The position numbers were made by a program, and so were the translations under genes. Below are positions 1 through 32,000 of a stretch of 32,000 nucleotides of DNA, piece by piece. Below the pieces are notes generated by a model. It saw nothing but the letters and a program-made list of their open reading frames with translations. It ran no database searches and was not told where the DNA came from. Positions within the stretch are counted from its first letter, which is position 1, and each line of letters begins with the position of its first letter. The stretch is from positions 1 to 32,000 of the forward strand of contig JAGWAE010000001.1 in the NCBI GenBank assembly GCA_018302135.1, in the 5' to 3' direction. The DNA comes from Candidatus Woesearchaeota archaeon (lineage in GTDB: Archaea; Nanobdellota; Nanobdellia; SCGC-AAA011-G17; PNOQ01).

Positions 1-42
1 AAATTAAATTAGTAAACATTTACAAAAAAAATATAAAATTAA

Positions 43-1359
43 CTAAATTTCTCTAACACTCATTTTTTTATATATCAATCCATCAGTTCCTACACCGTCA
101 CTTCTCCAATATACTGTTACACTTGGTTTACCTGATTCAGAACCAGGACGGTTATCATCATTTGTAAGTTTTAATGCTGGATTTATACCTGCAGCACATG
201 CCACACCACCAACACCAAAATTGCTTCCATTATCTTCAAACTCATTAATCTTCACCCAAGTACCACCATTTAATCCATCTGTTTCATCTAAGTACAATTC
301 TAATTTAACATTTCCATTAGGCAAATCATAAACTACATATTTATATCCAATCCAAACATTTTTAGGCAATCCACCTACCCATTTAGTTTTACTGGAAACT
401 ACTTTAGATGAAGGATGGCTTGTTTCTTTTTCAAAATCAATCTTTCCATCATAACGCATTCTTGCATCTATTCCTCGAGTATCACATAAATTTTGTAATT
501 CGGGAGCAGTTGTTCCATGGTTCGTTCTCGCCACACCTTCTATTCCACCCCAATTAATATTAGTATCACTTACTCTCATTGCATAAACAGTCATTTCTAC
601 ATCATTCCACTTTTGATTATTCTCTGGATCGTGGATATACATTCTAGGAGTTGAACCTGAAATTTTAAATAAACCGGCTCCGTCAACTTTATACGTAGCA
701 CTCCCATGATTTGCATCAAACCAAGGATCTTGTGGATCAATACCTGAAAAAGTTCTAGCTATTCCATTATTCCAACTAGAAAACCACTCCTTACCTGAAG
801 TAGAATAAATTTCTTTTATACCGAAAACATCCATTCCTCCTAGTGTAGGAACTGTATCATTTGAGTTATTTAGTATGGGTGATATATTTTGCGGGATTGA
901 AAATATTTTTACTTCGGTTAAAGAGTTCCATAAGTTTAGGGAATTACCATATCCAATTATCTTGATGTAACTAGCATCTCCCCCAACATTAAATTTTTCA
1001 TAATTCAAAGTTTTACCTGAACTGGTTCCATTAAATACTGAAGTCCAGTTTTTACCATCGAAGGATTTTTGTATCCTTAAATATTGAACCCTTTTATTTC
1101 CTTCATAAAAAGCAATATCCGCCGAATCGATAAACGAAGTATTTGGTAGTTTATACACTATATATTGACCTTTTCCAAAAGCACTCCATCTTGTTAAAAG
1201 GTTATCATCTAAGGTATTTATTGGTAGATTTCCATCATTTTTAGAAGCGGTAACAATTATTTGATCTGAATCTATGAGACTTACCTCTGCTGAAGAAAAC
1301 TCTACAACTGTGGCCAGACTTACAAACAATATAGCTAATAATAAAATACACCCTTTCAT
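43..1359 (-). CDS. Secreted protein with an N-terminal discoidin (F5/8 type C, CBM32-like) carbohydrate-binding domain and an unassigned beta-rich C-terminal domain
   Basis: 438-aa ORF with a hydrophobic signal-like N-terminus ([24 protein letters not shown]). The segment [22 protein letters not shown]...[11 protein letters not shown]...IKIIGYGNS fits the discoidin-domain pattern. I do not recognise the C-terminal half. A TATA-like TTTTTATAGG lies just upstream on the minus strand. Confidence 0.6.
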
Positions 1360-1413
1360 ATTTAATACACCCTATAAAAAACAATAAAAACAGTGTATTT
1401 AAAGCTTAGGCTA

Positions 1414-1437
1414 AGAATAATGTTACAATATTATTCT
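1414..1437. other. Perfect 8-bp inverted repeat (AGAATAAT-8 nt-ATTATTCT), a possible hairpin just 3' of the HTH gene
   Basis: Read directly: agaataat gttacaat attattct. It is preceded by the small palindrome cttaggctaag and lies 16 nt downstream of the stop codon at 1453 on the minus strand. Confidence 0.25.
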
Positions 1438-1452
1438 CTAAAAAATACATTA

Positions 1453-1803
1453 TTAATAACTTAATTTATACTTTTTGTAAATCTTTTGAACATGCCACTT
1501 TGAAAGATTAATCCCATTTATTTTTAAATCTCTACACATACCGTATTTGCTTCTTTTGTTTTCGTTCCACAATCGCAATATCATTTTTTCTGTATCCAAA
1601 TCAATAGGTACTTCTCTAGCACCAGGTTTTTTATTTTTAAGTCCAGTTTCGCCACATAAAGAATATAATTTAATCCATCTACTCAAAGTTTGTTTATGTA
1701 TTTTTTGCATCTTTGCAGATTTATTTATTGATACTTGCCCAGATAAAAATAGGTTTATACATCTTAACTTAAAATTTTTGCTGTAGCCTTTTTTATTTAT
1801 CAT
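1453..1803 (-). CDS. Stand-alone helix-turn-helix protein resembling the N-terminal DNA-binding half of an IS481/IS3-type (rve) transposase, with no catalytic domain
   Basis: 116 aa. KQTLSRWIKLY is an HTH-like segment, and MILRLWNENKRSKYGMCRDLKINGINLSKWHVQKIYKKYKL looks like a second winged helix as found ahead of rve integrase cores. The gene starts 5 nt after the deacetylase stop, so it is probably co-transcribed. Confidence 0.5.
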   Translation of the reverse strand: MINKKGYSKNFKLRCINLFLSGQVSINKSAKMQKIHKQTLSRWIKLYSLCGETGLKNKKPGAREVPIDLDTEKMILRLWNENKRSKYGMCRDLKINGINLSKWHVQKIYKKYKLSY

Positions 1804-1808
1804 TTATA

Positions 1809-3395
1809 TCAATAATTCAAAATTGAGATCCCTCCAAATGCAAATGTTTTATTTTGAGTTGCAAAATCTTCAGCCTTTACACCAACCCCTCCATGAGAAG
1901 AAATATTTGGAACTTCTTTGCTTATTACTTGTTTTCCATTCATAGAACAACTTACCATATTATTTTTTACAGACATGGATAGAATTGTTCCAGCCTTTAA
2001 GTCAGTCTTATTAGTTAGTTGTTCAGATACTATTTTTGTTTGAACGCCCCTATTTGCATTAATCAAACTTACACTTTCCTTGGTATATTGACAAGAAACA
2101 TAATCTAAAGAACTTGTTGATTTCCCTACAGAATATGTTAATCTTGATAATAAACTAATTTTTGATGCTTGTTTGTTCTTTAATTGAATTGAATATGTAT
2201 AATCTTCCCACAAGTAAGATCCATCTAAATAAGCAAAAAGAATATCCTCTACTGGGGTTACATCATTTTTTAATATGATCGAATCATTTTCAAAACTTGC
2301 TATTCCAGATATTCTAGGCCAACTATCATAATTTGTGTAGTGTTCATAATATGGAAGTTCTAATGATCTAGAAGCTTCAATTTTTTGTAATAATTTATCA
2401 GGTGTACGAAGAGAATCTGCTGGAAGTCTAGTAACTAAATAGCTATCTTGTTTTGAACCTGGATAATTTCCTTTAAATATTTTATTCTTTATAGGGAATT
2501 CATAAAATACAAGTTTGGAAGTACTTGTAGTTAAATCATATATTATATTACGTGCTTCCGGATAATTGCTACCGCTTTCTCCAAAATCTCCATAAGGAAG
2601 TGCAAAAGCAATCACTGGTTGATTAAATTTAATTTCTAAAAGCTCCTTTGATTTCTTAATGTCTGTGCTTACTCTTGCAAAAAACTCTTCATTAGTTTCA
2701 ATTCTACTCTCTTCTGAAATCCATAATTTATTTGTTAAAACGGGTGCTGTATTTCCGTTTGCATCGATCTGACGTCTAAAATGAGATTCATAAGTATGAG
2801 ATTCTAGTTCCCATCTTCCGGTTTGCTGAACTTCTAATAACTCTAGTTCATTTAAGTAATAAACACTTTGATTTTCTCCTAAAGAATGCCCAGTAATAAC
2901 GAACATTACTGCTGTGTAATTCAAAGCTTTTAAAATAGGATCTGCATTATAATAACCAGCTTTAGCTGCATCATCAAATGTTAGAATAAAAGATTTATCT
3001 GGAATTTCTTTTTCTCCACCCATAAAAAGATAAAAATCTTGCAAACTTATGGTTTGATATCCTGCTCTCTTAAGAGCAAACATATTATCCTTAAATTGAT
3101 CATAAGATATATCATATTCATCCTGCGGAGGACCATTAGATATTACATGATATGTCAAAACAAAAACATTTTTTGCATTTGTATTAGTTAAAGAACTTGG
3201 ATTCCCTATAGCATCAGCTTCTTTTTGAAGTTGTTTATAATCTATCTTCACGAATCTTGGATCCTCTTCTACTTTTGTACTTATATCAAGATATTTCAAT
3301 ACCAAAAATAAAAAAGTAGTTATAATTATTAAAACCGCTAGAATTTGAAATGTTATACTTAATCCTCTATTCTTAGTTTGTTTCATCTGTGCCAC
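1809..3395 (-). CDS. Membrane-anchored polysaccharide deacetylase (NodB homology domain, CE4) with a long C-terminal extension
   Basis: 528 aa with an N-terminal TM helix (LSITFQILAVLIIITTFLFLVL). It carries the NodB motifs FILTFDDA and ELESHTYESH. Its start overlaps the end of the upstream GT2 reading frame by 13 nt. Confidence 0.8.
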   Translation of the reverse strand: MAQMKQTKNRGLSITFQILAVLIIITTFLFLVLKYLDISTKVEEDPRFVKIDYKQLQKEADAIGNPSSLTNTNAKNVFVLTYHVISNGPPQDEYDISYDQFKDNMFALKRAGYQTISLQDFYLFMGGEKEIPDKSFILTFDDAAKAGYYNADPILKALNYTAVMFVITGHSLGENQSVYYLNELELLEVQQTGRWELESHTYESHFRRQIDANGNTAPVLTNKLWISEESRIETNEEFFARVSTDIKKSKELLEIKFNQPVIAFALPYGDFGESGSNYPEARNIIYDLTTSTSKLVFYEFPIKNKIFKGNYPGSKQDSYLVTRLPADSLRTPDKLLQKIEASRSLELPYYEHYTNYDSWPRISGIASFENDSIILKNDVTPVEDILFAYLDGSYLWEDYTYSIQLKNKQASKISLLSRLTYSVGKSTSSLDYVSCQYTKESVSLINANRGVQTKIVSEQLTNKTDLKAGTILSMSVKNNMVSCSMNGKQVISKEVPNISSHGGVGVKAEDFATQNKTFAFGGISILNY

Positions 3396-4623
3396 ACCAT
3401 ATTTTTAATTGTAAAGGCTGAATAAAAAATAAGCCAAGATAAAACCAAAGTGGAAAAAATGCTCATTAGTGGTCTATACATCCAAAGATCAGATTTTGGA
3501 TTATCTAACTTATACATAAAACCATAAAGCGCACCTATAATCAATATCCCACCAAGATAATAGAACCCTGCAAGAATATTTCCTCTAAGAGGAAGATAAA
3601 TTAAATGTCTCAACGCAATAAATGGACCAAGAAGAACAAATAATGCGCCCAGATAATATCTAGTAGCAGGAATTACTTTTTTCCTCCAATAAAAAGTCCC
3701 AGTAAAAAAAAGACTTCTGATAAAACTCTTTTTCCATCTAATATTTTGCCAAATCAATTTTTTTAAAGTATTAGGCACTATTGTCCAAACTTTTGCAGAT
3801 TTACAATACAAAACCTTCCAGTCTCTTGTTGGATAATTTTCATTCATAACAAAATCTGAATATTTATATTCTTTTTTTAATTTTTCTCCTATATATTTAC
3901 CACCCAGGACATATCCAGTTAATTGTCTATCTGTAGCAAATCTGAATTCATCTCCTAAAAAAGTATCACTTTCCCAGGCAGGAATATAATTATATATTGC
4001 AGATCTTCTATAAACTGCTAGCGGCCCAGAAACACAACTAACTGACCCAAACCACTAACTGCTCCGACTTTTTTGTCAATCATAAATATTTCTATAATTC
4101 TACTTATTGCATCTGATGCAACAACACAATCACTATCTGTAAATACAAAAATCTCCCCTTTTGCAATTCTAAGCCCTTCGCTTATGGCTCTTTTTTTACC
4201 AATATTTTTATTAAGATTTATTATAGTAATCCCATGAAGATTATTATAATTTTTTAGAATTTCTTTTGTTTTATCTGTACTCGCATCATTAACAACAATT
4301 ATCTCTTTATTCTCATAATCTGAATTGATTAAAGAATCAATACAACGAGCAATTATTTTTTCATCATTTTTTACAGCAAGAATACATGAAATTAATGGTT
4401 TTTCTATGCCCCTTGTTAAATCTTTTTCCCTAATTTTAATACTTGGGTCTTTATATCTTAAACTTATACTAAAAGTTAAAAAAATAACAGAAGTAACAGT
4501 AATTCCATAAATTAAAAGAAACATATTTGGTGAATTAGTAAAAAACGCCTTTCCCACTATAATAACAACAAGAGAAACTAGTATCAAGATTTTAAGTAAA
4601 TGACTAGCAAGTTTAAATTTCAT
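3383..4623 (-). pseudogene. Processive family-2 glycosyltransferase (hyaluronan synthase / NodC / PgaC-like), interrupted by a frameshift between 4018 and 4054
   Basis: The N-terminal ORF (4018..4623) has TM helices, the motifs VVNDASTD and FTDSD (DxD) and VGAVSG, and then stops. A second frame is open from 4054 down to 3383. My hand translation of it reads WFGSVSCVSGPLAVYRRSAIYNYIPAWESDTFLGDEFRFATDRQLTGYVLGG...MNENYPTRDW...QNIRWKKSF. This contains the (G/T)EDR-like and QxxRW motifs of processive GT2 enzymes, followed by C-terminal TM helices. Confidence 0.7.
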
Positions 4624-5920
4624 TTACAATTTTCCCGTTTGGTGTATTTGGAAAACCTCTACCAATGCCTTCATAAATTATACCCTGAGACTCAATATTA
4701 GGCATATCCAAACAATTTCTTCCATCAACAATAATCTTGACATTTTTCCAATTTTTTACTTCCATAAATTGATGATGGTTTGTTGCCAAAATTAAACCAA
4801 TACAGTTTTCAAGAATTTCATTAATTAAAGCAGGAGCATGTCCATTACAATATGGATCGCAACATAGTACTATTGCACCAAGATCTTCCAATTCTTTTTT
4901 TATTTCTAATGCTGGACTTTCTCTCATATCTCCTATGTTAGCTTTGTAGGATAATCCAAGAAGCCCTATTTTAGCACCTTTAATATTTACACCAATACTT
5001 TCAAGCCCATCTACTAATTTTTGTACAGTATAATGGGGCATACTATTATTTACACTTCGTGCTACTTTGAGAAGCTGATGATCAAATCCATTTTTTGCTG
5101 CGTATTCAATCAAGTAATAAGGATCTACTGCAATACAATGTCCACCAACACCACACCCAGGATAATGAGGCATAAAAGCAAATGGTTTATTAGAAGCACC
5201 ATTAATAACTTCATAAACATCTATTCCAAGTTTATCAAAAGATTGTGCAAGTTCATTAACATATGCAATATTTACATCCCTAAAAGCATTTTCAACAATT
5301 TTTGTTGATTCTGCAACTTTAAGAGAAGACATTTCATTAATATCTCCTTTTAAAAAAGATCTATAAAAATTTGCTGCTATGTGTGTGCCTTGCTTAGTAA
5401 GCCCACCTATATTACGATTAATATTATACACATTCCAATTTGGATTACCCGGATCTATTCTTTCTGGGCAATGTATTAATTCAAAATCAATTCCTCCCCT
5501 AAAATTTCCTCGTTCTAATATAGGAAGTATAGTTTCTTCACAAACTCCCGGGTTTACAGTTGACTCCAAAATGATAATTTGACCTTTTTGAAGGTTTCTT
5601 GAGATACTTTCAGCAGCTTGTATAACTGGAGTAAGATCTGGTCTTCTTTCCTCATCTATCGGAGTTGGAACACAAACAATAATAAACTTACTTTTTTTAA
5701 GAACTTCTTCTTCAGTCGTAGCATATATTATTACCTCTTTTATATCTTTTTCCGCCTGTCTATCTTCAACCGGAGAAATACGCATGTTAATTTTATCTAC
5801 CCTTTCTTTATTTGTATCAAGACCATAAACTTCATAATTATTATTTTTAGCAATCGCGCAAGCTAGCGGAAAACCAACATATCCCAATCCAATAATTGTA
5901 ACTTTTTGTAAATTTTTCAT
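4613..5920 (-). CDS. Nucleotide-sugar dehydrogenase (UDP-glucose/GDP-mannose dehydrogenase family, closest in feel to the UDP-GlcNAc/ManNAc dehydrogenase type)
   Basis: 435 aa with an N-terminal Rossmann motif (VTIIGLGYVGFPLA) and the catalytic-Cys region GCGVGGHCIAVDPYYL. An AAGGAG Shine-Dalgarno-like element lies 10 nt upstream of the ATG. The 3' end overlaps the GT2 start by 11 nt. Confidence 0.9.
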   Translation of the reverse strand: MKNLQKVTIIGLGYVGFPLACAIAKNNNYEVYGLDTNKERVDKINMRISPVEDRQAEKDIKEVIIYATTEEEVLKKSKFIIVCVPTPIDEERRPDLTPVIQAAESISRNLQKGQIIILESTVNPGVCEETILPILERGNFRGGIDFELIHCPERIDPGNPNWNVYNINRNIGGLTKQGTHIAANFYRSFLKGDINEMSSLKVAESTKIVENAFRDVNIAYVNELAQSFDKLGIDVYEVINGASNKPFAFMPHYPGCGVGGHCIAVDPYYLIEYAAKNGFDHQLLKVARSVNNSMPHYTVQKLVDGLESIGVNIKGAKIGLLGLSYKANIGDMRESPALEIKKELEDLGAIVLCCDPYCNGHAPALINEILENCIGLILATNHHQFMEVKNWKNVKIIVDGRNCLDMPNIESQGIIYEGIGRGFPNTPNGKIVNEI

Positions 5921-5936
5921 CGCTAAATTTCTCCTT

Positions 5937-5992
5937 AATGATAGACCATATGGCCCATTTTCATTTTAATTAAATTAAATGTGTCTATCATT
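5937..5992. promoter_or_regulatory. Perfect 10-bp inverted repeat (AATGATAGAC-36 nt-GTCTATCATT) between a TATA-like element and the Shine-Dalgarno sequence of the polysaccharide operon; candidate operator or leader hairpin
   Basis: Arms read directly at 5937-5946 and 5983-5992. The left arm abuts the AAGGAG site (5931-5936). The right arm abuts a minus-strand ATATAAAG TATA-like element (5993-6000). Confidence 0.3.
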
Positions 5993-6257
5993 CTTTATAT
6001 GGTGAAGCAGTACGGCCTAATACTTGTTGTATGCATCAATACTTCTCATTTACAAAGTTCTAAATTATTTTATCGTACATAAAATAAAATGATGCCCTAA
6101 TTTTTAAGTATATAAAATTTGAATTTATTTTGTTTAGAAAGCCCAAAAAGGATACAATGCTTCCTAATACAAACCTTTATAAACAAACATTCGCGTTTAA
6201 AACTAAATAATATATCGAGTTTTTATGGTATATTAGAATATACGAGGAAAAAATACA

Positions 6258-6443
6258 ATGAGCGGATTCAATAGAAGTGGCAATAGCCGACCTAGCTTTA
6301 ATAGAAGCAATAACTTTGGTCCTAGAGAAATGCACAAAGCTACTTGCTCCGAATGTGGTGAGGAATGTGAAGTACCATTCAAGCCAACAGAAGGTAAGCC
6401 AGTTTTTTGCAAAGAATGCTACAAAAAGAAAAAAGGTTATTAA
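6258..6443 (+). CDS. CxxC-x17-CxxC domain protein with an Arg/Ser/Asn-rich N-terminus
   Basis: 61 aa. CSEC-GEECEVPFKPTEGKPVF-CKEC has exactly 17 residues between the two CxxC pairs. The basic tail is KKKKGY. A 16-nt palindrome GTATATTAGAATATAC sits at 6228-6243, just upstream. Confidence 0.7.
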   Translation: MSGFNRSGNSRPSFNRSNNFGPREMHKATCSECGEECEVPFKPTEGKPVFCKECYKKKKGY

Positions 6444-6519
6444 TTAAAATCTAATAATCATAAAAACTTAAGATTCTTTATTTTTTTATTTTAAATTAAT
6501 TTTATAAACATATTATATC

Positions 6520-7200
6520 ATGATAGATAAATTAAAACAAGATTTACAAAAATACGCAAACAAAGACAAATCATTAGTTTTATCTAGATTTTTTAAAACT
6601 GGTCCTGGTCAATATGGAGAAGGAGATAAATTTTTAGGAGTTAAAGTTCCAGAGCAAAGAGAAGTTGCAAAAAAGTATCATAAAAATATAAGTTTTGATG
6701 AATTACAGCAATTATTAAATTCAGACATTCATGAATACAGATTGACAGCAGCATTAATTTTAACTTATAAAACGAATAAAAAAGAAGTTTATGATTTCTA
6801 TTTAAAAAATTTCAAAAACATAAACAACTGGGATCTAGTTGACTTGACAGCTCCAAATATAGTCGGAAATTATTTATTAGATAAAGACAGATCAATATTA
6901 TACAAATTTGCAAACTCAACCCATTTATGGACAAAAAGAATTGCAATTCTATCAACATTTGCTTTCATAAAAAATAGGCAATATGAAGACTCAATAAAAA
7001 TTTCAGAAATATTACTTAATGATAACCATGATTTAATACATAAGGCAGTTGGTTGGATGCTTAGAGAAATAGGAAAAAAAGATGAAAAAGTTTTAATAGA
7101 ATTCCTAAATAAACATCATAAAAAAATGCCAAGAACAATGTTAAGATATTCTATAGAAAGATTGACAGAAGGACAAAGAAAGTTTTACTTACAAAGGTAA
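6520..7200 (+). CDS. DNA alkylation repair protein (AlkD/AlkC-like HEAT-repeat family)
   Basis: 226 aa. FFKTGPGQYGEGDKFLGVKVPEQREVAKK and WMLREIGKKD are typical of the DNA_alkylation family. Confidence 0.75.
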   Translation: MIDKLKQDLQKYANKDKSLVLSRFFKTGPGQYGEGDKFLGVKVPEQREVAKKYHKNISFDELQQLLNSDIHEYRLTAALILTYKTNKKEVYDFYLKNFKNINNWDLVDLTAPNIVGNYLLDKDRSILYKFANSTHLWTKRIAILSTFAFIKNRQYEDSIKISEILLNDNHDLIHKAVGWMLREIGKKDEKVLIEFLNKHHKKMPRTMLRYSIERLTEGQRKFYLQR

Positions 7201-7884
7201 TTCTTTAATCTTACCAAAATCCCTAGCATTTCCTTTATCATCAACGATATAACAATTAAAATTATCTATTTTATTTATATATGGGCTTAAAAAATTACCA
7301 TGTCTAACATCAGTCCCAACAGTTAAATTAGAAAAGCTAGGTATAACAATTAAATTTTTTCTTTGAAACTTACCAACTAAAAAACATTTGAATTTATCGG
7401 CAGGTTTTTCACTAAAACTTATTGCTGGATGTTCATGCGCAATAATAATTATTTTATTTAAATTTACAACTATCTTATCACCATGGATTATAGTAACATC
7501 ATCATCTTCAAAATAATTAACTAATTTCAAATTTCTTTGTTTTAATATTGGAGCTAAAATAACATCATGATTTCCTTTTATAATAATAATTTCTTCAACT
7601 TTAGTAAATAAATAATCAAATAATTTCAAAACATCATTCCACTCTTGTTTATTAATAGTTCCAAACTCATGTTTCAAATCTCCATTGATTATAACTCTTT
7701 TAACTTTTACTCTAGAAAAAATTCTTCCTAACCTTTCTAAAATATCATTTAGTTGAAATTTAGGAATCAACAATCCTTTATTATGTAAATATTCTTCATA
7801 ACCTAACTGTAGATCCCCAATTATTAAATTGTCTTTATATTTCAATGCTAAATCTATTATCTCAATATCTTTGAATAGTTTCAC
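7189..7884 (-). CDS. Metallophosphoesterase (calcineurin-like; the archaeal Lhr-associated MPE type)
   Basis: 231 aa carrying the motifs IGDLQLG, INGDLKHE, IKGNHD and IAHEHP. Its start overlaps the stop of the upstream Lhr gene by 4 nt. Confidence 0.8.
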   Translation of the reverse strand: MKLFKDIEIIDLALKYKDNLIIGDLQLGYEEYLHNKGLLIPKFQLNDILERLGRIFSRVKVKRVIINGDLKHEFGTINKQEWNDVLKLFDYLFTKVEEIIIIKGNHDVILAPILKQRNLKLVNYFEDDDVTIIHGDKIVVNLNKIIIIAHEHPAISFSEKPADKFKCFLVGKFQRKNLIVIPSFSNLTVGTDVRHGNFLSPYINKIDNFNCYIVDDKGNARDFGKIKELPL

Positions 7885-10484
7885 CTTATATCCTCGATTT
7901 CATTTTCTTTCCCAATTTTAGCTAAAATCATTTGATGCATTCTATTAATAAAATCCATTCTGTCTTCCATTCGCATTATATCCATATAACCATCACTAAT
8001 TAAACCAAAAGCAAATGGGCTCGGTATTGAAGTATTAGTTTCTTTTATTTTTATTTTTCCCCATTTAATATCTTCTAATATTTTTTTAGCGTTATTTAAA
8101 TCCATTAAGTCATCTAAAACTTCTCTTCTAGCTTCTTTTAAAATACTAAAATCATTATCAATTCTTTTAACTGCATTTAACAATATCATACTACTAACTT
8201 GTTGTCTACCTACATGTTTTCTAACTCCTTTATACTCTTTTAATATCATTAATGCTCTTGTAGCACAATGTCTAAACCTTCTTTTCAAAATTTCAGTTTT
8301 TTCAATCGCATCTTCCATTAAAGATTTCAACTCGCTAGGGTCTAGCTGTGAAAAGGCTCTAACTGCCTGTAAATTTTTAGTGCTAGCAACATAAAAACCA
8401 TTATCACTAATTCCAATTTCTAAGTCTCTTTTATGAATTTTACCAAGAACATAAGCAACAGCTCTACTTAAAACATCATTAACTCTTCTTCCAAATAAAG
8501 TGTGAAATATAACATATGTTTTATCCTTTTCATCAGTATAATATTCAACTATTATTTTTTTATCGTTAGGAATCAAAGAATATAAATATTGTTCCTTAAA
8601 ATATTTATAAATTGCATTTGCAGCATTTTCATCAACATACAAATGGTGATTAATAAATTTCAAAATATCTTTCTTACTATTTTTACTTTCAAAATACTCT
8701 TCAATTAATCTCCTAAACCTTTGTATTTCCAAAGCCAAATCAAAACTCAATGGCAACATTTCAGAAAACCAAGAAGGTATAGTGGGAGATCTACCAGAAG
8801 CAGACCTAACTTGAACCGACATTCCTCTGCTATGTAAATATTCATAAGTATCTCCACCAATAACAAAAATATCTCCTTTATCTAATCGTTCCAAAAATGC
8901 TTCATCAATAGTTCCTATAACTTTATCTCCAATTTTAACTTTTACATTAGTTTCATCAGGGATAGTTCCGACATTAGTCATATTAATAACCCTGCTCATC
9001 TTTCCTTTTTTACCAATTTCTCTAGACTCTTTATCATACCAAATTTTTCCATAAATATAACGTTCTTCTAGCTCAACATATTCACCAGCTAAATATTTTA
9101 TAATTTCAAAAAAATCTTCCTCAGTTAAATCTTTATAACAATAACTTTTTCTCAATAATTTGTATAATTCATCAACATTCCAAATATTAATAATTGCCAT
9201 ACTATGTATTACTTGAGCTAAAACATCTAACGCATTAACTGGAATGTGAATTTTATCTATTTTTTTATCAATAGCATTTTTTAATAGTACACTACATTCA
9301 ACTAAATCATCTCTATCTGTAACAACAATTCTTCCTTTTACAGTTTCATGCAATGCATGCCCACTACGACCAACTCTTTGCAAAAATCTAGCTACACTTT
9401 TCGGACTACCCAAACAAAGAACTAAATCAATATAACCAATATCAATTCCTAACTCTAAACTTGTTGAACAAACCACACATTTTAATTTTCCTTCTTTCAA
9501 TTTATTTTCAATATCCAATCTATGTTTTTTACTTAAACTTCCATGATGTGCACCAATATTCTCAATATATCTAGAAGGAAATAAAGTTTTCAAATGATGC
9601 ACAACTCTTTCAGTTCCAGCCCTAGTATTAGTAAATATTAAAGTAGTTTTATGTTCTTGAATTAAATTATCTAACATATTATACAAAGCTTTGTGATAAT
9701 CTTCAAAAGTAATATCTATTAAATCTGGCAAAGGAGAAATAACTTTTAGATCAAATTTTTTACTAAAATGAACATTTGCAATTTTACAATCTCTTTCGGG
9801 CCCAACTAAATATTTAGCAATCTCTTCTATGGGCTCAACAGTTGCAGATAATCCAATCCTACATAAATTAGGACTAATATAATTCAAATGTTCCATCAAT
9901 AAATTTAAATGTACTCCTCTTTTATTCTCAGCTAATGCATGTATTTCATCAATAATACACCATTCAACTCCTTTTAACAATTCATAGAATTTATAACTCA
10001 TCAACATTATTGCCAAAGATTCTGGAGTTGTAATTAATATATGAGGAACTTTCTTCAACATCTTTTGTTTTTCGTTTGGAGTTGTATCACCAGTTCTAAC
10101 ACCAATTCTAATATTAATATCCAACCCTTTTAATTTAGCTAATTCTTTTATTTCCTTTAATGGTTCTTCTAAATTTATAGCGATATCATTATTCAAAGCT
10201 TTCAAAGGAGAAATATAAATCGCATAAACTTTATCTTCTAATTTATTTTTCAAAGATAAACCAACTAGTTCATTAATTATACTCAAAAAAGCAGTTAAAG
10301 TTTTAGTTCCCCCAGTTGGAGCAGAAATTAATATATTATTTCTTTCGTGTATTTCCTTAACCCCATAGAGCTGTGGCTCAGAAAAGCTACGATACTTACT
10401 AAAAAACCATTCTTTAACAAGAGGATGTAGCAGTTTTTCCACTTGTTCTGTTTGGTATGGTTTCTCAAGAAATTTCACTTCCAT
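7881..10484 (-). CDS. lhr: Lhr-family ATP-dependent DNA helicase (superfamily 2, DEAH)
   Basis: 867 aa. The Walker A motif is SAPTGGTKT, and DEIH, SAT and QRVGRSGH helicase motifs are present. The N-terminal LHPLVKEWFFSKYRSFSEPQ is typical of Lhr, and there is a long C-terminal Lhr/DEAD-associated region. Confidence 0.9.
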   Translation of the reverse strand: MEVKFLEKPYQTEQVEKLLHPLVKEWFFSKYRSFSEPQLYGVKEIHERNNILISAPTGGTKTLTAFLSIINELVGLSLKNKLEDKVYAIYISPLKALNNDIAINLEEPLKEIKELAKLKGLDINIRIGVRTGDTTPNEKQKMLKKVPHILITTPESLAIMLMSYKFYELLKGVEWCIIDEIHALAENKRGVHLNLLMEHLNYISPNLCRIGLSATVEPIEEIAKYLVGPERDCKIANVHFSKKFDLKVISPLPDLIDITFEDYHKALYNMLDNLIQEHKTTLIFTNTRAGTERVVHHLKTLFPSRYIENIGAHHGSLSKKHRLDIENKLKEGKLKCVVCSTSLELGIDIGYIDLVLCLGSPKSVARFLQRVGRSGHALHETVKGRIVVTDRDDLVECSVLLKNAIDKKIDKIHIPVNALDVLAQVIHSMAIINIWNVDELYKLLRKSYCYKDLTEEDFFEIIKYLAGEYVELEERYIYGKIWYDKESREIGKKGKMSRVINMTNVGTIPDETNVKVKIGDKVIGTIDEAFLERLDKGDIFVIGGDTYEYLHSRGMSVQVRSASGRSPTIPSWFSEMLPLSFDLALEIQRFRRLIEEYFESKNSKKDILKFINHHLYVDENAANAIYKYFKEQYLYSLIPNDKKIIVEYYTDEKDKTYVIFHTLFGRRVNDVLSRAVAYVLGKIHKRDLEIGISDNGFYVASTKNLQAVRAFSQLDPSELKSLMEDAIEKTEILKRRFRHCATRALMILKEYKGVRKHVGRQQVSSMILLNAVKRIDNDFSILKEARREVLDDLMDLNNAKKILEDIKWGKIKIKETNTSIPSPFAFGLISDGYMDIMRMEDRMDFINRMHQMILAKIGKENEIEDIR

Positions 10485-10591
10485 TGTAGCCTAAAGAATA
10501 TTATGAGTAATAGTTAAATTTAAAAAACCTGCGCTGGTGTTTGGCAAGCTAAAACAAAACCATTAAATATTTATAAAAACCCTAAAAGTAC

Positions 10592-10762
10592 ATGAAAAAA
10601 GAACTAATTTTACCCAAAGAATACGATTATGAGACTAGATTAGAAACTCTAGATGAAACTGAACTAAGGGCTAAAATAATGATAGACGTTTTCAAAGAAA
10701 TAGAAAAAAGGCATTTCGAAAACCCAAATAAATGCCCTTGGTGTAAAAAAGAATTGTCTTAA
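10592..10762 (+). CDS. Small hypothetical protein (56 aa) ending in CPWCKKELS
   Basis: Hand-translated ATG ORF that falls below the track cutoff. ATTTATAAAA lies about 20 nt upstream, consistent with a leaderless archaeal mRNA. I see no recognisable family. Confidence 0.3.
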   Translation: MKKELILPKEYDYETRLETLDETELRAKIMIDVFKEIEKRHFENPNKCPWCKKELS

Positions 10763-10798
10763 CAAAAATTTTTTAAACCACAAAAACAAAAAATCGTT

Positions 10799-11371
10799 AT
10801 GATTAGCTCAACTATAGATAAATTTATTGCAGAATCTTTTGATAGAGCATTATTTGTTGTTCAAGAACCATTAAAGAATGAAGAGTTGATTTGGGCATTA
10901 ATACCAATAATTGTGACTTTAATTTTAATAGAAATTTATTTTGGTAGATATAGAAGAGAAGAACTTGGCTGGAACACAGCTTTTGGAAACTCACTAATTC
11001 TAATATTTGTTTCAGCAGATTTAATTAAGTATTCAATAAGAACTAATATACTAGGTACAGATCCAATAAAAACTGGGATTATAGTTGGTTTAATCACAGT
11101 TGGTTTTATAATAACTTTTGTAGATTTTTTTCATATGATGCCAAGAGAATGGGCATTTGCAATATCCTCAAAATTACCAACAAGCTTTTTAGCAATAATT
11201 TCAATGCTATTTATTTACATAGATATTCCGATTGATTACATCACAGCCACAGCATTGTTTCTTCTACTCTTAAATATGTACATTGTTTTAATAATAATAC
11301 ATCATTTGATACCTGCATTTAGAGGATTATTTCCAGAAGAAGTTCCAGATCCGATATTAGAAGAAGATTAA
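10799..11371 (+). CDS. Integral membrane protein of unknown function
   Basis: 190 aa with about 5 hydrophobic helices and an acidic C-terminal tail (EEVPDPILEED). Confidence 0.55.
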   Translation: MISSTIDKFIAESFDRALFVVQEPLKNEELIWALIPIIVTLILIEIYFGRYRREELGWNTAFGNSLILIFVSADLIKYSIRTNILGTDPIKTGIIVGLITVGFIITFVDFFHMMPREWAFAISSKLPTSFLAIISMLFIYIDIPIDYITATALFLLLLNMYIVLIIIHHLIPAFRGLFPEEVPDPILEED

Positions 11372-11583
11372 CCCACTCTACCTTTCGATTTAGTTTCACT
11401 TATTTTTTTAGCTTCTTTTTCTAAATCAATACCTAAATCTTTTAGAGCTTTAACATGTGCTTGTATTAATTGGTCAACAACATTAATCATTTTTGCTAGT
11501 TCATTTCTTTCATTTCCCAACGTATTTAAAGAACCCTTATGAAATCCTATCAGCTCTTCCTTTGACATTTTTTCTTCTACCAT
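11368..11583 (-). CDS. Small coiled-coil protein of unknown function, the second gene of an RHH cassette
   Basis: The track ORF starts at a TTG (11595). The first ATG is at 11583 (MVEEKMSKEEL...), 1 nt after the stop of the upstream RHH ORF. Confidence 0.45.
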   Translation of the reverse strand: MVEEKMSKEELIGFHKGSLNTLGNERNELAKMINVVDQLIQAHVKALKDLGIDLEKEAKKISETKSKGRVG

Positions 11584-11584
11584 T

Positions 11585-11725
11585 TTATCCTCCAAATTTA
11601 GCCATTTGTTTAATTATAGCTTGATTAATAAAATCCTGTTCATCTGCAAACAACTTAGTTTTATCCACTAAAGCTTTAATACTATCTACCAATTGTTTTG
11701 GCAGCTCAATAGTCACTTTTTCCAT
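11585..11725 (-). CDS. Ribbon-helix-helix (CopG/Arc-like) small DNA-binding protein
   Basis: Hand-translated 46-aa ORF: MEKVTIELPKQLVDSIKALVDKTKLFADEQDFINQAIIKQMAKFGG. The beta-strand then two helices pattern (VTIELPKQLVDSI...) is typical of RHH proteins. A GAGGTGA Shine-Dalgarno-like site lies 3 nt upstream, and a TTTATATA box sits at 11758-11765. Confidence 0.45.
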   Translation of the reverse strand: MEKVTIELPKQLVDSIKALVDKTKLFADEQDFINQAIIKQMAKFGG

Positions 11726-11757
11726 TTTTCACCTCAAAAATTAAAAATTAATAATAC

Positions 11758-11765
11758 TATATAAA
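11758..11765 (-). promoter_or_regulatory. TATA box (TTTATATA on the minus strand) for the RHH cassette
   Basis: Consensus archaeal TATA element about 33 nt upstream of the RHH ATG, immediately 3' of the dph2-fragment stop. Confidence 0.35.
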
Positions 11766-11770
11766 GATTG

Positions 11771-12028
11771 TTAATAAAACGGCCATGCAGAATGCCCAAA
11801 CTGTACAACTAAGTCAAAATTTAACTCTTTCAAACCAACAGGAGTATCGCAAGCACCCCAGCAAGAACCTGCCCAAACTACAAACTCACAATCCACTTTC
11901 TTTTGCAATTCCTTAACAAGAGCACTAGCTTCTGGTTTTAAACCATCAGGCAATTGTAAACAAACTAACTTAGCCTTGTTCTTTTTAATCTGCTCAACAA
12001 CATTATCAATTTCTAAGTCATATTTCAT
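11771..12028 (-). pseudogene. dph2: Truncated N-terminal fragment of diphthamide synthase Dph2 (2-(3-amino-3-carboxypropyl)histidine synthase)
   Basis: An 85-aa ORF, versus my recollection of about 330-340 aa for archaeal Dph2. LVCLQLPDGLKPEA...VWAGSCWGACD...DLVVQFGHS matches Dph2 domain 1, including the first Fe-S cysteine region. It ends at GHSAWPFY* with no continuation in any frame downstream. Confidence 0.55.
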
Positions 12029-12079
12029 ATTAAATAGTTATTCCAAACGCTTTTTAAGTTTTACGTTATACCTATTATA

Positions 12080-12322
12080 ATGCCAATTAAGTATTTAAGT
12101 TATCAAAAAGAAGATAGCATTAGACTTGAAACATATAATGCTTTTTTCGAACAAAACAAAAAGTTATATGAAGATAACCCATTAGAATATCAAAGACAAG
12201 CATTCGAAAAGTCGAGAAGAGAAATACAAAAAGAAAAATATCCACAAGATCCACCAAGAAAATCAAAATTTACATATTCAAAAAATGGAAAATTTCAAGA
12301 ACCAGATATATTATTTGTGTAA
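12080..12322 (+). CDS. Hypothetical protein (80 aa, charged, low complexity)
   Basis: ATG ORF that overlaps the MGMT start by 38 nt in a different frame. I see no recognisable motif. Confidence 0.3.
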   Translation: MPIKYLSYQKEDSIRLETYNAFFEQNKKLYEDNPLEYQRQAFEKSRREIQKEKYPQDPPRKSKFTYSKNGKFQEPDILFV

Positions 12323-12587
12323 ACAAATTCCTCGTGGTAAAGTTACAACTTACAAAATTTTAGCAAATAAAGTAAATTCTAAAGCTTATAGGGCAGTTGG
12401 TAATGCATTAAACACAAATCCTTATGCTCCAATAGTTCCTTGTCATAGAGTTATAAATTCTAATGGAAACGTTGGTGGTTTTGCATCAGGAACAAAAAAC
12501 AAAATCAAATTACTAAAAGAAGAAGGAATAGAAATAAAAAATAACAAAATAGATTTAGATAAATATTTATTTAATCAATTTAAATAA
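12285..12587 (+). CDS. ogt: Methylated-DNA-protein-cysteine methyltransferase (MGMT/Ogt), C-terminal DNA-binding/active-site domain only
   Basis: 100 aa. The active-site motif IVPCHRV is present, and RGKVTTYKILA...AYRAVGNALNTNP is typical of the MGMT DNA-binding domain. Confidence 0.85.
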   Translation: MENFKNQIYYLCKQIPRGKVTTYKILANKVNSKAYRAVGNALNTNPYAPIVPCHRVINSNGNVGGFASGTKNKIKLLKEEGIEIKNNKIDLDKYLFNQFK

Positions 12588-14174
12588 TTCATTAATATCA
12601 AGTTCAAAACCAACGACAGGAGTTTCTAATTCAAAATTACTCAAAACTTCTGGATGTATTTCTCCAATAACACCAACATCTTTACCTTTGACAATTATTC
12701 TTCCAACTCTCCCAGGAATAAATGATTCATGTTCTGAAGATTTAATAGAAACTTCTAATCCTAAACTAGCAATCAAAGAATCCAATATCTGTCTAGCTTC
12801 AGTATATGTTACACTAGAATGAGTAATTAACATCCCAAGCTTACTTTTTTCTTCTGAATTAAAAACAGTTCCAATTTCAAATATTTTTTGTGGATTTTCA
12901 TGATGTTTATTATTTTTAAAAACATCTAACAAACTAGGCAACATCCAACTACGTAAAACATTATATTCCTCATTCAATGCGTTCTCAATTTCAACCAAAC
13001 TTAAATTTAATCTCATATTTTTAGTTTGATCATTTTTCTTAGCCAAATTATAAGTATTAGTTTCCAATAATCCAAAACCAACCATCATATTAGCCAATTT
13101 ATTTTTAAAAGATTCAAACTCATCTTCATGCGCAATAGAACTAAAATTACTTATCTCCGGTTTAAAGTTTTCATAACCATAAGCAACAGCAATATCTTCA
13201 ATAATGTCAATCTCAGATAATATGTCAACCCTATAACAAGGAACTATAACTTCACTATTTACATAACCATAACCCATTTTTTCTAACAAAGGTTTTAATT
13301 CATTTTCTTTTAATTTTAATCCCAATATCTTGTTAACATAATCTAAGTTTACTTTCATTTTTCTAGGTTCTAATCTTGGATAACTTTTACCATCAACATC
13401 AACAGAATAAATCTCAAAACCTCTATCTGCCATAGAAGAAATTAAAATATTCAAAGCTTGCTCACAAGCATTTAAATCTAAACCAGTAACATCAATAAAT
13501 AAACTTTTAGTGTTCAAACTAACTTTTGTGTTCTCAGAATTTATTATTGGGGGCATAGATAAAACTTGATTATTTGCATCCAACCATATTGGGTATTCTT
13601 TCATTCCTTTCAACAAATGAGCATAATCAACTCCCTTTGGATGTTCACTCAAAATTTCAGATAATTTCATTTCCTTATTATATTCTAGAGGAACAAATTT
13701 GAAATCTTTTGGTTTAGTAGTATATAACAATGGAAACTTAATTTTATCAAAATCATAAACTCCAATTGATAACTTTTTTCTATTTCTACCAAAAGTAGTA
13801 TGTATTTTTTCTTGTACTTGCATTAAATATTGTATTGTAACTTCGTTAAGTAAAACTTTTTTAGCAACAGCTGCAACTACAAAAGGTCGAACATTTTTTA
13901 CTTTAGGATCAACTTTTGCTTTAAAGTCAGATTTTCTAACTTCATACTTTCTTAAACCCGGATTAATTCCAATAAAAGCAGACAAAGCTCTAGCAAAACC
14001 TGCACCTGCTAGCATATCCGGTCTATCAGGGAAGACTTCAACAACTAGTTCATCATCATCAATATATTCTAAAGAAGTTCCAATCATTGGAATTCTATCT
14101 TTTAAAGTTTCATCCGTTAACTTCTTTCCGACACACTTCAACAAATCTTCCTTGTCTATTGTAATTGTTGGCAT
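12567..14174 (-). CDS. pheT: Phenylalanine-tRNA ligase beta subunit (archaeal type)
   Basis: 535 aa with B3/4 and B5 domain-like sequence. It sits directly downstream of pheS with a 1-nt gap. The archaeal-length beta subunit lacks the bacterial anticodon-binding extension. Confidence 0.9.
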   Translation of the reverse strand: MPTITIDKEDLLKCVGKKLTDETLKDRIPMIGTSLEYIDDDELVVEVFPDRPDMLAGAGFARALSAFIGINPGLRKYEVRKSDFKAKVDPKVKNVRPFVVAAVAKKVLLNEVTIQYLMQVQEKIHTTFGRNRKKLSIGVYDFDKIKFPLLYTTKPKDFKFVPLEYNKEMKLSEILSEHPKGVDYAHLLKGMKEYPIWLDANNQVLSMPPIINSENTKVSLNTKSLFIDVTGLDLNACEQALNILISSMADRGFEIYSVDVDGKSYPRLEPRKMKVNLDYVNKILGLKLKENELKPLLEKMGYGYVNSEVIVPCYRVDILSEIDIIEDIAVAYGYENFKPEISNFSSIAHEDEFESFKNKLANMMVGFGLLETNTYNLAKKNDQTKNMRLNLSLVEIENALNEEYNVLRSWMLPSLLDVFKNNKHHENPQKIFEIGTVFNSEEKSKLGMLITHSSVTYTEARQILDSLIASLGLEVSIKSSEHESFIPGRVGRIIVKGKDVGVIGEIHPEVLSNFELETPVVGFELDINELFKLIK

Positions 14175-14175
14175 T

Positions 14176-15663
14176 TTAAATCCAGACTTTCATCTCCTTC
14201 AATTGTTTTAAATCATTTTTGTAAAAATCACGTAAATCTTTTATTCCAAAATATGGACAAACAACTCTTCCCAAACCAAATCCCCAAGCTAGCACAGGAA
14301 TATCTCTCCCCATTAATGGTTTTACAACCTCAGGTCTAAACATTCCAGCTCCACCAAGTTCAATCCAAGCATTTTTTTCTTTCAAAAATACTTCAATTTC
14401 AACTGAAGGTTCAGTGTATGGAAAATAAGCAGGTCTAAATCTAACTTTTTCATAACCCATCTTTGTAAAAAATTCTTTTAGATACCCAAGTAGATGTCTC
14501 AAATTTGCATTTTCATCTATAACAATTCCTTCAGACTGATTAAACTCAAACAAATGACTCCAATCTAAAGTTTCATTTCTATAATTTCTACCAATAGCAA
14601 AATATTTAGTAGGCAATTCTTCTTTTTTTAGTCTAGCTAAAGTTCTAGCTGACAAAACAGTAGTGTGTGTTCTCAAAACTAGTTTTTTAGCTTCTAATTC
14701 ACTCCATTTATATTTCCAACTAGATTCATGTTGTTTTTTAACTTTTTCAAGAAAATCTTTTTCCGGTAACTTTCCATCCCCTTTAATAAAAAAAGTATCT
14801 TGCATTTCTCTAGCTGGATGATCTTGTGGAACAAACAAACTATCAAAATTCCAGAAACTAGTATTTATTATTGGTCCAGTCATTTCCTTAAAACCCATAT
14901 CTAACCAGACTTTTCTAGCATAATTTTTAGCTTCATTAATAAAATGTCTTTTTCCAGGATAAATTTTAGGAACACTAACTTCGACATCATATCTTCTAAA
15001 AGTTTTATTCTTCCATTCTTGATTTTTTATTAAATCAGTTGTAACATTATCAATTAAATTTTCAGAAATTTTCATACCTGCTAATTTTTTTCCAATATCA
15101 GTTAACTCAATATTAACATCTTTTTTTGCCAAAACATAAACTATTTCTTTTCTTTTTAATAAGAGTTCTAAACATCTTTTATCTTCATTATTTAATTTTT
15201 CTTTATCAATTGGTAATTTTCTTAGAAAAACTTCTTCTGGGAACAAACTATTTAATAATTTTTTACCTGTTTCAGTTATTTTAATTTGTTTATCCAAAAT
15301 AATTGCAGACTTAGATTTTAATGCTCCTAAAGAAATACTCAACTCTTGATCAGACAACCCAGTTTTTACTTTAATTTCTTGCAAGCTTAATGGTTTGTTT
15401 TCAATAACTTTTAAAAATTGTTTTTCTGGCAATCCAGTTTTTAAATATTTTTCACCGTTATTACCAATTTCAACAATTTCTATAGAATTTTTACTTACTT
15501 TTATAACCTGTTTGTTTTCTAACCACTGTAAAGCCCTAGAAATCTCTATCTCTTGTAACCCAGATTTTTCCTCTAAATCTCTCTGTTTTTTATACTTTCC
15601 GAGGAAAGGTAGGATTTTTCTTTCTAAAGGATGTAAACTATTAGCTAGATTATTCAAATCCAT
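14176..15663 (-). CDS. pheS: Phenylalanine-tRNA ligase alpha subunit (archaeal/eukaryal type)
   Basis: 495 aa. Class II motifs are present: HPAREMQDTFF, LRTHTT, FRPAYFPYTEPS and GAGMFRPEV. The N-terminal winged-helix repeats are typical of archaeal PheS. Confidence 0.9.
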   Translation of the reverse strand: MDLNNLANSLHPLERKILPFLGKYKKQRDLEEKSGLQEIEISRALQWLENKQVIKVSKNSIEIVEIGNNGEKYLKTGLPEKQFLKVIENKPLSLQEIKVKTGLSDQELSISLGALKSKSAIILDKQIKITETGKKLLNSLFPEEVFLRKLPIDKEKLNNEDKRCLELLLKRKEIVYVLAKKDVNIELTDIGKKLAGMKISENLIDNVTTDLIKNQEWKNKTFRRYDVEVSVPKIYPGKRHFINEAKNYARKVWLDMGFKEMTGPIINTSFWNFDSLFVPQDHPAREMQDTFFIKGDGKLPEKDFLEKVKKQHESSWKYKWSELEAKKLVLRTHTTVLSARTLARLKKEELPTKYFAIGRNYRNETLDWSHLFEFNQSEGIVIDENANLRHLLGYLKEFFTKMGYEKVRFRPAYFPYTEPSVEIEVFLKEKNAWIELGGAGMFRPEVVKPLMGRDIPVLAWGFGLGRVVCPYFGIKDLRDFYKNDLKQLKEMKVWI

Positions 15664-15695
15664 AGAAACAATAAAATAAAGCCTATTTAAAAACG

Positions 15696-16241
15696 TTATT
15701 GTTTTAGATCAAGATAAACTTGCCAAGGAGACTTAACACTATATGTAGGTGATTTCATCATATCTATAAACTCATAAGCTACTCTCCATTCAGAATAAGG
15801 TATCTGAAATTTAGCCTCATCATTTTTTATTTTCTTTAAACTTCTTAACAAATTATTTGTAAAATTCCAAACTTCTTTATTATCTCCTTTATTAACTTCA
15901 TATCTATCCATTAATCTTGAAAAATGCTCAAATATCTCACTGTAGTTAACTGATTCCCTAATATCATCCATAAAAAAATTGTGCATCTTATCAGAATCAC
16001 GAAAGTTGTCCAAAAAATCAACAAGTTTACCTAAACTTGGAACATTTTGAAGCTTATCCATTCCATACAACTCTTTTAAAAGATTAAGATGAAACATCCT
16101 CCATTCCAAAGAAAGATATGCTTCATCATCAAGATAACCTAAAAGTTCCAAATCAGTTTGAGTTCCTAATTGAATGGGATCATACTTTCTAGAACCAATT
16201 TGTCCCAGACTCGGAGCATAAAGAGAATCGTCAAAATTCAT
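15696..16241 (-). CDS. Acidic hypothetical protein
   Basis: 181 aa with no recognised motif. It lies 2 nt downstream of TrmB and 32 nt upstream of pheS on the same strand. Confidence 0.55.
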   Translation of the reverse strand: MNFDDSLYAPSLGQIGSRKYDPIQLGTQTDLELLGYLDDEAYLSLEWRMFHLNLLKELYGMDKLQNVPSLGKLVDFLDNFRDSDKMHNFFMDDIRESVNYSEIFEHFSRLMDRYEVNKGDNKEVWNFTNNLLRSLKKIKNDEAKFQIPYSEWRVAYEFIDMMKSPTYSVKSPWQVYLDLKQ

Positions 16242-16243
16242 TT

Positions 16244-17041
16244 TTACCTGCTTTTATTCCAAGCATTTTCAAATAATGAAGACAATGAACTTGCAAAGAA
16301 AGGAGTATTAACCCAAACCCCAATATCATTTTTATCTACTATCTTCTCATCATCAGTTAACATAAATATTAAGTTTTCTTCATCAACTAAAACAAATCTT
16401 GAATTCATTCCTTTTAATTCTTTTATTGTTGCGATTCCTTTCAAATCTTTAGCAATACTCTCAGATTCTCCAGTCATTGGTGCAACTATTCTAATTTTCA
16501 CACCATTAGCAGCTAATCTTTTCAATACATATTTCAAACTATCAACTTTTCTTATTAAACCTTTTTCAGTTGTAGAAATAACAACAGATTTTTTAGCTGA
16601 TTTTAACATTGTTTCAATTTGGTCATATATATTTCTTCTTCCTCTTAAGGAACCTGAAATAGTTGTTGGATCAACATGGTCCACACCATTCTTGAACAAT
16701 AAGTCTAAATCATCAAAAAATTCACTATCTTTTAAAGTATCAATAACTAGTGCTTTTTGAGAAGCATCTTGTAAAACAGTTTTTTTAACTCTGCTTATAA
16801 CTTCTTCAGGAGAAACAGCCAAATATTTTATTGGTTTACCTAATTTCATTAAAATAAATCCTCTCTTTTCAAGAGATTCTAAAACATCATAACTTCTAGA
16901 TCTTGGAACATTACTTATTTCTGCAAGTTCACCAGCTGTAGCTACACCTTTAGATAATAAAGCCATCCATATCTTAGCTTCGTACTCGTTAAGGTCAAAA
17001 GATGACCTGATTCTTTTCAAAAATGTATCATTCATTATCAT
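16244..17041 (-). CDS. trmB: TrmB-family transcriptional regulator (N-terminal winged helix plus C-terminal TrmB_C domain)
   Basis: LNEYEAKIWMALLSKGVATAGELAEISNVPRSRSYDVLESLEKRGF is the TrmB wHTH signature. The track start (17068) lies between a TTTATAAA box (17073-17080) and the expected transcription start, so the ATG at 17041 (MIMNDTF...) is the more likely start. Confidence 0.8.
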   Translation of the reverse strand: MIMNDTFLKRIRSSFDLNEYEAKIWMALLSKGVATAGELAEISNVPRSRSYDVLESLEKRGFILMKLGKPIKYLAVSPEEVISRVKKTVLQDASQKALVIDTLKDSEFFDDLDLLFKNGVDHVDPTTISGSLRGRRNIYDQIETMLKSAKKSVVISTTEKGLIRKVDSLKYVLKRLAANGVKIRIVAPMTGESESIAKDLKGIATIKELKGMNSRFVLVDEENLIFMLTDDEKIVDKNDIGVWVNTPFFASSLSSLFENAWNKSR

Positions 17042-17072
17042 TTTAATCACTAAGGTTAGATAAAACATGTTA

Positions 17073-17080
17073 TTTATAAA
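17073..17080. promoter_or_regulatory. Palindromic TATA box (TTTATAAA) in the TrmB / RHS divergent intergenic region
   Basis: Consensus archaeal TATA element centred about 35 nt upstream of the 17041 ATG on the minus strand. Confidence 0.35.
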
Positions 17081-17160
17081 TCTTTCGGTTATTGTTATCT
17101 ATTAGTAGTAAATGGTCCTTTATTAAAAAGCCTTAAAAAACAATAGCAATTCCCTATTTC

Positions 17161-18492
17161 ATGAAGTATCTAATAGTGATTATCTTAATTTTTTTATTGG
17201 TTTCTTCAGCAACAGCTGGCCAATTAACAATGTCTCCATCCGAAGAATTAGATTACATTGAAATCCCAGAAATCATAAAGAATATAACAATAAATATCAC
17301 AGATAATATAACAGAAAATATTAGCATAATAAACATAACTGATAATATAACTATTATCCACATTACAGACAATATAAGTATTATAAATATCACAGATAAT
17401 ATTAGTATTATTAATATTACCGATAATCTTAGTATTATAAATTTAACAAACATTACTGACATTAACCTAACAGAATTTAATATTACTGAAGATAATCTTA
17501 CAGACAATTTAACATTAAATCAAACAGAGATATTAGAATCCCCAGAATTTGAACAATTACAATATAATACTACAAATTATTATTATGCAGGCCCTAGATT
17601 ACTTGCCTCAGAAGCTAACGAAGTTATTACTTATCATTACCAAGATAGATTAGGTAGTGATGTTAATTCTAAAACACTACCTTTTGGGCAAGAAATTATT
17701 AACGATGAGAGATTTTCATTTACTGGAAAAGAGTTGGATGATGAATTGTATTATTTTAATGCTAGGTATTATGATTCTGATTTAGGAAGATTTACTTCTA
17801 TAGATCCGATTAATGAAAATGAACCATACTCTTATGTTGAAAATAATCCAGTTAATTATGTAGACCCAGATGGAAAAGATTCTGTCAACACAATTATAAG
17901 AGTAGTCAGTTTTAGTAGGGCATATTTTGAAGCAGAAAATGCAAAACAAAAAGCGAAAGTTATAGCAAAAAGAGCTTTATCTCAATCAGTAAGATATACA
18001 AATGATCAAATAGATGATCTTGGTTTAAGTTCATCATCTAGAACTATATTAAAAACAAATGTTAGAGTTTTAGACAATGCAGTTAAATTAGTTTTAAGTG
18101 ATGAAGAAAACAAAGCAGAATTATTAAAAGATAATTTAGTAGAAGATACAATAATGACTGTATTCAAGGGCCCACTTGGCACCACGTGTTATGGAGCATG
18201 TAAAGATGCAACAAAAACATTGATTGAATTCACAGATTCTGAATCCACGCTAACTCCAAAAAATTTAGACAAACTAAAAAATATTGAAGACTCCCAAGAA
18301 GAATTTGAATACAACGGAGAACGTCCATTATTTGATTGGGAGTCTAGCCCAACTTTAAAGATGGCTTTAGAAGAATATGAATCAGACTGGACTAAATGGT
18401 GGTCCTTACAAGACACCGTAGCATCATCAGATCTACCATTAATGAACGGAGCAAACGTAGAAATAAGAAAGGATTTAGTTATTATCAATTAA
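17161..18492 (+). CDS. Secreted RHS repeat-associated core domain protein: signal peptide, N-X-S/T repeat stalk, RHS core ending in DPDG, and an unassigned 205-aa C-terminal domain (polymorphic-toxin-like)
   Basis: 443 aa with signal peptide MKYLIVIILIFLLVSSATAG. The segment YHYQDRLGS...PFGQEI...FSFTGKELDDELYYFNARYYDSDLGRFTSIDPI...YSYVENNPVNYVDPDGK matches the RHS-associated core (YD repeats, RYYDxxxGRFxxxDP, NNPxnxxDPxG). I do not recognise the C-terminal domain. Confidence 0.8.
   Translation: MKYLIVIILIFLLVSSATAGQLTMSPSEELDYIEIPEIIKNITINITDNITENISIINITDNITIIHITDNISIINITDNISIINITDNLSIINLTNITDINLTEFNITEDNLTDNLTLNQTEILESPEFEQLQYNTTNYYYAGPRLLASEANEVITYHYQDRLGSDVNSKTLPFGQEIINDERFSFTGKELDDELYYFNARYYDSDLGRFTSIDPINENEPYSYVENNPVNYVDPDGKDSVNTIIRVVSFSRAYFEAENAKQKAKVIAKRALSQSVRYTNDQIDDLGLSSSSRTILKTNVRVLDNAVKLVLSDEENKAELLKDNLVEDTIMTVFKGPLGTTCYGACKDATKTLIEFTDSESTLTPKNLDKLKNIEDSQEEFEYNGERPLFDWESSPTLKMALEEYESDWTKWWSLQDTVASSDLPLMNGANVEIRKDLVIIN
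17281..17526 (+). repeat. In-frame tandem repeat region rich in N-glycosylation sequons, including four consecutive 27-nt (NITDNISII) units at 17332-17439
   Basis: Read from the translation: NITINITDNITENISIINITDNITIIHITDNISIINITDNISIINITDNLSIINLTNITDINLTEFNITEDNLTDNLTLNQT. I count 18 N-X-S/T sequons in residues 41-122, and a 19th at N136. Confidence 0.85.
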
Positions 18493-19128
18493 CTCTTGAT
18501 ACTTTTCATAAACTTTTTTAGATTTATCAGTAAGCCCAAAATCTCTCAAAGTAGAACCGTATGTTATCAACGCAGCAATATACGTCTGTTTAAAATCTTC
18601 ACTTTCATTAAAAGTTTTTTCCCCATCAATAACAGCACGTTCAAGATGCTTAAGTGCCATAGAATAATTTCCTTTAGTTAAATATAAATTTCCAAGCATA
18701 GTATCTAGTTCAAAATATCTGTACCTTTTATCAACAGGAATTTTTTGAATAATCTCACCATAAAGACTATCTGCACGAGCTACATCATAAGTTTTATAAC
18801 AACTATCTAAAAATTGATTAAGTAAAGAAGATTCATTTGAAGAATCAACTACTGCTTCTAGACCTATACTAGCAGTTGCAGCATCTATTAATCTATTTTT
18901 AAGGCTATCATTTTCAGTAGATTTTAAATCAGGTAAATATTCCACAGTTTCACTAGTAGGGTCAGAAGAATAATTCTGCGTTGACCTAAACCAATTATCA
19001 CACGAAAGTATAAGTGCAGCTCCAGCCAATGCACTAATTATCATCGGACCCGTATATTTCCTTAAAAAACTACGCTCTTCAGGAACATTAATTTCATCTT
19101 CATCAATAACAATATTTTTCTTTACCAT
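18475..19128 (-). CDS. Membrane-anchored (possibly lipobox-bearing) TPR-like protein
   Basis: 217 aa with a single hydrophobic helix (GPMIISALAGAALILSC). The C-terminal LGNLYLTKGNYSMALKHLERAV is TPR-like. It converges on the RHS gene, and the 3' ends overlap by 18 nt. Confidence 0.6.
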   Translation of the reverse strand: MVKKNIVIDEDEINVPEERSFLRKYTGPMIISALAGAALILSCDNWFRSTQNYSSDPTSETVEYLPDLKSTENDSLKNRLIDAATASIGLEAVVDSSNESSLLNQFLDSCYKTYDVARADSLYGEIIQKIPVDKRYRYFELDTMLGNLYLTKGNYSMALKHLERAVIDGEKTFNESEDFKQTYIAALITYGSTLRDFGLTDKSKKVYEKYQELIDNN

Positions 19129-19166
19129 GATAAAAATCAGTACTAAATAGTATTTTATAAAACTTT

Positions 19167-20249
19167 CTATTTGTTACTACTCTTAACTAAAAAATCATTT
19201 AATTCTTTCTTGGCTTTTTCTCTTTTTCTTTGATGTTCAGCCATAAACTTTTGTAGCTTTTTTATAGTATATTCTTTCAATTCAGAAGTCAACATTTTAC
19301 CAGATTTATAATCATCATGTATTTGTTTTAATTTTTTATCATCCTCTTCTAAAAATAAATTCAAATATTGATAACAAACATCAACATCGGGGTTTCCTCC
19401 AAGTTTTCTATGTTCCTCAATAGTTTTTTGCCCACCAGAAAAAGCTCTTTTCATCTTATATTCAATTTCTTTGGCACTGTCACTAGTATAAATAGCAGAC
19501 AATGGATCAGAAGCACTCATTTTAACAGTACCTTGTAACCCCGGCATAAATTTAGATAATATATCACCAGGTTTAGGCATCTTTAATTTATATGCGACAT
19601 CTCTTGCCAATTTAATAAAAACATCTTGATCAATACCAACCACAACCAAACTCGGAACTTTATATTTCAATGTTGGATATAATATATGTGCAATTTGCAT
19701 TGCAGGATAAAAACCAATACCTATATTTTTATCATCTTTAAAACCAAAAGCAGATTTCACAGTACTATAAGTCATAGTCTTAGAGCATTTTATAGCCAAA
19801 TTATACAATTCTTGATTCATATTTTCAAAATCAATTATAATCTCAGTTTTTTTAGGATCAAAACCTAAAGCTATTATATCCAAAGCATTTTCATAAGCTA
19901 GTTTTTTAGCATCTTCTAAACTTAACTCAGGTTTAAACAAAAACTTTTCATCATCAGAAAAAGGAATGAAAACTCTACAACCAAATTTATCCTGCATTTC
20001 TTTAACAAATTTGAATATTTGCAGATGTGCTAAAGTTAATTTCTCTGAAGGGCCTCTTCCAGAAACAATAGCAAAATCTTTTTTTAATATATTATCCAAG
20101 TCTCTATGAGCAAAAAATATTTCTTTATCAATTAATCTAATACCAGCTAGCTTAGTCTTTAATTTGTGATCTATAATACTAGCTCCAAACTCTTTGACTG
20201 CTTTATTATAGTCAACTTCTCCTTCCACTTCATACGGTGTGATTGTCAT
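19167..20249 (-). CDS. trpS: Tryptophan-tRNA ligase (archaeal/eukaryal type)
   Basis: 360 aa. It carries the class I KMSAS motif (VKMSASDP) and a degenerate HIGH region (LTLAHLQIF). The overall pattern is archaeal TrpRS-like. Confidence 0.85.
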   Translation of the reverse strand: MTITPYEVEGEVDYNKAVKEFGASIIDHKLKTKLAGIRLIDKEIFFAHRDLDNILKKDFAIVSGRGPSEKLTLAHLQIFKFVKEMQDKFGCRVFIPFSDDEKFLFKPELSLEDAKKLAYENALDIIALGFDPKKTEIIIDFENMNQELYNLAIKCSKTMTYSTVKSAFGFKDDKNIGIGFYPAMQIAHILYPTLKYKVPSLVVVGIDQDVFIKLARDVAYKLKMPKPGDILSKFMPGLQGTVKMSASDPLSAIYTSDSAKEIEYKMKRAFSGGQKTIEEHRKLGGNPDVDVCYQYLNLFLEEDDKKLKQIHDDYKSGKMLTSELKEYTIKKLQKFMAEHQRKREKAKKELNDFLVKSSNK

Positions 20250-20293
20250 AAAATAGAACTAAATTAACGTTTATTTAAAGATTTCTAAATACT

Positions 20294-21310
20294 ATGGAAA
20301 TACTTTTAAAACACATCGAGTTCAAAACCTTGATGGAAAAAACGCCTAATCTTCAAGTTCCTAAAAAAAGAATAAAAAGAACGGGAGTATATATAAGCAA
20401 ACCACTCAAAAAATTTCTCGAAGAATCAACCCATGCTTATACTGAAACTTTAACCCCTAATAGAGAAGAAGTGTCAATTTATTGTGACCATATTAGTAAA
20501 GCAAAACATGTTCTCATGGGCAAATTTTACGAAGAATTAAGCGGAGCATTTTATGGAGGAATAGTACTTGATGGAAAGTCAATAAGAGAAAATCCGGCTC
20601 AATTAGATATTGATTTTGGAGAACTCGAACAAATGATAAACTGGGAAAATAAACCAAAAGATGAATTATTTATAAAACCTGATATAGTAAACATTGGAAA
20701 ATCAATAGGTGAAGCAAAGGGATGCAAAAGCGGTTCATCACTTCATATTTTTGACGAACAAACAGAAAGATATAGAAAAATACAACTAAGAAGTCCAGCA
20801 CATTCAGTTTACTTTGCAATATACAGACACGCATTTCAGAGAATAAAAGATAAAACGGCTACAATACGCTCGGGTGAAGAAATAATACAAGATTTAAGTT
20901 TATCGACAATGTATTCATTAAAAATTCCATTGAGTATACTCTTGTACTTACATGGAAAATGGTATGGAAATATAAAAGAAACGTTAGGATATAGGTATGG
21001 GAAATCAGATTATCAAGATTGTACGATGGCAAGAGAATTTGCAATAAGAAGTTTATTTCAAGATCCAGAAAAAATAATTGATATGCTTGATTTAAGCCCA
21101 GAAAATTACAAAATTACTAGAAAGTTATCACCAGAAAATTTTACAGTAAGAACTTCACCAGCAGAATCATTAACAACTCTAACACAATTTCCAATACTTA
21201 TGATAGAAGACAAAGACCATGAAAACTGGATTGATTCATTCGTTGAATCTGAAAAAAGATTAGGAACAAACATCCAAGAAATACAAGGAACAGAAGAAGT
21301 TCCTTTCTAA
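20294..21310 (+). CDS. Hypothetical protein with a candidate PD-(D/E)xK nuclease motif
   Basis: 338 aa. FIKPDIVNIGKSIGEAKGCK fits (P)D-x10-E-x-K. I recognise no other family features. Its 3' end overlaps the convergent EamA gene by 4 nt. Confidence 0.55.
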   Translation: MEILLKHIEFKTLMEKTPNLQVPKKRIKRTGVYISKPLKKFLEESTHAYTETLTPNREEVSIYCDHISKAKHVLMGKFYEELSGAFYGGIVLDGKSIRENPAQLDIDFGELEQMINWENKPKDELFIKPDIVNIGKSIGEAKGCKSGSSLHIFDEQTERYRKIQLRSPAHSVYFAIYRHAFQRIKDKTATIRSGEEIIQDLSLSTMYSLKIPLSILLYLHGKWYGNIKETLGYRYGKSDYQDCTMAREFAIRSLFQDPEKIIDMLDLSPENYKITRKLSPENFTVRTSPAESLTTLTQFPILMIEDKDHENWIDSFVESEKRLGTNIQEIQGTEEVPF

Positions 21311-22179
21311 AACCTAATAACAAGAATAGCACCAATAATCAACAACAATGTAGCAATTGTTTTCTTTAGTAAATTATGTTCCTTAAACAATTCTCCTCCA
21401 ATTACAACTGCAAAAAACACTGAAGTTCTTTTAACTGCCAAGGCTAAAGCAGTTGAAGTTGTAGTTTTTATAGCCAATATTTCAAAATATCTATAACCAA
21501 TTGTTACCAAACTCAATATTAAAATTAAAATCCAATCTCTTCTAAGAGTTTTTCCAAAATTCTTAATATTTTTTCTTTTATCAAATATTAAAAACATAGC
21601 TAAAAATATAAAAAAGAAGAAAAAGTGTTGAAAGCTCATTAAAGCAGTTGGCTGTAATTTATATTTATTTAACAAAACTCTGTCTAGTATAGTAGTTATG
21701 GTAAACAAAGTCAAAGCCAAAATAATAAATTTATATCCTTTTTTTAATTTCTTAAAAGGATCTAATAAACTTCGATTAGTCTGAAAAATATAAACTCCTA
21801 AAGTTAATAAGAATAACCCAAATATTTCTAAATTAGTTAAACTTTCTTTCAAAAATATCCAAGCAAATAACGCAACAAAACCAGGAGTTAACACAAGTAG
21901 AGGCAAAGCATCTGATAGTTCTAAATTTTTTATAGCAAACATTACTCCAACAAAAGCAATTCCATTTAATACAGCTTTAAACAATAATACAATTAAACTA
22001 ATACTAGTTATTTTAGAAAAGTCAATATAAAACAAAAATATTGAAGCTAAAATCATATTAAAAATTGCCAAAACTAAAACAAAATCTAAAGCTCTATCTT
22101 TAAACAAAGCTTTTTTCTCAATTATTGCAGCAAATGCAGAAAGAATAGCAGATATTCCCGCAAAATAAAACCATTCCAT
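21307..22179 (-). CDS. EamA/DMT-superfamily transporter
   Basis: 290 aa with about 10 TM helices arranged as two EamA-like halves. Confidence 0.75.
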   Translation of the reverse strand: MEWFYFAGISAILSAFAAIIEKKALFKDRALDFVLVLAIFNMILASIFLFYIDFSKITSISLIVLLFKAVLNGIAFVGVMFAIKNLELSDALPLLVLTPGFVALFAWIFLKESLTNLEIFGLFLLTLGVYIFQTNRSLLDPFKKLKKGYKFIILALTLFTITTILDRVLLNKYKLQPTALMSFQHFFFFFIFLAMFLIFDKRKNIKNFGKTLRRDWILILILSLVTIGYRYFEILAIKTTTSTALALAVKRTSVFFAVVIGGELFKEHNLLKKTIATLLLIIGAILVIRF

Positions 22180-22226
22180 AACGCAATAATTATATTATTA
22201 GTTTAAAAATATTACCAAAGACAATC

Positions 22227-22234
22227 TTTATAAA
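22227..22234 (+). promoter_or_regulatory. TATA box (TTTATAAA) for tRNA-Trp
   Basis: It ends 24 nt upstream of the first tRNA nucleotide, which is the canonical archaeal spacing. Confidence 0.5.
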
Positions 22235-22258
22235 ACGTAATAAGTCTATTAATTTCAC

Positions 22259-22344
22259 GGGGTTGTAGCATAAGCCGGTAGTGTCTTCGGCTCCAGAAAA
22301 ATTAGAGCAACCGAAGGATCAGGGTTCAAATCCCTGCAGCCCCA
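22259..22344 (+). tRNA. tRNA-Trp (anticodon CCA at 22293-22295) with a roughly 13-nt intron at or next to the canonical 37/38 position
   Basis: Folded by hand. The acceptor stem is GGGGTTG/CAGCCCC with discriminator A. The D-arm is GCAT-AAGCCGGTA-GTGT, with A14, G18, G19 and A21 in place. The anticodon stem is TTCGG/CCGAA around the loop CTCCAGA, with 13 extra nt between. The variable loop is GGAT and the T-arm is CAGGG-TTCAAAT-CCCTG. A T6 tract follows the gene. Confidence 0.8.
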
Positions 22345-22387
22345 TTTTTTAGCAAATTATATAAACAACTAATTAAATTTTAGACTA

Positions 22388-23179
22388 ATGAAACATAATA
22401 AACTTGTAACAATAGCATTAGTCTCATTATTTTTATTAGCTCAATTAATTGGTTTAGTAATAATAGATAAGTATAACCAAAAAAGTTTACCTTTCGGAAT
22501 AGAAAGACCAGAATTTCAAGATAATTTTAGTTACATTTCTTTAATAATTTCAATTCTAATCGCAACAGGTCTTGCACTAATAATTATCAATTTAGGTGCA
22601 ATGAAAGTTTGGAAAGCCTGGTTTATTTTTGCATCACTATATTTACTAACAATAGCAATGACTGCATTCTTCAATGAATTAACTGCATTCATAATTGCTT
22701 TAGGATTAGTTTTATATAGGGTATTAAGATTATCATTAGTTTCACAAAATCTTTCAGAATTATTTATTTACAGTGGAATCGCAGCTATATTTTCTCCAGT
22801 TCTAACAATTTTCTCAGCTTGTATGTTATTAATATTAATATCAATTTATGATATCATAGCAGTTTGGAAAACAAAACATATGGTTAAACTCGCAAAATTC
22901 CAAACAAAGTCAAGGATGTTTGCAGGATTGTTAATTCCATACAATAAAGGCAAAAAAGCAGCAATACTTGGTGGTGGAGATATTGGATTCCCTATGATAT
23001 TCTTTGGTGTAGTTTTAATGAAATATTCAGTTTTACACGCATTGATTTCAATATTCACTACGTCACTAGCATTATTGTTATTATTGATTTACAGCAAGAA
23101 AAATAAATTTTATCCAGCTATGCCATTCATAAGCGCAGGTTGTTTCGCTGGGCTTTTAATTTCGTTACTATTAATATAA
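22388..23179 (+). CDS. Presenilin / signal-peptide-peptidase homologue (A22 intramembrane aspartyl protease)
   Basis: 263 aa and polytopic. The catalytic motifs are YD (SIYDIIAVW) and GxGD (LGGGDIGFP), with a PAL-like YPAMPF near the C-terminus. Confidence 0.8.
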   Translation: MKHNKLVTIALVSLFLLAQLIGLVIIDKYNQKSLPFGIERPEFQDNFSYISLIISILIATGLALIIINLGAMKVWKAWFIFASLYLLTIAMTAFFNELTAFIIALGLVLYRVLRLSLVSQNLSELFIYSGIAAIFSPVLTIFSACMLLILISIYDIIAVWKTKHMVKLAKFQTKSRMFAGLLIPYNKGKKAAILGGGDIGFPMIFFGVVLMKYSVLHALISIFTTSLALLLLLIYSKKNKFYPAMPFISAGCFAGLLISLLLI

Positions 23180-23189
23180 GGAGGTTAAA

Positions 23190-23372
23190 ATGGTAAAAGT
23201 ATCTGTAGACAAAAACAAATGTATTGGTTGTGGAGAATGTGTAAAAATCTGTAAAAATTTTAAGATGGTAAATAACAAATCAGTGCCAGTAGATAAAAAT
23301 CCAAAAGAAATTGGTTGTAATGAAAAAGCAGCAAAAAACTGTCCAACAAAAGCAATAAAAGTTAGTAAGTAA
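23190..23372 (+). CDS. Small single-cluster [4Fe-4S] ferredoxin (Pyrococcus furiosus Fd-like)
   Basis: 60 aa. It begins VKVSVDKNKCIGCGECVKIC and has a distal ...NCP, giving the pattern CxxCxxC...CP. An AGGAGG Shine-Dalgarno-like site lies upstream. Confidence 0.75.
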   Translation: MVKVSVDKNKCIGCGECVKICKNFKMVNNKSVPVDKNPKEIGCNEKAAKNCPTKAIKVSK

Positions 23373-24195
23373 ACTTCAAACCTTCAGCTCTTTCAAAAGT
23401 TCCTCTTCTTGATAAAGGTATTCTTTCTCTTTTAGCTTTATTTAAATAAGCAATAATTCTCTTCTTCTTTTTAGCAATTGATAAATTACAAGTATGTGAC
23501 CCACCAATACAACCTCCAACACAAAAATTCACATCCAAAAATTTAATTTTTTTATCTGGTTTATCTAAAAACTGCATAACTTTTTTTATTCCATCAATAT
23601 GTTTAATTTCATTTTTTTTAATAACATCATTTAAATGCGCAGTTTTGCTTAATCCCCCAGCCAAAGGATAAATTTTAGTATAATCATTATAGAACTTATC
23701 AAATATTTTTTTACTTGGTTTAATATTATTTAACTTTTTTTCTTTAAAAATTTCTCTTAATTGTTCATAATCTATTACATAATCAACATATTTTGATTTA
23801 TTTGCTTCTATTTTTTTATAATCGCAAGGAGACAAGAAAACAGTTTTATGTTTAGGATAAATTTTTTTACAAATTTTAGCCATAGCAATCATAGGACTGT
23901 CAACTCTAATCAAATTCTTTTTATATTTTGGATAATTTTTATTAACAACTTCAACTATTCCTGGACAAACTGTAGCTATAACTAATCCTTTAGAACTTTT
24001 TAATATTTTATGATACTCTCTATTAACTAATTTAGCACCAAAAGTTAACTCAACAATTTTGTCAAAACCTAATTTTTCTAACTGAGAGAGTATTTTAGGA
24101 TATTCAAAATCAGCAACAAAACTTGGAGCAACTAGCGCAACCATTTTCTTATGCTTTAATTCTTTTAAAATTAAATTAATATTATTTTTTTTCAT
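23362..24195 (-). CDS. Minimal [FeFe]-hydrogenase large-subunit H-domain homologue (Fe_hyd_lg_C-like) with no accessory Fe-S domains
   Basis: 277 aa. By my recollection of Clostridium pasteurianum hydrogenase I (CpI), it aligns along its length: VAPSF, LGFDKI, FGA, ATVCPG (vs TSCCPG), DSP, LSPCDYKKIEA (vs MPCxxKKxEA) and FCVGGCIGG (vs CHGGCVNGGG). Cys77, Cys124, Cys225 and Cys229 occupy the four H-cluster ligand positions. Confidence 0.7.
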   Translation of the reverse strand: MKKNNINLILKELKHKKMVALVAPSFVADFEYPKILSQLEKLGFDKIVELTFGAKLVNREYHKILKSSKGLVIATVCPGIVEVVNKNYPKYKKNLIRVDSPMIAMAKICKKIYPKHKTVFLSPCDYKKIEANKSKYVDYVIDYEQLREIFKEKKLNNIKPSKKIFDKFYNDYTKIYPLAGGLSKTAHLNDVIKKNEIKHIDGIKKVMQFLDKPDKKIKFLDVNFCVGGCIGGSHTCNLSIAKKKKRIIAYLNKAKRERIPLSRRGTFERAEGLKFTY

Positions 24196-24226
24196 TAACT
24201 AAAAATTAAAATTGAAATATATAAAA

Positions 24227-25045
24227 TTAACCTTTCCATCCAACTTTCTTCTTCATCAAACTAACTAAAACATCATGTTTTTCTTCAAATGTTTGTCTAG
24301 TATGTTTATACAAAACTCCAATAGGAATTCTTCCATTTCTAGTTGCATAATCCCATTCATCAGCCAATTTCATAGCTCTTTTCATATTACTTCCATTATC
24401 AACTTTATACATATATTTTCTAGCATGATCTAAACTAGGATTAAATATAATACAAGTTTGTAATATTTCAACAAAAGCAAATCCTTTATGTTCTATTGCT
24501 TCTTTAATAATCTTAGCTGTATGCTCAATATTTCTAGCATCACATCTAGCAACAAAACTAGCACCAGAAACTAAAGCCAATTTTATAGGATTTAAAGGAT
24601 GTATTTCATTACCATTAGGTTCTATTTTACTTTTAAAACCAAGTTGTGAAGTTGGAGTAATTTGACCAGTAGTCAAAGAAAAAGACTGATTATCATGTAC
24701 TATCAAAGTCATATCACTATTATTTCTACAAGCATGAATAAAATGCTCCATACCTTCTGAATAAGTATCACCATCACCAGCATAACAAACAACTTTCAAA
24801 TTAGGATTTCCAATTTTAATTCCAAAAGCACTAGCTAACGCTCTGCCATGTAATCCGTAAAAACCACTTAAGTTCAAATAATCAAAAATTTTACCATGAC
24901 AACCAATTCCAGCAACAATAACAAAATCATTTTTTTTATATCCTTTCTTAATTAAACTATTAAAAGCTCTCTTACTAGATTCTAGAATCATATGATTAGG
25001 GCATCCAGGACACCAAGTTATTTTGTAGTCAGTAGATAGATTCAT
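24227..25045 (-). CDS. 2-oxoacid:ferredoxin oxidoreductase, beta (TPP-binding) subunit
   Basis: 272 aa carrying WCPGCPNH, GIGCHGK and YAGDGDTYSEGMEHFIHACRNN, the TPP/Fe-S motifs of POR/KOR beta subunits. Confidence 0.9.
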   Translation of the reverse strand: MNLSTDYKITWCPGCPNHMILESSKRAFNSLIKKGYKKNDFVIVAGIGCHGKIFDYLNLSGFYGLHGRALASAFGIKIGNPNLKVVCYAGDGDTYSEGMEHFIHACRNNSDMTLIVHDNQSFSLTTGQITPTSQLGFKSKIEPNGNEIHPLNPIKLALVSGASFVARCDARNIEHTAKIIKEAIEHKGFAFVEILQTCIIFNPSLDHARKYMYKVDNGSNMKRAMKLADEWDYATRNGRIPIGVLYKHTRQTFEEKHDVLVSLMKKKVGWKG

Positions 25046-25620
25046 TTTTTACCTCTTAATATTTTAGCTCTTGCCTTTCTCCAATCACTTCTAAAAAGCG
25101 CGTATATATTATCATCATAAATCTTACCGTCTGCTTTACAAATAGTTACTTTTTTTCTAGTTCCCTCTCGTTTAAATCCAAATTTTATGGCCATAGAATT
25201 TGAAGCCTTATTATTTGTAAAAACTTGGCTTTCTAATCTTCTTAATTTTAATTTATCAAAAGCAAAATCAAGTATTGGAACTTTAGCTTCTGTTATATAT
25301 CCCTTTTTCCAATATTTTTTATTTATCCAAGAACCTGTAATAGCTGTTTTATTTTGGTAATTAATATTTTCTACGCTTGTTGCGCCTATAACTTTTTTTT
25401 CAGATTTTAATTCAATTACAAAAGTGTAACCCTCTCTCTGTTTTTTTCTCCATTTTTTAATAGTTCTATTAATCCACCAAAGGGCATCTTTTTTCTTATA
25501 CGGATGAGGAACTGTAGCAAGATTTTTTGAGACTTCCAATCCTTTTACTCCTTCGACCACATCTTTCCAATCAGTTTTTCTAGGTTTTCTCAAGATTAAT
25601 CTTTCAGTTTCAAAAATCAT
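25042..25620 (-). CDS. GNAT N-acetyltransferase (RimJ/RimL, Acetyltransf_3-like)
   Basis: 192 aa. The N-terminal ETERLILRKPRKTDW is a hallmark of the family, and the GNAT core follows (WINKKYWKKGYITEA...). Both ends share ATGA stop/start overlaps with the OFOR subunit genes. Confidence 0.85.
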   Translation of the reverse strand: MIFETERLILRKPRKTDWKDVVEGVKGLEVSKNLATVPHPYKKKDALWWINRTIKKWRKKQREGYTFVIELKSEKKVIGATSVENINYQNKTAITGSWINKKYWKKGYITEAKVPILDFAFDKLKLRRLESQVFTNNKASNSMAIKFGFKREGTRKKVTICKADGKIYDDNIYALFRSDWRKARAKILRGKK

Positions 25621-27128
25621 ATTTTTCCTAACTCCTTCCTCAACTCATCAGCCAAAAAAGGCCTTCCATCATATTTCAATATTCTTTTCTCAATTTGAAT
25701 TCCAGTTCTTTCTCTAATTAATCTTCCAAGTTGTCCAGTTAAATTATTTTCAACTAGCACAACTTTTTTAGCTTTCTGAATTTCTTTTTTAATTCTAGAA
25801 CTCATTGGCATTAAATATAAAACTTGTAAAAATTTATAATCTAAGTCTTTAATAGCATCCAATATTACACCTTTAGTACTTCCAAAACCAATAACTAAAT
25901 TTTTGCTATTTTTTTTACCATGAACTTTAATCATTTCAAATTTTTTAACTTCTTTTTTTATTTTACTATATTTCAATAATCTAGCTTCATTATTTTTTTT
26001 AACAATCACAGAATCCTCAGTAGTATTTCCATATTTATCATGCTCATAACTAGTTGCTCTAACTAATCCTTCACCAGGAATTTTTCTAGCAACACTAAAC
26101 TTTATTGATCTATTTGGTTTAGAATCACTTCCGTATTCACCCTCAGCCAAATGTTTATCAGATAATATTATACTCAAACATTTAAATTTTTCAGCTAAAT
26201 AAAAAGATTCATTAGTTTTTTCAATACATTCTACAGGATCGCCCGGAGCAACAACAACTCTAGGAAATTCACCATGGCCTCCACGTAAAGCAATGTTCAA
26301 ATCAGATTGCCCAGAATAAGTTGGAACTCCAGTTGAAGGCCCAGGTCTTGAAGCTAAATAAACAACTAATGGAACTTCAGACATTCCTTGAAAACTTAAA
26401 CCTTCAGTCATCAAATCAAAACCGCCACCAGAAGTACCAATCATAACTTTAGCTCCAGCAAAACTTGCACCTAAAGCAGCATTAATTACAGCAATTTCAC
26501 TTTCTGGCTGTATAACCAAAACTTTTCTAGCCAAATCATTCATCAATGGAGTAGCTGGTGTCATAGGATAAGCAAAATAAACATTCAATCCAGAATTTAC
26601 AGCACCAATAGCAACTCCTTCGCTACCATCTAAAATATTTATTTTATTTTTTAATTTTTTTAAATGATATTTAATTATACTTCCTTGACTATCATAACCT
26701 TTCTCAGCTGCATGTTCTGCCTCTTTAGTTCCAAACTCTTTTTTAATTTCATTTAATAAATCTTGTTTTTCTATTCCTAACAGTTTTATCAAAGCACCAG
26801 CCAAAGCAACATTAGTATTTCTTCCTAAACCAATAAAACTTTGAAAATTTAAAACAATACAATTACGATTTAATTTATTTTCATGTATTTTTGTTGTATC
26901 AATATCCAATGCTAAAATAAAATCAATTTTGTTAGTATAACTATTAATTCTTTCATCAGATATTGTTAAAATATTAAAATTATGTCCTCCTCTAATCAAA
27001 GAAGGATAATCTCTATAATTAAAAGTGTAATAACCTTTTTTTGCTACAATACTAGAAATTATCTTAGATACTTTGTTAATTCCTTGGCCTGCTTGGCCAC
27101 CAATAAGAATGTTAATTATCACCTTCAT
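25617..27128 (-). CDS. 2-oxoacid:ferredoxin oxidoreductase, fused gamma-alpha subunit
   Basis: 503 aa. The N-terminal roughly 165 aa form a gamma domain (ILIGGQAGQGINKVSKI...). The alpha domain follows (GSEGVAIGAVNSGLNVYFAYPMTPATP, GTSGGGFDLMTEGLS, RPGPSTGVPT). Confidence 0.9.
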   Translation of the reverse strand: MKVIINILIGGQAGQGINKVSKIISSIVAKKGYYTFNYRDYPSLIRGGHNFNILTISDERINSYTNKIDFILALDIDTTKIHENKLNRNCIVLNFQSFIGLGRNTNVALAGALIKLLGIEKQDLLNEIKKEFGTKEAEHAAEKGYDSQGSIIKYHLKKLKNKINILDGSEGVAIGAVNSGLNVYFAYPMTPATPLMNDLARKVLVIQPESEIAVINAALGASFAGAKVMIGTSGGGFDLMTEGLSFQGMSEVPLVVYLASRPGPSTGVPTYSGQSDLNIALRGGHGEFPRVVVAPGDPVECIEKTNESFYLAEKFKCLSIILSDKHLAEGEYGSDSKPNRSIKFSVARKIPGEGLVRATSYEHDKYGNTTEDSVIVKKNNEARLLKYSKIKKEVKKFEMIKVHGKKNSKNLVIGFGSTKGVILDAIKDLDYKFLQVLYLMPMSSRIKKEIQKAKKVVLVENNLTGQLGRLIRERTGIQIEKRILKYDGRPFLADELRKELGKI

Positions 27129-27156
27129 TTAATTTTTGAAAACTAGATTTATAAAA

Positions 27157-28479
27157 TTATCTTTTATTATAATACCCAACTAACTTATCCAAAGCACTAA
27201 TAGCTTTCTCAGGGAAATCAAAACTAACTAAATTTAAATTTTTTAAATATTCAGGATTAGAACCAGTAGCAACTAATATCATAGGTTTCTTGTTAAATTT
27301 AGCTATTACTTCCAAAACCTTTTCATCTAAAGTAGGAGTTTGATACAAAACAATAACTAAAACACAATCAACATTTTTATCATTCATTACATTTTCTAGA
27401 GCAAATTTATACCTTTCATCATTCGCGTCTCCAACAATATCCAAAGGATTTCCAATGTTAACAGTTGGGGGTAACTCTTTCCATAATCTTCTTTTAACAT
27501 TTAAAGAGAGTTCAGTCATTTTCAAGTTTTTAGAGAGTTCAATACCATCCGCACTAATAATTCCAAAACCACCACCATTAGTTAAAACTAAAATTTTATT
27601 TCCTTTCAATTTTATTTCTTTATCAAAAAGCATAGCAACATCAAACATTTGTTCCAAACTATCAACCCTAACTAAGTTTAACTGATCAAAGATTCCATAA
27701 AACACTTCTTTTTCACCAGCCATAGATCCAGTATGAGACATAGCAGCTTTGCTACCTTTTTCAGTTAATCCACCCTTCAAAACAATAATAGGTTTTTTTA
27801 TTTTTTTACAAATATTAAAAAACTTTTCAGGATTTTTTATTCCTTCTACATATAAACAAATAACTTTAGTATGTTTATCTTTATTCAAATATTGAAGTAA
27901 ATCTGACTCATTAATATCAACAGCATTACCATAACTAATAAACTTAGAAAAACCAACATGTTTACTAGCCAACAAATCTAAAACAGCTCCACCTAAAGCT
28001 CCAGATTGACAAACAAAACTTACTCCCCCTTTATTTGGCCTTCTCAATTTTTCCTTAGGTATAAATATACAATCTAAATTAGAATAAGCATCATATAAAC
28101 CTAAACAATTTGGTCCAATAACTCTAATGTTATTCTTTGTTGTATATTCTTTTAATTCTTCTTCTGCTTTTACATTTCCAACTTCACTAAACCCAGAACT
28201 AATTATCAAAACATTTTTTATTTTCATATAATTACAATCTTCTAATATACTCATTACCAAACTTTGATGTACACAAATTATTGCTAATTCAATATTATCT
28301 TTAACTTCAGCAACAGAACTATAACATCTAACACCAAGTATTTCTTGCGCATTAGGAGTTATAGGATAAACCTTAAACTTAGCTTCTAATAAATTTTTAA
28401 AAATAACATGCCCAATTTTATTTTCTTCTCTAGATACTCCTATAACTGCTATACTTTTAGGCCTAAAAAACTCTTTCAT
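27157..28479 (-). CDS. acdA: ADP-forming acetyl-CoA synthetase (acetate-CoA ligase, NDP-forming), alpha subunit (CoA-binding and ligase-CoA domains)
   Basis: 440 aa. FFRPKSIAVIGVSREENKIGH is the CoA-binding N-terminus, IGPNCLG is present, and AAMSHTGSMAG is the phosphohistidine loop. Confidence 0.85.
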   Translation of the reverse strand: MKEFFRPKSIAVIGVSREENKIGHVIFKNLLEAKFKVYPITPNAQEILGVRCYSSVAEVKDNIELAIICVHQSLVMSILEDCNYMKIKNVLIISSGFSEVGNVKAEEELKEYTTKNNIRVIGPNCLGLYDAYSNLDCIFIPKEKLRRPNKGGVSFVCQSGALGGAVLDLLASKHVGFSKFISYGNAVDINESDLLQYLNKDKHTKVICLYVEGIKNPEKFFNICKKIKKPIIVLKGGLTEKGSKAAMSHTGSMAGEKEVFYGIFDQLNLVRVDSLEQMFDVAMLFDKEIKLKGNKILVLTNGGGFGIISADGIELSKNLKMTELSLNVKRRLWKELPPTVNIGNPLDIVGDANDERYKFALENVMNDKNVDCVLVIVLYQTPTLDEKVLEVIAKFNKKPMILVATGSNPEYLKNLNLVSFDFPEKAISALDKLVGYYNKR

Positions 28480-28643
28480 CTATATAATTTTTAGATTTTG
28501 AATATATAAAATTATCGTATACGACTACAATAAAACTCTAATCTTAATTATCATAGACGTATAATATTATATAAACTTATAAGTAGTTACAAAAACGAAA
28601 GGTTTATAAATGATTGATTTTCAAAAAGATTAAGGAAATAAAA

Positions 28644-29009
28644 ATGTCAATTAAACAAAAAATAATAAAAACAGTATTACCTTTAACATTAGTTGGTATT
28701 CTAGCTGGATGTAACGCAGAAGGGCCCAAAATAATAGACACAGAAAGAAGAGAGTTTGAAACTTGGGAATTTCCATTCAAAAATTATAAAGCAGGATTCT
28801 ATTTAGTTTCATCTAAACCAGATTCAAATGGAAGAACTTATTTCTATTCAACAAAAAAAGTTCGTATTGGATATACTGTACCTTTAGATGACAGCACAAG
28901 AGTTGCAGTTAACGAGGAAACTGGCTGTTCTTCTACACAACGTTTAGATAGAACTAGTCCATGGGAAAAATGGCACACAATAAATACAGAGTGCCAAGAA
29001 CAATTCTAA
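28644..29009 (+). CDS. Small putative lipoprotein of unknown function
   Basis: The track starts at TTG 28614. The ATG at 28644 gives MSIKQKIIKTVLPLTLVGILAGCNAEG, with a lipobox-like LAGC. An AAGGA element lies upstream. Confidence 0.55.
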   Translation: MSIKQKIIKTVLPLTLVGILAGCNAEGPKIIDTERREFETWEFPFKNYKAGFYLVSSKPDSNGRTYFYSTKKVRIGYTVPLDDSTRVAVNEETGCSSTQRLDRTSPWEKWHTINTECQEQF

Positions 29010-29048
29010 CAGTTAACTATTTAAAACAAAAAAATAAATATTAACTTA

Positions 29049-29675
29049 ATGAGTAAAATATTAAATTCATACGAAGCACAACATTTTCTAGAAAAATATA
29101 TAGATTTACCTAAATCACAATTAGTTAACGTTTTATCAGAAATAAAAATTCAACCACCATTAGTTCTAAAAATAATTTCTGATCAAGCCATTCATAAAAC
29201 AGAAATAAAAGGAGTACGTATTGTTAATTCTAATGAACAATTAGTTAAAGAATTTAACAATTTACAAATTTTATCAAAAAAAATTAATATTAAAGGCATT
29301 TTAGTTCAAGAATTTATAGAAGGTGAACAACTAATAATAGGAATAAAGAAAGATCCAGTTTTCAATCATGTAATTTTATTCGGTCTTGGAGGAATATACA
29401 CTGAACTACTAAAAGATACATCTATTAGAAAATGTCCAATCACAGAAAAAGACGCTTTAGAAATGATTAATAGTCTAAAATCAAAAGAATTATTCTACAA
29501 TTTCAGTAACAAAAAATTAAACACAAAATTATTAATAAAAACACTAGTTAATATTTCAAAAATTCCATCAAAACATAAAGACATACAAGAACTAGATATT
29601 AATCCATTCATATTAAACGAAAAAGAAGGAAAAGCAGTTGATATAAGAATTGTTTTTAATTCTTTACAGTCTTAA
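29049..29675 (+). CDS. acdB: ADP-forming acetyl-CoA synthetase beta subunit (ATP-grasp domain)
   Basis: 208 aa. LNSYEAQHFLEKY...LVLKIISDQAIHKTEIKGVRI...LVQEFIEGEQLIIGIKKDPVFNHVILFGLGGIYTELLKD...ELDINP is typical of the ATP-grasp_5 / ACD beta family. Confidence 0.8.
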   Translation: MSKILNSYEAQHFLEKYIDLPKSQLVNVLSEIKIQPPLVLKIISDQAIHKTEIKGVRIVNSNEQLVKEFNNLQILSKKINIKGILVQEFIEGEQLIIGIKKDPVFNHVILFGLGGIYTELLKDTSIRKCPITEKDALEMINSLKSKELFYNFSNKKLNTKLLIKTLVNISKIPSKHKDIQELDINPFILNEKEGKAVDIRIVFNSLQS

Positions 29676-29766
29676 ATTTAAGACCACTACAAAAGCATTT
29701 CATAGTTTTTGGTGCATTACCATTCAAAACATACAAAGCTCCGCATTTTTCACATTTAACTTCCAT
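29656..29766 (-). CDS. Candidate 36-aa zinc-ribbon mini-protein
   Basis: Hand-translated: MEVKCEKCGALYVLNGNAPKTMKCFCSGLKFKTVKN, with the pattern CxxC...CxC. The ATG is 2 nt after the signal-peptidase stop, and the 3' end overlaps the acdB 3' end by 20 nt. It falls below the track cutoff. Confidence 0.3.
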   Translation of the reverse strand: MEVKCEKCGALYVLNGNAPKTMKCFCSGLKFKTVKN

Positions 29767-29768
29767 TT

Positions 29769-30257
29769 TTAATATAACACTCCTACTAAAACATATTTTA
29801 TTTGTTCAAATCTAACTTTGTTAGGATCATTTACACTAGTATTATCTCCTTTAGTTATAGCATACCATCCGTCCTTATCGTATCCAATATCAATAATTCT
29901 ATGACAAACTAAACCATCAGTCCAACTAGCTTGATAACTAACAACGTCTCCAATTTGCAAATCTAACTCAGACTTAGGCTGAACTTCTATACCAACACTA
30001 TTAACATCCAATAAAGGATCCATAGAATTAGTATCTGTATATTTAGCCCAATTAGCATCATTAACTTTTATTATTATCCTATCTTCATACATTAACAAAT
30101 CACTATCTTGAATTCTATCTGAAGGAGATATTCTTTCCTTAGAAACAAAAATAGAAGGCTTTTCATAGGCTACACTATAAACATCATGTGCTAACCATCC
30201 TATTGCCAAAAGCAATAAGCCAATTAAAATTGCTGTTTTCATAAGATTCTCAGGCAA
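29769..30257 (-). CDS. Signal peptidase I, archaeal/ER type (S26B, Sec11-like)
   Basis: 162 aa with an N-terminal TM helix. It has the catalytic Ser motif NSMDP, the His motif VCHRII and the KGDN box (AITKGDNTSVNDP). Confidence 0.7.
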   Translation of the reverse strand: MPENLMKTAILIGLLLLAIGWLAHDVYSVAYEKPSIFVSKERISPSDRIQDSDLLMYEDRIIIKVNDANWAKYTDTNSMDPLLDVNSVGIEVQPKSELDLQIGDVVSYQASWTDGLVCHRIIDIGYDKDGWYAITKGDNTSVNDPNKVRFEQIKYVLVGVLY

Positions 30258-30308
30258 TTTTAACTATATAAATCTTTCTATTTTAATAACTTAGAAGTAG
30301 TTACAATA

Positions 30309-32000
30309 TCAAAACAATCTCAACGTTTCTAAATTCTTAGGAGCAACAGTTTCTATCTTGTAAGTTTTATGTATAGAGCTAGCCAAATCCAAAACTTTAC
30401 TAGCTTCACCATGAATTACAATGACTTTCTTAGGTCTAGGCATCAATCTAGATATGTAATTCATTAACTGATTTCTATCAGAATGCCCAGAAAATCCATG
30501 TATAGAATAAAGATCCATTTTAACATGTAATGGAAATTGTTTATTTCCATCATTAAACAATATTTCACGTTCACCTTGCTGTAATCTTCTACCTAATGAA
30601 CCCTCACCTTGGTAAGAAGTCAAAACTAAACTATTTTTAGAATTTTCAGCCATTTCTTTGAAATATTCAACACTAGCACCGCCAGTTAACATACCAGAAG
30701 TTGCAATTACTATACATGGTCCAGTTTCTTCTAAAACTTGTTTCATTTCTTTTTGTGAACCAACTGATTTAAAAATAGGAGACAAAAAAGGATTTTCATT
30801 CTTATGGAATATCGCTTGTCTTACTCTATTATTAAAAAAATCAGGATAAGCTGTATGTATTGCAGTCACATCCCAAACCATACCTTGAATATAGATTGGT
30901 ATTTTTGGAAGTAATCCTTCACTCATTGCTTTCTCAATAATTATCATAACTTCTTGTGATCTTCCAACACCAAGAACAGGTAATAATACTTTTCCACCAC
31001 GTTCAAAAGTAGTCTTAATTATATTTAATAAATAATCTTCAGATTCCTTTCTAGTTGCTAATACATCTTCTTTGCTTCCATAAGTTCCTTCAATCATCAA
31101 AGTTTCTAATCTTGGAAATCTAGTATTTGCTGGTGCTAATAAATTACTCAACTCATAATTCATATCTCCAGTATAAACAAAATTATGTTGCCCTTCCCCA
31201 ATATGAAAATGACATAATGAACTACCTAAATTATGACCTGCATTATAAAAAGTAAGTCTTATATCTGGTGTAATATCAGTAACTTCTTCATAATCTAATG
31301 TAATAGTATGTTTTACAAATTCTTTAATATCATTAGAACCATATAAAATAGCCTTAGTTTCTTTTTGGCCTATTGAAATTAAATCTAAACATAACAATGC
31401 TGCAATATCTCTTGTAGGTTCAGTACAATAAATTGGTCCTTTATATCCATATTTATATAATAAAGGAATTAAACCACAATGATCTAAATGTGCATGACTT
31501 AAAACAACTGCATCTAATTCTTCCATCTTTACTTCAGCTAAATAAGGATATTGATCTTCATCTCTTGCAGCAACATTAATACCACAATCGATTAATATTT
31601 TAGATTCTTCAGTTTGTAATAAAAAGCATGATCTTCCAACTTGTCTTGAAGCTCCTAAGAATGAAATTCTTGCCCAAGCAGTTTTTTTATCTTTCCTTTT
31701 TTGGCCATAAATCCTTTCACCAACTTTATTCAAAAACTTTTTTCTATAATCATCGTTTTCAAATAATACTTGTCTTATATTTTCAATTAATTTTGATCTT
31801 AATGATGGGATTCTTCTAACGATTGGAACCCAATAAGTTGTTCTTTTAATTTCTTTTAAAATTTCTCCAGCTTTACCTATCGCAATTCCTGGTTTTTCAG
31901 CTTCTATAATCACTTGAGACCTTTGAGGATCAAATAAAAGATTTAAATTTCCAGCCTCAGAAGATATCAAATCTTTAATCTTCTTCTCAGCTTTTTCTAT
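30309..32000 (-). CDS. aCPSF1-type beta-CASP ribonuclease (KH domains plus metallo-beta-lactamase/beta-CASP); the N-terminus runs off the window
   Basis: It has the HxHxDH motif (LSHAHLDHCG), the beta-CASP region and the C-terminal IHGE motif. The KH-like segment GIAIGKAGEILKEIKR lies near the window edge, and the frame stays open to position 32000. Confidence 0.9.
   Translation of the reverse strand: MEKAEKKIKDLISSEAGNLNLLFDPQRSQVIIEAEKPGIAIGKAGEILKEIKRTTYWVPIVRRIPSLRSKLIENIRQVLFENDDYRKKFLNKVGERIYGQKRKDKKTAWARISFLGASRQVGRSCFLLQTEESKILIDCGINVAARDEDQYPYLAEVKMEELDAVVLSHAHLDHCGLIPLLYKYGYKGPIYCTEPTRDIAALLCLDLISIGQKETKAILYGSNDIKEFVKHTITLDYEEVTDITPDIRLTFYNAGHNLGSSLCHFHIGEGQHNFVYTGDMNYELSNLLAPANTRFPRLETLMIEGTYGSKEDVLATRKESEDYLLNIIKTTFERGGKVLLPVLGVGRSQEVMIIIEKAMSEGLLPKIPIYIQGMVWDVTAIHTAYPDFFNNRVRQAIFHKNENPFLSPIFKSVGSQKEMKQVLEETGPCIVIATSGMLTGGASVEYFKEMAENSKNSLVLTSYQGEGSLGRRLQQGEREILFNDGNKQFPLHVKMDLYSIHGFSGHSDRNQLMNYISRLMPRPKKVIVIHGEASKVLDLASSIHKTYKIETVAPKNLETLRLF

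Follow-up and report, generated by a model that had tools for sequence, protein, structure and literature searches.

The 32,000-nucleotide stretch of DNA analyzed here (referred to below as the window), assigned to a “Candidatus Woesearchaeota” archaeon of the DPANN group, contains an open reading frame (positions 17161 to 18492, plus strand, ATG start) for a 443-aa protein that belongs to a family of ~100 short proteins of Woesearchaeota and Nanoarchaeota. Members of this family combine a signal peptide, a ~100-aa Rhs-type “plug” and a variable C-terminal domain (CT). On balance, we lean toward viewing the query as a Sec-exported, heavily N-glycosylated polymorphic effector that has only the plug, without the cocoon, and is accompanied by a convergently encoded, exported cognate partner. 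The archaeal origin assumed in the preliminary description agrees with both the label and the flanking genes; an origin from mis-binned bacterial DNA was ruled out by the neighboring archaeal genes for PheRS alpha and beta, TrmB, and diphthamide synthase. A family homologue that carries the label “Cryomorphaceae” adjoins archaeal L21e and Rpb4 genes. The gene and its product have the following features (positions in the window):

17132-17140, plus strand: TATA-like promoter element CTTAAAAAA, 20 nt 5' of the ATG, conserved across five syntenic genomes when their intergenic regions are aligned

17161-17217, plus strand: predicted Sec-type signal peptide, residues 1 to 19, with predicted cleavage between ATA and GQ

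17227-17565, plus strand: sequon stalk, residues 23 to 135, predicted to be N-glycosylated, with 18 N-x-S/T sequons and 27-nt tandem repeats

17572-17877, plus strand: Rhs plug, residues 138 to 239, comprising the last YD-like hairpins and the RHS-associated core

17764-17766 (R202), 17803-17805 (D215) and 17863-17865 (D235), plus strand: putative aspartyl-protease residues of the plug, assigned by conservation and homology

17878-18489, plus strand: class-A C-terminal cargo domain, residues 240 to 443, predicted to be all-alpha with a terminal beta-hairpin

The signal peptide (MKYLIVIILIFLLVSSATA, followed by GQ) consists of an n-region, a hydrophobic core (Kyte-Doolittle maximum of 2.4, residues 4 to 22), and an AxA site, and residues 2 to 22 form a helix in the AF2 model with a pLDDT of ~90, all in agreement with the signal peptide recognized previously. 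A similar N terminus, with the consensus MKxxVIxxxLLxxxxPxxxA, is found family-wide. Pfam and NCBIfam searches detected no PAAR/VgrG, TcB, or T7SS-type trafficking domain, leaving the Sec-type signal as the sole predicted export element. The Sec signal looks cleavable and the 443-aa protein has no evident C-terminal anchor, which qualifies the surface display proposed in the preliminary description.

The sequon-repeat stalk from the same description is strongly nonrandom. Every Asn in residues 23 to 135 is part of an N-x-S/T sequon, 18 in total, versus 3.6 ± 1.6 (maximum of 9) in 2,000 shuffles of the same residues, and there is a single sequon in the other 308 residues of the protein. Orthologues carry 17 to 25 sequons each. 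The stalk is encoded by a 27-nt tandem repeat (positions 17308 to 17448) and is disordered in the AF2 model (pLDDT below 50).

The RHS core is readily detected by profile searches: TIGR03696 (Rhs_assc_core) matches residues 174 to 238 with 70.5 bits, against a cut-off of 32.5 (E = 1.3e-19), and the match spans positions 3 to 75 of the 76-position model. In a PDB profile search, the family profile matches the plugs in the solved structures of YenC2, TccC3, Rhs, and Tse5, and no part of the query other than the plug gave a match in such searches. HMM alignment places R202, D215, and D235 opposite YenC2 R650, D663, and D686, respectively; these three residues and G238 are invariant in all 97 family members, and 18 columns of the family core are invariant. 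In Rhs1, the catalytic role of the Asp in the second DPxG(L) motif has been proven by experiment (PMC8636562). Solved N-terminal fragments of Rhs proteins terminate one residue past the Gly of DPxG, so that cleavage of the query is predicted after K239 of its DPDG-K motif. By homology with YenC2 and the other solved fragments, the released domain would consist of residues 240 to 443; the start of the domain, drawn earlier right after DPDG, moves from residue 239 to residue 240.

The YD shell of canonical Rhs proteins is missing, as had been stated: the 443-aa protein has no match to the Pfam RHS_repeat or TEN_YD-shell models, and just 137 residues precede the plug, 113 of them in the disordered stalk. 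The “few YD repeats” mentioned earlier correspond to about three beta-strands (residues 138 to 158) and the segment YHYQDRLGSD, which are homologous to the final pre-core hairpins of canonical Rhs proteins, although none of this scores as a Pfam RHS_repeat. In bacterial Rhs/TcC proteins (YenC2, TccC3, Photorhabdus laumondii Rhs1, and Tse5), the homologous plug has the same R/D/D aspartyl-protease residues and two DP motifs, and the variable cargo likewise begins directly after DPxG-x. However, their cocoon comprises 700 to 1300 residues, as opposed to ~35 residues of YD-like hairpin in the query, and their N termini carry PAAR, VgrG, or TcB-docking domains in place of the Sec signal and the predicted glycosylated stalk. 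RHS core-containing polymorphic toxins with variable CTs have been described in archaea, too, in Methanosarcina acetivorans (PMC3482391), and Theionarchaea encode another one (locus L050). These are full-length proteins (e.g., 1849 aa) with a complete bacterial-like shell, whereas the DPANN family members are uniformly short (260 to 530 aa).

Absence of the shell might indicate that the query is a nonfunctional remnant, either an orphan tip from the C-terminal end of an Rhs protein or what is left of a full-length rhs gene in decay, such as those found 3' of bacterial rhs genes. Short core-containing frames with 5 to 70 residues before the core are indeed common in the bacterial loci that we retrieved (13 of 35). 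Like the archaeal genes, orphan tips are short frames with part of the core and a variable CT, often in tandem, in which the core serves as a recombination site. Nevertheless, this explanation appears highly improbable. The archaeal genes are complete, each having a separate start codon and promoter-like element as well as a signal peptide and an N-terminal segment; one and the same architecture is seen in all of the more than 25 DPANN loci examined; and a protein 100% identical to the query is found on 15 contigs across NCBI, JGI, and ENA records. The position of the TATA-like element suggests a leaderless or near-leaderless transcript, its promoter role being deduced from archaeal promoter geometry. 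Conservation of this element, together with the synteny kept in at least 10 loci, argues for a functional gene, as do the 18 invariant core columns.

While the plug is nearly invariant, the CTs of the 97 family members fall into 67 unrelated clusters. In BLAST alignments, homology to the query stops at residues 238 to 244 in 75% of the homologues, and the breakpoint in the family as a whole is DPxG, right where the preliminary description expected the sequences to diverge. Tandem paralogues have near-identical N termini and cores and unrelated CTs. Among 11 syntenic orthologues, which are 38 to 68% identical in the N terminus and core, three mutually unrelated classes of CTs are attached to equally related N termini, so that the CT is polymorphic rather than conserved. 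A conserved N-terminal part, nonhomologous CTs in close homologues, and a sharp breakpoint are characteristic of the polymorphic toxin systems defined by Zhang et al. in 2012 (PMC3482391). Such systems in their classical form are reportedly rare in archaea (PMC3482391). In the literature searched, which did not include the survey of Makarova et al. (2019), no paper tied Woesearchaeota or DPANN archaea to RHS-core effectors.

The CT of the query, which we infer to be the effector part, belongs to class A. It consists of 204 residues (205 in the earlier delineation), with no His and no transmembrane segment. As noted previously from its lack of familiar motifs, it resembles nothing annotated: there were no significant matches in Pfam, NCBIfam, PHROGs, PADLOC, or PDB sequences, sequence and fold searches linked it to no known toxin family or fold, and an exhaustive HMMER search of 1.84 billion cluster representatives returned only 3 relatives. 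A Pfam “Tannase” match to the query (20.4 bits against a cut-off of 29.8) has no support in the orthologues, occurring in 1 of 97 family members, and was rejected. The AF2 model of the CT alone, from a 4-sequence alignment, has a pLDDT of 45.9; the full protein modeled from the 97-sequence alignment reaches 58.7, with values of 50 to 89 within the CT. A Foldseek search of PDB with the full model yielded nothing below E = 0.3, the best match (E = 0.34) being among generic helical bundles. Because of the low confidence of the CT model and the Foldseek result, we withhold any inference about its fold.

The query gene occupies a slot whose order, TrmB–RHS–small convergent gene–TrpRS, is syntenic among the related loci and in which the three unrelated CT classes are found. 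The other genes of the slot in the window are as follows:

16244-17068, minus strand: TrmB-family regulator (Pfam TrmB, 72.5 bits), divergent, left border of the slot

18475-19128, minus strand: convergent partner gene, encoding a 217-aa TPR-like protein and overlapping the 3' end of the candidate effector gene by 18 nt

19167-20249, minus strand: Trp/Tyr-type class I aminoacyl-tRNA synthetase (Pfam tRNA-synt_1b; synteny), right border of the slot

The TrmB regulator is syntenic and 75 to 78% identical in all related loci. The TPR-like protein has an N-terminal hydrophobic segment with a lipobox-like LILSC motif; its assignment to the TPR superfamily is marginal, since TPR_8 alone exceeds its gathering score (27.1 bits against 25.7) and the remaining TPR models stay below threshold. 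A dedicated search for its relatives returned the partner itself only, and the neighbor genes of the CT had no match in PHROGs or PADLOC. Within the 88 loci compared (87 retrieved ones and the window) and the CT search of cluster representatives, homologues of the partner are encoded directly 3' of each of the four genes with a class-A CT and at no other position in the loci, the fourth case (L088) having been checked as a prediction. Class C CTs have a partner family of their own in 2 of 2 genomes, and the CT class shared by L022g1 and L020g is paired with a 112-aa transmembrane protein, also in 2 of 2. The CT and its partner both diverge far faster than the neighboring genes: class-A CTs show 25 to 30% identity and their partners 28 to 34%, versus 67 to 78% for the flanking housekeeping genes. 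In our reading, CT and partner make up an exchangeable cassette within a fixed TrmB-TrpRS slot.

There is no co-directional immunity gene directly downstream, the next gene (18475 to 19128) being on the minus strand, and the earlier statement that no same-strand gene follows is accurate. Its corollary, a break with the toxin-immunity rule, is true as far as the strand is concerned but probably wrong in spirit, given that the convergent TPR-like lipoprotein co-varies with the CT in 4 of 4 genomes. This protein may be the functional equivalent of an immunity gene in a different arrangement, and it probably is the immunity protein of the class-A CT, even though the partner genes of bacterial Rhs/TcC proteins are co-directional and a convergent immunity gene is atypical of polymorphic toxin systems (PMC3482391). 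Co-variation of adjacent genes can also reflect linkage alone. The pairing is further weakened by two class-B CTs (L010 and L011) that are 68% identical and yet have unrelated downstream genes, and by the many family members that lack a candidate partner and are surrounded by housekeeping genes. Type VI secretion effectors that act on the envelope have periplasmic or lipoprotein immunity proteins, including the Sel1/TPR-like Tli5. Those proteins and the predicted partner of the query are alike in general type, as exported, membrane-anchored repeat proteins encoded beside an extracytoplasmic effector, but the query pair is arranged convergently.

Taken as an effector, the query could work as follows. 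The signal peptide would carry the protein over the membrane, and the stalk, once glycosylated, would serve as a spacer. The plug, through R202, D215, and D235, would cut the chain after DPDG-K239 and free the 204-residue helical class-A domain, which might then be active outside the producer, on the cell envelope of a host or a competitor. The TPR-like lipoprotein, presumably located on the outer face of the producer membrane, would be the cognate binding partner of the CT, most likely its immunity protein. The step of shell-less self-cleavage is weakened by its precedent, as autoproteolysis has been demonstrated for shell-embedded plugs only (PMC8636562). The effector reading itself is weakened by the lack of a known toxin domain in the query CT and their near absence among the 97 family CTs, as well as by the low-confidence CT model with no Foldseek match.

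The same scarcity of toxin domains is what would be expected if the family were a polymorphic host-recognition or adhesion module with no toxin at all. In that case, the CT would bind structures on the surface of a host, with the TPR-like lipoprotein acting on the DPANN side as membrane anchor or co-receptor and the plug reduced to a conserved recombination handle or processing site. Certain family CTs fit such a role, being Ig-like or beta-sandwich domains (FlgD_ig and Por_Secre_tail, three of each) or LysM (one member); displayed proteins typically have glycosylated stalks, TPR is a generic protein-protein interaction fold, and an immunity candidate is missing at many loci. Still, we consider this explanation unlikely. 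The plug catalytic residues, invariant in 97 of 97 proteins, would be needless in a mere handle, the protein would have no evident anchor if its signal peptide were cleaved, and complete replacement of CTs by nonhomologous domains with private partners is a hallmark of conflict systems (PMC3482391). Moreover, the family includes two members with PT-TG pre-toxin modules and one with a weak CHAP-like match; these modules and the single LysM hint at roles linked to polymorphic toxins or the cell wall. Readings of HExxH, JAB-like, and NlpC/P60-like motifs in some family CTs were not confirmed by Pfam and were set aside.

A further alternative involves giant YD proteins with signal peptides, encoded at loci L008 (2212 aa; RHS_repeat, 58.5 bits), L022, and L023. 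No core was detected in these giants, whose score in a maximum-sensitivity search with the family core HMM is 0.5 bits. They end at a point equivalent to position ~1558 of the canonical archaeal Rhs protein of L050, and the short forms start at the equivalent of ~1572. The two thus tile the canonical protein, with the giants stopping where the short forms start. This arrangement is suggestive of a split Rhs, in which the short protein would contribute plug and cargo and a plug-less giant would provide the shell of the cocoon in trans, with various plug-cargo proteins interchangeable for one shell. Giants are encoded within 5 kb of short-form genes at L008, L022, L023, L025, and the P0035 locus, and one genome (GCA_964344655.1) has both the L008 giant and the TrmB-linked query orthologue (L010). 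Unlike the setting of orphan rhs tips, the giant genes near the archaeal short forms offer no core for recombination.

The TcB-TcC pair of ABC toxins provides a precedent for a YD cocoon made of two polypeptides, the second of which bears the plug and cargo. However, TcC supplies several hundred shell residues and folds with TcB in the cytoplasm, whereas the plug protein of the query has no shell and is predicted to be exported separately, which makes its assembly with a shell in trans purely hypothetical. Each partner has its own signal peptide, so the cargo could be encapsulated only after export, for which we know of no precedent. In addition, the 113-residue glycosylated stalk ahead of the plug fits the shell rim poorly, the 32-kb window has no open reading frame longer than 867 aa, and the adjacency of giants and short forms may be a relic of ancestral gene fission. 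A split Rhs assembled in this way seems quite unlikely. In its most elaborate form, for which the likelihood is similarly small, a giant, dockerin-tailed, plug-less YD shell would be served by a battery of small plug-cargo proteins, exported apart from it and bearing hundreds of different cargo domains, each guarded by a convergently encoded, surface-anchored partner; plug-cargo proteins would load or dock onto the shell in trans, making up a modular machinery for contact-dependent attack or host manipulation specific to episymbiotic archaea.

The means by which DPANN archaea attack, hold, and exploit other cells remain largely obscure, and the family described here bears on this question. Of the Rhs toxins, it has reused just the plug, a universal adaptor to which dozens of cargo domains are coupled that are unrelated to each other and for the most part lack annotation. 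Should these domains be effectors, they would constitute a large untapped store of activities against hosts or competitors, and if the plug cleaves in the absence of a shell, the requirement of a cocoon for Rhs processing would need revision. The plug-less giant YD proteins raise the prospect that the Rhs machine may be split. The TrmB-TrpRS slot, with its cassettes of a CT and a convergently encoded lipoprotein, offers directly testable pairs.

The open reading frame at positions 17161-18492 (+ strand) encodes a protein of 443 aa that is 100% identical on 15 contigs (NCBI, JGI, and ENA records) and is already present in NCBI as [quoted passage not shown]; the RHS-core annotation of this gene is already public. 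The window has a G+C content of 28.7% and carries archaeal housekeeping genes for PheRS alpha and beta, TrmB, a class I aaRS, an Lhr-type helicase, and diphthamide synthase. The preliminary description had portrayed this protein as a secreted, RHS-core polymorphic toxin-like protein that lacks the cocoon. In an HMM search, TIGR03696 (Rhs_assc_core, NCBIfam) matches residues 174-238 with 70.5 bits against a cut-off of 32.5, and Pfam finds neither an RHS_repeat nor a YD-shell domain. At the N-terminus lies a typical Sec signal, MKYLIVIILIFLLVSSATA, with GQ directly after it. The stalk (residues 23-135) contains 18 N-x-S/T sequons (3.6 +/- 1.6 in shuffled sequences), which account for all of its Asn residues, and is encoded by DNA with 27-nt tandem repeats. 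No same-strand gene follows; instead, a convergent gene lies next, sharing 18 nt with the 3' end. As the ORF, core, missing shell, signal, stalk, and convergent neighbor were all found, the description is real throughout; it is correct and can be extended.

A database search yielded about 97 short proteins (260-530 aa) that share one plan: a signal peptide, an N-terminal segment of 30-170 residues, a plug of ~100 residues with 18 invariant columns, and a variable C-terminal domain (CT; median length, 236 aa). The closest loci all come from Woesearchaeota or Nanoarchaeota metagenome-assembled genomes, and a single genome often carries several copies. The DPANN loci examined all have a short host ORF that opens with a signal peptide, whereas 22 of the 35 bacterial loci from the same scan have >550 residues before the core, and one archaeal locus, from Theionarchaea, encodes a canonical Rhs of 1849 aa. 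Two proteins (P0035 and P0040) are labeled "Cryomorphaceae bacterium" in NCBI, which is probably a binning error, as their contig carries archaeal L21e, Rpb4, and S13/S4/S11 genes. Another, P0002, is deposited with an internal GTG as its start; beginning instead at an in-frame ATG further upstream (locus L007, 3901-3975) restores the signal peptide MRYLLALLIILLLISQVAA. The gene call as deposited thus lacks its N-terminal end.

The sharp divergence anticipated right after DPDG is borne out: the CTs of the 97 proteins fall into 67 BLAST clusters, and BLAST homology to the query stops at residue 238 in 25 of 96 proteins and by residue 244 in 75%. Tandem paralogues in four loci (L013, L017, L022, and L023) are near-identical up to DPxG and then unrelated. 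Polymorphic toxins are defined by a near-identical N-terminal part with unrelated CTs past a breakpoint (PMC3482391), a pattern that the family shares, with its breakpoint at DPxG. Known domains are very rare among the CTs (PT-TG in two, FlgD_ig in three, Por_Secre_tail in three, a weak CHAP, and DUF4846), and the CT of one extra locus contains LysM. With only the CT as query, a word-indexed protein search gave 0 matches even though the database holds the full-length protein, so such negatives are unreliable for short, divergent queries.

The family profile matches the C-terminal plug of the solved YenC2, TccC3, Rhs, Tse5, and mosquito SGS1 structures. Counted along the printed profile alignment, R202, D215, and D235 of the query fall on R650, D663, and D686 of YenC2; these three residues and G238 are invariant in the 97 family members, and position 239 varies among M, R, T, and K. 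In Photorhabdus laumondii Rhs1, the proven catalytic residue is the Asp of the second DPxGL motif, directly past which the cargo begins (PMC8636562). The crystallised N-terminal fragments stop exactly one residue past the Gly of DPxG.

Last residue of the crystallised N-terminal fragment
4igl_B: 690
8h8a_A: 1152
4o9x_A: 2191
6l7i_G: 664
8cp6_B: 1121

By homology with these plugs, the query is predicted to be cleaved after K239. In the AF2 model, residues 138-158 form confident hairpins (pLDDT about 90), the remainder of the plug has lower confidence, and the stalk is disordered.

The subfamily of the query has a long sequon stalk and holds a fixed position, or slot, in at least 10 loci.

Gene order at the slot
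PheRS-beta
PheRS-alpha
small ORF(s)
TrmB (- strand)
RHS-core gene (+ strand)
small convergent gene
class I aaRS

In the 11 slot members, the N-terminus and plug are 38-68% identical in all pairs, and the CTs form three classes with no detectable mutual similarity.

CT classes of the slot members (homologous database proteins)
Class A: P0001, P0002, P0003, and P0121
Class B: P0005, P0011, and P0013
Class C: P0004, P0009, P0030, and P0061

When 1.84 billion representatives were searched exhaustively with HMMER, the class-A CT turned up only in these orthologues. The TrmB and PheRS-alpha flanks are 67-78% identical between genomes; class-A CTs share only 25-30% identity with that of the query, and the products of the downstream genes in class-A loci share 28-34%.

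A second variable slot lies between PheRS-alpha and TrmB (window 15696-16241; L005, 3642-4264; L007, 2608-3007), holding a single 181-aa ORF with no family match in the window and two small unrelated ORFs (93 and 90, 69 and 62, or 71 and 77 aa) in syntenic genomes. A 338-aa ORF (window 20294-21310), with no match in Pfam, NCBIfam, PHROGs, or PADLOC, is kept in contigs carrying the query protein. Rfam places a tRNA at 22259-22344 (+ strand, 86 nt, 48.3 bits) and ARAGORN finds none in the window; this may be an archaeal tRNA that contains an intron or is unusual in some other way.

The class-A CT is predicted to consist of alpha helices apart from a short terminal hairpin, and nothing in it resembles a TM segment (19-residue hydropathy maximum, 0.70). 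Its polar invariants include S313, E315, E328, Y344, C347, K348, S360, S362, R388, and D418. It contains no histidine, which speaks against chemistry of the HNH, HExxH, papain-like, or RNase type. Searches of Pfam, NCBIfam, PDB, PHROGs, and PADLOC, as well as structure-based searches, assigned no fold or family to it.

The 217-aa convergent partner of the query combines a hydrophobic segment at its N-terminus with a lipobox-like LILSC and matches TPR marginally. Among 88 loci (87 plus the window), its homologues were found only in L005 and L007, directly downstream of the CT gene and abutting or overlapping its stop codon. The fourth class-A carrier, P0121, served as a test: a homologous 196-aa lipoprotein gene overlaps its stop (34% identity, E = 5e-15). 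Two class-C loci share a different downstream family (34% identity, E = 1e-11), and in another CT class, the two paralogues found on one contig both precede a 112-aa TM protein, and these TM proteins are homologous. Thus, the unit of exchange appears to be the CT plus a convergent exported small protein, although linkage alone could produce such co-variation, and class-B CTs that are 68% identical (L010 and L011) provide a counter-example with unrelated downstream lipoproteins. The pair fits an effector-immunity cassette whose immunity protein acts on the outer side of the membrane; the main alternative is an anchor or co-receptor role. An immunity protein acting outside in turn suggests envelope-directed effector activity, sensible for an effector that is only Sec-exported. 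In L023, a 167-aa polytopic membrane protein (3863-4366), encoded on the same strand right after a short-form gene, looks like a classical immunity candidate; partner arrangements therefore vary between loci.

In related Woesearchaeota genomes, giant signal-peptide YD-repeat proteins are encoded within 5 kb of short-form genes.

Plug-less YD giants
L008, 2606-9244: 2212 aa, RHS_repeat at 58.5 bits
L022, 1-2706: similar
L023, 108-1202: similar

The RHS core is absent from the giants (0.5 bits even with every HMMER filter off). They end in ...YD.LGRRV.K...Y.YG...SPL..I, followed in L008 and L022 by dockerin-like DxNxDGxxD repeats. When both are aligned to the canonical Theionarchaea Rhs, the giants run to about residue 1558 and the short-form profile picks up at about 1572, which makes shell and plug complementary halves of one canonical Rhs. 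This complementarity may reflect assembly in trans or may be only a trace of an old gene fission; the window itself contains no giant YD gene. In L025, the short-form gene and the start of the giant YD protein are separated by a tandem array of three small paralogues with signal peptides and conserved Cys (6108-7441; 159, 150, and 132 aa; 27-29% identity).

The 92-nt intergenic region common to TrmB and the query gene has elements conserved in five genomes. Among them, CTTAAAAAA (17132-17140), 20 nt upstream of the ATG, fits both an archaeal TATA box and a leaderless mRNA. Also conserved are TTTATAAA (17073-17080) and GTAGTAAA (17105-17112), which may serve as the promoter of TrmB and a site bound by a regulator; with such a site in the shared region, the effector gene could be under TrmB-family control.

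The family-level picture was not found in the literature searched, the most relevant archaeal survey lying outside that search. The query represents a new, shell-less architectural variant of the Rhs polymorphic-effector theme, predicted to be Sec-exported and glycosylated and accompanied by a convergent exported partner, and this variant is typical of a large DPANN-specific family.

Follow-up and report, generated by a model that had tools for sequence, protein, structure and literature searches.

A group E ultraminimal [FeFe] hydrogenase gene closes a putative 2-oxoacid fermentation operon in a Woesearchaeota archaeon

We have identified a 277-residue [FeFe] hydrogenase, here called HydA, that is very probably an ultraminimal enzyme of group E encoded at the end of a putative operon that would convert a 2-oxoacid to acetate and ATP and probably to H2. 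By its sequence, HydA is a new member of this published group, and its host is a DPANN archaeon of the Woesearchaeota/Nanoarchaeota type. Both the group E family and its adjacency to 2-oxoacid:ferredoxin oxidoreductase (OFOR) genes had already been published in 2024. A preliminary description of the same DNA had left three options for the protein, namely a catalytic ultraminimal enzyme with an alternative proton path, a sensory variant, or a non-catalytic Nar1-like Fe-S protein. The first is the one favored here, by homology to the published group E enzymes and with a proton path that is predicted to be non-canonical.

The window analyzed is the whole 32,000-nt stretch at positions 1-32,000 of contig JAGWAE010000001.1 (assembly GCA_018302135.1), from Candidatus Woesearchaeota archaeon (GTDB lineage Archaea; Nanobdellota; Nanobdellia; SCGC-AAA011-G17; PNOQ01). 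Its GC content is approximately 28%, it carries archaeal genes such as TrmB, and a tRNA scan found no tRNA genes within it. The hydA gene occupies positions 23362-24195 on the minus strand, begins with ATG and encodes 277 aa (32 kDa); the open reading frame (ORF) that had been described there, with its strand unnamed, is thus real. Independent assemblies yield the identical protein on 21 contigs, so that an error of assembly or sequencing does not account for the ORF. In NCBI, this protein is filed under Candidatus Woesearchaeota archaeon and the hydA product is labeled "hypothetical protein".

HydA is an [FeFe] hydrogenase protein consisting of the H-domain only, as had been observed in the preliminary description. 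All of the motifs listed there are present, including VAPSF (residues 22-26), LGFDKI (42-47), FGA (52-54), ATVCPG (74-79), SPCDYKKIEA (122-131) and CVGGCIGG (225-232). The HMM comparison that had been proposed as a check gave a highly significant match to Pfam Fe_hyd_lg_C (PF02906; E=1.8e-40; score 139.6 bits, cutoff 22.1), with residues 16-232 covering positions 1-244 of the 245-position profile. It is the sole Pfam domain found, in keeping with the earlier statement that F-cluster domains are lacking; the Pfam scan revealed no accessory or signaling domains, and the H-domain plus a 44-aa tail make up the whole protein. There are six cysteines (C77, C109, C124, C225, C229 and C236) and no CxxCxxC motif in the 277 residues. 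HydA scores far under the cutoffs of the NCBIfam models for group A hydrogenases. An AlphaFold2 model (pLDDT 92.4, pTM 0.89) was compared with the PDB using Foldseek, and the top matches were all [FeFe] hydrogenases, with query-normalized TM scores of 0.76-0.78 to CpI, CbA5H and TmHydA. HydA shares the H-domain fold and the H-cluster ligands of group A enzymes such as CpI and CrHydA1. The loops are longer in these two proteins (574 aa and 457 aa, respectively), and F-clusters are an additional feature of CpI.

Group E was defined by Greening et al. (Cell 2024; PMC11216029) as the "ultraminimal" hydrogenases of DPANN archaea, which have a mean length of 286 aa, consist of the H-domain without any accessory Fe-S motif, and are hosted by Nanoarchaeota, Iainarchaeota and Micrarchaeota. 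Group E enzymes include Fm from Ca. Forterrea multitransposorum and Na from CABMGN01 sp902385635; activity has been reported for Fm only (PMC11216029) and not for Na, which is the closer relative of HydA. Fm binds one [4Fe-4S] cluster, assembles the H-cluster with [2Fe]adt in vitro, and works in both directions, favoring H+ reduction and giving an H2 oxidation current at high potential (PMC11216029). HydA shares 57% identity (residues 16-275) with a gene on CABMGN010000008.1 (CABMGN01 LFW-170_3), the genome of the Nanoarchaeota group E representative modeled in that study, and this homologue reads SSVCPG where HydA reads ATVCPG. The preliminary description had already pointed to reports of very small [FeFe] hydrogenases in DPANN archaea.

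At least 986 homologues were found, mostly of 273-308 aa and, where named, from Woesearchaeota, Pacearchaeota or Nanoarchaeota; 208 genomes of GTDB species contain relatives, that of CABMGN01 LFW-170_3 among them. Group E is accordingly far larger than its 30 defining sequences. In a rough neighbor-joining (NJ) tree, built without support values or labeled group A-G reference sequences, HydA falls in a clade of 26 representatives, of which 25 are no longer than 320 aa. Compared with the LFW-170_3 gene directly and with Fm by description only, HydA differs in nothing essential from published group E. It shares with the group a similar length (277 aa against the mean of 286), the four ligand cysteines, the lack of accessory clusters, a DPANN host, an adjacent OFOR, the absence of a nearby HydEFG gene, and non-canonical proton-transfer residues. 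What sets this locus apart is that a GNAT gene separates the two OFOR genes and that ferredoxin and presenilin-type peptidase genes separate hydA from its usual EamA neighbor.

HMMER alignments pair V76, C77, C124, C225 and C229 of HydA with C299, C300, C355, C499 and C503 of CpI, respectively. The four H-cluster cysteines had been named correctly, and the CpI numbering given for them (C300, C355, C499, C503) was right, as these pairings show. None of the four varies in any of 120 close homologues, and the same holds for the pocket residues P24, P101, K127 and E130, while S25 is kept in 118. These correspond to conserved residues of the CpI [2Fe] pocket (K127 to K358, E130 to E361, P24-S25 to P231-S232, P101 to P324), and C229 to the bridging C503. 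In the second sphere, S122 stands at the position of M353 and N223 at that of M497. The four cysteines are therefore predicted to hold the [4Fe-4S] subcluster and to bridge it to a [2Fe] subcluster, and the conservation of residues whose CpI equivalents contact only [2Fe] and its CN and CO ligands would be hard to account for without a bound [2Fe] site.

It is unlikely that HydA is a [4Fe-4S]-only protein, never given a [2Fe] subcluster because its host lacks HydEFG, and acting as a Nar1-like scaffold or as an OFOR-linked carrier or reductase. Nar1/NARFL is a eukaryotic protein of the CIA pathway with an N-terminal Cys motif that binds a second [4Fe-4S] cluster. HydA has no such N-terminal motif, its first cysteine being C77, and its host is archaeal; no Nar1-like chains occurred among its PDB matches, which by sequence and by fold are all true hydrogenases. 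The earlier Nar1-like option is left unsupported by the missing N-terminal Cys cluster and by the invariance of the CpI [2Fe]-pocket equivalents. What favors a protein devoid of [2Fe] is the scarcity of maturases. Among ORFs of at least 90 aa in the 32-kb window, a scan from which a few short ORFs nested within longer genes were left out, there is no hydE, hydF or hydG and no radical-SAM or HydF-like gene, in agreement with what had been noted before. A conserved maturase-like neighbor of hydA was sought among ORFs within 4 kb in 80 related loci, and none was present. Likewise, most archaeal genomes that encode such enzymes are devoid of HydE, HydF and HydG, and of 130 in which an [FeFe] hydrogenase is encoded only 5 have the full HydEFG set (PMC11216029). 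Against this stand the invariance or near-invariance of K127, E130, P24-S25, P101 and C229 in the 120 homologues and the normal H-cluster that Fm builds in vitro (PMC11216029).

The proton-relay cysteine of group A enzymes had been described as replaced by Val in this copy. V76 does align to CpI C299, but the replacement is not particular to HydA: four residues (P, V, A and T) take this position interchangeably among its relatives. It is occupied by P in 45, V in 34, A in 29 and T in 12 of the 120 homologues, and by V in 35, P in 20, A in 17 and T in 9 of the set formed by HydA and 80 species loci. Across 189 non-redundant relatives it is never Cys, and a rough NJ tree of the 189 sequences implies about 29 changes at this site, none of them to Cys. 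The absence of the relay Cys is thus, by sequence comparison, a trait of the whole group E clade and not of a single copy. The position is among the most changeable of the active-site motif and covaries with the CpI-M497 position, which is Leu in 68 of the 120 relatives and Asn (N223) in HydA; Val at the relay site always comes with Asn or Thr at the other, and Pro always with Leu. The variability together with the covariation argues for a packing role and not for one in proton transfer.

The rest of the group A pathway is likewise not kept. HydA retains neither the TSCCP relay Cys, nor the E279/S319/E282/R286 pathway, nor M353 and M497. In place of C299, S319 and E282, HydA has V76, I96 and I64 or K63, respectively, which would bar the group A route, and the sole remaining candidates for an E279 equivalent are the invariant Y61 or E60. 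The alternative glutamate of group D is also missing, as the GGL motif puts the invariant L182 of HydA at the position of E252 in TamHydS and V423 in CpI. With the group A route barred and Leu in place of the group D Glu, the proton route of HydA is predicted to be non-canonical, and water-mediated access of protons to a more solvent-exposed active site is the likeliest arrangement. Tyr176, at the CpI F417 position, was considered as a relay specific to group E and rejected, as Tyr is also common at this site in the long C/D-like relatives (F in 44, Y in 35). No follow-up studies on group E proton transfer were found in the literature searched.

TamHydS of Thermoanaerobacter mathranii, a putative sensory hydrogenase of group D, has A137, S191 and L291 at the corresponding positions and E252 at the CpI V423 position (PMC11803613, PMC10407848). 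It shares the substitution pattern of HydA, with C299 replaced by A137 (V76 in HydA), M353 by S191 (S122 in HydA), and M497 by a residue other than Met in both (L291 and N223), and the group A proton pathway is absent from both proteins. By analogy, the resemblance of the V/S/N combination of HydA to the A/S/L of the slow TamHydS suggests that its turnover is probably much under that of the clostridial enzymes. Unlike HydA, TamHydS carries [4Fe-4S] clusters at its N terminus and a cluster domain at its C terminus and relays protons through E252, and its genomic context is regulatory, whereas hydA lies in an OFOR operon.

The gene hydA is the last of five on the minus strand. The run opens with acdA (27157-28479), encoding the alpha subunit of an ADP-forming acyl-CoA synthetase (Pfam Succ_CoA_lig and CoA_binding_2), which ends 28 nt upstream of oforA (25617-27128). 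The latter encodes the OFOR alpha subunit as a fusion of gamma (POR) and alpha (POR_N) parts (Pfam POR and POR_N; NCBIfam OAFO_sf at 4.7e-134). A GNAT acetyltransferase gene (25042-25620; Pfam Acetyltransf_3, 9e-26) follows, overlapping oforA and oforB by 4 nt each, and oforB (24227-25045), for the TPP-binding OFOR beta subunit (Pfam TPP_enzyme_C and PFO_beta_C; NCBIfam PRK11866 at 6e-85), ends 31 nt upstream of hydA. From these spacings (28, -4, -4 and 31 nt) we infer that acdA, oforA, GNAT, oforB and hydA are co-transcribed as an operon. A promoter and terminator scan, which applied a bacterial consensus to AT-rich archaeal DNA, gave 43 sites against 40.6 expected. On the plus strand lie acdB (29049-29675), for the ATP-grasp beta subunit of an ADP-forming acyl-CoA synthetase (Pfam ATP-grasp_5, 2.9e-43), and a gene for a 60-aa ferredoxin (23190-23372; Pfam Fer4_13, 2e-10) with a single [4Fe-4S] site (CxxCxxC...CP at C11, C14, C17 and C51), which is convergent with hydA and overlaps its 3' end by 11 nt.

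OFOR genes are often adjacent to group E genes in Nanoarchaeota (PMC11216029). Of our 80 related loci, 40 carry an oforB homologue no more than 6 kb from hydA, usually as the gene immediately upstream and in the same orientation, and an oforA homologue is present in 36; GNAT occupies the corresponding place in only three, and a ferredoxin homologue is near hydA in only nine. In the remaining half or so, hydA is found among housekeeping genes. Clustering of the ORFs within 4 kb of hydA in the 80 loci yielded only OFOR, EamA, AMP-forming acyl-CoA synthetase and housekeeping genes, the last including those for TFB, S8e, Sm and an RNase-Z-like MBL protein, and a conserved regulator gene next to hydA was not among them.

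An EamA/DMT-family transporter gene (Pfam EamA, 2e-21) lies at 21307-22179 on the minus strand of the window, and 24 of the 80 loci have EamA directly beside hydA, separated from it by a median of 8.5 nt and in two different upstream contexts. There is a slender chance that group E enzymes gain [2Fe] without HydE, HydF or HydG, for example from a host-made diiron precursor or ligand imported by EamA. The idea of EamA as a candidate importer rests on gene adjacency, which could be inherited synteny.

The OFOR and acyl-CoA synthetase operon, with the ferredoxin gene and acdB nearby, fits ferredoxin-dependent fermentative evolution of H2. In such a scheme, the two-subunit OFOR would oxidize pyruvate or another 2-oxoacid to an acyl-CoA and reduce the 60-aa ferredoxin, which is likely the electron carrier between OFOR and HydA, and the ADP-forming acyl-CoA synthetase would convert the acyl-CoA to the acid with formation of ATP. 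Reduced ferredoxin would make direct contact with HydA where the [4Fe-4S] part of the H-cluster is exposed, and HydA would dispose of its electrons as H2. That HydA binds [2Fe] and catalyzes H2 turnover is suggested by the conserved pocket residues (K127, E130, P24, S25 and P101) and by analogy with Fm, a more distant member of group E that is active in vitro.

A stand-alone H2 sensor or regulatory hydrogenase, which would signal H2 partial pressure to a partner and carry no metabolic flux, is an improbable role for HydA. Its H-domain lineage does lie nearest to sensory types, and to this extent the sensory option of the preliminary description has a basis. The nearest multidomain relatives, which by their sequences are sensory-type group C/D enzymes, are 550-800 aa long and carry a Fer4 dicluster toward the N terminus; 69 of the 79 nearest long relatives have a PF04060 FeS domain at the C terminus, and PAS, HisKA, sigma-54 and MCP modules also occur. 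On the sensory reading, the active site of HydA would be of the low-activity type of groups C and D, with which it shares the lack of the relay Cys; like TamHydS, HydA has Ser in place of M353, and group E has been placed as sister to group C (PMC11216029). TmHydS, the group C sensory hydrogenase of Thermotoga maritima, is the closest characterized homologue of group E, at 28% identity to Fm (PMC11216029), and has A131 where HydA has V76. However, the accessory domains of groups C and D, present in 69-70 of the 79 nearest long relatives, are absent from HydA by Pfam, and it has no PAS, kinase or other signaling domain; TmHydS, unlike HydA, carries a PAS domain and accessory clusters. The sensory reading is further disfavored by the position of hydA at the close of a metabolic operon for OFOR and acyl-CoA synthetase, by OFOR adjacency in about half of the 80 species, and by the lack of a conserved regulator neighbor. 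Moreover, Fm favors H+ reduction, whereas TmHydS prefers H2 oxidation (PMC11216029).

Within the fermentative reading preferred here, the direction of flux would be toward H2. Uptake of host-derived H2 to reduce ferredoxin for 2-oxoacid synthesis by a reversed OFOR is hardly credible: [FeFe] hydrogenases and OFORs are reversible and Fm shows an oxidation current at high potential, but Fm is biased to H+ reduction, DPANN genomes with group E enzymes generally lack carbon-fixation pathways (PMC11216029), and the ATP-yielding ADP-forming acyl-CoA synthetase of the operon fits the oxidative, fermentative direction.

The covarying relay and M497 sites are targets for mutagenesis aimed at proton movement in the smallest hydrogenases. 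A gene labeled as encoding a hypothetical protein can now be classed, from its sequence and setting, as that of a group E hydrogenase in what would be a compact module leading from pyruvate to acetate, ATP and H2.

The hydA gene (23362-24195, minus strand) begins with ATG and encodes a 277-aa, 32 kDa protein. As the preliminary description had anticipated, it is an H-domain protein: Fe_hyd_lg_C is its single Pfam domain (E=1.8e-40, near-full profile, positions 1-244 of 245), and each motif listed for the ORF was found at the residue numbers assigned to it. The best NCBIfam match was to the monomeric group B model; it spans that model's C-terminal half and, because the N-terminal half is lacking, scored far under the cutoff. 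The query has six cysteines (C77, C109, C124, C225, C229 and C236). In HMMER alignments with PDB chains of the group A reference enzyme CpI, V76, C77, C124, C225 and C229 correspond to C299, C300, C355, C499 and C503, which bears out the four cluster cysteines and the valine at the proton-relay position (CpI C299) that had been read from the sequence. An AlphaFold2 model, for which the input alignment held 56 sequences, was confident (pLDDT 92.4, pTM 0.89), and its top Foldseek matches in the PDB were all [FeFe] hydrogenases (CbA5H, TmHydA and CpI; query-normalised TM 0.76-0.78). Independent assemblies in NCBI, ENA and Logan carry the identical protein, with the same neighbours, on 21 contigs, and V76 is therefore no error. 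The 100% identical NCBI entry is designated "hypothetical protein" of Candidatus Woesearchaeota archaeon.

Group E was defined by Greening et al. (Cell 2024; PMC11216029) as the "ultraminimal" [FeFe] hydrogenases of DPANN archaea, with a mean length of 286 residues (n=30 sequences). These enzymes are monomers with a solvent-exposed H-cluster and without accessory clusters, and sensory group C is their sister clade. One member, Fm, binds one [4Fe-4S] cluster and assembles the H-cluster with synthetic [2Fe]adt; its catalysis is bidirectional and biased to H+ reduction (PMC11216029). At least 986 homologues of the query were found at E<=1e-5, the best 120 of which are 273-308 aa long with PF02906 as sole domain. 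Using one genome per species, a GTDB scan located relatives in 208 species genomes, and the 80 retained are almost without exception named Woesearchaeota, Pacearchaeota or Nanoarchaeota. The related locus L061 (contig CABMGN010000008.1) is from isolate LFW-170_3, the genome named for the Nanoarchaeota group E model (PMC11216029); its product shares 57% identity with the query and has SSVCPG as the corresponding motif. An exhaustive search of 50%-identity representatives returned 37 at E<=1e-30, the best of them 250-320 aa in length, followed by a tier of 550-800 aa in which the H-domain starts near residue 60-75. Among 79 long relatives, an N-terminal 4Fe-4S dicluster domain is present in 70, a C-terminal PF04060 Fe-S domain in 69, and PAS, histidine-kinase, sigma-54 or MCP modules in subsets, which is the group C/D sensory architecture. 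In a rough NJ tree, the clade that contains the query has 26 representatives, and 25 of these are <=320 aa long. By domain, length, relatives and tree placement, the query is therefore a member of group E on every tested feature. Nested in the same ultraminimal clade is P0142, a 352-aa metagenomic representative in which an N-terminal 2x[4Fe-4S] ferredoxin domain precedes a group-E-like H-domain; this architecture reflects either an occasional regain of the F-domain within group E or the ancestral state.

Valine at the relay position had been noted for this copy. The residue is present, and homologue counts make its departure from cysteine a family-wide trait, not a feature of this copy: the position is occupied by P45, V34, A29 and T12 in the 120 closest homologues, and by V35, P20, A17 and T9 in the query plus 80 species loci. 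More distant small representatives align with V, A, P, N, S, T or H, except for three short SCC-motif proteins (P0194, P0247 and P0263) placed among or near long group A/B-like sequences. Parsimony on a rough NJ tree of 189 non-redundant sequences gives ~29 changes at this position. Within group E, residues 76 (codon at about 23968-23970, minus strand) and 223 (about 23527-23529, minus strand), the equivalents of CpI C299 and M497, covary strictly; Val at 76 pairs exclusively with Asn or Thr at 223 (67/67), and Pro pairs with Leu in 59/60. C299 and M497 are the two adt-amine contacts in CpI (PMC11803613). From the alignments, the pattern looks like packing compensation at the bridgehead and not selection for a proton donor.

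The rest of the group A pathway is likewise missing: CpI S319 is I96, E282 is I64 or K63, and E279 corresponds to an invariant Y61 in the profile alignment or to a deletion adjoining E60 in the single-sequence alignment. The group D relay Glu, E252 of the putative sensory enzyme TamHydS at the CpI Val423 position (PMC10407848), is replaced by an invariant Leu182. CpI M353 corresponds to Ser122 in 119/120 homologues, matching TamHydS S191, and M497 to Leu, Thr or Asn, which makes the second coordination sphere one of group D type. Together with the C/D-like relatives, this active site has suggested that the product is a stand-alone sensor; however, the query is without an output domain and belongs to a metabolic operon, and Fm favors H+ reduction. 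A fifth cysteine, C109 (codon at about 23869-23871, minus strand), is conserved in 114/120 close homologues. It aligns with CpI S332, in the helix following P324, and its position holds Leu, Ile or Val in long C/D-like relatives.

A purely [4Fe-4S] or Nar1-like role has been suggested as well, and missing maturases favor it. The scanned window ORFs of >=90 aa included no radical-SAM or HydF-like gene, in agreement with the earlier remark that hydE/F/G are absent from the window, and no conserved maturase-like neighbor of hydA was seen across 80 loci; the full HydEFG set occurs in only 5/130 archaeal genomes (PMC11216029). Against such a role, residues that touch the [2Fe] subcluster alone are invariant, and the N-terminal cysteine motif is absent from the query. 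The [2Fe]-pocket equivalents K127, E130, P24, S25 and P101 are invariant or nearly so.

Five minus-strand genes are arranged as acdA-oforA-GNAT-oforB-hydA with gaps of 28, -4, -4 and 31 nt. They encode the alpha subunit of an ADP-forming acyl-CoA synthetase (ACD; acdA, 27157-28479, Succ_CoA_lig and CoA_binding_2), a 2-oxoacid:ferredoxin oxidoreductase (OFOR; oforA, 25617-27128, POR and POR_N; oforB, 24227-25045, TPP_enzyme_C and PFO_beta_C) and, between the latter two, a GNAT acetyltransferase (25042-25620). The gene for a 60-aa ferredoxin with a single cluster (23190-23372, plus strand) is convergent with hydA, with an 11-nt overlap, and an ATP-grasp ACD beta subunit is encoded at 29049-29675 (plus strand). 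The ACD alpha and beta genes flank the OFOR-hydrogenase genes. With the ferredoxin gene, they round off a ~7-kb module that would combine the oxidation of 2-oxoacids with ATP synthesis at substrate level and the disposal of electrons. Of 80 related loci, 40 have oforB and 36 have oforA <=6 kb from hydA, for the most part immediately upstream on the same strand; a ferredoxin gene is near hydA in nine, and in the remaining loci hydA sits amid housekeeping genes. The best-supported scheme is the published reading, in which OFOR would reduce ferredoxin, ACD would make ATP, and HydA would reoxidise ferredoxin with formation of H2; the data establish domain identity, conservation of the ligands and the order of the genes, from which we infer this electron flow, its direction and co-transcription of the genes. 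H2 uptake, possible in principle, fits an ATP-yielding operon poorly.

The GNAT gene overlaps oforA and oforB by 4 nt on each side, and is found at this junction in only 3/80 related loci. The oforA-oforB spacing in other loci is 0-900 nt, and the junction seems to tolerate varied inserts. An EamA/DMT-family transporter gene (21307-22179, minus strand) is separated from hydA in the window by the ferredoxin and presenilin-type signal-peptide peptidase genes. Such a gene lies immediately beside group E hydA in 24/80 species loci (e.g., L003, 6837-7700; L036, 6869-7744), usually convergent and separated from it by a median of 8.5 nt, whether the upstream setting is OFOR or housekeeping genes. Elsewhere in the window, a 116-aa ORF (1453-1803, minus strand) with an HTH_Tnp_1 transposase helix-turn-helix domain alone may be an IS remnant; it adjoins cell-surface/glycan genes (polysaccharide deacetylase, GT2 and UDP-glucose dehydrogenase). 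ORFs at 20294-21310 (plus, 338 aa), 10799-11371 (plus, 190 aa) and 15696-16241 (minus, 181 aa) had no Pfam match at E<=0.001.

The group E family, its size, hosts, OFOR neighborhood, altered proton-transfer residues and lack of maturases were published in 2024, and the query gene is a further, hitherto unannotated member. Our analysis adds three modest points that leave the classification unchanged: it greatly widens the census, shows the relay position to be labile and to covary, and identifies an EamA transporter gene as a recurrent neighbor.

Follow-up and report, generated by a model that had tools for sequence, protein, structure and literature searches.

The locus analyzed here, part of a 32-kb stretch of DNA (the window) from a Woesearchaeota (DPANN) archaeon, raises the question of whether seven neighboring genes make up a circuit that ferments a 2-oxoacid to acid, ATP, and H2, and whether they are encoded as one unit, as the original prediction had it. 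Checked against the list of open reading frames, all seven genes sit where they had been placed, and the identities proposed for them were right, every family call being backed by Pfam, NCBIfam, and solved-structure matches. The features, numbered from the first nucleotide of the window, are as follows.

23190..23372, plus strand: ferredoxin, single-[4Fe-4S], Thermotoga/Pyrococcus type (60 aa; Fer4_13)
23362..24195, minus strand: hydA, group E "ultraminimal" [FeFe] hydrogenase, H-domain only (277 aa; Fe_hyd_lg_C)
24196..24226, minus strand: 31-nt spacer with the TATA-like box TTTATATA, without a Shine-Dalgarno (sequence feature)
24227..25045, minus strand: oforB, OFOR beta, TPP-binding, single [4Fe-4S] (272 aa; TPP_enzyme_C and PFO_beta_C)
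25042..25620, minus strand: GNAT N-acetyltransferase, RimJ/RimL-like (192 aa; Acetyltransf_3)
25617..27128, minus strand: oforA, OFOR alpha with an N-terminal gamma-like domain (503 aa; POR and POR_N)
27129..27156, minus strand: 28-nt spacer with the TATA-like box TTTATAAA, without a Shine-Dalgarno (sequence feature)
27157..28479, minus strand: acdA, ADP-forming acyl-CoA synthetase (ACD) alpha (440 aa; CoA_binding_2 and Succ_CoA_lig)
28480..28613, no strand assigned: divergent intergenic region; its TATA-like box begins 31 nt upstream of the acdA ATG
28614..29009, plus strand: 131-aa ORF between acdA and acdB (Pfam and NCBIfam searches gave no match)
29049..29675, plus strand: acdB, ACD beta subunit, ATP-grasp (208 aa; ATP-grasp_5)

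The coordinates bear out the predicted arrangement of five co-directional minus-strand genes with gaps of at most 31 nt (successively 31, -4, -4, and 28 nt), as well as a ferredoxin gene that converges on the 3' end of hydA with an 11-nt overlap.

The 131-aa ORF was absent from the first account of the locus. Because it sits between the two ACD genes, the starts of acdA and acdB are 569 nt apart, and the pair is not directly divergent. Its LAGC motif suggests a lipoprotein signal; the ORF is annotated as a 121-aa gene in contigs from the same population and has no counterpart in the loci of the other species compared.

The 277-aa hydrogenase-like protein is a DPANN group E ultraminimal [FeFe] hydrogenase. 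Its sole Pfam domain is Fe_hyd_lg_C (E 1.8e-40), and its AlphaFold2 model (pLDDT 90.3) matches TmHydA, CpI, and CbA5H with a Foldseek TMq of 0.75. The H-cluster cysteines C77, C124, C225, and C229, together with K127 (the CN-binding lysine, counterpart of CpI K358) and A23-P24-S25, a motif presumed to hold the CN-binding backbone, show no variation across 18 aligned family sequences, and the four cysteines, K127, and P24 are invariant in 60 sequences too. In an alignment to CpI, the proton-relay cysteine C299 is replaced by V76 and E279 by Y61, and no conserved counterpart was found for S319, E282, and R286 of CpI. In other [FeFe] hydrogenases, such changes to the proton pathway accompany low turnover. 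HydA is 57% identical to the homologue of CABMGN01 LFW-170_3, which appears to be the CABMGN01 species with the group E enzyme modelled in Greening et al. (Cell 2024, PMC11216029). Group E enzymes, exemplified by "Fm" of Ca. Forterrea multitransposorum and by the CABMGN01 enzyme, have an average length of 286 aa (PMC11216029), and the protein described here is like them in consisting of an H-domain only, ~280 aa long and without accessory Fe-S domains, in keeping all H-cluster cysteines alongside non-canonical proton-transfer residues, and in its setting, i.e. a DPANN host (Nanoarchaeota sensu GTDB), adjoining OFOR genes, and no maturases nearby; Pfam and NCBIfam searches found no HydE/F/G maturase genes within the 32-kb window. 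This locus differs from the published group E loci in that the ACD alpha gene immediately precedes OFOR, a GNAT gene separates the OFOR genes, and a convergent ferredoxin gene overlaps the hydA 3' end.

The OFOR subunits have their closest structural reference in Sulfolobus tokodaii StOFOR (PDB 5b46, 5b47, 5b48), with which they share a gamma-like domain fused to alpha, a TPP-containing beta subunit with one [4Fe-4S] cluster, the lack of a delta (2x[4Fe-4S]) subunit, and conserved Cys ligands, YP(I/M)TPA, and GDGD. OFOR beta matches StOFOR beta (5b46_B) at E 2e-50, and its WCPGC, GIGC, and GDGD motifs and the cysteine of ILQTC align with identical residues there. OFOR alpha, which carries the YPMTPA motif, matches StOFOR alpha (5b48_A) at E 8e-70 and TIGR03710 at E 5e-134 (448 bits, slightly under the 482.75-bit cutoff), as well as just the first 83 of the 173 positions of the Pfam POR (gamma) model. 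Alpha is ~125 residues shorter than in StOFOR (503 versus 627 aa), and, unlike in S. tokodaii, the OFOR genes are interrupted by the GNAT gene, which overlaps its neighbors by 4 nt on each side. The order oforA-GNAT-oforB-hydA recurs in relatives L085 and L087 and in the P0153 contig, and a GNAT occupies the oforA/oforB junction also in L021, L027, and L081; homologues of this GNAT were found in unrelated contexts as well. The GNAT enzyme itself would be a passenger or a regulator that uses acetyl-CoA.

AcdA matches TIGR02717 (E 4e-136; 454 bits, under the 567-bit cutoff) and the solved structures 2csu, 4xyl_A, and 9y43, and conserves the SHTGS motif, presumably the phosphohistidine site, whereas AcdB matches ATP-grasp_5 (E 3e-43), 4xyl_B, and 1wr2 and conserves the HKT(D/E) histidine. 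The top solved-structure match of the ferredoxin is T. maritima Fd (1rof), followed by P. furiosus Fd. The catalytic residues examined are present in all four enzyme components, and the predicted logic of an OFOR feeding an ACD and a ferredoxin-reoxidizing hydrogenase holds. In such a circuit, the two-subunit Sulfolobus-type OFOR would convert a 2-oxoacid to acyl-CoA, CO2, and reduced ferredoxin, AcdA and AcdB would convert the acyl-CoA to acid and ATP via a two-histidine phosphoryl relay, and the single-cluster ferredoxin would hand electrons to the group E hydrogenase to form H2. The ferredoxin-hydrogenase pairing, the direction of flux, H-cluster maturation in vivo, and the substrate are all presumed here; the OFOR substrate is most likely pyruvate, and the OFOR and ACD families both include broad-specificity enzymes.

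The chemical logic and the single-cluster ferredoxin type are those of Pyrococcus furiosus fermentation (POR/VOR/IOR/KGOR, ACD I/II, ferredoxin, and hydrogenase). Pyrococcus, on the other hand, has OFORs of four subunits and scattered genes, and its hydrogenase is a membrane-bound, ion-translocating [NiFe] enzyme (MBH) by which extra energy is conserved, whereas the genes described here are clustered and would encode a soluble monomeric [FeFe] hydrogenase conserving no energy itself. A similar flow of pyruvate electrons via ferredoxin to a monomeric [FeFe] hydrogenase occurs in the PFOR coupling of the hydrogenosome/Clostridium type. There, however, PFOR is a single-polypeptide homodimer, HydEFG maturases are present, the hydrogenases carry accessory clusters or, as algal HydA1, reach 457 aa, and ATP is made not by ACD but by acetate:succinate CoA-transferase with succinyl-CoA synthetase or by Pta-Ack.

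Whether the genes are encoded as one unit is a separate matter. TATA-like boxes lie 26-31 nt before the ATG of acdA, oforA, and hydA, none with a Shine-Dalgarno; the TTTATATA box starts 30 nt before the hydA ATG and the TTTATAAA box 27 nt before that of oforA, and acdB has a TATA-like box of its own. Across related loci, the position of the TATA-like motif peaks at -29/-28. Of the 25-40 nt gaps between same-strand genes, 67% carry the motif, versus 7-10% where genes overlap or almost abut. In these genomes, a TATA-like box at this distance with no Shine-Dalgarno is characteristic of leaderless genes transcribed separately. The 31-nt spacer is likely hydA's own promoter, giving a leaderless mRNA, in a position where the ORFs of most relatives overlap, and the 28-nt spacer is likely a promoter for oforA-GNAT-oforB. 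Because both spacers and the acdA upstream region bear a TATA-like box and no Shine-Dalgarno, the minus strand would, judging from these motifs, most likely be transcribed as three tandem units (acdA, then oforA-GNAT-oforB, then hydA) and not as one operon. Only oforA-GNAT-oforB looks translationally coupled, the OFOR beta gene overlapping the GNAT gene by 4 nt with a Shine-Dalgarno-like AGAGGT upstream. A presenilin-like protease gene ends 10 nt ahead of the ferredoxin gene, which has a strong Shine-Dalgarno, AGGAGGT; because of this spacing and signal the ferredoxin gene appears to be part of the protease operon and is probably co-transcribed with the protease gene, and the plus strand most likely holds two further units, protease plus ferredoxin and acdB. 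Encoding as one unit therefore appears to hold for oforA-GNAT-oforB but is not supported for the set, since acdA, oforA, hydA, and acdB each have their own TATA-like box and the ferredoxin appears to belong elsewhere.

Conservation of the linkage was assessed in the 10 kb around the hydA homologue in 80 species-level relatives. Of these, 41 have an OFOR no more than 10 kb from hydA, and in 35 oforB precedes hydA on the same strand; where oforB was called as the immediately preceding gene (20 relatives), the two ORFs overlap or are 1 nt apart in 15. By a rough estimate this clustering is far above chance, with roughly 2% guessed for a single-copy gene in a ~1000-gene genome. ACD is found nearby in 9/80 loci and AMP-forming acetyl-CoA synthetase in 22/80, always accompanied by OFOR (31 of the 41 OFOR-linked loci), and a small ferredoxin in 9/80, with a convergent ferredoxin less than 900 nt from hydA in 6 other species. 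The linkage is not obligatory, because ~28/80 relatives lack an OFOR within 10 kb and carry hydA among housekeeping genes (RNase Z, tRNA genes). In a crude hydA neighbor-joining tree, the OFOR-linked state is spread over several deep branches. OFOR-adjacent ACDs of other lineages are 31-41% identical to the ACD described here, versus 48-68% for OFOR alpha, which hints that ACD may have been recruited beside OFOR repeatedly. In the closest other species (L005; hydA 86% identical), a membrane-protein gene replaces the GNAT. The linkage, originally thought unusual, is thus seen in about half of the related species, and OFOR genes have been reported to often adjoin the group E hydrogenase in Nanoarchaeota (PMC11216029).

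Because the window holds no HydEFG and HydA lacks the canonical proton-relay residues, we can only infer that this protein assembles an H-cluster and produces H2 in vivo. It is possible, if unlikely, that it does not, and that without HydEFG it binds just the [4Fe-4S] subcluster or some non-canonical cofactor, serving as a redox or Fe-S protein linked to ferredoxin, like eukaryotic Nar1/NARFL, or as an H2/redox sensor; OFOR and ACD would still carry out substrate-level phosphorylation, with electrons leaving elsewhere. In agreement with this, Forterrea has no maturases, as is the case for most archaeal genomes with group E-type hydrogenases, and the published in vitro activity was measured after addition of the synthetic [2Fe]adt cofactor, i.e. 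artificial maturation (PMC11216029). However, the group E enzyme of DPANN archaea does bind the H-cluster and make H2 in vitro (Greening et al., Cell 2024, PMC11216029), and the invariant H-cluster cysteines, K127, and APS seem to reflect a constraint beyond the needs of a plain [4Fe-4S] site. The conserved operon linkage with a ferredoxin-reducing enzyme also suits an electron sink, and the neighborhood shows no second hydrogenase or alternative electron sink.

It is improbable that the pathway runs in the assimilatory direction, in which ACD would spend ATP to turn acetate into acetyl-CoA and OFOR would act as a pyruvate synthase on H2-reduced ferredoxin, an H2-driven scavenging of host- or community-derived acetate and CO2. 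Enzymes of the ACD and OFOR families can run in both directions, and in 22 related loci OFOR is paired with an AMP-forming acetyl-CoA synthetase, normally an acetate-activating enzyme. Reversibility of ACD is noted in PMC11606122. Against this direction, reducing ferredoxin with H2 at the potential of pyruvate synthesis is thermodynamically unfavorable without bifurcation or an ion gradient, the monomeric hydrogenase has no partner subunits, and the published picture of Woesearchaeota is a fermentative one (PMC11606122; PMC11216029). That the adjacency is a meaningless by-product of packing or rearrangement in a roughly 1-Mb genome of independently transcribed genes would fit the separate promoter-like elements, the fluid gene order near hydA (as in L005), and the relatives with hydA elsewhere, but is very improbable and already largely refuted by the synteny, given the frequency and deep-branching spread of OFOR linkage, the abutting oforB/hydA pairs, and the ACD or AMP-forming synthetase beside OFOR.

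The linkage is real and conserved, and the module is of an already described kind, its core already published. Together, these data indicate that the cluster is probably a fermentative energy island of this Woesearchaeota archaeon, in agreement with a group generally modelled, and transcriptionally observed, as acetate- and H2-producing fermenters (PMC11606122; PMC11216029).

The genes between positions 23190 and 29675 probably constitute a fermentative island made up of a 2-oxoacid:ferredoxin oxidoreductase (OFOR), an ADP-forming acyl-CoA synthetase (ACD), and a group E [FeFe] hydrogenase (HydA). In this island, OFOR would convert a 2-oxoacid to acyl-CoA and reduced ferredoxin, ACD would make ATP from the acyl-CoA, and the hydrogenase would vent the ferredoxin electrons as H2. 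The original prediction had described an unusual module of this kind, leading from a 2-oxoacid to acetate, ATP, and H2 and encoded as one unit; its reading of the module was correct, but neither the unusualness nor the single-unit encoding was borne out. ORF calling recovered all seven of its genes at the positions it had given, each assignment being backed by Pfam and NCBIfam, together with an additional ORF.

Genes of the cluster and the additional ORF
23190-23372, plus strand: ferredoxin, 60 aa
23362-24195, minus strand: hydA-like, 277 aa
24227-25045, minus strand: OFOR beta (oforB), 272 aa
25042-25620, minus strand: GNAT, 192 aa
25617-27128, minus strand: OFOR gamma-alpha fusion (oforA), 503 aa
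27157-28479, minus strand: acdA (ACD alpha), 440 aa
28614-29009, plus strand: 131-aa ORF between acdA and acdB, without a family match
29049-29675, plus strand: acdB (ACD beta), 208 aa

The five minus-strand genes are separated by 31, -4, -4, and 28 nt, and the convergent ferredoxin and hydA genes share 11 nt at their 3' ends. The window is AT-rich (G+C ~28%), no tRNA genes were found in its 32 kb, and the cluster is flanked by archaeal housekeeping genes (a presenilin-like protease (PSH), signal peptidase, aCPSF1, and aminoacyl-tRNA synthetases). The 131-aa ORF, absent from the original prediction and found only in same-population contigs, has a hydrophobic stretch near its N terminus and an LAGC motif resembling a lipobox. 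The presenilin-family intramembrane protease gene is followed after 10 nt by the ferredoxin gene (22388-23372, plus strand), an odd pairing of a membrane protease with a soluble electron carrier that is kept in two related loci, L005 and L085. An EamA/DMT-family transporter gene (21307-22179, minus strand) is among the most conserved neighbors of hydA (~25/80 related loci) and is commoner there than the ferredoxin gene; it lies, usually convergent and immediately downstream, beside hydA in both OFOR-linked and RNase Z-linked contexts. A short ORF whose product has a transposase-type helix-turn-helix (HTH_Tnp_1; 1453-1803, minus strand) neighbors cell-surface/sugar-modifying genes (polysaccharide deacetylase, glycosyltransferase, UDP-glucose dehydrogenase).

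The sole Pfam match of the 277-aa HydA is Fe_hyd_lg_C (residues 16-232, E 1.8e-40), and the whole protein contains six cysteines, without an extra cluster motif. In the alignment to the solved hydrogenases CpI and TmHydA, C77, C124, C225, and C229 correspond to CpI C300, C355, C499, and C503, the positions of the [4Fe-4S] subcluster ligands and of the bridge to [2Fe]; K127 (CpI K358) and an A23-P24-S25 motif are also present. The four cysteines, K127, and P24 are invariant among 60 family members, and the whole APS motif is invariant in an 18-sequence alignment. Foldseek matched the AlphaFold2 model (pLDDT 90.3, pTM 0.89) to the H-domains 7p8n, 1feh, and 8zqd with probability 1.0 and TMq ~0.75, and the predicted fold is that of an [FeFe]-hydrogenase H-domain. 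The protein has a 100% identical NCBI entry and ~986 relatives of ~280 aa, essentially all from DPANN metagenome bins. On sequence clustering, size, residues, and fold, HydA is placed among the group E "ultraminimal" [FeFe] hydrogenases, which have a mean length of 286 aa (Greening et al., Cell 2024, PMC11216029) and are hosted by DPANN phyla, including Nanoarchaeota in the GTDB sense (PMC11216029), to which Woesearchaeota belong (PMC11606122). Like these enzymes, HydA consists of the H-domain only, without accessory Fe-S domains (277 aa vs the mean of 286). It falls into one family (E < 1e-90, 57% identity) with the homologue at locus L064 (CABMGN01 LFW-170_3), whose source appears to be the CABMGN01 species with the group E enzyme modeled in PMC11216029, a species named there among the group E hosts. 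Unlike prototypical group A enzymes, HydA lacks the canonical C299-E279-S319-E282-R286 proton pathway (CpI numbering): V76 replaces C299, Y61 replaces E279, and no conserved residue corresponds to S319, E282, or R286, these positions being variable or in gaps. Group E enzymes are known to keep the H-cluster cysteines while differing in proton-transfer residues (PMC11216029).

The main alternative, that HydA does not evolve H2 in vivo, is unlikely. This reading draws on the missing relay and on the search for HydE, HydF, and HydG, none of which was found among the larger ORFs of the 32-kb window or in the 42-kb contig context; a full HydEFG set is present in only 5/130 archaeal genomes, and the Ca. 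Forterrea enzyme (Fm) binds the H-cluster and produces H2 after semisynthetic maturation (PMC11216029). Quite improbable, too, is a linked pair of proposals in which HydA would operate in vivo without a HydEFG-made H-cluster, or via an unknown maturation route, and the GNAT would be an acetyl-CoA-sensing regulator; the part concerning HydA is raised because most such genomes lack the maturases and the canonical relay is replaced in its entirety. Maturation without HydEFG is the interesting question at group E loci.

As for the other components of the fermentative island, the OFOR is of the two-subunit (alpha-beta) Sulfolobus type. The alpha subunit, which has gamma-like and POR_N domains, matches the Sulfolobus tokodaii enzyme (StOFOR; 5b48_A, E 8e-70) and retains its YPMTPA motif, and the beta subunit, with a TPP motif and four cysteines for one [4Fe-4S] cluster, matches 5b46_B (E 2e-50) and is identical at the aligned StOFOR beta residues in WCPGC, GIGC, the Cys of ILQTC, and GDGD. 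StOFOR, the closest solved homologue, is a broad-spectrum enzyme. No gene for a 2x[4Fe-4S] delta subunit was found among the ORF calls in the cluster. The OFOR NCBIfam scores lie just under the curated cutoffs (448 vs 482.75; 254.5 vs 261.9), which would be consistent with a divergent, shortened member of the family; OFOR alpha is ~125 residues shorter than in S. tokodaii (503 aa vs 627 aa), and its gamma-like domain is half matched (Pfam POR positions 1-83 of 173). OFOR alpha spans ~490-540 aa in nearly all relatives, and the compact subunit with its partial POR domain suggests a minimized OFOR beside a minimized hydrogenase. The ACD is of the two-subunit type, with CoA-binding and ligase-CoA domains in the acdA product and an ATP-grasp subunit encoded by acdB, both matching Pyrococcus and Korarchaeum structures (2csu, 4xyl, 1wr2). 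MSHTGSMAG of ACD alpha aligns with ASHTGSLGG of 9y43 (phosphohistidine motif SHTGS), and AIHKTEIKGV of ACD beta aligns with ILHKTDVGGV (second relay histidine, HKTE), so that each subunit keeps its relay histidine. The ferredoxin contains a single CxxCxxC...CP motif and two additional cysteines, and among solved structures it matches T. maritima ferredoxin best and P. furiosus ferredoxin next; a role as OFOR delta subunit was ruled out by this single motif and by the top matches being free ferredoxins. Because catalytic or cofactor-binding residues are conserved in the hydrogenase, OFOR, ACD, and ferredoxin, all four components look catalytically competent at the sequence level.

The short gaps in the cluster resemble promoters, not junctions within an operon. 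Because a bacterial promoter/terminator scan (51 promoter-like sites vs 47 in shuffled sequence) relies on bacterial models unfit for archaea, TATA-like motifs (TTTAWA or TTAWAWA) were instead located relative to the ATG in the window and 80 related loci. In a set of 498 genes preceded by gaps of 60 nt or more, a TATA-like start occurred at -29 or -28 at ~25% per position vs a ~2% background, a peak that is the putative signature of leaderless mRNAs; a box at one of these two positions was seen in about half of the long-gap genes of the Woese/Pacearchaeota loci and the window. For same-strand gaps of 25-40 nt (81 genes), TATA-like motifs were present at -32 to -26 in 54 (67%) and Shine-Dalgarno-like motifs at -16 to -6 in 2%; for overlapping genes or gaps of at most 10 nt (264 genes), the corresponding values were 7-10% and 16-20%. 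This implies that same-strand gaps of 25-40 nt would mostly be minimal promoters and that mRNAs in Woese/Pacearchaeota are probably predominantly leaderless. Shine-Dalgarno-like motifs are largely limited to overlapping or abutting genes in these genomes. In the cluster, TATA-like boxes start at -31/-30 of acdA, -27/-26 of oforA, and -30/-29 of hydA, and no Shine-Dalgarno sequence was found upstream of these three genes; GNAT and oforB are the sole cluster genes with both 4-nt overlaps and Shine-Dalgarno-like motifs. These boxes, 26-31 nt before the three ATGs and without Shine-Dalgarno sequences, argue against encoding as one unit, and the minus strand most likely carries the tandem units acdA, oforA-GNAT-oforB, and hydA, between which read-through may occur. 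On the plus strand, the ferredoxin gene has a strong AGGAGGT and most likely shares one unit with the protease gene 10 nt upstream, acdB having its own TATA-like box at about -28.

A genome scan with one genome per GTDB species identified 195 with a hydA relative. Eighty of these loci were fetched, including as much as 10 kb of flanking sequence in either direction, and linkage was counted by tblastn and ORF-family clustering, both overall and in a subset of 45 loci whose sequence extended 6 kb or more upstream and 3 kb or more downstream of hydA. OFOR was within 10 kb of hydA in 41/80 loci (28/45 in the subset), so the linkage is conserved in related genomes and common in the lineage, not unusual; oforB lay upstream of hydA on the same strand in 35/80 (23/45). 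It was called immediately before hydA in 20 relatives, the ORFs overlapping or 1 nt apart in 15/20 when hydA starts were guided by alignment, as longest-ORF starts over-extended the N-termini. ACD was found near hydA in 9/80 loci (6/45) and the AMP-forming acetyl-CoA synthetase (ACS) in 22/80 (20/45), in all cases only where OFOR was also there; OFOR with either of them occurred in 31/80 (26/45), and ACD and ACS appear to alternate as the third partner. A small single-cluster ferredoxin gene was near hydA in 9/80 loci (8/45), being convergent and <900 nt from the hydA 3' end in six of the nine. These counts indicate that the physical linkage is real and selected. Adjacency without functional meaning is a minor alternative; operation of the module in the assimilatory direction is likewise a minor one.

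The other major hydA context, in ~28 loci where hydA lacks OFOR linkage, has the order TFB < S8e < LSm > RNase Z > hydA, with hydA between tRNA-Arg and tRNA-Cys genes. Such loci include L030, L036, L046, L048, L057, L064, and L076 (locus positions ~9800-11100) and also L024, L033, and L045. In several, a few nt at most separate the 3' end of tRNA-Arg(TCT) from the hydA ATG, and tRNA-Cys(GCA) lies ~40-180 nt downstream of hydA in 5/7 of the first seven, being on the opposite strand in L036 and farther away in L046 and L048; this placement suggests that hydA moved into a tRNA cluster or is co-transcribed with the tRNAs. In a crude neighbor-joining hydA tree, which is indicative only, the RNase Z context forms approximately one clade and OFOR-linked loci occupy several deep branches, so that OFOR linkage looks ancestral. 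OFOR-neighboring ACDs of other lineages are 31-41% identical to that of the window, vs 48-68% for OFOR alpha, which hints that an acyl-CoA-consuming enzyme may have been recruited repeatedly to the OFOR locus. In L085 (166-4408), L087 (534-2402), L006, and the P0153 contig, a membrane H+-pyrophosphatase replaces ACD upstream of oforA, accompanied by ACS in L085, L006, and P0153 and by a cytochrome b5-like gene in L085 and L087; its position hints at a PPi-linked alternative for conserving the energy of acetyl-CoA.

The gene between oforA and oforB encodes a RimJ/RimL-like GNAT (Acetyltransf_3; Pfam, NCBIfam). The order oforA-GNAT-oforB-hydA with 4-nt overlaps recurs in L085, L087, and the P0153 contig, and GNATs are also present at this junction in L021, L027, L047, L065, and L081, the GNAT being translationally coupled between the two OFOR genes in seven or more species-level lineages. 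In 15 loci the alpha and beta genes overlap directly by 4 nt, an arrangement that looks ancestral. Inserts occur in 18 other loci and the window, although some of the shorter ones may be spurious ORF calls, and include a radical-SAM protein, a nitroreductase, a phosphoribosyltransferase, membrane proteins, a PLP decarboxylase, and GNATs of at least three families; the junction is a recurrent insertion site for unrelated genes. Insert loci include L005, L008, L010, L013, L021, L027, L031, L043, L047, L059, L065, L081, and the window (25042-25620); L005, from the closest other species (hydA 86% identical), has a 227-aa membrane protein there. As a general rule, an OFOR-specific partnership of the GNAT was ruled out, as four of seven close homologues are in unrelated contexts and the family also occurs in CPR bacteria. 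The GNAT is either a modifier that depends on acetyl-CoA or a mere passenger at a junction prone to insertions; as a regulator, it might acetylate, for example, OFOR, ACD, or ACS.

Conversion of pyruvate to acetate and ATP, with H2 from an [FeFe] hydrogenase, is the standard model for Woesearchaeota (PMC11216029; PMC11606122), and published work already covers the concept, the enzyme class, and the adjacency to OFOR. Our analyses make modest additions, namely numbers for linkage conservation across 80 species, the alternation of ACD and ACS, promoter-like gaps, a recurrent GNAT in the OFOR operon, and the few ACS loci that also have an H+-pyrophosphatase. Overall, the cluster illustrates, cleanly and compactly, a way in which DPANN archaea with reduced genomes could obtain ATP from substrate-level phosphorylation while shedding electrons as H2, and it bears on the acetate and H2 exchange with partners proposed for DPANN syntrophy.
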